The position numbers were made by a program, and so were the translations under genes. The notes under the pieces were generated by a model. That model had not been told where the DNA came from. It saw only the letters and a program-made list of their open reading frames with translations, and ran no database searches. From the NCBI GenBank assembly GCA_001244265.2, contig CDLV01000008.1, positions 124,001 through 188,000 of the forward strand: DNA of 64,000 nucleotides, in the 5' to 3' direction. This stretch comes from Microbotryum violaceum (Eukaryota). Shown here piece after piece: positions 1 to 64,000 of the stretch (the first letter of the stretch is position 1; every line of letters begins with the position of its first letter).

Positions 1-2888
1 CCGCCGCCGACGTCGGATTACCCTTGGGTCCGAGCGCGCCAGCTCCCAGGATTCTTGGAGTGGAGACGGCGGCCCTGTTGTCGCTTCCTCCAGCGAGCGT
101 TGAATCGACGATGCGACTGCCGACCCAGGTAGTCACAAGCAACCCGATGTCGTATTACGACTCGACGGCGTCCACCTCGGACGATGAGCAGCACGATCAG
201 TCTCGCGCAACCCGGAGGTCACGGAACCGGCGAGCTCATGCGTCGGCGGGTCCATCTTCGACGGTCCAGACAATTTTCGAGGGACCGTTCCGACGAGCGT
301 CGTATGAGGTGCTCCCCGGAGCGCCGTCGACATCGACATCGGCGAATGGGACACCGCAGTACGGGAGCTTGGAACAGGCTCGCGGGTACGGTAGAGCCGG
401 CACGTGGCCTTCTGTACCTTCAAGAAGACTCTCCCAGCAATCAGACGCACCCAGAACATCGGCCCTTGCACAACTCAACGTAAATAACGCCCAAAAAGAT
501 GTTTCTCCGGAAGGTTTAGGTCTGCAGAATATCGAATATGGCGTCGAGGGCCGATCAAGACGTGAGTTTGCGAGCCCACGTTAGACCAATTGCTCGCCGC
601 CTCCTGGGACTGATGCGATGCAATATCTCGTACGCGTTCATACCCATACAGGGGGTACTGGAGAAGGTTACGATGGACGGAACTCATACGTTCCTGTCAG
701 CGGGGAGACGGCGTTCTCATCGGCGAACGAATCTTACAGCTCTCGGTCGCCCGCCTTTCTCCAGTCTTCACCCACTTCACCCGGCGAAGGACGATTTCCA
801 ACAACGTTACCCGGAGGAGGGTCTCCTACACTGGGAAGCGGCCCCTTCCACACCAAGGCGGCTCGTCCGTCTCCCGTGCGTCCAGCACGGTCGACCCGCT
901 TCCTGCCAGAGCAGGTCCACAAGCTTGAACGAGGTCGGAACAATGCGGGCAGCGCTTCGGAACCCCGACGCCCCAACGGCTCCGGCTCCTCTTTTTGGAG
1001 CGTCGAGCTTCAGCCCGACCACATCGTCTTTCCCGACTCCGCTCCGGTACCCTCACAGACTCGACGCTCGCGCTCACCTTCTTCCATCATGTCTCGTCGC
1101 TCGGGCGTCCTACCCGCGAACGCATTCGCCAGTTTGAGCACGACGAGCAACTACGACAGCGGCTTACTGGAGTACTCTGGCCGACCCGCGTCGATCAAAT
1201 CCGTCTGCAGCAGCACTACGGCGACCGAATTCGAGTCGCACAGGCTCTACTTTCCTCCACCCCCGCCGAAGCAATCCCCTAATCCGGCTTCGAACCCTTC
1301 GCTCGTCTTCCCCTCTGCGCCACGGCGGGCTCCACGCTCGCCGGACGCGACCCAAAATGGCGGTCCCTTCCCCGGACGACCTCGAGCCTCGCCCAAGGCA
1401 AGATCACCGGTGTTCCCTAGTGCCTCGTCGCCAGTGTCCAGCGAGCGATCGGTCCGCACCAGCGCCCTCCCCTTCTTAGGTCCAGCTTTGTCCTTTAGTA
1501 AGACGAGCCCCACAAAAACCAGCTCGCCTTTTCCGCTCGTCTTGGCGCCGTCTCTCCAGTCCGATCCTGATTCAGGTCCCGAGGATGAGCTTGATCAGAT
1601 GATCCGCGCGCAGCGTCGGGGGGTGTCCACGGCTCAAGCACCTCGCTTCGCGTCGACGGTTCGCACGCCTAAGGAGACGAACGTGTACGACGATCTGCTC
1701 GGCGAGGTCGACAAGGTCGAGCTCAAGGTCGCGGCGGTCAATCTCGGCCGGACTGCGCCTACCTCTTCACGCTCGGCTGCGCCAATGCACGCGGTACCCC
1801 AATCGGAATTTCTGAGTGCGGCTTTCGAGGAGGCGCTCGCCGCACCGCATAGACATCAACGCACGATCTCGGGGGATACGGTCGCTTCTGACTCGTCTGC
1901 TGATTACTTTGACGCCAACGAGGGATCAATATCTCCGCTTCGGTCCTCGGAATCGAGTGACGGCGATGGCAAGCACCAGAATGGCATGCCCCGGACCGGG
2001 CATTCGACGTCCGCGTGCGACCAACTGCGCAGGATGTCGGCGATTGGCGAGGAGGCCGAGGAGGAAGCCGAGGAGGGCGATTGCCGCAACTCGATCTTGA
2101 CGCTGCGACGGCGGTCGTCGCCTCGCAACTCCAAGAACCTCTCCATCCTGCCTCCGCCTATCGACGAGAACGTGCGTTCATCCGAACCACCGCGGGATGC
2201 GCAGTCCATGCTCCCCAAAACACCACCTCGACCCCCGCCGCCGTCTCTGCCCCTGTCCCCGGCCCTATCCTCGTCTTCACCCTCGTCGAACGTGTTGCGC
2301 AATCGAGACCTGGCGCACTCGGCGTCGGTCAACTCGATGCGATCGATGCCTTCGACGCCGAATCGGACCCTACAGATCCCAGGCCGTTCAATGTACTCGC
2401 TCTCGAACGAGAGCTCGGTATCGACGCGCAGCTACGCAGGTTCGGTCGCCCCCTCGACGCGGTCGACGCGTTCGATCACGAAGCGGTTCGGGAGTTTCCT
2501 CAGCGGCACGTCTTCGACCTCTTCGTCCCCGCGGACCAAGTCGTTCAGCGCTAAGAATGGGAAGTTGAACATGGTCGGCATCAGCTCCGAGGCGATCCGT
2601 GCAGCAGGCCTGTTCCAAGACGACGGGCCCGAATTGCTCACCGGCGAAGGTGACCCCCAAGCAAGCTCGACGCAGGGGCTCATGCCTTGCTTGCCGCTGT
2701 TGGAGCATGGGAATGGAGCCTCTTCATCCAGTTTGAACCTTTATAAGGCCTCCGAAGAAGTGACGCAACTTGAAGGGCTATTCGCTCGTTTCGAGAGGAA
2801 GGAGAAGGAGCGGTTGAAGAGCATCACCGCGCATCGCACTCGCAACGCATCGGCCCCGGCGGTAGTTGGAATCGCATCTGTAACTTAG
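1..2888 (+). CDS. Ser/Pro/Arg-rich low-complexity hypothetical protein, probably 5'-truncated by the window edge
   Basis: ORFs 24-584 and 618-2888 are in the same frame and are joined by a canonical 90-nt intron (GTGAGT at 562, ACTGAT branch-like site, CAG at 651) that removes the TAG at 582-584. The frame is open from position 3. No recognisable domain. Confidence 0.75.
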
Positions 2889-4071
2889 GGCGATTTATTT
2901 GTTTGGCTAAGATGCATATCATATTGACAGTTCCGGGAATACCTTGGGCCATTGTAATATTATATTTATCAGTAAGTAGTCGTGGGTTGCTTGATTCGTC
3001 TTTGACTCGACACCGGTTGAGTTCCGGAGACCCCTTTCCTGCCCTATACGCTACCCCACATCCGGGCGCTGCCCCACCCACTTATGCACGGTTCACTGCA
3101 ATGGCTGCGCCGATGTTCCTTTGACCTGGGACAATAAGAGCTGCTGCTTGACAGACAACTCCTCGTTTTGAAAGAGCCATGACGACGCGCAGAGCCACTC
3201 GACTCGAACCTCACTGGGCACCATTGTTAACACGCGCGGCCGCACGAATTAGCGGCTTCGACGTTGCAAGAACGAGGTATCTTCCTCGCACCTGTTCGTT
3301 CTCATACAACCGACTTGGATCGCGTGTTCGCCTCATTTTGACGTGGTTAGGGTGGCATCTGTAGACCTACCGCCGACTATTACGACCCCAAGACACGATT
3401 TTGCCTGCTGGATTCGCCATCGCGTCTCGTGCTGCCTGCAGGCTGGACTCCACGCTCTTGCTCGATCAGTCGCCGGCCTCCCCACCTCAGCGCCTCAGCG
3501 CAAGTCCACGCGACGGCTCCCTTCCGTAACAGGTCCAGTCTCATCGACGGCGGCGTCGCCAAGTGAAATCGGTCGCGTCCGTGCACACCAGCGGAGAGCT
3601 CCGGGGGCGTCCGAGTCAACCCACATGCTGAGTGACGGCGCAAGGCTTTGATTTGACCTCCCAAGTCTGGTGAGTGCGAGTATTTGAGGGGACGCGGCGC
3701 CGCGACCTGTCGTGCTGGGCGACGAGGTCTATCAGAGGTGGCTTCCAAGTCGATCCTCAGCGAGCTGGGCACAAATGCAGATGCAGAGGTGGGGGACGAC
3801 GCGTCTAAATCGACATGGTGGCTGAGGATTGCATGTCTTAAAACGTGTGTGGACTCGTTTGCCACTCTACTTCGATACAACCCGCGAGCAAAGGGAACTC
3901 CGCGGTCGGCCTCTCAGCTCGCCTCGCAACTCTGCGTAATTCAATGCTCCTCGCCCAGCTGCAGCCCAATCCAGTGCCCGCAGCTACACAATCGCATCGC
4001 AGGCACGATTAGCCCTTGCATGCACATTGGGCTGACCTGCTTGAGTAACACCACCAGACTTCATCGAAACC

Positions 4072-7000
4072 ATGCACCACCTCCGACGCTTGCCGAGCGC
4101 GGCCTCCTTCTCATCCATGTTCGGTGGACCTCCCCCTTCGTCCGACACGACACCGACCTCGCCGTCGTCGGAAGCGAGAAGTCGATCCTTTTCGATCGCG
4201 TCGTCGAGCCTTGCTGATGCGCTCGACAACGACATCCACGCCGGTCTCCACCTCAATGACGGAGAAGGGCCGTCGTCGCCGATCATTGACGAGGTCAGCG
4301 TCGCCAACAGCGAAATCATTGCCGCTCTCGAAGCGTTGCAGATCACCCAGCGCGCAGGGTATTCCGAGCGATTGCGATTGATCGCCAAGATCCAGCACAT
4401 CATGATTGATCAGGTTCGTTTTCATCTCTCCTGCCGAGGTGTTACTTCGCCATCGCCTCGAACTTGCTCGAGCTGACACGCTCATACGTCGATCCCGAGC
4501 AGCCCGAAACTCGAAATGCTTTTCGCGAGCACGGTGGATTCCTCAATGCCGTTTCCGTCCTCGCATCCCTCGAGGAGCGAGCAGCGGCCGAACATCATGG
4601 CGGGGTCGGCATCGATACGTCCGAGCAACGGCACGAACTGCGGTACGAACTCGTCAAGCTCGTCTTCGCCGTCCTGGCTCTTGCCTTCGAAGGGCATGAC
4701 GTCAACCGGTCGACGTTCAACGACACGGTCGGGTACGAGGCTATCGGCGAGGCGATCAAGTTGAGTGGGCTCATGGAAGCCCAAATCGACGATAAGGACG
4801 TAGCATCTGGCTCGTCGACGACGGTCGAAGGACTGCCCGCTTCCCCCACTCCCGCCGAAAAGCTCTTCTCGATCCTCTATGCGTTCCTCACCGCCGACTT
4901 CTCCTCCCCGCCAATCTACTCTTACCTTCGGCGGCACCTCAATCCGCCCTCTCCGGCCGAAACGGAATCTGCTCCCGTGGTGTTTGACGCCGATGCCAAG
5001 CCGGTAAAGGCGGTGATTGATCTTGCCGCCGACGCGGAACGTATCGTCGTCTTGCTGGCCGAACGCGCCGATGCAGTCCGGGAATCAGGAGGCGAGGCGG
5101 CCGAACACCCCGAGGTCGTGCCGCTGATGCTCAACTTGGCATCTCAACTCGGCGAGAATGAGATCGTGCTGCGCCTGGCCGTGCTGTCCTCTCTGTTGCA
5201 GCTCATCTGGAGCTCGACACGGTCCCAGGTCGCGCTTAACGAGGTTGGGCTCGTCGGGATCGCCTTGTCGAGACTGATCCCGTCTCAGGAGCAGAAGCAA
5301 GACGACCTGTCGCCGGTCGAGAGGGACCTTTGGATCAAGTTGATGCAGCGAACCCTCGAAATGGGCTCCGATACGCACAACTCGCGGCGGCTGTTCCAAC
5401 TCGCCGTCAAGGGGTGGCAGGGGACGGACGAGGAGGAAACCCTCGACGAAGAGGTGCTCGAATTGATCCTCATCGGGGTGCGGCGGTCGCGGTTCCCAAG
5501 CTTCATCCACTTTGATTTGTCCCCGACAGGCTATTCGGCTCTGGTGCTTCCTTCGCTGGGCCGCGTCTTTCCTCCGGCGACCGTCGGCTATACCTTCATG
5601 GGGTGGATCTCGATCGACGTGCCTCCGCGAGCAGGGGACAGCTTCAGCGTGCTGGGATGCGGTGACTCGTCGGGAAAATGCCATTTCCAACTCAGCATCA
5701 CGTCGGATCTTCAGTTCGCGGTCTCGACCTCCCCTTCCAAGCCCCCCGTCGTCTTCACAAACCACTGGCTGCAGTTGGGCAAGTTCCAACACGTTGCTCT
5801 CGTCCACCAGCGACCCAAGTACGTGCTTTCGTCCCCGATCTCTCTCTACGTCGACGGACAACTCGTCGATACGAGCAAAATAGCGTACCCAACGGCGCCG
5901 CCCAAGGACTGTGACGTGCAAGCATGGCTCGGGACGCCGACGGAGCGGGTCGCCGAGGGCGGGCTTGGGAAGGGACTGAATCGAGTCAAGTGGAACCTGG
6001 GGCCGACATGGCTCTTGCACGCGGAGCTGCCGGAGCAGATGATATACGTGTGCTGGACGCTCGGCCCGCGCTATGCGGGCTTATTCCAGGACCAACTGGG
6101 CCAGTTTCAAACGAACGCCTCGTCGACGGACCTCAACGTGCGGCTCGAGATCGCGGCCTCGAATGGGAACGCTCAACCGGCGACGCAGGCGCTTATACAA
6201 GCGATCCGCGAACGGGGGAGTGCGGTCGTCCCCGACCACAAGATCTATTTCGCCTTCTCGGCACTCAACGTGCTCGCCGCTGGCTCGTCCAGAGGGATCT
6301 TGGGGACGGGACTTTCGGACCGGGCTCGACAGGCCCTCGCTTCGACGGCGGCCTCGCCGAGAGGCAAAGCGATCGTCAACTCGGCCATTCCGCGCAAAAC
6401 CGACGATGTCCTCCTGATGCCGAATGGGTTGGGTCACTTGACACAAGCGCACGCGTGCAACCCGAGAGGACTCGATGCTGCGGTGTGGAAGATTGGGGGA
6501 GTCTCGGTAGTGACGAAGCTCATTGAGCTGTCCAAGACGTCGGCACAGCTCGCTACGACTGTGCAGCTGTTTGTCGAATGCATTCAAGATAGTTGGAGGA
6601 ACAGTGAGGATGCGGGTAAGTCCAGCATCTGGGTCGAGTGAAGCTAATGAAGCCTTGAACTGAGCTCGAGTTTTGCTCGACAGAACGAACACAAGCCTAC
6701 GAAACGCTGGCCTATTTGCTCCGGCACAAAGCGAGCCTCATCGATGCCCGCACCCATGATATTATACTGAGCTTTTGCGGTCTCGATGTGGACGAACCGA
6801 CACGCTCCATCGTTTCCAACGTCCTCGCTTTCCGCTTCATCATCCTCGACCTGGTACTGTGGGGCGCCACCGACCTGCCAATGCAGCAGCGCCACCTTCA
6901 GCGCCTGCGCGACTTTGTCCACCGCAGCGAACACGCCTCTTTCAACATGCGACGCGTCGTCAAGATGCACCTTGTTCGCAAGCTACTATTTTCGCTCAGA

Positions 7001-10000
7001 GCTGGTTTGTTCTATCCTTCGATGAACGATGAGATCGTGGACTTTTTGATGCTCGTCTTGACGGCCCACTTCTCAACCGAGACGGTGCGCCATGTCGCGA
7101 CCTTCTTGACGGCTACACTTTGCCAAGGTGAGTCGTGACCAGAGCGTAGCTTTGGGCGCTACACCGAGTTGACCTGTTTGATTCGGACCTGTGCAGTTGT
7201 CCACGTCTCGGCCCACCCTATAGAGCCGGCAGAGAACATCGATAGCCCCGATCCCGAAGCCGAGAACCCAGCCGAAGCGTTCGTACTGGACGTTCGGCGG
7301 CTCGATGCTGGATCATATGCGGCGTCACTCCGTGTATTGTCGGCGCTGCATGACCTCGTGCTAGGGACCGAATCAACGCAAGCGCTCGCCAAGTTTGCCA
7401 AAGTCATCACGACTAAATGGACGCTACTGTTCATTCTTGATCGGACGGCGCCGCCGCTTGCTGCGGTGCTGAGCTTGCGCATCTTGGTCCGGCTTTTGCA
7501 GACGCAGGGTTCAGCGTTCGTGGCCAAGTTTGCAAATTCGACGGATGGTTATCAGATGCTCCGGAGTGCGACCCCGCACCTGTGGAACTTTGGCCAGATC
7601 CACCTCGCGCTCTTTGCGCTGCTGCACGGTCGCGACATCTCCAAAGTCTCGCTCGATGCCGACTTCTCCCCCTCGGTCTTTGCGACCTGCTCGGTCGACC
7701 TGTCACCCGTCGCGTCCGAGGTCGTCCGGGTCCTCGTCGCCTGCGTCGCACGAGGCGTCATGGTCCTCGAGCGTAAACCGGCCGAGGCGGTGACGAGGGA
7801 ATTTGTCACTCCGCAGATAGGGATCGACAAGTCGCCGGCTCTGAACGGCGGCGAGAATCCCAAGCCGAGGTTACGGACACGCCTTTCGCTGGCTCAAGGA
7901 TTTGACGTCGTTCTGGCGCTGTTGGACCAAGCCAATCGCGCGACCACGGGTTCCCACGACCATCTCGCGACGTCGGCTGTGGCGCTCCCCGATCTCGTAG
8001 CGGCGCTCAAACCTGCCTTGCGACTCGTTGGCGAGCTCGAGTACGCACCGGCTGAACACGTCCCCTCGTTGCCGATCATCACACCGCGGAACGGCTACCA
8101 CTTTGTCGCCACCGTCCGCCGAGGATCCCGCGTCTCCATCGATTCGTTCTCCTCGGGGCCAGCAGAGGAAAGTGCCGGGCTCGGAGTACTTGGGGTGCCT
8201 CTTTCGACCTCGAACTCTTCCAGACTCGAGGCCTCGCTTGCGTCACCACTCTGGACGTCGGTCATGCCCGATGGCCAGTGGCCACCGATCTTTGACGACC
8301 CCAAAACGATGGGTCCTGCCGCGACCTCGCTGCTGGACTTTTTGTCGTCACAAGTCACGGACGCCATCACGACGCGTCATGTCAAGCGAATGTCGATTAG
8401 TGGCTTCGATCTTCCCATGACGTCGGCGGAACCACCTTTGCAAATCTTGCGCGACATGATCGACGCCTCGGCTTCGTCGGACCTCCGCTCGCAAGCCACG
8501 TTTCGCACGTCGCTGCTCCGCGCCATCATGGACAGGCTGACGCGTGCCAGCACGGCGACGATTGTGGCGAACCGCGTCGCCAACTTTGTCGAGTTTGCGA
8601 CCGAGCAAGCCTTCCAAGGATGGTACGCCGACATTGTTTACCTCATCAAGTTCGTCCTCTCATACATCGAGAAACTGCTCGACGAGTCGGCCCTGTCGGT
8701 CCCGCTGGATGCGGCCAAGCCGTTCGTGCAGTTGTACAAGTCGGCGAATCGATTGGTTTTGCTCGCCCTTGCCGACGACCTCGAAGTACCCGAGACGGTG
8801 CTCAACGTTCTGGTTCACCACCAGCTCACGCTCTTCGCGGGTCAGAACGCGGAGCCCGAGTTCTTCCGCCTACTCGTGTACCGCCTCAGCGTTCTGACGA
8901 TCGCCTCGCGTGAACCAGCCCCCTTAGTCGACTTTTTCAAGTTGCTCGTGCTGCAGCGGTCGGGTGACGTCGAAGATGCGTTGGGACAGCAGCGGAAACA
9001 CGACTTTGAGCCGCCGTTCTCTAGCAAGGCCATCGATACCGACGTTGAAGGCTTTGTGACCTTGCTCATGTCGAGTGAGCCGCAGATCGAAGACCTGAGC
9101 GACTTTTGGGACGGCTTCATTGCGGGCGAGGTGTCTCGGCTGCGGCCGATTCTGGAGAAGGACATTGTGCGATTGGAGGAGCTGGCCACGTCGCTGAAAC
9201 AAAAACGCGATGCGCAGCGCAAGCGCATGCGAACACAACGCACGGCAATCTACGACTGGAGCGAAGGCATTCACGAAGTCGAAGCGACCCGCGTCGCGCA
9301 CACCCGCCAGGACTTTACCGATCATGCGGCCTACATCCATGCCGAGTGGATCGATCGATCGCAGGCGCTGTACAGGGAACGAGGCATTTGGGGCATGCCT
9401 TTACCAACAGATCGATGGCAACTTGATTTCACCCAAGGACCGTATCGAATCCGCAAGAAGCTGCAGGCCGAGTTGCCGAAGAAGATTGCGCTGCCGCCGG
9501 CGGATACTTTAACTTCGAACCGGTACAGGCGGATGGGCAACGGCTCGACGAGTCGTCACGAATCAATCTCGCAATCACCCGAGATCACTCTACGTAAGTC
9601 CCGGATCCCAAGTCTAGAGAGAACCTAGACTGACCCAATCCGCTGTCCACAGTCAAAGTGCAAGCTGCGACACCAGTGCCTGTCTCATCGCCGGGGCAGA
9701 GTAATTTGCCGGCCGAAGAGTCGATGTGGGTTGAAGGCGCCAGCATGGAGACCACGATGATGGACAGCGATTCGCCCGAGCCGGTCACGGACGAGGATAA
9801 GAACCGCAAGGTCAGAAGATCGCTCGAATCCGGAGACGTGATCGAGTCCGTGTTCAACATCAACCGCATCGTCGGTCTTGACGCTGTCGCTGGACTGTTG
9901 CTGCTTGCCAAAAAGAATGTCTACATTATCGACGGCTTTTTCCAAACCTCGTCGGGGGATCTCGTTGATGCGTGGGAGGCCCCAGAGGAGGTCAGTATTT

Positions 10001-12832
10001 GAGCGATAGCCTCAGCGGCCCTCGCTACATGCTAATCTTGGCTCTCTGTCGTTATAGGAACGAGATCGTCACCTTCAGACGCTGGCCGAGTTGGCCGGTC
10101 AATCGACGGCTTCGGCCCATGAAGTCGACATCGCTCACCGAAGTCGCCGATGGGCGTGGATGGACCTGCTTGAGGTGCACGAGCGAAAGTACCTGTTCCG
10201 CAATGTCGCGCTCGAGCTCTTCTTCGCCGACGGTCGCAGTTTCCTCCTCACCTTTTCGAAAGAAAAACGACAGGCCGCACAGAGCGGGATCGCGGCTCGC
10301 AACCCGGGTTCGGTTGCTACGGGTTCGCTCCACATTGTCGGCGCCACACTCGGCGCCAAGTTCTCCGACGCCGTGCTGGGCCAAAAGACTAAGCTCGAGC
10401 ACATCACGAAGCGCTGGGAGCGGCGCGAGATGAGCAACTTCGAATACCTCATGCACCTCAACACCATCAGCGGTCGCACCTACGCCGACTTGACGAATTA
10501 CCCCGTCTTCCCATGGGTCCTGGCCGATTACCGCAGCGACTCGCTGGACCTGACGGACCCGGCGACGTTCCGCGATCTTTCTAAGCCGATGGGGGCCCAA
10601 AACCCGCAACGAGAGGCCGAGTTTGCAGAACGCTACCAGCAGTTGCAGGAGCTCGAGGACGGGACCAAGCCGTTCCACTACGGCACACACTACAGTTCGG
10701 CCATGATCACGGTCGGGTATTTGATCAGATTGAGGCCATTTACAGAATCGTACCTCGACTTGCAAGGCGGCTTTGACCACGCCGATCGCATGTTCCACAA
10801 CCTTGCCAAAGCGTGGGACTCGTGTTCGCGCCTGAGCCACTCGGACGTGCGCGAACTCATCCCCGAGTTCTTCTTCTTGCCCGATTTTTTGCGCAACGCC
10901 AACGGTCTCAAGCTGGGTCTACGGCAAGAGAGCGATGCGCCGATCGACGACGTGGCCCTGCCACCGTGGGCCAAGAACGACCCCCGACTCTTCATCGAGC
11001 TGCACAGGAAGGCACTCGAGTCGGACTATGTTTCGGCGCATCTGCACCTCTGGATTGACCTCATTTGGGGCTACAAGTCTGGCACCGGAGACGATGCGAT
11101 CAAGGCCGTCAACGTTTTCCACCATCTTTCTTACGAGGGGGCGATTGGTGAGCTCACCCCGAGTTTTCGTCCTTGCGATCGCCGTACTGAGCAGGTAATG
11201 TATCCCCTTTTAGACTTGGATTCGATCGCCAACGTGGACGAACGGCGTGCAGCAACTTCGACCATTCACAGCTTTGGAATGTGAGTCGTCAGAAACACAT
11301 TCGAAAGCTCTCGATCCGGATCGCGCGCTGATCTCCTCTCTTCCCCATGCCCCAGGACCCCCAAACAATTGTTCTCAAAGCCACACCCGACCCGCATTCC
11401 TCCGTTGGTCGCAAAGGCCACGAGGCCCATTTTCAGCCACGATAATTCTATTGAGCAGCAGTACACGACGCTGATCCAATCCATTGTGCCGGTCTGCGAC
11501 ATTGGCCAGCACATCTCGGCTATCCACCCTTCGACGACGCCCGAAAAAACGACTGCGACGGGATCACACACGCTCGCTTTCCCTGGGGATGCTTCACACT
11601 CGGTCTCGTGGGGCTACGCGGATCAAGCTGTGCGTGTGCACGCCAAGGGCAACAACAACCCTACATCGCTGTTCGAAGGCATGCATTCCGAATGTGAGAT
11701 CGCCCTTCCACTATAATGTCTAGCTACACAGCAGCAGCTGACCCAAATGCGCCTACCTTTTCCGCAGTCGTGTCCGCCGCTTGCTTTGCGGATGTTCGCA
11801 CCTTTGTCACGGCCTCGACTGATACGAACGTGTCCTTGTGGCGGTGGCGGTGGAAGCACCATCAGCGAGGCGAGGTCCAGTTCCAGCAGGTCGAGTGCCT
11901 CCGAGGCCATTCCGATCAGGTGGTCTGCCTCGCTGCTTCCCGACCGTACTCGATCGTGGTCTCTGGATCGGACGATAAAACGGCCATCATCTGGGATCTC
12001 AATCGGCAGCGCGTGAGTGAACGCGGTTTCGTGTCTCTACGGCTGGTGCAGCACCCGTCTAACTCTGTCTGTCTACCCCTAGTTCGTGCGTGTTCTGGAA
12101 GGGCACGAGGGGCGCGTACAGTTGGTTACCATCGTCAGTCAATGAAGAGCTCAATCATTGTAGAGCCGCGGTATTAAGTCCCTCTGTCGAGCGCATGCTG
12201 ATCTAAGCCCCGTACATCCACAGAGCGATACGACGGGAGACATTGCTACCTGCAGCGGGTCCGCTCTCCGGCTTTGGACGGTCAACGGTGTACTCATGGC
12301 GACGCAATCAACGTCCAACTTCGTTGACCCCATCACTGCCGTCGCATTCTCGCAGCACGAGACTGCTCCTCTTGTCGCCACGGGCCACCGAGGCGGAAGA
12401 ATCATGCTGTGGGAGCGTGTGAAGTCCGACACGGAGCCGACCGGCTGGGCACTCAAGCTTGTCCACACGCTGCGGCACAAGGATCGCCTCGACGCGAGAC
12501 CCGTACCCGACATTACGTGCCTCACCTTCACGCGCCGGCAGTTATACTCTGGCGATTCGAGCGGCCGGTGCTACCTCTGGTCGCCTCCAGGCGTCGAGCT
12601 GTTCCTTCCCGACTCGATTGGCGGAGGGTCTTGCATGGGTTGCAAGCAAGCCTTTGGATTGCTCGAGACTCGACGCAGGTGCTCGTCATGTGCGGGGATC
12701 TTCTGCACGATGTGCACGACGACGAGTGTCGAGGTCGGGGGTCGCTTCTGCGCTAGCTGCTTCCGAGTGCTCTCACCTCTTGCGGTCGTAGAGCCAGCGG
12801 CTCCGCTGACGCTCACCGTCGCCGAGGGGTGA
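4072..12832 (+). CDS. Beige/BEACH-domain protein (ConA-like, PH-BEACH, WD40 repeats, C-terminal FYVE-like finger); WDFY3/Bph1-like; multi-exon
   Basis: BEACH motifs 'MSNFEYLMHLNTISGRTYADLTNYPVFPWVLADY', 'PFHYGTHYSSA', 'DVRELIPEFF' and 'LESDYVSAHLHLWIDLIWGYK'; PH region 'RKYLFRNVALELFFADGRS'; WD40 'GHSDQVVCLAASRPYSIVVSGSDDKTAIIWD'; 8-Cys finger at the C-terminus. Exons are joined by GT-AG introns. Confidence 0.95.
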
Positions 12833-13580
12833 ATGAATCGTTCTTCTTGAAGTTTTAGTTAGTAATCCTTTTTGATGTAGTACCGGAATCCTCCTCATTG
12901 ACAAAGTCAACAATGCCTCACCATTACCGTAACCCCTGAGGACCCTCTGACATCCGGGTCTAGGCGCCTGACCCCCTAGCCTCCGTCTAGCTGGCATCTT
13001 GTAGCGGTCGTTCATGAGCCATGCCCAGTCACGAAAAATCATTCGAGTCAATGTGATCGGGACGGTGGCAGTCGGAGGCCGGTGACGTTACGCCGAGCAG
13101 GTTCTTCAAAGACTTTACAAAAAAGTTTCGTCGAGACGTTTTCCCCCAAGTCCGTCTGAACACTTGAATCGTTTTAGTTAGACCCGAACACTCTTTGAAG
13201 AAGGAGCAAAAATGCAGCTACCTAAACCTTCGGCTTAACATTCTCTCAAACTATAACGACTCGAAACAAGGGAGCCGAGGGCGGGAAGTGGCTCGCATGT
13301 GGGCTAGAACCCCAGGAAGACCTCCGGTTCCTTTCGGCCTGGGATACCCGGCGCCGCCAACGTGATCTTCAGTCCACGCAGTCTTATGATCGACCATCCC
13401 CTCCACTTAGTTTGCAATCGGTCGACAGCTGGATGGACATGATACAGTTCTAGATAGATATATCAACAGGTACCGCAAAGAAAAGTACATAGTTTGGGCC
13501 AGTCCGAATCGCTGACTCCTTGGAAAATCTAACAGACATCAGAAATGGACTTGAGCGTCGAGATCGACGAAGAAGGACGC

Positions 13581-16500
13581 TTATAATGGACCGAAATCGA
13601 ACATGGCGCTAGTATTGAACGTGTTGTCAGAAGCGAACAGGGACGTCCCGGTTGCGAATGGGTCTCCATTTAGGAGAGCGTCGATCGAGAAGGTGAAATC
13701 GGATTGATTCGACGAGGCTGCATCACGGGACACGATGGGATAGTCATTAGTCATCGCGCTATCACCGCCCCATTGCATCCTTCCTCTCTCGCTTGGACTC
13801 ACCTGCTAGCCCTGTAGGTGAAGCTAGTGGAATTTGGGCGAGTAACAATGAGGGATCTTCTTCGACCGGGACCACACGTGACGTCATGAACTCGGCGAGC
13901 CTCCGTTCGGCAAAGGGGTGGTAGTAGCACGTCATCTCCAAGCCTTCGATCAACCTACAAAGTAGTCGTGTCAGCTCGCCCTGCAGCCCAATATCATCAA
14001 ACACAGTGCCAAACATACCACTGTTTCTCTTGTTCCGTTACGACCTCCTCACTCGCCGTCGGACCCGGCACCTTCCCCAACTTCTCCTGTGCCAACGTCG
14101 TCCAATCCTGCACCAATTCCAAATTATAAAACTGGTGATAAATCATATGCAGATCCGCGCCCGTCATGTACGCTTTGGCGTAATAAGCGAGCACCTTGAG
14201 CCCTTTACGAACCCGACTTGTTGCTTCGGTGAGGAGAGGGTCGGAAATGATGTCGGACCTGTCCATTAAGGTCGATCGGAGCATGTTGTTTAGGTCGAGA
14301 AGGTCTCGATCAAGCCGGATGATGAGAGGACCGTAATCGTTTTCATGGTGATGGTGATCGTTCTCCGTCGTTGTGGAATGCGCATGAGCTGGAGGAGCGA
14401 GGTCCCGCGTCGTCAACGCTGACAAGACGTGCTGGATCGTCGAACGGGTTTTGTCAATGCTGAGCCACAACTTTCGCACGGCCACTTCAATTTGAGCCGA
14501 TGGCTTGGAAGGGGGTGAGCTTAGGCGAGCGAAATCGCGCTGACAGGTACCTTTGAAAACATGTTCGACGCACAAGGTTCAGTTCAACGCGGCCGAACAA
14601 TCCAGGGAGCCGCACAACTCACATATCCAGCAATGTAGCAGATGCCTGATCGTCTGGAGCGCCTCGGGTCTTTCCTTCGCTTTCGCCAATAGCTTCTCCA
14701 ACACCGGCAAGAGATTATCATCCTCCGGTAAAGCTGGGATCACAATCCCAACATGACTGAAGTAGGTCCGCAAGTCATGATTATCGATACAAGGAAGTCG
14801 TCGCCCAAAAGCGGCTATTTGGGCGTCGGCGGCATAGAGACCGAATCCGAAGGTTTTCTTGAGTTCGATTTGGTCGACTTCGGCCGGAGCGGCGTCGAGC
14901 AATTGCTTGTACTGGTCCAAGGCGCTGCGTAACAAGCTACGCGACTTTTTGGGCTTGCTGTGGGGATAATATCGTGACATATCGGCTCAGTCCTCGCATG
15001 TCTTACCTAGTGTGCTCTGACCGAACGGAACTCACAGCTCGACAAACATCGCCATCTGCATAAGCGTCATCAATGACCCCAAATTCTCAATCGACGCTTC
15101 CTCCGCCAACCCTTCATCGAAACACAACTGATGCGCCTGCTTGAGGAAGTTCGTGCACGCCGATTCACGACGCGTCCCCGCACTGAGGAGGGGAGCGTCG
15201 GGGTGGTCCCGGGAGTCTTTGGCTTCGATTGAGATGCCGAGGAGACCAGAATGTGGTGAAGTACGCGCGCCTACGGCTCGGAAAGCGGCAACTGCGACCT
15301 AGAGGACTCTCGAGGGGTTAATTTCTATGGCATTGAGCCTGTCCGAGGGACAACGAAGCTCACTTTGGCAGAAGGGCTTAGGAGCCACTCGTCCATTTGG
15401 AGCTCGGCCTTGCGCGATCGAAAGTAAGTATACGTGGGTAGCACGAAGCAGCACGACTCGAAGAAAGCTGGAGCATTCGATATGCGGGTCAGATGGAATT
15501 TCTGTAAGATTCAAAACTCATCGCACACTGACCATCACACAAATGCCTCGACAACGCCGCTGCCATCTGGGGCGTCGCTAGCCTCCAGTCGAGAGAGAAT
15601 GCACCAATGCTACTCGTAGTCGTATCGAGCGGTGATGGTGTCAATATATCTGACGGATCGTCTGTCGGGAGTGCAGCCGCAGCGGACGTCGACGAGGCGG
15701 GCAAGCCAAAGAGAGCCTCGAGCGACGAATCGAAGGCGGTGCCGTCGACGGCGAAAAAAGTGTCAATGGGATTGAGGGAGCTCTCAGACTTTGCCGCGAG
15801 TTGACCCTCGAGTTCGGCTGCCAGGATGTAAATGGCGTATCAGGATCAGCGAGCTTTTTGACCGGTAGCTCTCAGGCAAAACTTACCCAGCCGTTTCTCC
15901 AAATGAGCAATCCGACTCGGATCGTTTTGGGCTCTACGGGAGGGAGGGGGAACGGCTGATGCTCAGCATCTGAGTGGAGTTATGGTCCATAAACAAGACG
16001 AGACGCACGATCTCTTGACCTTGGGTGTCCACCTAATGAGATCGCACTCCTCCTTGCGCTGAGCACAATGGTGACATGTTGGAAAGCGACGGTCACATTT
16101 GACTAAGAATTTGGATCCGTGCCAGTAATCAGCGTCAAGCCCGGCATACGCTCAACGAATGAACACTTGCACGTTACTCGCCTTTGCGCTCTCGACACCG
16201 AATACAACTCTTGTCGCAGATGATGGTACCCGGAGGCAGTACCGGCTTGGGTTTCCTCTTTCGCATCGGCGGATTCGAAGCGGTCGCCGTCGTCGCTGTC
16301 GTTGTACTCGAAGACGCAACCGCAGAACCACTCGTATCTCGCTGAATATGTGGGTCACCCTGATCGTCATCACGCATGTCCTCGTCCGATTCACCGCTGC
16401 CCGAGTCGGTCGTCGCGGAGGGAGGAGCCCGGTCGGATGTGGTCGAGGTCGAGCTTTGCGCGCCAAGCGGGGCTGCAACATCATAGTCGACTAGATTTCC

Positions 16501-16701
16501 CGGGAGCAAAGGTGCCTTTGGTGGTAAGGTAGATGTGTAGGCCGACTCAAGTTGGGTCTGCTGCGCCCATGGGGTGAGGTCAACCGCAGAGACCGTCGCC
16601 GCGGACGAAAGGACTTGATGCGACGATGATATGGGTTGAACTGATGGGCCAGTGGAGACCATTGATGTGCCGGGTTGGGGTATGAACCGGTCCTCCACCA
16701 T
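13581..16701 (-). CDS. Zn(II)2Cys6 fungal transcription factor; multi-exon
   Basis: Spliced cluster CIRCRERKVKCDRRFPTCHHCAQRKEEC across intron 16103-16181; downstream helical exons (ORFs 14579-14980 and 13997-14575); acidic C-terminal tail ending at TAA 13581. Start codon inferred. Confidence 0.85.
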
Positions 16702-17089
16702 GGAGGAGGCCGTTGAGCGGTGCGAGGGATGTCGCTGCGAAGGTCTGCACTCTGCATAAGCGCGGAACCGGCCGACACTGGAGCCAGCGCGGTCTCGGCC
16801 GGCCAAGTCGCCGAAACGCGCCGAGCCGACTCGCGACGAATTTCTGGGGTTGAGACCCACCCAACACTCCGTGAGGTCTCAGTATATGATTGCAAATCCA
16901 AAAAATCCAAAACAACAAATCTCACTAAGTTGCGATTACCCGGCACTGTTTAGCGGTTACTGAGGGCCACGCGCCAGGCGCGACCCCCATTTAGCTTGAA
17001 GCGAAGAGCCAGAGCCGGCAGAGCCCGCGTCGCGTCTCAAGCTCCCGATCGACGGCCGGCGTGCCTCCTCCCCGCCACGACATACCCGC

Positions 17090-18814
17090 GATGCTTTCTC
17101 GAGAGGTGCTGCTCTTCTCACCTACACGTGAGGGTATTCCTTCCTCGGATGACGCGTTCAGTGCTCAGGATCTTGTTGCGGGTCAGTCGATCCCTCCTCC
17201 CCGCTCGCGTCACCAGACCACAGTCTCGGTGTCAGCTCCAAATCCCCTCAGCCATACGTACTGACAAAGGCCATCTACCCATCTCTCCTCGTCCTCCAAA
17301 ACAGCCCAAGATGCGCTCGAAGCCGAAGCACGCGACACGATCCCGTTCGCTTTCACCGAATGCACCTACGAGATGGGCTACATCAAGCAACCCCTGTACG
17401 CGTGTCTGACCTGCCTCAACCACCGCGCCGTCTGCGCCGCGTGCTCCGTCTCGTGCCACGGTGAACATCATCTCGTCGAACTCTTCAACCGAAGGCATTT
17501 TCGTTGCGATTGTGGCACGGAGGCGATGGGAGCGGGGAGCGTGTGCGAGGTGACGAATCGCAAGGATGCACCGAAGAATAACGAAAATCGCTACGACAAA
17601 AATTTCCTCGGCAAATTCTGCGTTTGTGGAAAGGACTATGACCCCCACACCGAGACGTGAGTGGTCCGTATAAAGAACAAAGTTCTAATGTTTTGAAACT
17701 GACTTGTCGATGTTTGATTACACTACAGCGACTCAATGTACCAATGCCTCATCTGCGAAGACTGGCTTCACCACGCCTGTCTCATCGGATCCCACGTCGA
17801 TTCGGCCGACTCACTACTCGCGACCGACGACTTCGACCATGTCCTTTGCGATACATGCGTCCGTCACGATTACAAGGGCGTCAGGACCAAGCTGCTGGAT
17901 CGCTATGCTGGAATCGAAGGGAGCGGGGTCATGCTGCTCGATATGAAGACCAAAGCGATCATCGGGAGGGCCGCACTCGATGATGGGGACGAGAACGAGA
18001 ACGAGAACGAAGGGCAAGGTCGTAATAAACCCGACGTGAATGAAGAAGGAGACCTGTCGGAAGCCAAGCCCCACGCTTCGAGCGGCGATGCCACGGATCA
18101 AGACCGACCAACCAAGCGAGCTCGACTTGACGAACTAACGGCCAAGCCGGAAGCCTCCTCCTCATCTTCTTCAGCGCAACATGATATCATAAAACGAGAT
18201 ACTGTCACAGACCTGCCTACAAAAGCTTGCAAAGCACCCTTACGACCCAGCCCATCAGATGTGTCCCCTCTCAAGCGACTCGAGCTCGGCGGTGGCAAGC
18301 TGAACGTCTTTTTCGAGAAAGGATGGAGGATGAGGTGGTGTCAATGCCAAGAGGTACGCCTCTTCTTCTCGTCGGAGATGAATACCAGTGTCTCCGAAGA
18401 TCGCATTCATCCAATACTCAGCTGACGTTTATTCGGCAAATTTAAGCAGTGTTCACCTCTCTTTACCGACTTTCCATACTTTCTGGAAGAAGAAGAATCG
18501 TATGAACCACCGGACGATCCTGATGCTCGTGAGTTATTACCATTCGAAAGACTACACAGGCACCTTGCTGATGTCTTTCGAATCGTTCACTCGCAGACAA
18601 ATCGACACATGAACTCGGGATGGCCGCACTCTCACGCATGCCCCGCGAGCAAGCGATCGAAGGGGCAATTGCATTCCAGGGTCTTTCGGAGCGGCTCAAA
18701 AATTACCTACGGCCTTACTCCGAGTCGGGTGCAACGGTCACGAAGGAGTTAATTGATGAGTTCTTTGCAAAGGAGCGGGAAGTATTGTTGGAGCAGATGC
18801 AGCAGAATCGGTAA
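17090..18814 (+). CDS. UBR7: UBR-box plus PHD-finger protein, UBR7/Mlo2-like
   Basis: 'CTYEMGYIKQPLYACLTC...CAACSVSCHGEHHLVELFNRRHFRCDCG' (UBR box); 'YDKNFLGKFCVCGKDYDP...MYQCLICEDWLHHAC' (PHD); C-terminal 'MPREQAIEG...VTKELIDEFF'. Confidence 0.92.
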
Positions 18815-19279
18815 GGCGGTGATCTTAGGTGGAGGTGGCGACAGGCGACGACAGGCGACGACAAGTCGGACATTGCAGTAGGGCGGTGTAGGAACGGGCC
18901 GTTAAGGGATCGCTCTTCTCGGTATGAAATACACGATGCGTTTCCACCTCGGGCATAAGCTCGAAACCCCCCACTCTGTGGAGGGGCTTGTACCTTATCC
19001 GCGCGTTTGGCTGAGTTGCCTATCGAAGTTTGGCCCAGAAAAGTACCACCTTGCAGTAGCATGGCAGATAAAATCAACCTATACAATCGTTGCAATAGGG
19101 TTACTCTTATGCTGACGCCTGTCATGGGCACACCTCGTCGGTCTCCATCGATTGAGTTCAGATAGTCGCCCTTACGATCAGCTTCGAGGGCAAAGCCAAC
19201 GACATCAAGGGTCCATCACTCAGCCAACACAACGCCCGAAGTGTCTACCCGTCGCTCTCGGGCTGCTCACTGGAGATCA

Positions 19280-19915
19280 CAATTACCTCAAGAAGGTCGA
19301 GTTGACCCGATTGAGTTACGCAAGAAGCACAGACTCCTCTTGGTCGACAAATTTGGCGAGGACATTGTCCCCTAGCCGGTGCAAATCGAAGCTCGAGCGG
19401 AACTTTTTCAGCTCGAGCGGTTCAAGACTCGAAATCAGTATGACGCTGTGTTCGTTATTGCTCCAACGGGTTCAGGGAAAAGCTTGATATTCCAAGCCAT
19501 GTATTTGGGTTACGGACGCCGGGCTGTGACCATAGTTGTCAGTCCTCTGACTGCGCTGAGCCAACATCAGGTAGGTTTCATTCGGTTGGCCGTTGAGGCG
19601 ACGCCGGTGCTGAGTCCCACGGTCTTGATACCTTTACAGGCCGACAATCTCAATCAAGAGCGAAAGAAAGCGGCTGTCATATGCAAGAAAACATGGGGTG
19701 ACGGAAAGCAGTAACAGCAGTTGAGCGATCCCTCCCATACTGTCTCATCCATCTTCATCGTACGCGTACATTCAATCCGCCGCAGGTTTTTGCATGCTCA
19801 CAACCCCCGTACTGATATCTTGCTACTGAAAATCTCCGACAGTCTCCAGACATGCACAATGGAGACAAGCGCTGGGCTGAGCTGATATCGAAGGACTCGT
19901 TCCGAGAACGAGTTA
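19280..19915 (+). pseudogene. RecQ-like superfamily 2 helicase N-terminal fragment
   Basis: Q-motif region 'VP*PVQIEA' with an in-frame TAG at 19373; Walker A 'VFVIAPTGSGKSLIFQ'; motif Ia 'VTIVVSPLTALSQHQ'; intron 19571-19639; 'SPDM...RWAELISKDSFRERV'. Truncated before the DExH motif. Confidence 0.8.
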
Positions 19916-20665
19916 TAAGAGGCCTTGCCGCGTTCTTGTATACTGATCTGACATGCTGGAGTGTTACCCACCTGGTTGGGGTTGGCAATCCAATTATCGA
20001 TTCGGCCTCGTGCGTCTGGGCCATCTTCGCGGGCGAGTTGTATGATGAGATCAAGTACATGTTTGAGCTGAGTCCAATTACTGTTGAAGATCTTTGTCCT
20101 ATGATTGTGAACACCATCGTGTTGTGTTGATGGGCTGAAATACCACGAGAGGTATTGACATAGCGAGAGCTTATGAAGCCGAAACCGAGCGAATAGATCC
20201 GCCTGACGGCGGCGATCCTGGCGAGTCGTCGAGTCATAGCGTCTGCGGTTGCGCGTCATTCTGAGATAAGCGCGGTGTTCCACCGAGAACAAGCGAAGAG
20301 CATAGTACCGAGAAGACGAGTGATGCGGAATGGAACGGGAGAGAAACCGATGCGCACACGCCGAAGTACGTAGTGCGCAAGCCGGCGGCTGCAGCAGCGT
20401 GCTGCCGCTCGACTCGGGACCAAATTGACCAAATTTACACATTTCAGATCATTATTTGCCTACAGATGGGGTATCCTCTTGCCGTTCGGCACATGCCATT
20501 TTTTCTAGTAGAAGATCAATACCCTAGCTGCGTTCTGGATAATTGTAAGTACTTGCCACGCTACAGAGAACCACCCCAAAATGGCCCTGAAATTTCGGAG
20601 GGCAACTGGGCCAGGCGCGCCGATAAGTTCTAAGCCCCTCCACAGAGTGAGGGCTTAGTTGAGCT

Positions 20666-21056
20666 TACCTTGGGCAGACATAAAAAATACGCCTCAACAG
20701 GGGCGCGCGCAGCGCCCCCTCACGCGCCTTCCAAGTCACAGCCCCAGCAGAGTGGAGGGTTTCGAGCTTAAGCCCCAGCGGGGTGCAACCTTGCTACCCC
20801 AGGTAGCCGACTTGGCTCAGGTTACGCCCAACTCTCTGCTTCGAGTCGATTCTGTGTACACACAACACTCTCACAGCGCTATACTGATTAGGAAAGTGGG
20901 TAGTAGATGCACTCCTTCCTTCATATTTTCCTCGCATCTTTCGGATGTCGTCAATGTCACGTGTCCGAAGCGGTCGCGCGGGATTTCGGTCCCGAGATCG
21001 AAGGGGGCGCTGCGCGCGCCCCTGTTGAGGCGTATTTTTTATGTCTGCCCGAGGCG
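20666..21056. mobile_element. MITE-like unit with 49-bp perfect inverted repeats, nested at the right end of the larger element
   Basis: 20672-20720 (GGGCAGACATAAAAAATACGCCTCAACAGGGGCGCGCGCAGCGCCCCCT) is the exact reverse complement of 21002-21050. The match extends outward a few more bp with mismatches. Confidence 0.85.
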
Positions 21057-21370
21057 CGCGTTTCACATCATCAAGACTCCGCCGGGAATCAACCCCCGTG
21101 CGGCACCGGCGAGACGGCTCGACTGACCTCCTTTCGGAAGGCGATCCCCCCGAGACTAGAACCCCTGTTCGTATGGTCGGTACCAGACTTTCTTGACTCT
21201 GCCTCAACGTACGCTACTCTACGGCTTCTACGAAATTTATCACCCTTCGGTCTGGATGAAGATTCGGTTCTGGCGCATTGCGACAAGGCTCGAGAAGACA
21301 AGTCAACGCTGTTGAAGATGATGACGGTCAGTCTGCACGCAGAGCCTAGCGGTGCAAAGATTTGCACGAA

Positions 21371-21432
21371 ATATGATGTATGATATGTGGTGTATGGTGT
21401 ATGATATATGTTATATGGTATCTGATATGGTG
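21371..21432. repeat. Degenerate TATG(A/G)T(A/G)-type simple repeat
   Basis: Sequence atatgatgtatgatatgtggtgtatggtgtatgatatatgttatatggtatctgatatggtg. Confidence 0.7.
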
Positions 21433-21904
21433 GTCCAGGGAATCTAGCGTTTGTTAGATTTTCACAGTCTTCCGAACCGCCGGCCGAGGGGTTCTGGGTT
21501 CGAAACGGTCGTCCGCACGGTGGGCGCAGCAGCCCGAAACATCCTGTGGGGGGCGCGCCGCGCCGCTTCTAGTGCCATGCACGGGGTTATGGGTTCGTTC
21601 AAATAAAAGACAGGAACGTACGTGCACCCTTCTTCTGGGTGGCGGCCGAGAAGCTTGACATTATTATTCTGGCCGCGAGAGTCATGCAGCGATCATTATG
21701 CCGGCGATCCTCAGCGACATGTCTTGGCCGCGCCCGGTACCACCCCTCGTCGACGATACATCCGAGTCCTTTGTTCTCCCACTTCCTCCCTCCATCCCTT
21801 TCCTTTCCTTTCATTTTCTTTCTTTTCCTTCACCGCGTACTCTTTCTGTATCTCTCCACATAAGGAAGCAAGGGACTCGTCGATCCGATCGCACTCGACT
21901 GGCG

Positions 21905-24900
21905 ATGAAATTCTCGAACTCGATCATTGCTTGCGCCCTTCTCGCTTCCGGATGGGCCGACCTCGCACGGACCCACGGCGTCGACGCCGGCGGTGGTAGC
22001 ATCGGGTGAGTTCTTTCGCTCGACTCGGAACTCTGCGCCCTCTTGAGACCGAGCCCCGAACGCGTCATGATTGCTCACTCCTACTTCTCACACTCTTTTT
22101 ATGTTTTAACAGGGTTTCTCTCCCACCGACGACCCCCTCCGATCCCAGCTGCACCGGTTCAAACGAATGGTTCTCTCCCTACCGGTCGACGTTTGAAGCG
22201 CACGAGCGAGGCGAGAACCTTGATCAACTTAAACAGCCCGGCTCGATCGACGACTCGGAGTACCTGCTCAACCCCAATTTCAGCATCAACAATTGTCAAA
22301 CAACACGGTACTACTACTTGGACATTCACGAGACGCGTGCGGCACCGGATGGGTTCGAGAGGGAGATGTTCTTGTTCAATGGCCGAATCAATGGACCCCT
22401 CATCGAGGCGAACCAAGGTTAGCCTTCTTCGTCGCTTTAGGGACCCGCTCTCATCTCTAATCGTGCAGCTTGCCGACTCTTTATCACAATCTTGTCGTCT
22501 CCCAGGTGACACCATCGTCGTTTACGTTCACAACTACCTCGACATCGGCACGACGGTACACTGGCATGGCCTCGCGCAGAACGGCAGCGGTTGGGCCGAT
22601 GGTCCGCTCGGTAAGTCCCTTCGACCATACCTCTTTCCCCCGTACAAGACTTTACATTCTCTGATGGCTTTCCTTCCGCCTCACCACAGGTGTCACTCAG
22701 TGCCCCATCCCACCCGGAACGACATTCATCTACAAGTACACGCTCAGCCGATTTGACCAGTGCGGAACATATTGTACGTTGCAACAGTTCGGTGTGTAGA
22801 TCCCTTCGTAATGTGGGACTCATTCGGTGCACATCTTCACGTACCAACGTACAGGGTACCATGCCCATCGATTGGCTCACTACAGTGATGGACTTGTTGC
22901 TCCTTTGGTCATCCACTGCCCCAATGACCCACTCAAACGAGGTGACCTGTACGACATCGACCAAGTCGTCGTCGTCCGCGACCACTACCACCCCTTGTCG
23001 ACGCGAATCATCAGCGCCCTCCTCGTCAACGGTAGCTTCCAAGGCTCCTCCGCGACACCTTCTCCGAATGCGGGTCTGATCAACGGTCGTGGTCGCTACA
23101 ACTGTTCTTTCGCCCCCGAAGGCTCGGTCTGCACCGACGATGCCCCCCTCACCGAGTTCGAATTCCCCAAAGGTTCTCGCGTTCGTCTGCGCCTCATCAA
23201 CCCTTCGGCCCATGCCCAGTTCTTGGTCTCTGTCGACGAGCATCCTCTCAACGTCGTTGAAGCCGATGACACGCCCGTGTGGCAGACGACGGTCCATCGT
23301 ATTCCCATCAACGTAGGTCAACGCTATTCGGCCATTCTTAATACTGCCGATAACAACGAGGGTGATTCATTCTGGATGCGAGCCGACATCAACACGTAAG
23401 TACCGCCTGTGATCCAGCGGGGTGACATTCGTTCCTTCGAGACTGATCAATCATAAATCGGAACGGTTCTCACAGGGCATGCTTTGGCGCCAACTTCACT
23501 GACCTAAACCCCGAAGTCAAAGCGATTATTCGAATCGGGCCAGCGTCATCGTCACCGTCATCGTCAGTGTCATCGTCAGCGTCATCGGAAAACGGGTCGA
23601 ACCCTCCATCGCAAGGCGCTTCCAACGGCTCGAGCGATTCTTCAGGTGACCACTCTAGTAGTGGTAACCCGTCCGATCTTCAACAGTCTTCGAACAACAA
23701 TGGTACGGGCGGTGATGGCACCTCGAATAGTGGTGGCGATGGATCAACTGACAACTCTTGGAACTCGACCGGTGACGGATCCGACCGATTCCACGGCGGT
23801 GATACAGGTACCTCAGGAGATGCACCTGACGGATCTGATCAGTCCGACAACTCTGGTGACGGCAACGCTTCTGGTGATGGCCGAGGTGACTGGGGCAATC
23901 AGGAGGATTCGGACGGTTCGGGCGACTCGGGTGATCAGCAGGGGTCACAGAGGGGTTCTCGCTGGAAGAGGGCAGCGGGCTTACGCAAAAGGAACGGAAA
24001 CAACAACGACAACAACGACAACAACGACAACAACGACAACAACGACAGCAACGACAACAACGACAACAACGACAACAATGACAACAACAACTCTGGATCC
24101 AACACTAACACGAATCAAAACCTTCCCACCTCTACCGATTGGTCCGACGCCGTCAACGGAAGCTGCCATGACCTTGCCGAAAGTGAGTGCCACCAGGCCC
24201 CGTGCATCCCTTTTCGGTGATGAACCCTTTTGACTAATCACATCCTTTCCATTTTAATGATCAGGTACCCTCGTTCCTCGCGTGCCTTTCAACCCACCTG
24301 GGGCCAGCATCAGCCACGAGTTCAGAGCGACGATCCTCACCACCCCATCCGGCGCCTTCGGTTTCGCCGCCAACAACGTCAGTTTCGAGTCCTTCGTCGA
24401 CGACCCCTTCTTGTTCCGCGTCAACCGAGGCGACGACATCCCCCTCGGACTTTCGGCCTCGATCGTTCTCGACGACAAGTCTCTCGCTCACGACATCGTC
24501 ATCAACAATGCCAACCCCATCGATCATCCTTTCCATTTGCATGGCGTGCAGATGCATCTCATCGCGAGGGGAGCGGGATCGGTCAGTGCAGACAACATCT
24601 CGTCCGTCGCGCTCAATCTCAACAACCCGATTCGAAGGGACACGATCTCGGTCACTGGCAATACGTTTGCAATCGTTCGCGTTGTTGCTGATAATGCTGG
24701 AGTCTGGGCTATCCACTGTCACATTCTTCCCGTAAGTCTCTTGTGCACATCGGAGGTCTCCATGGACCGAGCTGACAGTATCGTCTTTGTCCCGAACAGC
24801 ACCAAGTCACCGGTCTGATGGGTGTGGTCGTGATACGCCCCGACTTGATTCGCAAGATGGAGATCCCCCAACACGCCCGAGACGTGAGTATGCCTGACCA

Positions 24901-25108
24901 ATCGAATGGATGCCCGCTCATTCGATCGCTGACCCCTCGCTGTGTCCATCCCTCACAGCTCTGCACACTCGGCAGCAGCCTGAGTAGCGCCCAGGGCCAA
25001 GACCCGCAACCCAACATCGAGCCCGGTCGTCGCATTCGTCGCAGTATCAACCCTCTACTCCCATCAAAAGACTTCATTAGAAAACGCGTTTTACTCAACC
25101 AGGACTGA
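21905..25108 (+). CDS. Secreted multicopper oxidase (laccase-like, AA1) with a large low-complexity insertion; multi-exon
   Basis: Signal peptide MKFSNSIIACALLASGWA; all four copper motifs (VHWHG, spliced WYHAH, HPFHLHG, spliced HCHILPHQVTGLM); also 'NGPLIEANQGD' and 'GQRYSAIL'. Confidence 0.96.
23999..24091 (+). repeat. (AACAACGAC)n coding minisatellite, about 9 units, encoding (NND)n
   Basis: Directly visible 9-bp tandem repeat inside the multicopper oxidase exon. Confidence 0.95.
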
Positions 25109-25655
25109 TAACGACTCTCCTGAACGCACTTGGTCGATGATCTTGCGCAGCCACGTTCTTGAGCCTTCCCCACCAGAGGAGATATGTCAATGCCTTGATT
25201 GTGTTGGTTCCTTGCTTCTTCTTCACGCATTTACCTTCATCTTTCAGTTTTTCACTTTCTCATTTTGCCCTCCTGTACGACTTGGTCGGTTTTTTAACCC
25301 CTCGCAAACCCTCGCAGCGCATCTGATGATTCACTACTCGTCTTTTCCTTCGCCCTGTTTGCTAGACAATTTCTTGGAGTTTTGTAGGAGCTCGCCGTCG
25401 TCGTCGTCGTCATCGTCATCGTTGTCGGCCGTCGGCGTTTTTCTCGCATAGTTCTTTTAATTGCTCCTGGACACTGTGTTTCTCTTGTTCCTGCTCATTT
25501 CTTGTTTCTTCCCATACCTCTGGTGTGCACTGTCCCCCTGCGCGATACTCCGAGAGAAGAGAGTACGTATCACACAAAAGTGGACGATCGTGGCGATGTG
25601 GTCCCAGGTTCTTCCCAACGACATGCAATAAAATCGAACACACTCATCATTCGTT

Positions 25656-26791
25656 CTATTCCACTTGATAATCACTCTTCCACACCCTCAACCTCGTCCG
25701 ATCTAGAACGATCTCCCACCCATCCCCTTCGTCCGTTCCAGCCGCATTCGGTCTCCCCTCCGCCTCTTTCCACGTCCGAGGATCCCATCGCGTCCAGCCC
25801 CAATTTGCTTTAATCTTTCAATGAATTAACAACGTATGCATTTTAGTTAAACTCTGTTCTGTTGAAAGACGTACTCGATTTGGCCGCCTTCTTACCTCTG
25901 GTTTCTTATGCGGTGCCATAACGACGAGCCATTTACACCTCTTTGATAATTCAGTCAACAAAGCCCAAAGTTCGCTCGTCGATTCGACCAGATGTAAAGC
26001 GAATGAGATGATGACCAAATCATACCTTCCTCCTTCTTCCCCTACCTCTTCTGTTAGACTTATATCGTTTCGTGAGGTACCATCGTCCAAAGGAAGATTT
26101 TTCGCTCGAGTTAAAGCCACAGTAGGTAAGGTCCCCTCTGCTACATCGGCAAACGATAATTCCAAACATGGCAAACCGGTTCGTATCCGATATCCCGGGG
26201 CGGTGAAAGGATCCGAAGCGATGATGTTGAGTGTTGGCATGGGGAGGGAAGAAAGGGGGGACTGTTTGGTCGGTCGAGAGATGACGGGTCGGCGAGTTGG
26301 GGGAAGGAAAGGGGGTCGACTTATGGAGGCCGGTATTGAAGTGGTGGGCGTGGGCGTAGATGATGTGGTCGATGATTCCGTCGCTGATGCTGAGGATGTT
26401 GGCCATCGAGATGATCTCCAAGCCAGCAACGCCTGTCGTGGGCATCGTCAGCAGAGGAATGGTCTACAGGAGTGCATACACTCAACCCACTTCGGTCGCT
26501 TCCCCACTCCCTGCGGCGAGATCGACGATGTCTAAGCTGGAAGGCCGTTCGTGCTCCATGTAACGATCCATAAACTCGTTCAGAACCTAAACAAATGATT
26601 TTGGGAGTTTACTTTTGGAAACGGCTGAGCTCTGGGGGGCCGCTGTAAGCTCGAACGAACCTTTTTGAGTCCGAGGAAATGGGGATTGCGATCTGTATGT
26701 AGGCTGGTATGTCAGCTTCTGCAGCTACAGAAAAGATTTTCGGAGAGCGTACATGACTCTGAGACCTTGTTGTAGTACCCTTCGACACCAT
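25656..26791 (-). CDS. Putative SAM-dependent methyltransferase-fold protein; multi-exon
   Basis: Motif I-like 'IVDLAAGSGEAT'; 'IIASDPFTAPGY'; 'YDLVIISFALHL'; 'LVVMAPHKKPE' spliced to 'IKANWGW...RLRVWKSDYQVE*'. The 5' exon structure is uncertain. Confidence 0.75.
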
Positions 26792-27186
26792 GGCTGGTGG
26801 GGAAGACCGTGAGACAGGAGACTCAGGTCAGCTCAAAGAGTAGGTCTGGTAGAAAGACGTGTTGACTTGCGTATCGTAGTTGGTGCGCATCGAGTGGCTG
26901 AGATTGCCACTCATCTTTCCGGGCTAATGTGGAGGTGCGAGGTAGGATTTGTGCGTTGACTTCTCTCGATCGAATTGGGAGCTTCGCAACCAGCTCTCTG
27001 AAGCGCGCTGCTCTGTGGCTCTCTCCGCCTCTCTCTTTCACCCCTCCCTCACGTGATCTTACAAATTCCAACGTGCTCCCTGGACACCGTCTTCACAACA
27101 CCTTGTCCTTCTCCTACTTTCCTCAGTCGATAATCTCACCTCAAGCTACATCCAGCCACACCGCATCTCAAATCCCTTGGCCCAAG

Positions 27187-28408
27187 ATGCCCCACAAACG
27201 AGCGAAACGCGCGATCCGGGACCAGAACACCGTCGCAGCGTCAGTCCGACCTCTAAAAGCAAAATAAACCTCACACACCGTACTGAACCCTCCTCAAACT
27301 TTGATTCAAAAAGAGGATATGACAACCCCCCAAAAATGGGCGATTCGATCCCTCACCCTAATCATGTCCAAAACTCGCTCCCACGAGTCGCGACGCCAGG
27401 TCAAGGGATCGGTGTATTGGCTCCAAGCGCTTCAACTTCGTCGTCTTCGATGAACAAGAACAAGAAACGCAAGGCGTTGATCGAGAACAAGAGGGATTCG
27501 TTCGGGGGTCGAAAGGATATGGGCGGCATGTCCAAGAATGCTTATCGGTTCGTTATCCGAATCCGCTTGATTCATGAGCAAGATGACTCGGGGGGGTCCG
27601 TTCTGCGTTGACTCGTGCCATATTCGTATCGAACAGCGTATTGAATGCTGTGGCTCTCAGAGAAGAGTACAACACCAACAAGAAACGACAACGCCAAGAA
27701 GAACAGGACAAATTGAACCCGAACCAAAAGGTACGCCCAAAGAATACTTCTGAGCTCTCGTCTCCCGAGGTCAACGATTAGACGGCTGACTTCCTCGTTT
27801 CTCCTCACCTGATTCGCCATCAACAGAAGGAAAAGTTGACTGCGATGCCGTACGAATCACTCCGCGACTTTAGCCATCGAGTCGAAATGTCGATGCGTTC
27901 CTCTATCGACACCGCTATCCGAGGAGCCAAGTCAACAACTCAAAAGAAGAAGGAACGGTCCAAGACCAAAGGCAAAGGACGAGCGATCGACGACGAAGAG
28001 GCCGAGATTCAAGAAATGGAGGAGGAGAATCAGAAACGGAATAGAGAGGCGAGAGGGGAAGACCCTGAAACGGCCACTGGGGGAGCTTCTACGGCGACTC
28101 CAGCCAAGAAGGCCAAGAAGGATACCCAAGAGGTGTTCGATCCGTTCGCCAAACGACAAGCACCGGCACGAGCAACCGAGTTCAAAGTCGCTTCGCAGAT
28201 CCGAAGGGTCGGCGACGTTGTCGATGCACCTCCTACCTTGAAAAAAGGCAAGCGAGGACAGACCAACGTGACGCGGATGAACGAACCCTTGCCGGCGAGC
28301 AGGATGCCCGTCAGCGGTGCGTTGAAGGCATTGATGGAGGCCGAGAGGGAAAAGGCGATCCAGGGGTACCAAGAGTTGAAGGAGAGACGAGAGAAGGAGC
28401 AGGAGTAG
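27187..28408 (+). CDS. Basic coiled-coil hypothetical protein; multi-exon
   Basis: N-terminus MPHKRAKRAIRDQN; spliced exons 'PYESLRDFSHRVE', 'DVVDAPPTL' and 'EAEREKAIQGYQELKERR'; GT-AG introns. Function not recognised. Confidence 0.75.
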
Positions 28409-28595
28409 AGTGACCCGTAGTGGTTTGCAATGCATGTGCGGACAACATCAGTGATCATCGCGTTCTCAACAATGCACTCGCCGGGACAACGAGATGGAGA
28501 AAAGAGATTCACAATTTGCTTCAATACAAGTCACGATGAAAGTCCTACACACAAGCGATGACCTCAAGAGGCCCCAAAAGAAAGCATAATCCCTT

Positions 28596-30317
28596 TTACG
28601 GGCTGGGCGACATGCCACGAGGACCATCGTTCTGCACCACGGCACCGGGGAATTGGGAAGCGCCCGAGTACTGGCCGAAAGGAACACCGGCACCGTTGCC
28701 GCCCTTGACGTTGATGCCGTTGCACTCCCCGAAACCCTTGGCGAGCGTCGGGATCAAGGTCGATGTGAGCAAGCTCAAGACAGTCTGGACGACCGGGCCT
28801 TGGAGGACGTTGGACAAGAATGACGGGGCCTCAGCTTGGATGTTCATCGACAGGAAGCAACCGAGCTTGGCGGGATCGGTAAATGCACTCGAATCATACA
28901 GGCCGTGGGAGAGATCGCCGACCTCGACGCCAGCGAACGAATTGACCTTGCCCGTGTTACCGCCGATGGCGCAAGTGGTGGGGTAGGCAAGGCACTGCTG
29001 CACGACACCCGTCAAGATGTCGGGCAGGGTCCAGGGGTCTTGGAGGCCACCTGAGAAGCGCATCAAGAAGAAGGGGGAGATGTCAGCCACTGACAAAGTA
29101 TGAAGAAGAAATTATGGACCCAGCGAAGGACCCCTCACGCTTGTAGAAGTTGTCGGGAATTCGCTCGTTACCGTACTTGTAGACCAATTTGCCCGACCCA
29201 TCGCGCGAGTACGAGAACCATTGCATGAGCGCCTCGGGGGTGAGCAAGCCCTCGGGGTGTTCGGACGATCGGTTGGCCATCAGAGCAAAGACAAAGTGGT
29301 GCGCCGCGGGGGTGAAAACAACACCGGCGAAGGCGGGGGAGAAGTAGTTGGGGTTGGTGTTGATCGAGTAGAGCTTGCGGCGATGTTGGTGCAACGCGAG
29401 CGAGTCCATCGTGATCAAGCAGTCCTTGTTGACCTCGCACGAGGTATCGAGGAGCTCTTGGAAGAATTTGGGGTAACTGGCGCAGTTGGAGTTCATAGTG
29501 GGGGCGAGGAAGTCACCGCGGGTGATCGAAGCGTCACCTTCGGACTTGAGATGACCATAACCGCAGATACCGGACTCCTTGCTGAGAGCGGTGCCGAGGG
29601 GCAGACCGAGGAGGTCGCCCACAGGTGCAAGGGCGGCCGTCTTGGGACTGAAACCTCCGATACTCCATTTTTGGGTGATTGGGTCACCGTCGAAGAAGGT
29701 CGTTGTCTGCTGAAGCACCTGGGTGGCGGTTTGGTCGAGACCGAACGCTTCCCAAAGCCCTGTCTCGACGGCGGCGTAGGTGGCAATACCGTCGCGAGGA
29801 AGGTACCCGTGGTTGGCGGCGGCGTTCAAACCGGCGCAGGGGCCTCGACGATCATTGGGTCCAGGTGCGATAAAGGCATGGTCGCCGGTGGTGCTGACGC
29901 GTTGTGCGTCGGCGTTGAAGCCAATTGGGAGGACTCGAGGGACACCGCCGATCTGATGACGCATCAATACAAGCAGCGAGATGTGTCAGTCGCAATTAGA
30001 AGCCTCAGGCCATGATAAAAGAGGTCGATCGTGCTGTTGTGGTCCTCCGCACGACGTCCAGGCCGAAACAGTGCACCGGCCAAGGCAGTGGCGCGCGCAT
30101 GGCCCCTAAACGCCGCGTAGGCACAGGACGCGCCGCCCAGACCTTGCGAATGTGGCACCTCGCCTTGGTCGTGAGCACTCGCCTTGGGGAATGGAACAGT
30201 AGGGATTGCTTGACGACGCGAGTTTCGCTCAGCGAGGTACTCTGCGATGTGCGGGTATGCGTCGGCGAGAGTGGTAACCGCCGACAGTGTCGCTGTGACG
30301 GCGAAGGTAATCCTCAT
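28596..30317 (-). CDS. Secreted heme-thiolate peroxidase / peroxygenase (chloroperoxidase family, long type)
   Basis: Signal peptide MRITFAVTATLSAVTTLADA; 'FIAPGPNDRRGPCAGLNAAANHGYLPRDG' (proximal Cys); 'EGDASITRGD'; 'SINTNPNYF'; 'GNERIPDNFYKR'; 'GGNTGKVNSFAGV'. Confidence 0.93.
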
Positions 30318-32099
30318 GACGACGGAGAGTAAGGATGGACAGGGTTTGTTACTGGGTCTCGGAAAGGAGAGGAGTGAAGAAGGAAAGTTGACGAAAGAAA
30401 GTGACAAGAAGGGAAGTGTGAAGAAGGAAGAAGAGCGGGAAGCACGGATGCTCCGGGGTATTTGTCGATCAAGTCCCTGGTTTGGGTTTTTCGGTTGGGG
30501 GTTGGAACGTTAGCGGACGCCCCATGTGGAGGTCGCCTCGGTCCAAGGAAGACAAAAAGGAGGGGTTTACGGGCTAGCCGTTCCGGGATTGTTGGATCAT
30601 CAACACTACGGATTCAAAGACATTGCTCAGTGAGGGGATATGCATTAAGGGCTAGCGTGCCCCGTGATGGATGGCGAGAGGGTGCGGCGAAGTCCGCCAC
30701 TCCCCTCCGTCGTCGGCTGATCTGTGTCGGTCGGGCCGTTGCGCGGATGGAGACATTTCGCTCGGGTGCCTGGCTTGTTTTTAGCTAAGGTTGGTGGTAC
30801 CTCGCTTCATGCCATCATGCCCCGCAATGGCACATCTCCCAATTGCGCTTCCTTCGGCCGCGCTCCCCAGACCCGCCGATCACTCTTTTCATCAAAAAGA
30901 TCGAGTTTTAATTGAACTAGCGCCGGTGTTTTGCGTAACAAAGAGTCCGGAGCCGACTCCGGACTCCGTAAAGTGTCCAGGCTTTTCTTCATTTGTCTTT
31001 GCTTGTTAGGTAGATACCGCCGAAGATAGCCGGCGTAATTTCGTGGCTTTCTAGACGGTTATTATTGACTTTACAGCTAGCCCCCTCACGAGGCGGCGCA
31101 ATGATCTCGGCAGCCTGGGGCCTCTGTGAAAGAACCTTCGCCCGGGGTAGCCCGCGCGGTGTACCCGAAAGGAAGGACCGCGGCGCTCTGAAGACAGCCG
31201 AAATGTAGATATTCTTTCGCCCCTAAGTCTCCTGGGAAACACCGTTCATTATTGAGCTCGGTTCGTAACCGCCACTGCCCCGACGGAGAGAAATGCTGAA
31301 CTTGACGTTTAGCGGCACCAAGCTGTGTGGCTGCAGGTGTGTCGGGTGATCGCGCGGCCCATTATTTATGTAGAAGGCGCGTGAACAACCGTGTAGACGC
31401 TTCTGTGCAACGTTGCCTCCGCCGGGCGTAAGCGTCCCAAAGACGTTCAACGCAGCTGGTAGCCCACAACGCCGACGCAGAAGGCCAGAGTTGACGTCGT
31501 TGACATTGCCGCGCGCGCGGGCAACAGGTCGATGTGCCTTGTTAGCCCGCGGGGTCGAGTGTGGGGCCCCGGGGTCGATCAAAATTAATCGTACGATCAG
31601 ATGACGGGAAACCAGCGCTTCGGCTGAAATGCACGTCATCGTCAAACAGCTGCAGCCCCGTTGGTTCCGAGTCCCGGTTGATTCTTCCTTATACGGGGTC
31701 AGAGATGGATGTCCTTGGACAGGTCTTTTGTCCTGTTGTTCTTCTGTTGAAGATCGGTGTCATTTGGAGTTCTTGGAGCAAAGCACATACCTAGGTACTA
31801 AGCTACCGCACCAGTTGCACTGATCGGCAATTTTCCTAGCACTTGCAAGTGCTGAACCAGCCCACTCGACCATTATCCCTTCCCGCGGCTCGGTAATTCA
31901 GGAAGCCATCTCAATACATTCGCGTGTCGACCGAGTCCTGGGAACCACGGAAGTGGACAAGGGAAGAAGAATTCACGTGGTGGCGCGCGAAGAGCCCCAA
32001 GTAGCGAGCCCCTGAAGCTGTAGGGATCGACCACTCACAGCTTCCTGTAACCAAGTCCGCGCTGATGCTCGAACTGCACGCAGTCGTTTTCAGGCATCA

Positions 32100-33510
32100 T
32101 GTGGATAAATTCCTGTCATTTGTATATGGTCATATGGGTTGTCTCGTCCTTCATCTGATTATTGTTCCTATTTATGGTACTTGATGTTGAGCCCATAAGG
32201 CGAGTCATGAACGCCTCTGGGACTTCAATATCCCTACTTTACTATTCTCTAATCTCTCCCTTTATTAGCTTTACGCTTCACTTTCTAGCCTTCCGCGAGT
32301 CTGTCCCTTCGTCTCTGGCCACTCTGTTCTCGTCCCTGTTCATTGGACTGAGTCGTGGTCATCATCAGATTCCACTTGAGAACATTTCTGCGACAGGTTA
32401 TGAGCCTTTCAAGCTACAAGTCGCTCCGTAGGAAGCGATGGATACGACGTCCTACAAGACCTCTCCACCACTCCAAACGCGTACGAGGAATGGTCGATTT
32501 GGATATCGAACAATCTTCGTACGCGTTTGGAGTGTTGGAGAGATAGATCTTGTAGGACGTCGTATCCATCGCTTCCTCCGGAGCGACTTGTAGCTTGAAA
32601 GGCTCATAACCTGTCGCAGAAATGTTCTCAGCAACGGATACGACGGCCTATAAGATCTATCTCTCCAACACTCCAAACGCGTACAGGGAATGGTCGATCT
32701 GGGTATCGAACAATCTTCGCCTCGATGATCTCTTGGATGTCACCACATTGGGCATTCCAGCTGTTTTAGAGATTCGCAAAGCCGGCCTGCTCACGCCCCC
32801 GGCTACTTCGCAACCGTCAACATCTGGCGGCGGTGAAGATACCTCCACCTCCGCGCCAGCCGCGCCTACTCTTTCAGCCAAGGACGCCGAGAAGCTTCGC
32901 CTCCATGCTCTTGTGCTCAAATCCAAGGATGCCAAAGCATGGAGGCTCATCAAGAATTATCTTCACCGAAATCAGATGGCCATCATCAAGAATTGTACCT
33001 CTGCTTTTGCTATGTGGCAAGCATTGTACATTCACCACTCAACTCGTTTCATGCAACTCGTCCCCGTCATCTTCCGAAGCACCTTCTCTCGACCTGGCAA
33101 CTTTAGGTCGTTCGTCCTCAACTCCACCAACGCTGTTGAAGAAGTACGGAACCTGGGGGTTGTCCTACCAGGCTTTGCGCTTGCCGCCTTGCTCATCCAC
33201 TCCCTTCCACCCGAGTGGGAGAGTATCGCAAGCAGCCCGACTTCTGAAGTCACTCTCATTACCGACTTCCAACATTTCGTTGCACTTTATGCTCAAGTCG
33301 ACCGGCGATTGACAACTTCGACCGCTTCGGCACCGAACCCATTGCGGAATTTGAGCGCATGCATTCTGAGGGCAAAGCTATGGTGGGGGCGGAACGTCGT
33401 GATCACTCCAAGCTGTTCTGCAAGAATTGCAACGCTCAGGGTCATAGTACCAAGTGGTCTGGCTGTCCCTCCAAGTCTAATTGGGAGTCTGATGGATTCA
33501 AAGCCATGAT
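32100..33510 (+). mobile_element. Ty1/Copia LTR retrotransposon relic (5' LTR end, PBS, gag; no pol in view)
   Basis: LTR end ...CA at 32395 followed directly by GGTTATGAGCC (32396-32406), the Ty5/copia-type half-tRNAiMet PBS. Gag ORF 32622-33509 ('YREWSIWV...KDAKAWRLIKNYL...CTSAFAMWQAL...LIHSLPPEWESI'). Frameshifted zinc knuckle CKNCNAQGHSTKWSGC at ~33419. The left LTR boundary is a guess. Confidence 0.85.
32377..32630. repeat. Long inverted repeat (arms ~110 bp, loop ~30 nt) followed by a third, direct copy
   Basis: 32377-32486 is the near-perfect reverse complement of 32517-32630. 32636-32719 is a direct copy of ~32440-32519. Confidence 0.95.
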
Positions 33511-33903
33511 GGTCGGCTTCAATCACTGGTCAATCTGATTCACACATTCGGTCATATGGGCAACTCAATCTGATCCCCCGTCTCTATTCTCCATGGTCTT
33601 ATCGGTATTTGTTTCAATCCGATCCACCTTCTCTATCGTTCGGTCTTATCGCGATCCTTTTCAACTGCATACATCGATCCATTTTCCCCCCCCCCCCTTG
33701 GTCTATTTACGCGATTGTTCCCCAGGCTGCACCCAACCGCATCTGGTGGATTGGTACATCCTCACATCTGACGAACGTCCCACAATAAATTACTTCTGCA
33801 CCCTGCTTTGAATGCGCGTTGTAACACGAGGAGGTGAGGATTACTCCATAAAAGCAATTCGTCAGGTTCGCGCTGTCACGGTCCGACGCGCTCGCGAGCC
33901 GAC

Positions 33904-34908
33904 GTGATGCACGCGCGGTGTCGGTTCATCTCACGCCGAAGCAGCGCCGTGCTGGTGACCCCTCTCGCTCATTCCTCATCTCGAACTATCCCATCGGATC
34001 AACGATCGACAATCGACGAGCAACCACGGGAATCTTGCCCTATGACAGCACAGACGTCGTCTGCATTCACCCTTTCCGACCACCCTAGCTCTCGATCATC
34101 GACGCTCCTCTCAATATCGATCAAGTCCGAAGAGGACGAGACAGGAGAGACTGATCCGAAGCTCCTCGATCTCAGCTTGACCCGCAGCCACGATGGTGAC
34201 GAGCCCGACCAGGAAATTGAAGAACTTGGAGCTTTTGCATTAAATGAGACGAGGTTGATCTTATTGGGACAGGAGGTTGTTCAAGTCTCGTTGGATCTTG
34301 ATGGGTGAGTGTGGTGCATCTGTCCTCAAGTGAAGGCGGGCCCGATTCGTACGACACGACAGAGGCTTGTGCGACGTACGACGGAGAAATTGATCTCGGA
34401 CTACCAAATATGTTGGACCGAGTACAGAACCCGCGAGACGGATTTGAAACCTTTGCTGAAGGTCCACGAGCAAAGACGTTCGCAGATCACAGTGAGTAGC
34501 TCTTCTTTCGTCTGGATACGTCTGATCGGATTCTCGAACAAGGACGGGCCAGGCTTCGCTCCCTCCGACCTGACTCCACACAGCCAATTCCGCACTCATC
34601 CCTACCGTCAGGACATCATCGTCACCATCTTACACCTCCAACTCCATCACCATCCTCTTCCAGACCATTTCATTCTCCTCGACTCGGAATTCGAACTCAA
34701 CTGTTGTAAATCTCTCGACCCTTCGTTCCAGCGAGACCCCTCCGAACTACACCTCCTGATCATTTTTCTCCTGCCATCTACAGATCAACAAAGTTGGGCT
34801 GTGATGCGATCGAGGTGGTCGTGGTCTTTGAACGGTCGACCGATCGAGGGAAGGAAAAAAAAGTGGCGCTTCGTACTGGGTGCGCCTCTGAAACCAAGTC
34901 TCGTGTGA
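33904..34908 (+). pseudogene. Possible gene fragment or pseudogene with one in-frame TGA
   Basis: Single reading frame 33904-34908 interrupted only by TGA 34306-34308; candidate in-frame intron 34492-34611; protein-like composition but no recognised family. Confidence 0.35.
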
Positions 34909-35067
34909 TATGGCTTTTATCACATCACCCCCCGTTGAAGCATGCACGATGTCGCTTTGCTTTGCTTGCACGGAGTCCAGGGCTAGATATAGTAGCAAAC
35001 GAGGTGGATTGCAGGCAAAAAACGAAAAAGGTCGTGAAAGAGGGCAGAACAAGATGAAACGCAGTTT

Positions 35068-37078
<2,011 letters not shown>

Positions 37079-37195
37079 GTCGGATCAAGCGATGACGAGC
37101 AGAATTCGGGTAGTTGACGGGAGCGCAAGCCGGATCACTTGACGAGCGACGCAGTGGCCGCGTCACCGCTCGAACCGATTTCAAAGCCACGCCCA

Positions 37196-37237
37196 GCCAG
37201 TAATTTACCTAATAAGGCCAGTAATTTACCTAATAAG
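37196..37237. repeat. Perfect 21-bp tandem duplication upstream of RPT2
   Basis: GCCAGTAATTTACCTAATAAG x2. Confidence 0.95.
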
Positions 37238-37547
37238 GAGCGAACAACGGGAAACGACGAAGCATGAATCGTCGAACTAGTGCAAGTGAATCAGATGGTC
37301 AAGGCCACAGAGCAACATCATGAATGTTCTGGGTTGTGTCTACCTGGTCGGTCGGGACGCAAAGACAACACCGAAAAGAGGTCCGAGCGGCCACAGCAGC
37401 CACCCAGAAACTATCTCTTTTTCAACCCGAAACGAAGCACGCCGATAGCAATGAGTATGATACCGCTGAGGCAAGGTGACATTGATTTACAACAAGTGAT
37501 TTGCACGGGTACAAAAAACAAAAAGCCATGACTTCAAAGAAACGCTC

Positions 37548-38123
37548 TCAAGCATCGGCGCCAATCTTGTCTCCCTTCTTGCTCTTACTGTCAGGCACAT
37601 AATGTAAGAAAGCACAATCAGCAATCAAAGTTTATACTTCGTCATATGCAGAATTACTCACGTCGGCAGGAGTTCGGAGTGAATGTTGGGCAAAACACCA
37701 CCTTGCGAGATGACGACGGCGCCGAGCAGACGGTTCAACTCCTCGTCGTTGCGGATCGCGAGTTGCAAGTGACGGGGGATGATACGCGACTTTTTGTTAT
37801 CACGAGCGGCGTTACCGGCCAATTCGAGGATCTCGGCGGCCAGGTATTCGAGCACGGCGGCGAGGTAGACTGGCGCACCGGCACCGACACGTTGGGCGTA
37901 GTTGCCTCGTCGCAACAATCGATGGATACGACCGACGGGGAATTGAAGACCGGCCTTGGACGATCGCGACTGAGTCTTGGAGTCGGCTCCGGCCTTGGCC
38001 TTTCCACCTGAGTAGCGGAGAAAGACGGAGAACGGATCAGTAACCTGCGCCAAAGTCGACGCCGATGAGGCTGAGCGGACAGAGCGAGTTCAGCAGCATA
38101 CCTGATTTGCCACCGGAAGACAT
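37548..38123 (-). CDS. HTA1: Histone H2A (2 introns)
   Basis: '[43 protein letters not shown]...[13 protein letters not shown]'; last exon [13 protein letters not shown]. Confidence 0.98.
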
Positions 38124-38577
38124 GTTGTTTAGAAGGGTGTGGGTGGTTGGGGGTGAGGTTTGGGGATGAAAGTGTGTTATACGAAGAGAGCAGTTGTGTG
38201 AAGGAAGAAGCAAAGAGAGAAGCGAGCCCAACTCACGAACGCACCTGTGTGCACTATTGCGCAAGGCGGTCGAGCATGACTCGAGTTAGTTGATTCGGCA
38301 AGACTGGCCGCGACACCGTGGCCAACGCCGGCTAGCGCGCCCGCAGAGGCGCTGACGTGGGCTGATGTGGACCCATTATGCCAGCGTGGCACACGTCACG
38401 AAAACGAGCACCTCAGCAAGCAACCGCTTTTGTTTCCACGCGCTTACAAAAATCGAATTTCATCACCTCACGCGCTCCAACAACTCTCTCCTTCCTCCTC
38501 ATCACAAGTCTCAAACTTTGCCGCTCCCAACCCACCACCACACCACCACACCACACCACCCAACCACCTCATCCACA
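38124..38577. promoter_or_regulatory. Bidirectional H2A/H2B promoter
   Basis: 454 bp between divergent ATGs; SCB-like CACGAAA at 38397; ACGCG cores at 38438 and 38470. Confidence 0.7.
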
Positions 38578-39171
38578 ATGGCCCCTCCTTCCAAAGTCGC
38601 CGAAAAGAAGCCCGCCTCGACCGCCGGCAAGGCCCCTGCCTCCAAGGCCCCCGCTGGCAAAGCCCCCGCCAAGAAGGCCGTCAAGAAGGCCCCCGCCACC
38701 GGTGGTGAAAAGAAGAAGAAGAAGAAGAAGAAAGAGCACTACTCAACGTACATCTAGTCAGTCGCTCTTTCCCTTTCCACTCGCAGCAACCGTCTACGAA
38801 CGAGGCACTTACCTCACTCCTGGCCTCGCCTCTACAGCAAAGTGTTGAGACAAGTTCACCCCGACACGGGTATCTCGAACAAGGCGATGCTAATCCTCAA
38901 CTCGTTCGTCAACGACATCTTTGAGCGCATCACCCTCGAGGCGTCCAAGCTCGCGCAATACAACCACAAGGCGACGATCACGTCGCGCGAGATCCAGACT
39001 TCGGTTCGCTTGATCCTCCCTGGAGAATTGTCCAAGCACGCCATCTCGGAAGGCACCAAAGGTGAGTCGGCCGGTAACAACATCGCTTTCGGTGATCCCC
39101 TTTCCCTTGATTCTGACGTGATCTGTTGCGTTCTCCCAGCCGTCACCAAGTTCTCTTCGGGATCCAAGTAA
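38578..39171 (+). CDS. HTB1: Histone H2B (2 introns)
   Basis: '[34 protein letters not shown]...[27 protein letters not shown]'. Confidence 0.98.
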
Positions 39172-39494
39172 AGCAGACGGATGATTACTGTCGGCTCTCC
39201 TTTCAGTATGTAGAACTTTTTGTGCATTGTTGTAACATCAGTCGTCAATTGCAAACCCAAACTCTAGATCACTCGGCTCGTCACGGCGTGCGGCAGCCAT
39301 TTGGAAAGCCTTGACTAGCTCTAACCCCACTTGCAACTAGGCGAATCTTGAGATGAAGCGACCGCTGGAACGACGCTGAAAGGGGTCTGGTGTGCGCCTA
39401 TTTGAAGATTACACGAGACAGTGTCAAATAGTCCTGATAGTTTACGGTATACTGGCTATACATCGATCTACCCTTGTAAGACAAACGCCCTTGC

Positions 39495-40895
39495 CTACCC
39501 AAACCGAGGCTCAGTGCTAGTGGCCGAGTCGGATTGTGTCTGATCCTCTGTCGCGACCACCTCCCTCTCCCTCCCCGCGACCAGCTTCAAAACCTTCCCA
39601 AACCACCTCGTGTCCTTTGATCGTATCCCCGATTGGAAGAGTTCGTAAGAAGGCATGTACCTAAATCGGCGCATTCAGTTCCGAGTGAATGGGTCAATTT
39701 TCCGGCGAAACGAAAGGGAAAAAGTCAAAACTTGCCTGCCAATGAATTGCCGAACTTGTTCGTCGGTCATGCCAACCCCACCGTTCTTGGACTTCATGTT
39801 ATGTTCTTGCTACTCGTAAAAAAAAACGCCGAATGAAAAAAGGTTTGGAAAAAGGGTCAGTTCCCTGATCGCGAGGCAGGGAGGGGAAAATTCAGAACTC
39901 CTGTTCCTTCCCAGCCCATTCGAGTCGATGAGACGAGGCACGTCTCCATTTCTTTCCGAGTCAACAGTTTTTTTTTTTTGAAAAGGACGTACCTCCAATC
40001 TCCATTGCCAAACATAACTCATACGCTTCGTTTCAATCTGGACGAAACAATCCAAAAAGCTCCACAAATCCTCGGCATATTTCGCCAACCTCTCATTGAC
40101 CAAAAGTAAGTGATTTAATGAGTGTTCGATGAAGAAGGGCGTTTCGTAATCGAGGTGTGGGGCCGCGTAGGTCTTGGGGTTTTGGGAAGTGTTGGTGTAC
40201 AGTTGGGCGAGGGTTGAAGGATCGAGGGGTTGGAAACCTACGCACCATCCTTCAAAGAGGACGATGTCGATCGGACCCTGAACGGAGATCGTTTCTTTTG
40301 CTCGATCGCCTTGTCCGTCGTGTAGTGACTTGTCGTAAGTTGGTAACTCGACCACTTGGGATTCGTTTGAAGGTTCATTGATCCTAGCAAGGGAGGAGAG
40401 GACCGATACCCCCAAGGTTAAATCATGCGTCCCGGGTTGACCACGACCTTGGATCAACTTGTTCGTCGGATCGGTAGCAGCGAGCGATTGAAGTTTCGCA
40501 TGCGGGAGATAGAGCTCGTCGAGGGATAGGGAGGCCGTTCGCAAGGGGGCTAGTTGGGTCGGCAGTTGGGAGACGAGGTGCGATTTGCCTGACTCGGTGT
40601 GGGGGGGAAAAGGCCCGGAGTGTGGGGGTTCGGGGAGTAAAAGGTGCAAACTTTGCGTCGTCAGCTCAAACTGTCGCTCACTTTGGACAGCCACCGCCAT
40701 AATACCTAGTGATCTACCTGATCCCTGCGGCCCTTGAACACCCACGAACAACGGTGGGGTCGGCTTGGTCGGACCGAAGTTCTTCGCCGTCCACGACGAA
40801 CGATGTTGAGCCAAGCGCGCGAGGATAAAGTCCGTCACGAGTTTGGCGGCTCGCGCTCCGTTGTCACCGATGATGGGGTTGCTGATGGGAGGCAT
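39495..40895 (-). CDS. TDA10: P-loop kinase, D-glycerate 3-kinase / Tda10-like
   Basis: 'FVGVQGPQGSG|KS', 'SLDELYL', 'GRGQPGTHDL', 'YDKSLHDGQGDR', 'LFEGWCVGF', 'VWQWRLEQEH...GMTDEQVRQFIGRYMPSY'. Confidence 0.9.
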
Positions 40896-41170
40896 CTTGG
40901 AAATTGGGTTTCGGTGGGGATAGTGATGGTGAATGGTTTGAAGGGGGGGAAGCTGAGGAGCTGAGCAAACTGTGGTCGGTCCTGAGTACGTCACTTTGGG
41001 CCGCTTCAAGTGGGGCATTACCGAGTTCCCAACGATTTGAATGCCATCATCATTAACCATAAAGCTTCCATTCAGAATTGATACTTCCGATGCAAATTCC
41101 CCGCGCCGCCCAACCCGATCGGCGCACTCCCCTTCTCGCGGTGTCGTCTCGCTCCATCAAGTCTGAGCAA

Positions 41171-43363
41171 ATGGTCGGCCCCACCACGACGCGTTACCTT
41201 CTAGCTCGCGTCTACACCAAGCTACCCTGCACATGTTCAAAACGATACGAGCTCTACCGCTCCTATTCGACCGCCAGTAATAGCGCGATCGACGAGGATG
41301 CTCATTCGCAACCACCATTAGCAGCAGAAGCAATTCCTGGTCCGAGCACGCCACAATCCTCGACGGCCAAAAGTGATTGGAAGAGAAGACAGGTGAAAAC
41401 TGAGAATTTTTTGAGGGTAGCGAATGACGTGCTGATCCATTTGATATGGCACACCCCCTTAGGAAGGCTCGAATTTCATCGACACCCTCTCGGTCGCTTT
41501 GTTCTCTGGAAAGGGAGGCCCAGGAGGCGTTTCTTTCCATCGGGAAAAGTTCATGGTGAGCAAAACGTAACGCAAAACTATATAATCCACTTTTCTCCTT
41601 CCGAAACTGAAGCCCCCCCCCCCCCCCCCCAACCCCCTGATAAAAGGCGCGAGGTCCCCCCTCGGGAGGTCCAGGAGGTCAAGGTGGATCGGTCTACCTC
41701 GTCTCCACACCAACGGTCACGTCCCTCTCCCATCTTCCCATGACCCTCCGAGCAGGACGAGGTGGTTCAGGTGGTAGCAAATGGTTAGCCGGTAAGAATG
41801 GTCAAGACGTCTTTCTTCGCGTACCCCTCGGCACCGTCGTACGGGAAGTTCGACGCAGGGAGAACGAATTGGATTCGTTGAAAGAGGAACGCGACGATTT
41901 GGAAATGGCTTTTCAAGTTAACCAAGTGCGCTTACAAGAAGCGCAAAAGAGGACGTTGAGATGGGACGAGTGGAAAAAGGGTAAAGATCGAGCGGATAAG
42001 TTGGGGGAGGATTGGCACGTCTTTCCGGAGGAAGAAGAGGTCGAGTTCGATCCTTTTGTCATGGCCGCTCATGAGAGGGTCAGGAAGGACTTGTTCGTGC
42101 TTTACCCCATGGCCGATTTGGCGAGTCATCCTTCGTTCCTCTTGGCCGAGAATCAACTCTTGAGCAAGTTGCTTGCGAGAAAAGGAGGGATCCCGGGCCG
42201 TAAAGTGAGACGAAGGAGGAAGAGGGGTAGTCCCGTCGAGGCGGAAGCACCCCCTTTATACCTCGACCTCAAGACCGCAACACCGTTATCGGACCCTATT
42301 CTACTTTTGGCGGGTGGGGAGCCTGGGTTGGGCAATCCGAGCTTTCAGGCCGCGGATGATCGATCGCCCAAATATGCGACGAGGGGTGGGGATGGCGAAA
42401 TGATGAGGTTGGAATTGGAGGTCAAGGCTGGGGGGGAGGTCGGACTGGTCGGAATGCCGAATGCGGGCAAGTCGTGAGTACATTCTGCTCATTTCACTCG
42501 ACGTGTAAGCGCATACAGCTGATCCTCACCACCACCCCTACGTCGAGACCAGAACCCTGCTCCGAGCTCTAACCTCCTCCACACCGCGCGTCGCCTCGTA
42601 CGCCTTCACAACCCTCAACCCGCACCACGGCACCTGCGTCCTCTACTCTGACCATACCTTTTCCGGACCCCGAGGAACGATCTCCGATACGACTTCGTTA
42701 CCCGAGGAATTCTCTGCCGAATCACCACGAATCATCAAATCGCGACGTTCGACGCGATCCGAAGACGACCCGCCGCAACCCGAACGTATCGAAGTGATGC
42801 GTTTCACCATCACCGACAATCCAGGGTTGGTCGAACGTTCGGCGCAAAATGTTGGATTAGGTCACGCTTTTCTTCGGCACTTGGAACGTTGTAGGGCTTT
42901 GGTTTACGTCGTCGATCTTGCGGGGGAGGTGGAACCGCTGAGTGCTTTGAAGGCTTTGAAGGTCGAGTTGGAGGAATATGATCGCTTGAAAAGGACGGGG
43001 TTGGGAGGGAGCGTCAGAGGGGTCGTAGTCAATAAGGCGGATTTGTTTGGTGGGGAGGAGGAAGGAACGACCGAGGGTGAAGTGGATGAGGATCAAGGCC
43101 TTGCGCGAGCGTCGGTCGAAGAAGGACAGAGGAAGTTATCCGAGGTCATCCAATGGGTTCAGCAACTCGAGCACGAAATGGGAGTGGACAAAGGCTCGAT
43201 CTGGGTCACCCCTGTTTCGGCGAAGAAGAGGGAGAACATGAAGAGTCTGGTCAAAAAGTTGGCAGAGACGGTGGAGAAGGAAAGAAGGGTGGCGAGATTG
43301 GAGGAAGAGAGGGAGGAGAGGGAAAGGCAGGAGGAGCGGGAGAGCCTGATCAAGGGGATCTGA
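41171..43363 (+). CDS. MTG2: Mitochondrial Obg-family GTPase
   Basis: Gly-rich Obg fold ('GPPSGGPGGQGGSVY', 'VPLGTVVRE'); G1 GMPNAGKS; G2 YAFTTL; G3 DNPG; G4 NKAD; G5 SAK; basic N-terminal presequence. Confidence 0.93.
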
Positions 43364-43584
43364 TGCGGGGCGTTTTTGTAGCATGTTTCGATCTCGTTTC
43401 TATTGTGTTTCCATCAAGCTCTTGCAATATAACTGCTCTCTGCATGTCTGCATCTTCACCTTTGTCGCCGATTTTTTTTGTGCTGCCTTCTCTTCTCAAC
43501 AATCGCCTCAGCTCTGCGCAATTGGAAAAAAAGTGATGCTCTATATTTCCTCACTATCAAATCCTACATCTTAAGCACAATAAA

Positions 43585-44825
43585 CTACTCGAGCAAGGCT
43601 TTTGTCTTTTCCTCAATTTTGCCGACCGTCGTCGAAGATTTCGAGTTGGCGTAACTCAAGTAGGCGCTACAGGAGGGGACAGCAGAAGAGCTTCGCGTCA
43701 GTCAAAGAAATCGAACCGTAACATGATAATCGGAAGTATGCACTCACTTCCAGAACAATGACACCACATTGACCAACACCAACCTCAAATGCGCGGGCAC
43801 GATCGCGAAGTTGGCAACCTGTACGGGGATGAACAAGCCCCAATTTTTCTGCAACGTCGGCCACCAAGCGAAACGGACGCGTTCTTTCGCGCCTTGGATC
43901 CCGTAGCCTTCGGACAGGGCCATGGAGGTGTAGAAGACGCCGACGAGGACTGGAGTGAGGACGAATTGGTCCAGGCCGACGCGGGTGGCGACGACTGCAG
44001 TGTAAGGGTTTGGGGGTGGAGTAGCGACGAGAGTACGTTAGATAGACGGACAACGTAGGTGGACGATCTGGGACGTACGAGCTGGTTTGGACTTGAGTTT
44101 AATCCCCTCGAGCATTTGGTACCACCTCGTCACGACAGGGGCGAAGATGACACCTGATTGGAGAATGAGGCGGAGACCGACGAGATTAGCCGAGAGCGAC
44201 AAAACTGGACGAGGGGCCTGGTTCGTTGATGAGGTGATGGCGTCGTGTGCTCACCTCCATATAAAGCAAGACGAGCTGTTCGTACGACCTGAAACAGCGC
44301 AGTTCAAGAGGTCTCGGTGTCAGCTTGATCAATGGGGCCTCTGGTTCGACCACACGGGTCGGTGACGTAGTTGGACCTGGAACTCGCACGAGGTCGGGAA
44401 AGGTGGACGAGCAAAACCCCGACGTGGACACGAAATACTCACATCATGGTTCATTCCTTTTTTATCCACGGCCTGTTGAGCCAACACATCGCCTGCTCCG
44501 AACAGGGTAGCTGTAGCGTTGGGCAGCTCAGGATCAGCTCTCTGGTCAGATTGCTCCGTCGCCGAGTCTGGCGGTGTTTCGGCCTGTGCGGAGCTGTAGA
44601 ATGTCCCGGATAAAGTTTGGTAAAGCGTTATGTACCTGCAGTAGCTGATCCGGCCAGATAGGGTCTCGCCACTCTAAGGGGGGAACAACGGGCTATCAGT
44701 GATAAGGTCTGTAGCTCGTAGCTCCGCTCGGATTGCGAAGGTCGAGTGCGGAGCCAGTCGTTGCGGGGGAGGATGATCATTGCAACTTACAATGCGGCGT
44801 TGTAAGAGCGCAAGAGACTTGCCAT
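43585..44825 (-). CDS. SYM1: Mpv17/PMP22-family mitochondrial membrane protein
   Basis: Spliced 'ARPYLAGSATAATLFGAGDVLAQQA...RTARLALYG..FAPVVTRWY...ALDQFVLTPV...NWGLFIPVQVANFAIVP...LFWNAYLSY'. Confidence 0.92.
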
Positions 44826-45063
44826 GTTGAGAAAGGGTATAGCTGAAGTGAGGCAGGGAGACAGACGGGGATTGCTCAGTGCACTCACTACGTAGCGCGG
44901 AGATGGCCCTCTCGCACCCAAAATAGAGGTCCGTGCGCGCGCGCGAACGATCGACAATTGGTCGACTCGCACGATCTGTTCAGCGCTCAGCTGCGGTTCC
45001 TTTCTCCTACGACTGCGTCTACTTTTGGCTCATTGCAGCCGCTCGCAAAGTGGTCAGAAGATT

Positions 45064-46991
45064 ATGACGGAGCAAACTAGGGACCGCTCGGAGGGAAACG
45101 GAGCCCCTTTCCACGCGTCCAAGCATGCGCTCTTCTGCTTCCGCTCGCTCAAGTTCCTCCCTTCCCCGTACCAAGCCGAGGATCAGGCACGGTACGCTAT
45201 CGAACAGATTAATCCGCTGATCATGACGCTGACCGCTCGGCTCTTCCTCTTCCACGACAGGATGCCCCTAGCCTACTTCTGTCTCTCGTCCCTCTCCCTA
45301 CTCCCTTCGACCTGTCTATCGCCAACGAACGACCCTTCCCTCTCCGCCTTGGACGTCCTGTTGAAACCCGAACAACGACAAGGCTACATCGACTGGGTAT
45401 ACGAACAACAATCACCCGGTGGAGGGTTCCGAGGAGGGGATTCGATGGCGGCCGTCGGGGTGGGAGAGAGTGCAATTCATCAGTTGAGTTTCGAGTGTGG
45501 GGCCCCATTCTTGGCCGTTCTCTCCACAACGCAAAGCTGACTAGCTGAGAGGTATGCACTCTAATCAGAGACAATTCGATCAATCTGGTCCCACTCGCTT
45601 CCCAACGTGATCAAGACGATTTCGATCGACTCATGGACTATCCCGACTCGGATTCCGATTCACACTCGGGGAGAGGAAATGCATCACACATGCCGTCTCC
45701 TGCACCGCCCTCTAAACTCGAACACCCACTGGCTCCAGCCAACTTGATCCAGACCTACACCGCGATCCTCATCCTCGGTATCCTCGAGGATGATTTTAGT
45801 CGATTGGATCGCAAGGCTTTGTTGAGGTTCATAGCGAGCTGTCAAAACGAGGATGGATCGTGAGTCAGGGTTTTTGAGCTCTTCACGGGCCAAGCTGACT
45901 TTTCCATCGTCGTACCGGATATTCATTCGATAGGTTTCTACAGTTTCCATCGTGTCCTGAAGCTGGGGACCCAAGGTCGACCTATGCCGCTTTCGTCTTG
46001 GCGTCAATGCTCGACGATTGGTTTTCGATCGACCTCGACGCGGCTTTAGCGTTCTTGATCACTTGTCAGGTGGGCTCTTATAGGACTTTCTCCGATAGAC
46101 GTCATTTAGCTGATGTTCTTAATTATTCAGAGACCCGACGGAGGGTTCGCGACCGGGCCCAGATCCGAAGCACAAGGTAAGAAATAATCATCTCTGAGGT
46201 CTCATCAATCCCTTCCGAGTCCCCCATTCTCAACGGTCTCTCTTCTTTCACAACTTGACAGGAGGGACGACCTACTGTTCTATAGCCTGTTTCTCCCTCG
46301 CTTCTCGACTCGACTCCTTACCGACCCCTCAAGATCTCCTTCGATCTCTGGTAGGGAAACAAGTCGCTCCTTTCGCAACCCCGCCCTCAACGACCTCCTC
46401 CTCCACCAGCTCCAGCTCCATTTCGGCAGAGGACCCCGACCTTGACCCCCACCCACTCGCAGGCTTTCAAGGTCGTCTCTCCAAACCCCCCGACGCATGT
46501 TATTCCTTCTGGGCCGTCGCCTCCCTCTCCTTAATATCTCCCTTATTCGAAACATCCGAACCAAGCAGAGGATCGGAACCCATCCCGTCAGCAAGAAAAT
46601 GGTACAACCCTTCGATGGATCGGGAATGGTTATTGTCATGCCAGCATGCGGTATATGGTGGTATCGCGAGAGAATCAGGAGCGATGCCTGGTAAGTGAAC
46701 GTGCGAAGGGGTCTTCTTCTACGAGAGTTAAGGGAGAGCGCACTGATTCGGCTTCTCACACACACACACACCACACCCCTTGTGCTTCTTCCACCCTCGT
46801 CGACCTTTCCCGCCGACCTCGCCGTCGAAATAGATGTGTATCATACCTACCTCTCTTTGGCTGCTTTATCCCTAGGTTCGGATTCGAGTTCCGGAAAGGA
46901 TTTGGGTCTTGCACCTTTGGTACCAGGGTGGAATTGTTCGGTCAAGGTTAAGGAGTATCTTCAACAGCAACGCCGACTGCGAGGAAAGTGA
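45064..46991 (+). CDS. CDC43: Geranylgeranyltransferase type I beta subunit
   Basis: 'KHALFCFRSLKFLPSPYQAED', 'RMPLAYFCLSSL', 'ANLIQTYTAILIL', 'CQNEDGS', 'GGTTYCSIA', 'GFQGRLSKPPDACYSFW', 'DVYHTYLSLAALS'. Confidence 0.9.
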
Positions 46992-47152
46992 AGCGTGGTT
47001 CGTACACTCCGTAAACGATACATTTCAAATGCAAGCATTTCAAGCGTTCCAATACACCACACACTATAGAGAACAAGAGTCGAACAAAGTGTTTACCAGA
47101 ACACTTGTACCCTTCCCTCGAATCGAGACCTTGATCGTTTTGAACCGAGGAA

Positions 47153-49100
<1,948 letters not shown>

Positions 49101-49772
49101 GGTGGTTAAGGACTAGAGACAAGGTAGTTGGGTTCGAGGGGAGCGAAAATGACGTGGCTGGCCAAGCTTGATCGGGGTGAATTGCGGTGCTGCTGCTGGT
49201 TCCTCTTTTGGCGGTTGGAGAAATGAACGCGTCGACGACGAGACGACTGCGGGAACGCACTTGACTCAACTTTGTAGGCAGTTTGAAGAGGAGCGTGCTG
49301 AGCCGACTCGGATTGGACGAGGTTTCTGTGGTCTTCCGAGGCCTTGAGTCGTTTAAAAGCTTTGTAGAGTGCAGGGGCCAAGGTCAAGAAGCAGTTCGAC
49401 TCGGAGACCGGTGACTGGCAGCGATCGGTGCCTCGGCAGCTGAGAGAACGCAGCGTGCCATGGCACCGATTCGGGAAGCCGAGCACTGCCCTCAGGTGAT
49501 TGAACCGCGACTGCGCAACGCCATCAAAAGCACCGACATAATCCAAATACGATGAACAAACGAAGTGGGCTATGTTTAGTATTGCTCGTTCAGGTCACCC
49601 CTTCACTCAGCAATATCATCCGCTAAAATGCGCATATATTCAGCTCATCCGAGCGCGGTGATCGAGAATAGACTTGGGCCAATTACGTCGCGGCGCGTCG
49701 AGCGGGTGTACGTTCACCACTCGACGACCCCTAGTCCCTTAGCTTTGCACGGCAGCGCCAGTATTGGATGCG

Positions 49773-50747
49773 ATGGTCGACGTGTAAGTACTATAAAGGA
49801 TCATCCTGGAGATGCCGAGTTGCTGATCCCTGAGCCACCCTTTCAGTAACACGACCAACACCAAAGATAAGGACAAGGACTCGCTCAAGATCGGTTCGCG
49901 ATGCGTCATCGTACAAGACTGTGATCTCCGTGGACACGTCACAATAGGAGCAGGTATGGCTTACCCCCTTCCCAAGATATACCACCTCAAAAACATCCTA
50001 CTGATCCCCTCGTCGTCGGCATCCCTGAAGGCTGCGTGATTCATCCCCGAGCCACCATCTTTGCACTTTCGGGTCCGATTCACTTGGGGGACAACAACAT
50101 CGTCGAGGAGATGGTCGTGATCATCAATCGATCCAAGACGCCCATGATCATAGGGAATGATAATCACTTTCAAGTCGCCTGCCGTAGGTCCGACGAACCT
50201 CCTTATAGGGGCATGTGTCATTTTCTTCCTTCCAGAAGGAGTAAACTCACGAGACCCCGGGGTTTTTTTTTCAACAGGTATCGAATCCCCCTCCATCGGA
50301 TCCAACAACATATTCTTACCGCGGTGTCGGGTCGTCCACTCCGTGACGATCGGGTCCGATTCCCACATCGGGGCAGGATGTGTCGTCCTCGCTTCACCAT
50401 TTCCAACTTTCATCCCATCACCAAATTCAACTACCGAACCAATACCAACACCACCAACTACAACAACACTGGAAGAAGAAGTTGAATTTCAACGACCTAC
50501 CACCACCACCACCAGACCACTTCACCACCTACCTGACCAAACCGAAATATTCGGCTCCGATTCTCGTCAACGTCTCGGTTCAAAGCAAGGCATCGGTCAA
50601 ATCAAAGCTTTCCATGCTAAACATTTGATCTACCTCAGGGAGACGTTGGTAAAGTATCACAAGTTGAAGATCTTCCCGCCGGGGACGGTCGTTAGTGAGA
50701 AGCCGAGCGGGATTGGAGGTAGTGGTGGGAAGGAGGGGGGCGAGTAG
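49773..50747 (+). CDS. DCTN6: Dynactin subunit 6 (p27), left-handed beta-helix
   Basis: 'VIVQDCDLRGHVTIGAGCVIHPRATIFALSGPIHLGDNNIVEE...IGNDNHFQVACRIESPSIGSNN...HLIYLRETLVKYHKL'. Confidence 0.9.
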
Positions 50748-50850
50748 AACCCGTTTCGTCTTCTGTGTCTCAGTACTTCAACTTCGCATAGAATTCTCAA
50801 TCTCGCATTTTCACAGCAAAACCAACTTCGTGTAATACTACCACACTCCA

Positions 50851-53800
50851 TCAAAGCCCCCACCCACCTTCCAAAACCCCTCCTCCTCCTCCTCCTCCCA
50901 CACCACCAGCACCACCATGATCAAAAGCCTCCCAATCTCTACCAAACCCATCCAAAAGCATCGATTCCAACGCCGCGAAATCATCCCCTCTTCCCAAAGG
51001 GGAAGAAGTTGAAAACCCCAACCTTAAACCAGCGCCGAGATTGTCGGTTTGATTGGGGGCGGGATCGAGTAATGGGATTGAAGAAGTGGAAGAAGAGACG
51101 GGTAGGTTTTGGAGGAGTGTACCGAGGGTATTGGTGGAGAGGTCGAAAGTGTCGACGAGGGTGAGGGGTGCGGTGGTTGGGTTGCGTAGAGAAGGGTCGA
51201 AGAGAGTGGCTCCTAGGGAGGGGGAGGTCAGCAAGTTCGCTTGAGAAGGAGGAGGCGGTACGGACGTCGGGCCGAGAGGACCCGTCTGTAGGACCGAAGC
51301 GAGGTCGACTCGATTCGGACCCGGGGTATGCGACCCGTTGAAAGCCTTTCCTCGGAAATCATCCCCAACCTGATCTTTATTTTTGTTCTGCCAAAATTCA
51401 CCGAGAGCCTTCGATTTCCCCTCCTCTTTCAACATCGCTTCGATCAACCTGATCCCCCTCGAAGCGATGATCGAATCGTCGCTGATAAGACGAAGGCATT
51501 CCAAAGCCGAGAGAACATCGCTACGTTTGGCGAGGTAAGTGGTCGACTGAGGGACGGGGATGGGTGTCAACGTCGAGGCGGAGGGTGAGTTAGACGTAGA
51601 GGATGATGAAGTGTTCCGATGGGACAGGTCGAGTAGAAGTGTCGTACAAGCTACGATGGCGTGATAACTGCGAAATTTACGGAAGCAGCGGCCATCAGAT
51701 CTGCCAGGCAGGGTTAACGAATTTTCCTCTCACACATCACACTCTCACCTAATGGTCCAATTTCTAGGCCATTTATCCGTTTCCGTAAAATGATGCAACA
51801 CCTTTCGTGCGGCCTTGACCGCGGCTTGACGAACATAGGGGTGAGCGGTATCCCGGAACAAGCCACGACTGGGACAGAGGCGATGTAGGACCAGTCGCTT
51901 ATGTTCACACTGTGAGCCCATACTTGAGGCTAAGTAATCGGAGGAATTGATGATGAATTTGGAGAATCGTTACTCACACTGATGAACCAATGCTGTCTCA
52001 ACTCAGCAACCCAACTCGGCACCTTCATCCCCACGGGTGGGATCCACCCCATCTTCAACCACCCCGGTGCACGTTGCATGACCTCGTCGATCCCCGAATC
52101 GATTTCGTTCGTTAATTCCTGACTCGGCTTGTCGGACCCGTTGATGAGGTCGAACAAGGTACGAACTCGATCGGCCAGCGAATGCAAAAGGATCAACTTC
52201 GATGCGGGGGTAGGAACGTCGTACGGCAACGCCTTGGACAAGGCTCCAATCGAGAGATCCTCATCGGTGATGTTCAATGGCAAAGGTGTATTGGTATGCG
52301 TCGAATGAATGGCATAACTATGTCGCACAGTGCACGTGAACCAATCGTCCGCTCCGAGCGTGCACCATAGGCGTTTGCAAATTTCCCGGTTAATGGCCGA
52401 TTTGATTCCCATCTCATTCGTCAAGACGACTCCTTTACGCGCTTGTCGAGTTTGCCATTCGAGATCCGATCCCAAGCGATGGAACTGGAGGTGTTGTGCG
52501 ATTCGGATCGCGCACCCAAGCAACGTATTGATGAGGTCTGATTGTCCCGCTTCGTAGCCCGCCGTCGTGACGATGCAGATTGCTTGCACGCTGAACCTCG
52601 AATGCTTGGACAAGAAATCGGCTCGATGAAGGGCTTGCACACAGGCGTCAAAGTAGACTTTGGGCAAACGATGGTATTCGTCGATGCTGAGGCCCATCTG
52701 CGTAGCGTCGTGCCTCGACATTTGTTGTAGCGCACCACACAGGACGGCGTAATAAAGTCCCAACCATGCGGCGTTCACGAGCCGATAGCGATCGCTAGGA
52801 GGCCAGTTCTCAAACTCGATGCACTCGGCGAGGAACGTCGGAGGGTGGAGGAGGGCGTTATGGGCGAGCATGTGCGACATGGCCCAGCACGCGACGAGTC
52901 GACTTCGTCTATCATCGAGTAGGGCAGGGGAAGCGTCGGCTGATGGACCGGAAGGATGTGGGAGCAACGTTGCAATTGGCGACTTGACGAGTGAGGTCGG
53001 CGAAGCACCGAGCCAGCTCAGTGCGCCACCGGCAGAGGTACTCGGAGTCGAATCGACGACGATCGCATCTTCGGCGTCCTCCTCGTCCGCGGGTCGACGC
53101 AGCTCGGATCGAGAGAGGTGTTGCGCCTTTCGATCGCGTCCCATGGCGAGAAACTCGAGTGTCTCGGCGGCTTCCAGCTCGCCGTCCGGTTCGGGAGGTG
53201 ATGCGTCGCGTGCTGAAGATTCGTTCGAGGCGGTGGCACCTTCGGGTCGGCTTCCAGCGTTGGCAGCGGTGATAGATAACGTTGTGCCATTGGGGTGTTT
53301 TGACTGGCCTGGTACGTTTGATGATATTCGGCTGACCACCTTCTCGAGTTGGGACAGTTGAGCTCGGAGACCTTTGACGACGTTGTTCAGAGCTTGGTGT
53401 TCCATCGCGGCCGCGTTCGATATGGAAGTGACCTTCATCCCGTTCGAGTTTTGCTTGACGAGCACGGTGGGAGGTTCAAATTGAACATGCAGACCAGGAG
53501 TGAGGTCCGTGAAAGAAGGAAGCGAAGCGGCCGCCGGGGAGGAGATGGGGGAGCGCCTCGCCGACTGCTCAGGCTCGGGCTTGTGGAGCGGGTTTCTCGA
53601 CGGAGGCGGAAGCTGCGAGGTACTACTACTACTCCTACGACGCTTAAGCCCGAGTGTAGTGGCCATTCCTGCCGATTCGAGCAAAAGCGACTCGTCAAGC
53701 CGACATTGGTCTACGGCATTGCGACGACGACAGGCCGAACATCCGGGCACGTTGCGGTCGCACTTGATCTTGCGGCGCGTGCATTCGGTGCAGCTCCAAC

Positions 53801-54083
53801 TCGGGCGTTGTGATTTCTTCTTAAGTTGTCGGGCTGTAGTCAGAGCTGTGGTATTGGAAGTGGGTGAAGTTGCCTTGGTGGAGGAGGAACATGACGAGGG
53901 TGCGACGGTGATGTTCCCGTGAGTGCCAGACGACGATTCGGCCAAGGACGATTCGGTCAAGGGGACCGTCGGCGCCGCGGGACCGGCACTGGCACTCGGA
54001 GGGCTCGGAGTCGGCGCACCGAGGTGGTACTGGTGCATACCATGATCAGTCGTGGGTAGGCTCGAATTGGTCATACTCGACAT
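50851..54083 (-). CDS. Zn(II)2Cys6 transcription factor with fungal-specific TF middle domain
   Basis: 'SCTECTRRKIKCDRNVPGCSACRRRNAVDQC'; 'AIRIAQHLQFHRLG...EICKRLWCTL...D...NTPLPLNITDEDL'. Start Met uncertain. Confidence 0.93.
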
Positions 54084-54437
54084 CGCGATCGACGAAGGTT
54101 GATGTCCAGCGCCACTCGTTGCTCGTCGTCGTGCACTGTCGTCGTCTGTCGAGGGATGTTCAACCGAAGTGTTCGACCAGAGCACAAGAGTCGTCGCCGC
54201 CGACCTCGGCCGAGTCATGCCGTGCCGCGTGCCGTTCGCTGCAGATTCGACTTGTCGCGGAAATGATTAATGATCGGCGACACGCTCGGACCACTGCAAG
54301 TTATCGCTCGGCGGCGGCGGCTCGGCTCCGACAGTGGTAAAGTGCAGATCGGCTTTTATCTGGAATCCAGAAAAGAGGAATCATGGAATTATGGGTCATC
54401 ATGAGCAAGTCATGCGGACCTTGAGAGGGTTAACTAA

Positions 54438-54507
54438 ACGCGTCGCGACGCGTCGACACGTGCGGCTTAAATTGAACTCGCACGCGCTCGTCTCGCTCGT
54501 GACGCGT
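54438..54507. promoter_or_regulatory. Cluster of three MCB (ACGCGT) elements upstream of CHL1
   Basis: ACGCGT at 54438, 54448 and 54502; the first two form the 16-bp palindrome ACGCGTCGCGACGCGT. Confidence 0.65.
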
Positions 54508-54570
54508 GACCTGGCCGCTCCTTTCGCACCAACTGCATTGCACCTCCCCGACCCTCATGATCACCCAAAG

Positions 54571-57500
54571 ATGACACCATCGCATGCAGCCACTCCCCCC
54601 GATGGAGCTGCTCCACCACGCACCACTACGATCGACTATGCCCCCTCGGACCCTTCGTTCTCCTTCCCGTACACGGCGTATTCGATCCAGCAAGACTTGA
54701 TGCAACACCTCTACCAAGCGCTCGCTCGGTCGCAAGTGACCGTTATCGAATCGCCTACTGGTACTGTGAGCGATGTCGGAGAGACGTGGGCTCGCTCAGT
54801 CAATTCATCGCGATGCCCTCCCCAGCTGATGTACTACTACTCCTCCTTCCGGCCGAACGCAGGGTAAATCTCTCTCCCTCATCTCAGCAAGCCTCACCTT
54901 CCTCCGTGACGCCAAACACCACGCCCGTACGAGCCTCATCGAAACCATCCAAGCTCAAGTACGTGCAGATTCGGGTTCCAAAAACGAACCTGATTGGGTT
55001 TTGGAGCACGAGATTCAGAGTCGACTCAAGGCTTGGGAGAGGGAGGAAAGCGAGTTGGAGGAACGCTTGGAGGAGATTAGGAAGAAGGAGGAGGAACTTA
55101 GGAGGTTGATGCCGTCGGGAGCTGCTCAGATGGGGAGGAGGAAGAGGAATGTATGTGTGAGAAGAAGGCCTTCAAAGTAAAAGTCTGACTGCTTGATGGC
55201 TGACGTTCGCCTGTTCCAGCGCATCGACGGAGACAGAGGACCAGACTCGAAGCCGAGCGAGGACGAATTTGCGCCTGAACCTTACTACGAGACCGAACAA
55301 GACACCCATAAAGTCGACGATAACGGACCCGATAACTTTTCCCCCGCCGTTCGAGCCATGTTGGCCAAGTCAGTTTCTCGTCCACGGTCGATCAGTAGAA
55401 AGAGTCCTCCCACGACTAACCTTTAACCCCTGCCGAACTCTACAGGATCAACGGACGAGGTTCGACGGGGCCCGAACAGGAAGAACCTGACGTCCAAAAA
55501 ATCTACTTTGCCTCTCGAACTCATTCGCAACTCTCGCAGTTCATCGCCGAACTTCGAAAGACGCCCTTCTCCCGCTCCACGCCCATCCCCGACGCCCCCG
55601 AAGGGAGTCCCACTTCCATTCCCCCGATCCGCGTCATCCCTCTCGGATCGAGACAGAACTTGTGCATCAATGACGAGGTGAGGAACAAGAGTAATGGGAG
55701 TAATGAGGTGCTGGGCGACTTGTGTTTGGAACTGCAAAAAGGTTCGACAGAGGAGAAACGATGCCCCTATTTGCCGCCGATGAGCGAACCGACCAAGTTG
55801 AACGAATTTAGGGATCGAGCATTGGTACGTTGCTTCATGGGATTGATGATGACTATCCCAATGCTTACTTTTACCGTGCTTTCAGACCCTGGTCGGGGAT
55901 ATTGAAGATATCGAAGACCTCGGGCGCAGAACCAAGACTTGTCCATACTACGGGTCACGCAAGGCCGTGAGATCGGCTCAACTCGTTACTGTGAGCACAT
56001 GATGGCGACCCGATTAGACGGGATTCGATTCTTTTTTTGATTCAAGCTTTTGCTTCACAGCTGCCGTACAACATGCTCATGTCCAAAGCGGCTCGAGAAG
56101 CGCTCGGCGTCTCGGTCAAAGAGTCAGTTTCCGAACAAATCGATGCATTTTTTTCCATCTCAAGTGGGAAGAGCTGACCTTTTACTCCACCCCACTTCCC
56201 CCTAGTCACGTTATCATCGTCGACGAAGCGCACAACCTCATCGACTCGATACTTCAACTCCACAGCGTATCCATCACCACTTCTCAAATCACCTCCATTC
56301 GCGCAGCCCTCTTGACCTACATCACCAAATTTAAAACCCGCCTCAACGGTGCCAATGCAGCTTACTTGCGTCAATTAGCCCTTCTTCTTAGGGGTTTGGC
56401 GGAATATGCGATGAGTTGGGCGAATGAGGGGGTTAAGGGTAAGAAGAAGGAAGAGATGGTCGGTGTCAACGCCTTGTTCCAAAGTCGTGGAGGGGCCGTC
56501 GGGGGAGGGAAGGGTGCGATCGATCAGGTGAATTTGTTCAAATTGGATCATTACCTCAAGACCTCCAAAATCGCTCGAAAGGTTCGTACTTTGCTCACGC
56601 TGTGTATAAAAGGCGGCTTGAGTTGAGGAAGCTTTTTCCCCCTTCTTGAACAGATTGGTGGGTATGTCGATTCGTTGGCGGAAGAAACGACCGCGGCGGG
56701 ACGACAGGCTGTACGGACGAACGCGACGCGCAATTTGCAACGCATACAAGAGTTCATACTTTCGCTCGCTAGCTCGGAAAAGGACGGAAGGATCTTGCTC
56801 AGTACTGAACCCAAACCTGTTCAAGCGGGACAGGTTAGACCGGAAAAGATGGAGGTGACGCTCAAGTACATGTTGTTGGCCCCCAGCGAGTCGTTCAAGG
56901 ACGTCGCGGAGGAAGCAAAATCCGTCGTTTTGGCAGGTGGGACGATGGAACCTGTGAGTTGAGAATGTTCACGATGACTGGTTACTGCCTCTAAAAGTAG
57001 AGAGCAAAATTTGAGCTTGTTGCGTTGCCTCAGATGAGCGATTTTCGCGATCAACTCTTCCCTTATCTCCCCAGCGAAAGATTTTCCACTTTTTCGTGCG
57101 GCCATGTCGTCCCGCCCGATCATATCGCTTGTTTCGCCGTTAGTAAAGGACCGACAGGTGAATCGCTCGAGTTCAAATTCGATCGAAGAAAGGATGAGAA
57201 ATTGGTAAAGTCTCCGTCCGTAGGCCTCACAACGCAGCGCACATACTGAAACCTTGTTTGACCCCCCAGCTGGACGAATTAGGTCAATCGATCGTGAATC
57301 TGACGAACGTGATCCCGCACGGGATCGTCGTCTTTGTCCCTTCGTACAATTTCCTCTTCCACATTCAAGCAAGGTGGGAAAAGACGAACCTTATCACTCG
57401 ATTGGGCTCCCGCAAAAAAGTCAGCTCCTTTCCAACCTCCCAATTCTCTCAACCCCCAACCCAACCTCTATCTCATCCTCTCAAAATCCTACACAGGTCT

Positions 57501-58207
57501 TCTGGGAACCCAAATCTTCTTCCGAAGTGGATCTCATCTTACGAGATTACTCAGCAGCGATCACTACCCCTCCTTCGAAAGGGGCGATCTTGTTCGCCGT
57601 CGTAGGGGCCAAATTATCCGAAGGGATCAATTTCGCCAACGAGATGGCCAGGGCGGTAATCATTTGTGGTACGTTGAAATTTTAGGGGCGGGAGTTTAGA
57701 TTCAGTGATCAGTCGGAGTTGGGGATGATGGGGTTTGAGTTTGGTGGGCCCTGATATGAATGGAAATACGTTCCCGCGCATAGGTATACCTTACCCGAAT
57801 GCGCAATCGACAGAATTGAAAGAACGGATGAACTTCCTCAAAGCGACGACTCCCAAGGATTCCAAAATCGATCCAGGACAAGTATTATGCAAGTGACCCA
57901 ACCTTTTTCGTCCGAGTTCACTTCAATTCAAAGAAGGAAGAACGCATTCGCTGAACCCCCCAGAATTTTCATTCCCTCAGATCAAAACCTCGCCTTTCGC
58001 GCCGTGAACCAATCTATAGGACGAGCGATTCGAAATTCCACCGACTGGGCCGCCATCATCCTCCTCGATGCGCGGTACCAACAAGTGAGTAAACAGATTC
58101 AACTTCCGCATTGGTTAGGTCAGGACGTCAGGAACGTGGACGGTTTTGGGCAACTCATGAAGGAGGTGGTAGGGTTCGTGAAGAGGCGCAAGGGGGTGGA
58201 GGGGTAG
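54571..58207 (+). CDS. CHL1: Fe-S DNA helicase Chl1/DDX11
   Basis: 'FPYTAYSIQQDLM', spliced 'ESPTGTGKS', 'KIYFASRTHSQLSQF', Fe-S Cys residues (LCIN, DLC, CPY, CPYY), 'IVDEAHNL', 'LAGGTMEP', 'GAKLSEGINF', 'RAVNQSIGRAIR'. Confidence 0.96.
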
Positions 58208-58478
58208 AGGAAGTGATTTGGACTGGGGATGGGGGTGTTGTTTCCTCTTGCATTTTCGTTTGTCGTATCAAAGCTCGGGGCGTTCTTTCCGCGTCTCACG
58301 TTTTCGCATACGTGCACTTTCAATCTTTTGGAATCTCGATCCGTAGCATATTGAGCGACACGTTGGTAGCTTAAGCAAATCTTCCCGACTCGAGAGGCTC
58401 ATCTCTCGAGCTCAACACTCGATCACGGCTAAATCTACGTTGGACGCGTTTCACGCCTCATTCTACAAAATCTATCAA

Positions 58479-60787
58479 CTAGAATCCTCCTTCCCTTTCT
58501 CGTCCTTCTTCTCCTCCCCCCCCCCCCTCCCCCGTCTCTTTCTCGTCCTTCTTCTTCCCCTCCCCCTCCTTCCCCTTCCCCCTCCGTTTCTTCCACTCCT
58601 TCGCCAAAGCCATCAACAACGGCACAGCGACCGGTCCAAAAAGTGGCGTATAAATCGCATACTTGTGATTATCCGGAAAGTACAACAACGCCAACATGGA
58701 AGGATCAAAGTAAGCTTTCGAAGCGAGGGAAAGCGCTTCAAAGGCATGGTGTAAAGAGAGAGGGGGAGAAGAAGCCAAGTGGGTTTCGGCCTGTTTTTGA
58801 AGTGGGGGAGCAAAAAGTGGGGGAGCAAAAAGTGAGGGAGCGGTGTTAGTAGGGTTCGCTTTTCTTTTCTTTTTGTTTTCCCGTTGGATAGAGAAAAGTA
58901 GGGCCCTCCCCTCCAAAGATGACTCACCAATTTCAACTCTTCCAAAGCCCTCCTCACCCCCTTCTGCACCCCTTTCCCAACCCTCATATTCTCCACCTCC
59001 TCGACCAACCTCTTCAAACTACTCAAATTCTCGACCCCTTCTTTAAGAACACCGTTCAATCTCTGCCTAACCAAAGCATCGATTTGCCAAGACGTGACGA
59101 AATCAGGTCCGGGGAGCGTAGGGGTTACTCCTAGCAATTTTCGGAGCTGGGCTTCAAACAGGCGGAAAGCGGTGCTGAGGTTCGGGGGTTTGGGGGTATT
59201 TTCAGAGCGGGTGGAAGGGTCGATGTTGGGGGGGTTGTAGATGACGACTCCACCGCGTTGAGGGGTGATGAAACCTGTTGGGGAAAAACGACCGTCTAGT
59301 GTTTGCGTGGAGAGGGGGGTCAAGGTTTAGCGTGGGGGGGGGGGGGGGGGGGGGTGTCAAGACGCGTACCTAGTGTCTTGATCTTGAGAGGTCGATGTTC
59401 TTTCTTGGGAACGAACAAGATAAAGTGCAAGATTGGATCCAACGTCAAACTCGTCGCTGTTCTCAAAAACCCCACGATCCGACATCAGTACCTTTCCCCC
59501 CTTTGACCTACAGCTCAGGTGTGTGCGAACTGACGTAATTTCCAATCCGCATTGTTCACGAACGCCCTCAAATCATCCTCGACGATCCAGGAACCCTCCC
59601 CGTCTATGGTCTGGACAGGGATCGTCAACGGAGCAAAGTATTGAATCCTCGTGTCGATCGTAAATTTGTGCAGAGGTTCAAGAGCCGAGAGGAGGGGTTC
59701 GACGTGGCCTGTGTTCGCACACCACACCACACATGGGGCCGAAAAGAAACCTTTAGGACCGTTCTCCTGTTTTCTCGCCTCAGTACGATGATCTACTTAC
59801 GCTTCAACAAGCTATGAATCTGCCATTCGAGTAGCGCGTCGCCGGAAGACGAGTCCTCGTTCAAAAGCGAAAAGACGAGCTTGTACGTCGGGGAGAACTT
59901 GGCCATGCTCGGTGAGGGGGCGATTAGGCTGCCATCGGTCGGTTTCCCGCCGAGGAGGGTTGAAGCATTTCCAAAGAGACGGTCGGGGAGACCTATGGGA
60001 AGGAAGGGGGGGATAAGCAGGGAAGTTTGGCGGAGGGAGGGTGTGGGTGTGGTTGAAACACTTGCCGGGTTTGGTAGAGACGGGTACGGTATTCGGTGGG
60101 AAGCGTCGCTTGAGCAACTCGACGTCATCGGTGAGTAGGATCCGATACGTCGCGTTCTCGCCGTCTGCCAAGACGCGAATTCATGATCGATTAGTACCCA
60201 GTTCTCTTCCGATTGGGAACATGATCGGACTCACTCTGAGCCCACTGCAGATCCAAGCACTGCGCGAGCTCAGACTTGGCCAATCGATTCATGGTCGCAT
60301 GAATCGCTTGCTCGACTTGGGGGTCCTTGTTCGCCGCCGGGGACTCGAAAGCGAACGACACCTTGGGTGTGAGGTAGCATGGCTGTGAGATTGACCACCA
60401 CCTCCCCAAAAAAGGCGTCAGATTCGATTGCAAGGGGGAGCGGCTGCGTCGGTTGAGACTGACGCCTTTCTTAACCCATTGCTCGATCTGGGCCAACGGT
60501 AAAGGCCTTCGTTCGATCGTCGTCGTTCTCCACCAGAACGGGAGCGCGAGTACGATCACGGCCCAGAAGGAAGCGATGATCACTAGTCGGGAAGGGAGCG
60601 GACTGATGGATCTCGTCGTCGGTCGGGGTCGGGGTGTGGGCGTGGGTGGGTGGGAAGGTCGAGTTGAAGGGTGAAGAGGCGGTGCGATCGGCGCGGGGAC
60701 GGGGATGGGAGCGGGAGCGGGTGGAGGAGTTGGTTCGCCGTGGAGCTTTTCCCGTGATGTGTTTGATCGGGTCATTAGTCGTGGCAT
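58479..60787 (-). CDS. GPI17: GPI transamidase component PIG-S/Gpi17
   Basis: N-terminal TM 'IIASFWAVIVLALPFWWRTTTIERRPLP'; 'YKLVFSLLNEDSSSG'; 'FVNNADW'; 'AYFDPSMLALLYFPDNHKYAIYTPLFGPVAVPLL'. Confidence 0.93.
59334..59354. repeat. Poly-G tract of about 21 nt in a GPI17 intron (similar poly-C tracts at ~41613, ~33685 and ~58516)
   Basis: Directly visible homopolymer. Confidence 0.9.
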
Positions 60788-61043
60788 ATCGACATGTGCA
60801 CACAGTGGGGTGTGGGGGATGAAAAGAGCGCAAAAAGTGGCAACGAAGGCGTCGGGTCGCGCGTGCCCGCCGCGGCCGCCAAGTCAAGTGGGGGAGGTCC
60901 GTGCGCGTCGACTCGGGCCAACGTCAGAGAGAACCCCGAACCCCGAGCGTCCTTTTGCCCGATGCGCACCCTTCCTCTAATCCCTCCTCCTCGGCGCGTG
61001 ACAGGCTCCTCCTCCTCCTCCTCCTCTGTCCACCTCTCCCACG

Positions 61044-61831
61044 ATGCAAGCGGTCAATCGTCTCATCTTTGGCCCCTCCCCGGAAGAAAAGGTCCGCAAG
61101 TGGCAACAACAACTGAAACAACAATCGCGCTCGTTGGACCGCGAGATCCGACAACTCGATACCGCCTCCAACAAGGTCAAACAGCAAGTACGCAAGTTGG
61201 CCACCCAAGGCGATCTCAAGAATGCAAAGCTGTTGGCGAGGGAGGTCGTCAGGAGTAACAAGCAAAAGGATCGGTTGCATACCAGTCAAGCGAGGTTGAA
61301 CTCGATCAAGATGCAATTGACCCATCAGCTCGGTCTGTCACCACCTCCACAGCCTGGGCGACCATTACTTGGATCACTGACCCGCTTCATTCATCCCACA
61401 GCGACGGTCAAGATCACCGGCACCCTACAAAAGTCAACCGAGATCATGAAGCTGTCGAACCAACTCATCTCGCAACCTCAACTCTCGGCGACCATGCGCG
61501 CCATGTCGCAAGAGATGATGAAGGCCGGCATCATGCAAGAGATGATGGACGACACCCTCGACGCCATCGACGACGACGAGGAAGAGATGGAGGAGGAGGC
61601 CCAGGAAGAGGTCGACAAGATGTTGTGGCAGATCACCGATGGAAAATTGGGCCAGGCGAATGGCAAACTCGGCACATTACCTGTCCGTTCCCCACCTCCT
61701 CCCATCGTGCAGCGTACCCCCAAAAAAGATACTGAACCCATGATTTCCCACAGCAAAGCACGGGTCCAACACCGGAAGAGATACAAAAGGACGAAGAGAT
61801 GGAACGAGCGATCGCCGGACTACTCGCCTAG
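61044..61831 (+). CDS. VPS24: ESCRT-III subunit Vps24/CHMP3
   Basis: 'FGPSPEEKVRKWQQQLKQQSRSLDREIRQL...LAREVVRSNKQKDRLHTSQARLNSIKMQL...EMMKAGIMQEMMDD'; last exon ends MERAIAGLLA*. Confidence 0.95.
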
Positions 61832-61948
61832 CCGGTCCATCGTCTGCGCCTTCCTTGTACACGGTCTCCCAACTATCCTCCCGCACGTTCACTCTTCACA
61901 CCTTGTGCCATGTACATTTATATGCAATCACTATCAGTTCCCTCGGTT

Positions 61949-63327
61949 TCAGTCCAATCTTGTCCTCCCTACAGCCGTCGTGACCGTATCGACTTTATCC
62001 TCCCCGTCCTCACTCCCTCCCCCATCGTCCTCTTCCCCGCTCCCCTCCTCCTCATCAGAATGATGCGGTCTCCAAGCCCCCCTCATATGATTCGGGTTCA
62101 GAACCAACAAATCCCCCTCTTCCTCCACGCGTTCCTTCTCCCTCCTCCTCTCCTCCTCCTCCTTCTTCATCTCCTCAATGATAACCTCCTGCATCTCCAG
62201 AACCGATTCCGGCGTCGAGCATGTTTGGTAGCGACTTATGATCGGTCCGTTGATCTCCCAAAAAGAATGACCCCAACTGAATTTGGAGAGAAGTTCTTCG
62301 GCTTGGGTGGGGAACGAGCAGATGTACAGCGCCGCGGCGACGGCTTCGAGGCAGGTCAATTTATAGGCTGCGCGGGCCAAGTAGGTCATAATGTGAGTCT
62401 ACCCTGAGGAAATTTTTCTCTGTTCCTCGTGTGAAAAGCGAACGTACGTTTGCCATAATTGACCGGATTCGCCGCGATCATGTACGGTACTGCTCACACC
62501 CGAATCGAGCGAACGAAGATTCAGTTCTTCATCCTACTCCTCCCCCTCGCATCTCCCTGTGACACTCACATAATCTCTCATGAGGCGACTTGATCTTATG
62601 GAACGGAATCTCTTCCAACCTAGCCCATGAACATTCCACCACGGCGACACCGGAAGAAGCGACGATATCTCGATCCGAGGGGGATACGACTTGAGTTCCT
62701 TTTGGACTGATGGAAGATGATGTTGGAACAACGTTCACCAAGGAAAATAACCTCGGGATCAACGAAACATCCCGAATTAGCGTTCATCCTCATCTCACTC
62801 ACCTCATGACGACCCCTTGAAATTTTTGCCCGACCCTCAATTCCTTCATCAGCCCTAATCGAGCGAGTTTCTTACCCGAACATTTGCGAGGGTCGCAGTG
62901 GTCGAAATCCTGAACAACGTAATCAAAAAAGACCAGCTTCTGTCAACGTCAATTTTGCGCTTTAAGATGGAGCTGATCCATCACAACTAACCCACATCGC
63001 CACCGGTAACCTCTTTCCCTCCCTCGGCAACCCATCGACGTCATCTGCTCGCCGCACCCTCAAATTCCCTCCGCAGCATCAGCGAACCCGACGAAACCTC
63101 CATTCCCCCCTATACCGAAAGAAAAGAAACTCACTCCCTTCATCCTCCTCACTATTTCCTTCTTGATCAACAGCCGAAGCGGGTACTTCGATCCCACTGA
63201 CCCCACCGTACACATTCCGATCAGTTCGTGAACGTGTAGAACTGCTACCGCCTCCACGGGTAGAATGTCGGTGCGTGGTACTTCCCTTGGAGGTGGAACC
63301 TCTGTAACGGGATTTAGGTGGAGCCAT
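61949..63327 (-). CDS. TSR3: 18S rRNA aminocarboxypropyltransferase Tsr3
   Basis: '[20 protein letters not shown]', 'VVECSWARL', 'AANPVNYG', '[14 protein letters not shown]...[11 protein letters not shown]'; acidic tail. Confidence 0.96.
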
Positions 63328-63707
63328 GAAGCGAGGCTTGAAAGAGGGTGCGGCCGGGTGGAGTGGGAGGATGGTGAAGGTAAGGAGGGAAAGCTGGTCC
63401 GAGTTGCGAAGAAGGGCTTCTGAGCGGGCCTACTACTAGTGGCAGGAAGGGGAATCACCGGCGAACCGGATCGGACTTCAGCTTATGCTGGAAAAAATTA
63501 TTTCACTGCACCTCGGTAAAGTTTCTGCTATGGACCCTAAGATATCTCCCCTCCCCCTCCCGAGTTCACACCTCTGCGTCGACGGGTGAGAGAGATGAGC
63601 ACGTGACCCACCCTGCCTCCGATCCTAACCGTGCAGCCAGACAATGCAAGAGTTACAACCAATATTACAACTACTAACAGCACATGCCCCGATCCGCCTG
63701 CTCCTCC

Positions 63708-64000
63708 TCATTTGATCCCCTTCCCCTTCCCCTTTTCCTTCTTGACCTTACCCTTCCCCTCCAACCTTTCCTTCTCCTCCATTTCCTCCCTCTTTTTCCT
63801 CTCAAACTCCTCCCTCGAAATACCCCTCGCCTCCTTCTCCGCCCATAATCGATCATTCACACTCTCAAAATCGTAAGAAGGTTCAACCGAACGTTCAAAG
63901 TCCCCCGAAGCCAACGATGCGGCGTAGGCGGATAAGATCGATTCAGTCATTTGTTCGAGGTTGTCCAAGGCTGTGTGTAGCGCCGTGAGTGACGACTTTT
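63708..64000 (-). CDS. 3' end of an unidentified gene with a Lys/Glu-rich C-terminus; truncated by the window edge
   Basis: Frame is open from the window edge to the stop at 63708; charged tail 'EKEARGISREEFERKKREEMEEKERL...KGKGIK'. Confidence 0.6.
   Translation of the reverse strand, partial: KSSLTALHTALDNLEQMTESILSAYAASLASGDFERSVEPSYDFESVNDRLWAEKEARGISREEFERKKREEMEEKERLEGKGKVKKEKGKGKGIK

Follow-up and report, generated by a model that had tools for sequence, protein, structure and literature searches.

The 2.1-kb stretch at positions 18937 to 21064 of the window, by which we mean the whole 64-kb stretch of DNA that was analyzed, consists of two nested transposon relics, with one (A) lying within an end of the other (B). 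Overall, the locus is probably best explained as a gutted, helicase-carrying AcademH-like element (A) that resides inside a small MITE-like element (B). An earlier reading, made from the letters of the sequence, had described a DNA-transposon relic at this site, and the presence of inverted repeats, target duplications, and a multicopy signal bears this out. Both insertions occupy intergenic space in a gene-dense, interstitial region of a Microbotryum genome. This space starts 130 nt downstream of a UBR-box gene and is upstream of a multicopper-oxidase gene. Such repeat content is ordinary in an anther-smut fungus, and the relics represent a further member of a known transposon type and leave knowledge of transposition itself unchanged. 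Their main value is for annotation, and public Microbotryum proteomes enter A-family fragments as ordinary proteins or hypothetical ones, and some of them as "DNA 3'-5' helicase".

The sequence features listed in the earlier reading are all present, either where they had been placed or within ~20 nt. Specifically, the termini CACCTCGGGCA (18945–18955) and TGCCCGAGGCG (21046–21056) are inverted copies of each other (10 of 11 nt), and are flanked by the 8-bp target duplication copies TGCGTTTC (18937–18944) and CGCGTTTC (21057–21064), which agree at 7 of 8 positions and differ by a single CpG transition. That reading took these termini and flanks as the ends of one ~2.1-kb helicase element, and missed a 53-nt inverted repeat of 98% identity that, in the sequence as it stands, pairs nucleotides 20668 to 20720 with nucleotides 21002 to 21054. 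When nucleotides 18956 to 20676 (A plus one copy of its target duplication) are deleted by coordinates, the arms of B pair at 54 of 55 positions. Because of this 53-nt inverted repeat, the outer termini and the long inverted repeats quoted in that reading are assigned to different elements: the former, with the 8-bp duplication, to B, and the latter to A, whose ends are at 18956 and 20667. The case also illustrates that termini read by eye can be misassigned when one element has inserted into another.

Element B comprises nucleotides 18945 to 18955, which are the first 11 nt of its left terminal inverted repeat and were severed from the rest by the insertion of A, together with nucleotides 20677 to 21056, where its arms are found at 20668 to 20720 and at 21002 to 21054/56. 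It resembles MITEs and other short nonautonomous elements in being short (~390 bp), in having near-perfect 55-nt terminal inverted repeats and a short target duplication, in lacking credible coding capacity (no Pfam match above the cut-off), and in giving a multicopy signal in sequencing runs. Variant copies of B are present in all four runs examined, and in run X1 the contig depth over B is 340 to 354 versus 37 to 40 in the flanks, where these values are sums over contigs and not copy numbers. The terminal sequences of B are unrelated to those of A, and we identified no autonomous partner for B. An 8-bp duplication is compatible with hAT, P, or Zisupton-type elements. In the Microbotryum lychnidis-dioicae annotation report (PMC4469406), TIR elements are given with 438 copies and MITEs with 39.

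Element A spans 1,712 bp (18956–20667) and has the ends TAAGCTC...GAGCTTA. The left copy of its 9-bp target duplication, CCTCGGGCA (18947–18955), corresponds to positions 3 to 11 of the B repeat and matches the right copy, CCTTGGGCA (20668–20676), in direct orientation at 8 of 9 positions. By a simple binomial estimate, a match of at least 8 of 9 at a fixed place has a chance of ~1.4e-4. Judged against the left copy and the right arm of B, a CpG has undergone a C-to-T change at 20671. Indeed, all three mismatches at the locus (in the two duplications and at position 2 of the B repeat) are CpG transitions, a form of decay that fits the frequent CpG-site transitions described for TE copies of M. 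lychnidis-dioicae (PMC4469406). The 9-bp length is read from two events at this one locus, one of which includes a mismatch, and the true length may be 10 bp.

The inverted alignment of nucleotides ~18956 to 19101 with ~20521 to 20667 proposed in the earlier reading is real, and a gapped alignment includes every sequence block that had been quoted. In a blastn comparison of a 2.4-kb query with the 64-kb window, nucleotides 18956 to 19031 align with 20667 to 20590 at 78% identity over 78 nt (E 2e-11), and gapped local alignment weakly lengthens these repeats to ~19114 and 20507, giving imperfect repeats of ~80 to 150 nt. The left terminal inverted repeat (18956–19113, plus strand) is strong to ~19035 and weak to ~19113, and the right one (20585–20667, minus strand) pairs weakly inward to ~20507. 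These repeats had been described as long and eroded. They are long and imperfect, but erosion is doubtful: each arm has matches of at least 90% identity in other copies, so the imperfect pairing seems characteristic of the family.

Further genomic copies had been expected, and were found both in contigs from sequencing runs and in Microbotryum proteomes. The copies in contigs were judged from four runs (X1, X9, X10, and X19) among the 21 listed. Contigs of other copies follow the window to nucleotide 20667 and then diverge into unlike sequence, and others break away from A at 19113/19115. In run X1, contig depths summed over contigs, which are not copy numbers, are 779 for the bin spanning 19003 to 19169 and 1574 for that spanning 20506 to 20672, compared to 37 to 40 in the flanks. 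Within the 64-kb window, neither blastn nor tblastn with 16 family proteins (P0001–P0016) detected further copies, and a metagenome pattern scan with the terminal motif of A gave 0 matches. The left junction is spanned by contigs in X1, X9, and X19, and contigs that start within the right arm of B reach the right flank in X1, X9, and X10. A structural variant of the locus is present in run X10. No empty site, which the earlier reading had suggested seeking in related strains, was seen in the four runs; in their flanks, these runs differ hardly at all from the window and are thus uninformative on relatives.

Inside A, a RecQ-like helicase fragment and a fragment of a DUF6589-type gene meet head-on, as the earlier reading had recognized, and both genes lack their 3' parts at one internal-deletion junction (19915–19916). 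Helicase homology stops at 19914, and other copies have contigs that match from 19916 onward to the right; in X1 and X9, what precedes the match is unlike the window. The remnant of the RecQ-like SF2 helicase gene (19115–19914, plus strand), whose extent was established by tblastn of family proteins P0001 to P0005, has no start codon and is truncated before the DEAx box. Three in-frame stops are found at 19163–19165, 19373–19375, and 19712–19714. The first two are not common to other copies, which read G at 19163 and C and G at 19373/19374; at 19712–19714 no differing letters are listed in other copies, yet the family proteins read through this position. An intron lies at 19571–19639, and its GT..AG joint is seen in run X19.

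Several comparisons bear on the identity of this fragment and show a core that resembles RecQ. Nucleotides 19166 to 19714 match the Pfam family DEAD (E 2.2e-6, 28 bits versus a cut-off of 26), and five Microbotryum proteins among 1,397 candidates are 60 to 74% identical to the helicase. One of these family proteins, P0004, runs on into a weak Helicase_C match (19.9 bits, below the cut-off of 23.5), and gave no match to RecQ_Zn_bind, where all available family members are partial. The best PDB sequence match of the helicase is RecQ4 (E 4e-4), and its structural neighbors are RecQ-family models with TM values of 0.67 to 0.72.

The opposing gene is represented by exon 1 (19981–20259, minus strand), which was delimited by tblastn of P0006 to P0016 and has 93 open codons beginning with an ATG at 20259–20257, and by leftover intron 1 sequence (19916–19980, minus strand) between this exon and the deletion junction. 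The peptide quoted in the earlier reading is contained in the minus-strand ORF 19798–20448. Nine Microbotryum proteins among 127 candidates share the N-terminus of this ORF. Pfam searches with the ORF alone, or with short family members, returned nothing, and DUF6589, which had been proposed beforehand, is visible only through longer members: the 811-aa protein P0015 (E 1.2e-60) and P0016 (E 3.7e-15). The domain is carried by 38 of 38 aligned relatives, in which three acidic residues are conserved among the non-gap rows (D261, 33 of 34; D416, 34 of 36; E661, 32 of 33).

An AlphaFold model of P0015 (pLDDT 80.6) places these residues in a predicted beta1-beta2-beta3-alpha-beta4-alpha-beta5 core with an all-helical insert before the E helix, wherein D261 lies in strand 255–267, D416 just past strand 411–415, and E661 in helix 656–672. 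A comparison of this model by VIA-align gave the P element transposase as the best match (Z 9.9, 355 aligned), followed by Hermes (7.6), ISCth4 (7.3), Tn5 (6.4), RAG1 (6.1), and Transib (6.0), and each of the best 32 rows is a DDE transposase or RAG1. These fold matches are moderate, as a Z of 9.9 is only slightly above the background of 7 to 8 stated for this method, and a Foldseek search against the PDB gave no match at E ≤0.001, with Hermes best at 0.01. The predicted core and its three conserved acidic residues suggest that DUF6589 can be read as a family of DDE/RNase H-fold transposases. If so, an uncharacterized Pfam family would correspond to a transposase that travels with a RecQ-like helicase, and indeed the pairing of the two genes recurs in gene models P0006, P0007, P0011, P0014, and P0016, the last of which spans the DUF6589 gene and continues into antisense sequence of the 5' part of the helicase. 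A metagenome protein scan with a seven-sequence alignment yielded four contigs of 1.0 to 1.5 kb that offer no context.

Element A fits the AcademH lineage, because a 9-bp duplication, a helicase gene, a DDE gene, and inverted repeats occur together. AcademH was reportedly described as a lineage of the Academ superfamily by Kojima in 2020 (Mob DNA 11:15). Its duplications are 9 or 10 bp, and these together with a helicase partner are the hallmarks stated in PMC10045372. At this locus, a 9-bp duplication is found in two events only, CCTCGGGCA/CCTTGGGCA (8 of 9) and a perfect AGCCCCAGC pair described below; the helicase and transposase genes share one element both here and in P0016; and the A termini form inverted repeats (78% over 78 nt). 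The earlier reading had proposed a distinct family on the grounds that an 8-bp duplication is shorter than that of AcademH. Since A has the 9-bp duplication and the 8 bp belong to B, this conflict vanishes and the proposal falls. As in the AcademH lineage, the A family combines terminal inverted repeats, a DDE-type transposase gene, an SF2 helicase gene, a 9-bp (possibly 10-bp) duplication, and occurrence in Pucciniomycotina, whereas the A copy itself is a deletion derivative of 1.7 kb in which neither gene is intact. The likeness is drawn from published descriptions. Academ is not named for Microbotryum in the literature searched, where PMC12210899 mentions both words without describing the element there, and the A family may already be recorded in the repeat tables of Perlin 2015 and of Kojima 2020.

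The link from DUF6589 to Academ is circumstantial, resting on co-distribution, the helicase partner, and duplication length. PHD-bearing AcademH elements form a sublineage in animals, and PHD is found in 14% of members of a mollusc DUF6589 cluster. Duplication lengths are 8 bp for P and hAT elements and 5 bp for Transib. DUF6589 relatives occur in Puccinia, Melampsora, and Mortierella, as well as in Mollusca and Cnidaria, a range that mirrors the one reported for Academ, which is most abundant in Pucciniomycotina and present in Mortierella (PMC5751038) and is expanded in bivalves (PMC10294476). It is unlikely that DUF6589 elements fall outside Academ and constitute a separate helicase-plus-DDE superfamily nearer to P or hAT. 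The P element, hAT (Hermes), and RAG1/Transib are the best structural matches of P0015, at sequence identities of 8 to 11%, and share with it an RNase H-like DDE core broken by a large helical insertion domain; they are not known to carry a helicase gene. Moreover, no Pfam family matched the Academ RNase H domains in 2017 (PMC5751038), their mapping to the newer DUF6589 is undocumented in the literature searched, and our search found neither a function paper on DUF6589/PF20231 nor one tying either to Academ. However, the 9-bp duplication of A differs from the 8 bp of P and hAT, and a helicase partner with 9- or 10-bp duplications is what is stated of AcademH.

Given an AcademH-like A nested in B, the following order of events would account for the locus. 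B, with its 55-nt terminal inverted repeats, would have been the first to insert, duplicating 8 bp of target, after which a member of the A family would have entered between positions 11 and 12 of the left repeat of B and duplicated 9 bp, with both insertions (at least two at the locus) proceeding by cut-and-paste. Autonomous members of the A family would carry two convergent genes, encoding the RecQ-like SF2 helicase and the DUF6589 DDE transposase, between long imperfect inverted repeats; DDE catalysis would make a 9-bp staggered target cut, and the helicase may have an accessory role. One internal deletion (19914/19916) would have removed the 3' parts of both genes from the A copy, whose helicase would additionally have lost its start and gained three stops. 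This copy is not autonomous, as 93 of ~800 transposase codons are left and the helicase has no start, contains three stops, and ends before DEAx. Because it encodes nothing, it could move only with a transposase that acts in trans and recognizes its ends.

A second A-family insertion trace (20740–20779) is found inside B, where a 22-nt terminus (20749–20770) that is identical at 21 of 22 positions to the reverse complement of the A left end lies between perfect 9-bp repeats of AGCCCCAGC (20740–20748 and 20771–20779). Contigs from all four runs include other B copies from which exactly 31 nt are missing at this point, with 8 letters in common at the joint. Two independent events with 9-bp duplications lie within one 360-bp target, a single B copy. 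We consider it improbable that the A family represents an AcademH-like transposon that is still active in Microbotryum, favors B-type MITEs, and left the one-ended 22-nt terminus as an excision scar. The support for such activity is thin, and comes from a contig of a spliced helicase transcript from some copy at 90% identity or more, the structural variant in X10, and the two insertions in one B copy. If true, the scar would give an initial view of the way in which an Academ element aided by a helicase exits from DNA.

There is very little probability that nucleotides 18945 to 21056 form a single 2.1-kb element with 11-nt termini, an 8-bp duplication, and internal inverted repeats of its own. 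Its 11-nt ends are indeed inverted copies, and its 8-bp flanks agree at 7 of 8 positions. However, such an element leaves unaccounted for the 53-nt inverted repeat at 20668–21054, the exact continuation of that repeat by nucleotides 18945 to 18955 when A is taken out, and the direct 9-bp repeat that borders A. In addition, contigs of other copies depart at 20667, in the interior of the supposed element, and B-like sequence is present in contigs with no trace of an A terminus, which already points to separate genomic copies of the two elements.

RecQ-like helicase gene families are known at fungal chromosome ends, and the helicase alone shows no mobile-element signature, but an origin from a host or telomere-linked RecQ paralogue, with inverted repeats due to chance or local rearrangement and no transposon, was rejected as next to impossible, given that the fragment has inverted repeats on both sides together with a target duplication, adjoins a DDE-fold gene fragment in a pairing that recurs in five gene models, is multicopy in four of four runs, and lies in a gene-dense interstitial locus. 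Throughout the 64-kb window, there are only seven inverted-repeat pairs of at least 28 nt within 8 kb, and three of the seven are at the locus of A and B.

Two dead DNA transposons, one nested inside the other, make up this ~2.1-kb stretch. The outer one (B) is a MITE-like element of ~390 bp, comprising positions 18945-18955 and 20677-21056 and flanked by an 8-bp repeat in which 7 of 8 letters match. The inner one (A), of 1,712 bp (18956-20667), lies between the copies of a 9-bp duplication (8/9) built from the terminal repeat of B. The sequence-only reading had described a single ~2.1-kb, helicase-carrying AcademH-like transposon spanning 18937-21064. Its listed features (termini, flanks, inverted alignment and quoted blocks) are all in the sequence, and the identification as an AcademH-like element with a helicase, a DUF6589-type gene and an internal deletion largely stands. 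The boundaries do not, since the 11-nt termini CACCTCGGGCA (18945-18955) and TGCCCGAGGCG (21046-21056), along with the 8-bp target duplication TGCGTTTC (18937-18944) and CGCGTTTC (21057-21064), belong to B.

The inverted repeat of A aligns 18956-19031 with 20667-20590 at 78% identity over 78 nt (E 2e-11 when 2.4 kb is searched against the 64-kb window). A gapped alignment carries it weakly to ~19114 and 20507, and every previously quoted block falls inside. A repeat scan also identified a 53-nt, 98% inverted repeat (20668-20720 and 21002-21054; pair I2), absent from the sequence-only reading, whose left arm opens with CCTTGGGCA immediately after the right end of A (...GAGCTTA, 20667). These nine letters recur (8/9) as CCTCGGGCA immediately before the left end of A (TAAGCTC..., 18956). 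Indeed, when 18956-20676 is deleted by coordinates, the 11 nt at 18945-18955 extend the left arm of B exactly and the B arms match at 54 of 55 positions. The 9-mer on both sides of A and the restored B arms thus show that there are two elements, not one. Inverted pairs of at least 28 nt within 8 kb number seven in the whole window, three of them at this locus. By a simple binomial calculation, the chance of a match at a fixed place is ~1.4e-4 for at least 8/9 and ~5e-4 for at least 7/8. The duplication of A may be 10 bp long, because each copy has a letter A before it; with 9 bp the two ends are symmetrical. As the 8-bp flank is that of B, the length formerly assigned to the helicase element gives way to 9 bp, and with the corrected boundaries the reason to suspect a distinct family is gone. 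The three mismatches, found at position 2 of the B repeat and once in each of the two duplications, are all CpG transitions, in agreement with the frequent CpG-site transitions described for transposable element copies of Microbotryum lychnidis-dioicae (PMC4469406).

Contigs from four public sequencing runs (X1, X9, X10 and X19, of 21 listed) were aligned to positions 17500-22500, and further A- and B-like copies are present in all four. In X1, the summed contig depth, which is not a copy number and is used only as a sign of multiple copies, is 37-40 in the flanks, 779 and 1,574 in the two arms of A, 160-500 in the A interior and 340-354 in B. These values are a sign that A and B sequences are multi-copy, with A arms commoner than the A interior. 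Because many contigs match each A arm at 90% or more, the 78% arm-to-arm identity looks like a trait of the family and not the erosion of terminal inverted repeats proposed earlier. In 4/4 runs the flanks are near-identical, with pieces of ~160-1,530 nt showing 0-4 differences each. The left junction is spanned by contigs in X1, X9 and X19, and on the right side contigs in X1, X9 and X10 start inside the right arm of B and continue into the right flank. No empty site was seen in the four runs, which, with flanks so near to the window, are not informative relatives.

Two variant joints were also observed. A contig of single-copy depth (17.5) in X10 joins 18867 to 20094, skipping 1,226 nt that include 78 nt of flank, the left tip of B, the left arm of A and the helicase remnant, with the same right junction as the window; another strain or haplotype seems to carry this locus with a deletion. 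X1, X9 and X10 have contigs of single-copy depth in which 20784 and 21004 are linked on opposite strands, and other contigs depart at 21005, the inner edge of the right arm of B. The joint may reflect an inversion or a variant B interior.

A second A-type trace lies inside B. The 22 nt at 20749-20770 are identical at 21 positions to the reverse complement of the left terminus of A (pair I3) and are bracketed by perfect 9-bp repeats, AGCCCCAGC, at 20740-20748 and 20771-20779. Contigs of other B-like copies omit exactly 31 nt (22 + 9) there in 4/4 runs compared, with eight letters shared at the joint. Such a pattern marks an insertion that duplicated 9 bp of a B copy and was later mostly lost.

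On the plus strand of A, 19166-19714 matches Pfam DEAD (E 2.2e-6; 28 bits, cut-off 26), and by tblastn the homology spans 19115-19914. A search for longer proteins gave five matches among 1,397 candidates (60-74% identity), all from Microbotryum saponariae or M. silenes-dioicae. The remnant lacks a start codon, whereas run contigs of other copies have an ATG just left of 19115, and it carries in-frame stops at 19163-19165, 19373-19375 and 19712-19714. Other copies have different letters at the first two stops; at the third, no differing letters occur among the rows listed, and the family proteins nonetheless read on there. The remnant is cut at 19914, just short of the DEAx box present in relatives. 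In the longest relative, P0004 (495 aa), the sequence goes on to a Helicase_C match, a weak one (19.9 bits, cut-off 23.5). By sequence, the best matches of P0004 in the PDB are RecQ4 and an entry named "ATP-dependent DNA helicase" (E about 4e-4), and its structural neighbors in the Atlas are RecQ-family clusters (TM 0.67-0.72). A predicted intron, 19571-19639, corresponds to a GT..AG joint in X19, which we take to be an RNA run because three GT..AG joints also occur in the upstream gene. X19 additionally contains a CT..AC joint, 19182-19270, which on the minus strand reads as a GT..AG intron spanning the 5′ region of the helicase. This joint agrees with the splice in the gene models P0007 and P0016, which suggests that deletion derivatives are read through in antisense and that the transcripts are spliced.

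The minus-strand ORF, for which DUF6589-type relatives had been suggested, is the N-terminus of a second Microbotryum family (nine matches among 127 candidates) whose members P0015 (811 aa; E 1.2e-60) and P0016 (698 aa; E 3.7e-15) carry DUF6589. By tblastn homology, exon 1 comprises 93 codons, from the ATG at 20259 to 19981, followed by a left-over intron (19916-19980). In contigs of other copies, the match begins at 19916 and extends to the right, with unlike sequence before it. Given that helicase homology ends at 19914, the internal-deletion junction is 19914/19916, which bears out the deletion postulated previously. The gene model P0016 passes from the DUF6589 gene into helicase 5′ sequence in antisense, so convergent helicase and DUF6589 genes lie within one element in other copies too. 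At least 16 annotated M. saponariae and M. silenes-dioicae "proteins" (P0001-P0016) come from this transposon family as fragments or read-throughs, with P0014 (transposase N-terminus plus helicase) and P0016 being chimeras.

An exhaustive search with P0015 returned 480 cluster representatives at E ≤1e-3, 204 at ≤1e-10 and 55 at ≤1e-30. In an alignment of P0015 with 37 relatives, picked by length among 150 matches listed, DUF6589 is present in 38/38 sequences and three acidic positions are near-invariant among non-gap rows: D261 (33/34), D416 (34/36) and E661 (32/33). An AlphaFold model of P0015 (pLDDT 80.6, pTM 0.79) places D261 on a strand, D416 just past a strand and E661 on a helix after a large helical insert. 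Foldseek found no match to this model in the PDB at E ≤0.001, the best being Hermes at 0.01. The best VIA-align match listed is P element transposase (Z 9.9; 355 aligned, rmsd 6.5), and Hermes (7.6), ISCth4 (7.3), Tn5 (6.4), RAG1 (6.1) and Transib (6.0) also appear; the best 32 rows listed are all DDE transposases or RAG1. Because Z values of 7-8 are common background, assignment as a DDE transposase leans on the coherent structural list and the conserved triad, not on Z alone.

AcademH duplications are 9 or 10 bp and those of AcademX 3-4 bp, a difference tied to the helicase or nuclease that each encodes (PMC10045372). AcademH elements are described as low-copy in Basidiomycota, Ascomycota and Mucoromycota (PMC10799480). 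Fungal Academ elements peak in Pucciniomycotina and also occur in Mortierella; in 2017 Pfam had no match for Academ, whose fungal Repbase entries at the time were all from Puccinia graminis (PMC5751038). Academ has expanded in bivalves (PMC10294476). In a set of 10 proteins examined, the P0015 relatives with DUF6589 belong to Phenoliferia, Melampsora, Puccinia striiformis, P. graminis, Mortierella alpina and agarics. Cnidaria and Mollusca are represented as well among Atlas clusters, one of which has PHD in 14% of its members. A fits AcademH in its helicase, DDE gene, inverted repeats, 9-bp duplication and taxon range, and its transposase is a candidate member of the Academ clade. Across the literature searched, no paper names Academ in Microbotryum, and the family of A may already be listed in the supplements of Perlin 2015 and Kojima 2020.

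The upstream plus-strand gene encodes a UBR-box zinc finger (Pfam zf-UBR, E 6.5e-11), with its stop at 18812-18814 and GT..AG joints in X19 at 17657-17728, 18352-18447 and 18529-18596. Its transcript contig (region 17500-19073) extends as far as 19073, which makes 129 nt or more of the 3′ UTR transposon sequence (B tip and A left arm). This contig end may be a simple break at the repeat and not a poly(A) site. The nested transposons lie ~1 kb upstream of a plus-strand multicopper oxidase gene (22010-23399; Pfam Cu-oxidase_3 and Cu-oxidase). A second foldback-like sequence, at 32377-32719, is possibly a further MITE or foldback element, with 89-nt arms of 97% identity (32377-32465 and 32542-32630), an inner 38-nt pair and an extra 90-nt partial copy. 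At 21372-21427 there is a short degenerate TATGATG-type tandem repeat (direct repeat D2), and summed depth in the bin 21341-21507 is raised in the runs (192 versus 40 in X1).

What the first reader, a model, noticed from the sequence alone, without database searches (positions are those of the whole stretch)
32377..32720. Foldback triplication of a Copia LTR end, PBS and gag start: candidate hairpin-RNA silencer locus
Seen in sequence: the U5 end, the PBS (GGTTATGAGCC) and the first gag codons (ATG at 32438) are followed after a ~30-nt loop by their ~113-bp reverse complement, then by a third, direct copy that leads into the gag ORF. This is a direct-inverted-direct structure of the kind expected from double template switching. 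Any LTR-driven transcript would fold into more than 100 bp of dsRNA that sequesters the PBS. Established knowledge: inverted-duplicated transposon derivatives such as maize Mu killer trigger siRNA silencing of their family in trans. Inference: this pol-less relic could be a natural silencer of its Copia family.
Basis: partly seen in the sequence, partly recalled or inferred. Interest (0 to 1): 0.78.

Follow-up and report, generated by a model that had tools for sequence, protein, structure and literature searches.

The report
Foldback scar in dead Copia relic
A broken, gag-only remnant of a Copia retrotransposon in the anther-smut fungus Microbotryum lychnidis-dioicae carries a real direct-inverted-direct repeat at its front end that would fold into a long RNA hairpin if transcribed, but nothing found here shows that it is used, so it is best read as an ordinary copying error.

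Summary
The repeat is real. Copy A (32377-32519), inverted copy B (32517-32630) and direct copy C (32630-32719 onward) give a 2x-3x-2x copy-number pattern. As RNA they would fold into a 118-bp hairpin. The window is Microbotryum lychnidis-dioicae. The ORF after copy C is a Copia-type gag, annotated MVLG_03088. There is no pol and no second LTR.

The ATG at 32438 is a derived change, not the old gag start. That start is probably the ATG inside the PBS-like motif (32400). The LTR is inferred only.

The copies have diverged from each other, so an assembly artefact is unlikely. The junctions carry 3-nt and 1-nt microhomology, which fits template switching.

The species has an expressed Dicer, two Argonautes and an RdRP. 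Against the silencer idea:
- I found no evidence of transcription.
- I found no cognate family: 7 relatives among 1.84 billion representative proteins, none other from this species.
- Arm A is decaying.

Verdict: a mutational scar in a dead, low-copy element. A silencer role is possible but unsupported (about 6%).

The parts
32101..32395 (+). Putative 5' LTR remnant. The end is fairly firm; the start is a guess.
   Evidence: Inference from the sequence. It ends ...GCGACA directly before the PBS-like motif and would begin TGTGG where G+C drops. No second copy exists in the window, and a Smith-Waterman search for a 3' LTR was at background. CpG o/e is 0.72.
32396..32406 (+). PBS-like motif GGTTATGAGCC. 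It contains the ATG at 32400-32402, the probable ancestral gag start codon.
   Evidence: Sequence. Complementarity to the anticodon loop of initiator tRNA-Met is recalled, not tested: there is no tRNA gene in the window. P0005, P0006 (from its internal Met) and P0007 read MSP 20 residues before the conserved I-x-L-S. The window has 38 nt where 39 are expected.
32377..32519 (+). Copy A (direct): the last 19 nt of the putative LTR, the PBS-like motif, and the leader and first gag codons. It is decayed.
   Evidence: Private changes are a TAG at 32429-32431 (B has GAG), a 4-nt deletion after 32458, and substitutions at 32460 and 32468.
32487..32516 (.). Spacer between the homology arms. It is itself a weak quasi-palindrome with a TCGAT/ATCGA core.
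   Evidence: (I3). The same stretch in copy C folds as DNA at -5.9 kcal/mol, z -1.9, and 8 of 200 shuffles fold as well.
32517..32630 (-). Copy B (inverted): the reverse complement of 32377-32486. It has no private change in the stretch shared by all three copies.
   Evidence: It overlaps the end of A by TCG (32517-32519) and the start of C by one A (32630).
32630..32719 (+). Copy C (direct): repeats 32434-32519 and continues into gag.
   Evidence: It is 84.4% identical to A and has 6 private sites in the stretch shared by all three copies.
32622..33509 (+). Copia-type gag ORF (open from stop to stop over 32610-33509). Annotated as MVLG_03088 (32622-33312, with an intron). Its ATG lies inside inverted copy B.
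   Evidence: Pfam PF14223, E 3.7e-10. 100% identity to P0004. tblastn to relatives at 55-70% identity.
33368..33514 (+). CCHC zinc-knuckle remnant of gag, in a different reading frame from the rest. Last detectable part of the element.
   Evidence: tblastn of P0005 residues 259-310. Sequence read.

Best explanation
The locus is a dead, low-copy, gag-only remnant of a Ty1/Copia-type retrotransposon in Microbotryum lychnidis-dioicae. It consists of a putative 5' LTR, a PBS-like motif, and gag through a frameshifted zinc knuckle. It has no pol and no 3' LTR.

Its 5' end was rearranged by fold-back template switching during DNA synthesis. Synthesis ran through the leader to 32519, and the nascent end snapped back at a weak quasi-palindrome using a 3-nt TCG overlap. 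It then copied 110 nt in reverse, back to 19 nt inside the putative LTR, and resumed on the forward template.

There are two ways this could have happened:
- One event that re-entered 86 nt upstream, giving a miniature duplication / inverted triplication / duplication.
- My slight preference: an older 86-bp tandem duplication of 32434-32519, followed by a classical fold-back insertion exactly after the quasi-palindrome.

The hairpin is a by-product with no demonstrated role. If the region is transcribed in either direction, the RNA would form a 118-bp stem. That stem buries the PBS-like motif and the only in-frame ATG of the gag ORF (32622), and it would be a plausible Dicer substrate.

Shown here: the anatomy, the junctions, the divergence pattern, the gag identity, the absence of pol, and the fold. 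Inferred: the LTR, the order of events, which polymerase made the error, and the lack of function.
For: Anatomy and copy-number pattern of 2x (32377-32433), 3x (32434-32486) and 2x (32487-32519).

Microhomology at both junctions, and a quasi-palindrome at the first switch that is also present in copy C.

Divergence in the stretch shared by all three copies:
- 6 sites where A = B' and C differs.
- 3 events where B' = C and A differs.
- 0 sites where A = C and B' differs.
An exact test of equal branch lengths gives p = 0.05, or 0.11 if the adjacent GA/AG change counts as one event. So C looks older than the A/B split, which fits two steps.

The relatives read straight from MSP into gag in 3 of 3 proteins that contain this N-terminal stretch (it begins P0005 and P0007 and starts at an internal Met in the longer model P0006), so the foldback is private to this copy.

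Relic status:
- Copia gag by Pfam.
- The gag of a true Copia polyprotein (P0009; RVT_2) matches 32712-33302, but its pol matches nothing in the window at E <= 1.
- The zinc knuckle is out of frame.
- No 3' LTR: alignment score 44, against a shuffle mean of 38.6 and maximum of 62.

Low copy number:
- No other copy in the window.
- Only 7 proteins at E <= 1e-3 among 1.84 billion representatives.
- 1, 4 and 0 hits in the three length classes of the 5.8-billion-protein search, with MVLG_03088 the only one from this species.
- The gene survived the annotators' repeat filter, which removed genes with similarity to repeats or 7 or more hits to other genes.

No transcription signal:
- The gene model spans only its coding region from ATG to stop, with no UTRs.
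- It is absent from the differential-expression table in Perlin 2015.
- It is absent from the G3 2017 differential-expression tables, which list both flanking genes.
Against: - Absence from differential-expression tables does not show absence of transcription. No raw RNA-seq or small-RNA data could be examined.
- The rest of the genome could not be searched, so unannotated cognate copies may exist. Repeat-like genes were deliberately removed from the proteome.
- The arms are much more alike (3 substitutions and one indel over 110 nt) than either is to C, and arm B has no private change in the stretch shared by all three copies. Besides a younger age, this could reflect arm-to-arm gene conversion or selection for pairing.
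- The gag ORF stays open for 299 codons, while the 143-nt copy A already has a stop and a frameshift. This could hint at some constraint.
- The species has an expressed RNAi machinery.
Confidence: 0.8

Rival explanations
1. One reading: the locus is a natural hairpin-RNA silencer. The LTR, or a neighbouring promoter, drives a transcript whose 118-bp stem is diced into siRNAs. These act in trans on the U5 / PBS / gag-start of active members of the same Copia family, as Mu killer does for MuDR in maize.
For: - Perfect duplex runs of 52, 30 and 21 bp.
- M. lychnidis-dioicae has one Dicer, two Argonautes and one RdRP, all expressed in the three conditions studied (Perlin 2015, passages).
- TE-derived hairpins are an accepted trigger of silencing (passages of PMC11624286 citing Slotkin 2003 and 2005).
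- The arms are more alike than either is to copy C.
- The arms are not CpG-depleted (o/e 1.3).
Against: - No evidence of transcription.
- No target family found: nothing else in the window, and no other protein from this species among all hits.
- The gene escaped a filter that removes anything similar to repeats.
- Arm A carries four private lesions, so pairing is eroding.
- The flanking genes point away from the hairpin: the peroxidase is on the minus strand upstream, and MVLG_03087 appears to be on the plus strand downstream (inferred from ORFs, with no direct strand information). Read-through from them is therefore unlikely.
- The LTR promoter is unproven.
Confidence: 0.06
2. The foldback arose during reverse transcription and was integrated as an aberrant cDNA, rather than arising later in the chromosome. 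The nascent plus-strand DNA self-primed after copying U5, the PBS and the gag start, then returned to the template, possibly one derived from a second co-packaged RNA.
For: - The rearrangement sits exactly at the U5 / PBS / gag-start, where strand transfers occur (sequence).
- A return point upstream of the departure point (point 4 before point 1) was never seen among replication-type short template switches in human-chimp comparisons (PMC5453318, passages). This makes a one-step chromosomal event less ordinary.
- A switch to a second, diverged template would explain why C differs from A and B at 6 sites.
Against: - Both arms share a 1-nt loss that puts the PBS ATG out of frame (38 nt against the expected 39) and the derived ACG-to-ATG change. 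This suggests the template was already a decayed copy.
- A two-step chromosomal route (tandem duplication, then the commonest class of template switch) explains geometry and divergence without reverse transcriptase.
- No 3' LTR or target-site duplication can be identified.
Confidence: 0.15
3. The foldback is an assembly or library artefact of the 454/Newbler assembly.
For: - The assembly is from 454 reads with Newbler (Perlin 2015, passages).
- Foldback chimeras are a known artefact class (recalled).
Against: - An artefactual foldback copies one molecule, so its arms should be identical. Here A and B differ by 3 substitutions and a 4-nt indel, and C differs from both at 6 more sites. None of these is a homopolymer-length error.
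- The whole 343-bp structure is short enough to be spanned by single 454 reads (inference).
- Whole-genome amplification was used only for the mating-type chromosome preparations, and this gene is listed as autosomal.
Confidence: 0.03
4. The gag ORF is a domesticated or self-restricting gag, in the manner of truncated-Gag copy-number control or gag-derived restriction factors (recalled). It would be translated from the new ATG at 32622 that the inverted copy happened to supply.
For: - The ORF is open for 299 codons with the gag domain intact.
- The inverted copy of the LTR end provides an in-frame ATG, which the annotators used.
- Copy A decayed faster per base than the ORF appears to have done.
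Against: - The zinc knuckle is frameshifted.
- The closest relatives (55-70% identity) are themselves short or chimeric gene models.
- The ATG is buried in a stem of -220 kcal/mol if transcription starts upstream.
- No expression evidence.
- dN/dS could not be computed, because no DNA of the relatives was available.
Confidence: 0.04

Closest known systems
Mu killer (Muk) of maize: a natural inverted duplication of the 5' part of MuDR that silences the family (Slotkin et al. 2003, 2005; seen only as cited in passages and the reference list of PMC11624286)
   Same: A partial copy of a transposon's 5' end (terminal repeat plus the start of the first ORF) is present in inverted duplicate, so a transcript would be a long hairpin.
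   Different: Muk derives from a DNA transposon, has far longer arms (recalled), is shown to be transcribed from a flanking promoter and processed to small RNAs, and has a genetic effect on active MuDR. Here the arms are 110 nt. Transcription, small RNAs and any target family are all unshown, and the element is a Copia relic in a fungus.
Short-range template-switch mutations, four-point model (Loytynoja and Goldman 2017, PMC5453318, passages read). Template switching that creates RNA hairpins and miRNA precursors (PMC8794818 and 10.1101/2023.04.19.537475, search listing only)
   Same: [quoted passage not shown] If an 86-bp tandem duplication came first, the foldback is their commonest repeat-creating class (3-2-1-4).
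   Different: The inverted fragment here is 110 nt, much longer than the events they describe as spanning tens of bases. If it was one event, the switch-point order is 3-4-2-1, with point 4 before point 1. They report that class as possible in theory but not observed.
DUP-TRP/INV-DUP rearrangements (duplication / inverted triplication / duplication) of human genomic disorders (recalled; no paper read here)
   Same: The same 2x-3x-2x copy-number pattern with the middle copy inverted. The first switch is at an inverted repeat and the second has minimal microhomology.
   Different: The scale is about 340 bp here, against kilobases to megabases. The inverted repeat used here is a weak 5-12-bp quasi-palindrome, not a low-copy repeat pair.
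Ty5 and Drosophila copia, elements primed by the anticodon stem-loop half of initiator tRNA-Met (Ke et al. 1999; Kikuchi et al. 1986; titles seen in reference lists; text not held)
   Same: Copia-type gag. A motif directly after the putative LTR end contains TTATGAG, the complement of an initiator-tRNA anticodon loop (recalled).
   Different: Priming is untested. In this family the ATG inside that motif appears to serve as the gag start codon (the MSP stretch of relatives). I do not know whether this has been described for Ty5 or copia.

Membership tests
Ty1/Copia LTR retrotransposon | Copia-type Gag domain | tested here: met
   PF14223 Retrotran_gag_2, E 3.7e-10, 40 bits against a cut-off of 27. 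31% identity to the gag of P0009, which carries RVT_2 and other Copia pol domains.
Ty1/Copia LTR retrotransposon | pol with protease, integrase, and RVT_2 reverse transcriptase / RNase H | tested here: not met
   0 Pfam families in 9 plus-strand ORFs between 33510 and 36720. P0009 residues beyond 210 match nothing in the window at E <= 1. This is a remnant, not a complete member.
Ty1/Copia LTR retrotransposon | Two long terminal repeats | tested here: not met
   0 direct-repeat families of >=60 nt in the window. blastn with word size 9 finds none. Local alignment of 32040-32400 against 33480-34200 scores 44, with a null mean of 38 and maximum of 62.
Ty1/Copia LTR retrotransposon | Primer-binding site complementary to a tRNA directly after the 5' LTR | tested here: inconclusive
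   GGTTATGAGCC follows ...ACA. The match to initiator tRNA-Met is recalled. No tRNA gene in the window to compare with.
TE-derived hairpin silencer (Mu killer type) | Inverted duplication of part of a transposon | tested here: met
   Arms 32377-32486 and 32517-32630, with 3 substitutions and one 4-nt indel between them.
TE-derived hairpin silencer (Mu killer type) | Transcribed across both arms | not testable with these tools
   No read data. Indirect only: the gene model has no UTRs, and it is absent from the differential-expression tables, the second of which lists both neighbours.
TE-derived hairpin silencer (Mu killer type) | Processed into small RNAs by Dicer | not testable with these tools
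   The species has an expressed Dicer, two Argonautes and an RdRP (PMC4469406). I found no small-RNA data for the species among the papers listed by my search (listing only).
TE-derived hairpin silencer (Mu killer type) | Active cognate elements exist and are silenced in trans | tested here: inconclusive
   No other copy in the window. No other protein of the family from this species in any protein search. The rest of the genome could not be searched, and repeat genes were filtered from its proteome.
Template-switch / fold-back rearrangement | Middle segment is the reverse complement of adjacent sequence, with microhomology at the junctions and an inverted repeat at the first switch | tested here: met
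   TCG shared at 32517-32519 and one A at 32630. The quasi-palindrome is also present in copy C, though weak: -5.9 kcal/mol, with 8 of 200 shuffles as good.

The most novel reading that the evidence does not exclude
This would be the first natural transposon-derived hairpin silencer in a basidiomycete fungus. The putative LTR, or the divergent promoter region it shares with the infection-induced peroxidase gene, would transcribe the foldback. Dicer MVLG_01202 would cut the 118-bp stem, and the siRNAs would target the PBS and gag start of the family. That could have driven the family to the near-extinction seen in the protein searches, and the high similarity of the two arms would be maintained by selection or by arm-to-arm conversion.
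Probability: 0.06. Interest if true: 0.65.

Novelty: new member of a known kind. Interest (0 to 1): 0.25.

Why it matters
As it stands, this matters mainly for annotation. MVLG_03088 is not an ordinary host gene. It is the gag of a dead Copia remnant, and its predicted start codon was created by an inverted copy of the element's own putative LTR end.

It is also a clean small-scale example of a duplication / inverted triplication / duplication, with readable junctions and enough divergence between copies to order the events.

If the hairpin were shown to give small RNAs that act on related elements, it would be a fungal counterpart of maize Mu killer. It would also give a tractable system for studying how RNAi first recognises a retrotransposon. 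No evidence found here points that way.

Tried and rejected
- **3' LTR.** I looked with the repeat finder, blastn with word size 9 and Smith-Waterman with two null sets and found nothing above background. An 11-nt match (GGTCATATGGG at about 32128 and 33553), seen by eye, is therefore treated as chance.
- **Self-hit filter.** The script's filter for self-hits also removed the symmetric inverted A/B hit, so that call speaks only to other copies. The inverted repeat rests.
- **RNA genes.** There were no Rfam matches at gathering thresholds and no tRNA genes.
- **RIP-like or CpG hypermutation as the source of the differences.** Three of the 6 sites at which C differs from A and B' lie in CpG dinucleotides (32437, 32439, 32485). 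At 32439 the change appears to be on the A/B' side, because C and the M. saponariae relative keep ACG/Thr. The arms are not CpG-depleted (o/e 1.3; whole relic 0.94; window 1.11 +/- 0.10). There is therefore no hypermutation signature, and the test is weak.
- **Expression evidence.** MVLG_03088 occurs in no main text of the library. In supplements it occurs only in the gene list of Perlin 2015. That search covered 12 of 24 files, and I then searched file 15, the differential-expression table, on its own. Files 13, 14 and 16-24 were not searched. It does not occur in the 8 supplementary files of PMC5919739 or the 1 file of PMC13608869.
- **Ke et al. 1999 on the Ty5 primer.** The paper is not held.
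- **Public collections.** The genome-contig collection holds only bacteria and archaea, so it was not used. No DNA of relatives could therefore be obtained, and neither the orthologous loci nor other genomic copies were examined.
- **Prior reports.** A search for a fungal example of a retrotransposon inverted duplication giving hairpin siRNAs returned 2 papers, both on plants.
Full report
**1. What is in the sequence**

The described structure is present at the stated coordinates.

- The repeat finder on 31000-35000 gives inverted arms 32377-32465 / 32542-32630 (89 nt, 97% complementary) and 32484-32573 / 32630-32719 (90 nt, 81%).
- It gives an inner pair 32461-32498 / 32505-32542 (38 nt, 89%, 6 nt apart).
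- It gives direct repeats between the first and third copies (59 nt at 92% and 32 nt at 81%).
- In the whole window at >=60 nt there are no direct-repeat families and three inverted pairs, two of which are this locus.

A three-way alignment fixes the parts. Copy A is 32377-32519. Copy B is the reverse complement of 32517-32630. Copy C runs from 32630 to 32719 and straight on into an ORF.

Counting copies:
- 32377-32433 is present twice (A, and inverted in B).
- 32434-32486 is present three times (A, inverted B, C).
- 32487-32519 is present twice (A, C).

The A-to-B junction shares TCG (32517-32519). The B-to-C junction shares one A (32630).

As RNA, 32377-32630 folds into 118 pairs with perfect runs of 52, 30, 21 (one G-U) and 7 bp, at -220.9 kcal/mol. 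The same leader without the inverted copy folds at -55.3 kcal/mol. For 32340-32760 the z-score against 100 shuffles is -24.4, and none folds as well.

**2. What the locus is**

The stop-to-stop ORF 32610-33509 matches Pfam PF14223, the gag polypeptide of Copia-type LTR elements (E 3.7e-10, 40 bits, cut-off 27). None of nine further plus-strand ORFs between 33510 and 36720 matches any family.

Protein searches identify the window. The ORF is 100% identical to MVLG_03088 of Microbotryum lychnidis-dioicae p1A1 Lamole (P0004, 194 aa). The next relatives are from M. saponariae (P0007, 70%) and M. silenes-dioicae (P0005, P0006 and P0003, 53-55%).

The family is very small:
- An exhaustive phmmer search over 1.84 billion representatives finds 7 proteins at E <= 1e-3 and 3 at E <= 1e-10.
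- The search for shorter proteins finds none.

One distant hit, P0009 (1174 aa), is a genuine Copia polyprotein with RVT_2, the pre-integrase domain and others. Its gag matches window 32712-33302 at 31% identity. Its pol matches nothing in the window at E <= 1.

Relatives with a complete gag align to 32652-33323 in one frame. Their CCHC zinc-knuckle region aligns to 33368-33514 in another frame (sequence read). After 33514 nothing of the element is detectable.

A 3' LTR was sought in three ways and not found. The locus is therefore a putative 5' LTR, a PBS-like motif and a frameshifted gag, about 1.4 kb in all. It lies between a family-2 peroxidase gene on the minus strand and another gene downstream, with a proteasome ATPase gene beyond that.

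**3.

*The ATG at 32438 is not the old gag start.* Copy C has ACG there. The M. saponariae relative has Thr at the aligned position. So ATG is a derived CpG-to-TpG change shared by A and B.

Three relatives contain the stretch MSP exactly 20 residues before the conserved I-x-L-S motif. It is the N-terminus of P0005 and P0007 and starts at an internal Met in the longer model P0006. In the window, an ATG lies inside the PBS-like motif (GGTT-ATG-AGCC, ATG at 32400-32402). It sits 38 nt before position 32438, where the relatives imply 39 nt. The old start codon was probably this ATG, and both A and B carry a 1-nt loss after it.

This rests on predicted protein N-termini from other species. No DNA of the relatives was available.

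*The 'LTR' is inferred only.* The evidence is the ...ACA end next to the PBS-like motif and a drop in G+C at about 32101. No second copy confirms it. That GGTTATGAGCC complements the anticodon loop of initiator tRNA-Met, as in Ty5 and Drosophila copia, is my recollection. I saw only the titles of the relevant papers. One paper is not held, and the window has no tRNA gene to compare with.

*The annotated start codon lies in the inverted arm.* The start of MVLG_03088 (32622) is the reverse complement of the putative LTR end, which happens to read ATG in frame with copy C.

**4. Is it real or an artefact?**

The assembly is 454/Newbler, and I could not look at reads. However, the three copies differ from one another:
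- A and B differ by three substitutions and a 4-nt indel.
- C differs from both at six further sites.
- None of these differences is a homopolymer-length error.

A chimeric foldback of one molecule would have identical arms. I put the artefact reading at about 3%.

**5. How it arose**

The geometry is that of template switching. Synthesis proceeds to 32519, continues on the complementary sequence from 32486 back to 32377, and then resumes forward at the equivalent of 32434.

The first switch lies at a short quasi-palindrome that is also present in copy C. It is weak there: -5.9 kcal/mol as DNA, and 8 of 200 shuffles fold as well.

In the four-point notation of Loytynoja and Goldman, a single event would have the order 3-4-2-1. 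In the passages I read, they report that classes with point 4 before point 1 were not observed in human-chimp data.

The pattern of differences suggests two steps instead. In the stretch shared by all three copies:
- There are 6 sites where A and B agree against C.
- There are 3 events where B and C agree against A.
- There are no sites where A and C agree against B.
- Equal branch lengths give p = 0.05, or 0.11 if one dinucleotide change is counted once.

The protein outgroups place several of the C-specific states as derived in C. They place the ATG at 32438 as derived in A plus B.

The two-step account is an older 86-bp tandem duplication of 32434-32519, followed by an ordinary fold-back insertion exactly after the quasi-palindrome (their commonest repeat-creating class, 3-2-1-4). 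It explains both geometry and divergence. The statistics are weak. A single event followed by arm-to-arm conversion, or a reverse-transcription error using two templates, cannot be excluded.

Copy A has since acquired a TAG stop (B keeps GAG, matching Glu in the relative), a slippage deletion of 4 nt, and two substitutions. Copy B has no private change.

The three relatives that contain the N-terminal stretch read straight from it into gag. The foldback is therefore private to this copy and is not a feature of the family.

**6. Does it act as a silencer?**

For the idea:
- The stem is long and largely perfect.
- Perlin et al. 2015 report one Dicer, two Argonautes and one RdRP, all expressed in the conditions examined (passages).
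- TE-derived hairpins are an accepted silencing trigger.

Against, or at least not for it:
- The gene model spans exactly its coding region, 691 bp from ATG to stop, with no UTRs.
- The gene is not in the differential-expression table of Perlin 2015.
- It is not in the 8 supplementary files of the G3 2017 infection time course. That table does list both flanking genes, MVLG_03087 and MVLG_03089, which are strongly induced late in infection. These tables list only differentially expressed genes, so this is absence of evidence.
- No paper in the library mentions the gene in its main text.
- No other copy of the arms or the gag exists in the window.
- No other protein of this family from this species appears in any search.
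- The annotators removed genes with similarity to repeats or with seven or more hits to other genes, yet this one survived. This suggests a low-copy or single-copy family with little left to silence.
- CpG content in the arms is not depleted (o/e 1.3, against 1.11 +/- 0.10 for the window). There is therefore no trace of long-term methylation-driven or RIP-like decay. This test is weak.

I could not search the rest of the genome, any small-RNA data, or any orthologous locus.

**7. Comparison with known things**

In form, the locus resembles maize Mu killer: an inverted partial duplication of a transposon's 5' end. It meets only the first of Mu killer's four defining features. The other three are untestable here or inconclusive.

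In origin, it belongs with template-switch mutations that create hairpins, and with the duplication / inverted triplication / duplication pattern known at much larger scale (recalled).

It is a remnant of a Copia element, not a complete member. The gag feature is met, while pol and paired LTRs were tested and not met.

A search for a fungal precedent of a retrotransposon inverted duplication giving hairpin siRNAs returned two papers, both on plants.

**8. Verdict**

The functional part is speculation that the available evidence does not support.

The most likely reading (about 0.8) is a neutral fold-back scar in a dead, low-copy Copia gag relic that has been annotated as a gene. The silencer reading keeps about 0.06.

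I score interest at 0.25. It is a tidy example and a useful annotation correction, with a cheap set of follow-up tests, but it is not surprising to a specialist as it stands.

Noticed in passing
window 32396-32406 (ATG at 32400-32402): The probable start codon of this Copia family's gag lies inside the PBS-like motif. P0005 and P0007 begin with MSP, and P0006 has the same stretch from an internal Met, at the matching distance from the conserved I-x-L-S. The window copy is 1 nt short of being in frame. A PBS complementary to the initiator-tRNA anticodon loop necessarily contains ATG. I do not know whether its use as the gag start has been described.
   Followed up: partly
window 32622-33312: The annotated gene MVLG_03088 ('hypothetical protein') is the gag of the relic. 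Its predicted ATG is created by the inverted copy of the putative LTR end, and its model includes an intron (33144-33246) that skips part of the gag domain. It escaped the annotators' repeat filter.
   Followed up: yes
window 28496-30656 and 34166-35345 (coordinates converted from scaffold 27): Both genes flanking the relic are strongly induced late in plant infection in the G3 2017 table. MVLG_03089, a family-2 peroxidase, rises from about 14-27 to 82-351. MVLG_03087, a hypothetical protein, rises from 0 to 84-183. The relic between them is not in that table.
   Followed up: no
window 18965-19031 and 20590-20656: A third inverted repeat in the window (67 nt, 79% complementary, 1558 nt between the arms). 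One ORF between the arms (19376-19714, plus strand) has a weak DEAD-box helicase match (E 7e-7). Its nature is not determined.
   Followed up: partly
protein P0003 (M. silenes-dioicae), not in the window: The gene model joins Gypsy-type pol domains (RVT_1, RNase H-like and integrase zinc-binding domains, precomputed Pfam) to this Copia-type gag at its C-terminus. This is probably two adjacent or nested elements merged by the annotation.
   Followed up: no
window about 33686-33697: A run of about 12 C in the intergenic stretch just after the relic. In a 454 assembly, the length of such a homopolymer is unreliable.
   Followed up: no
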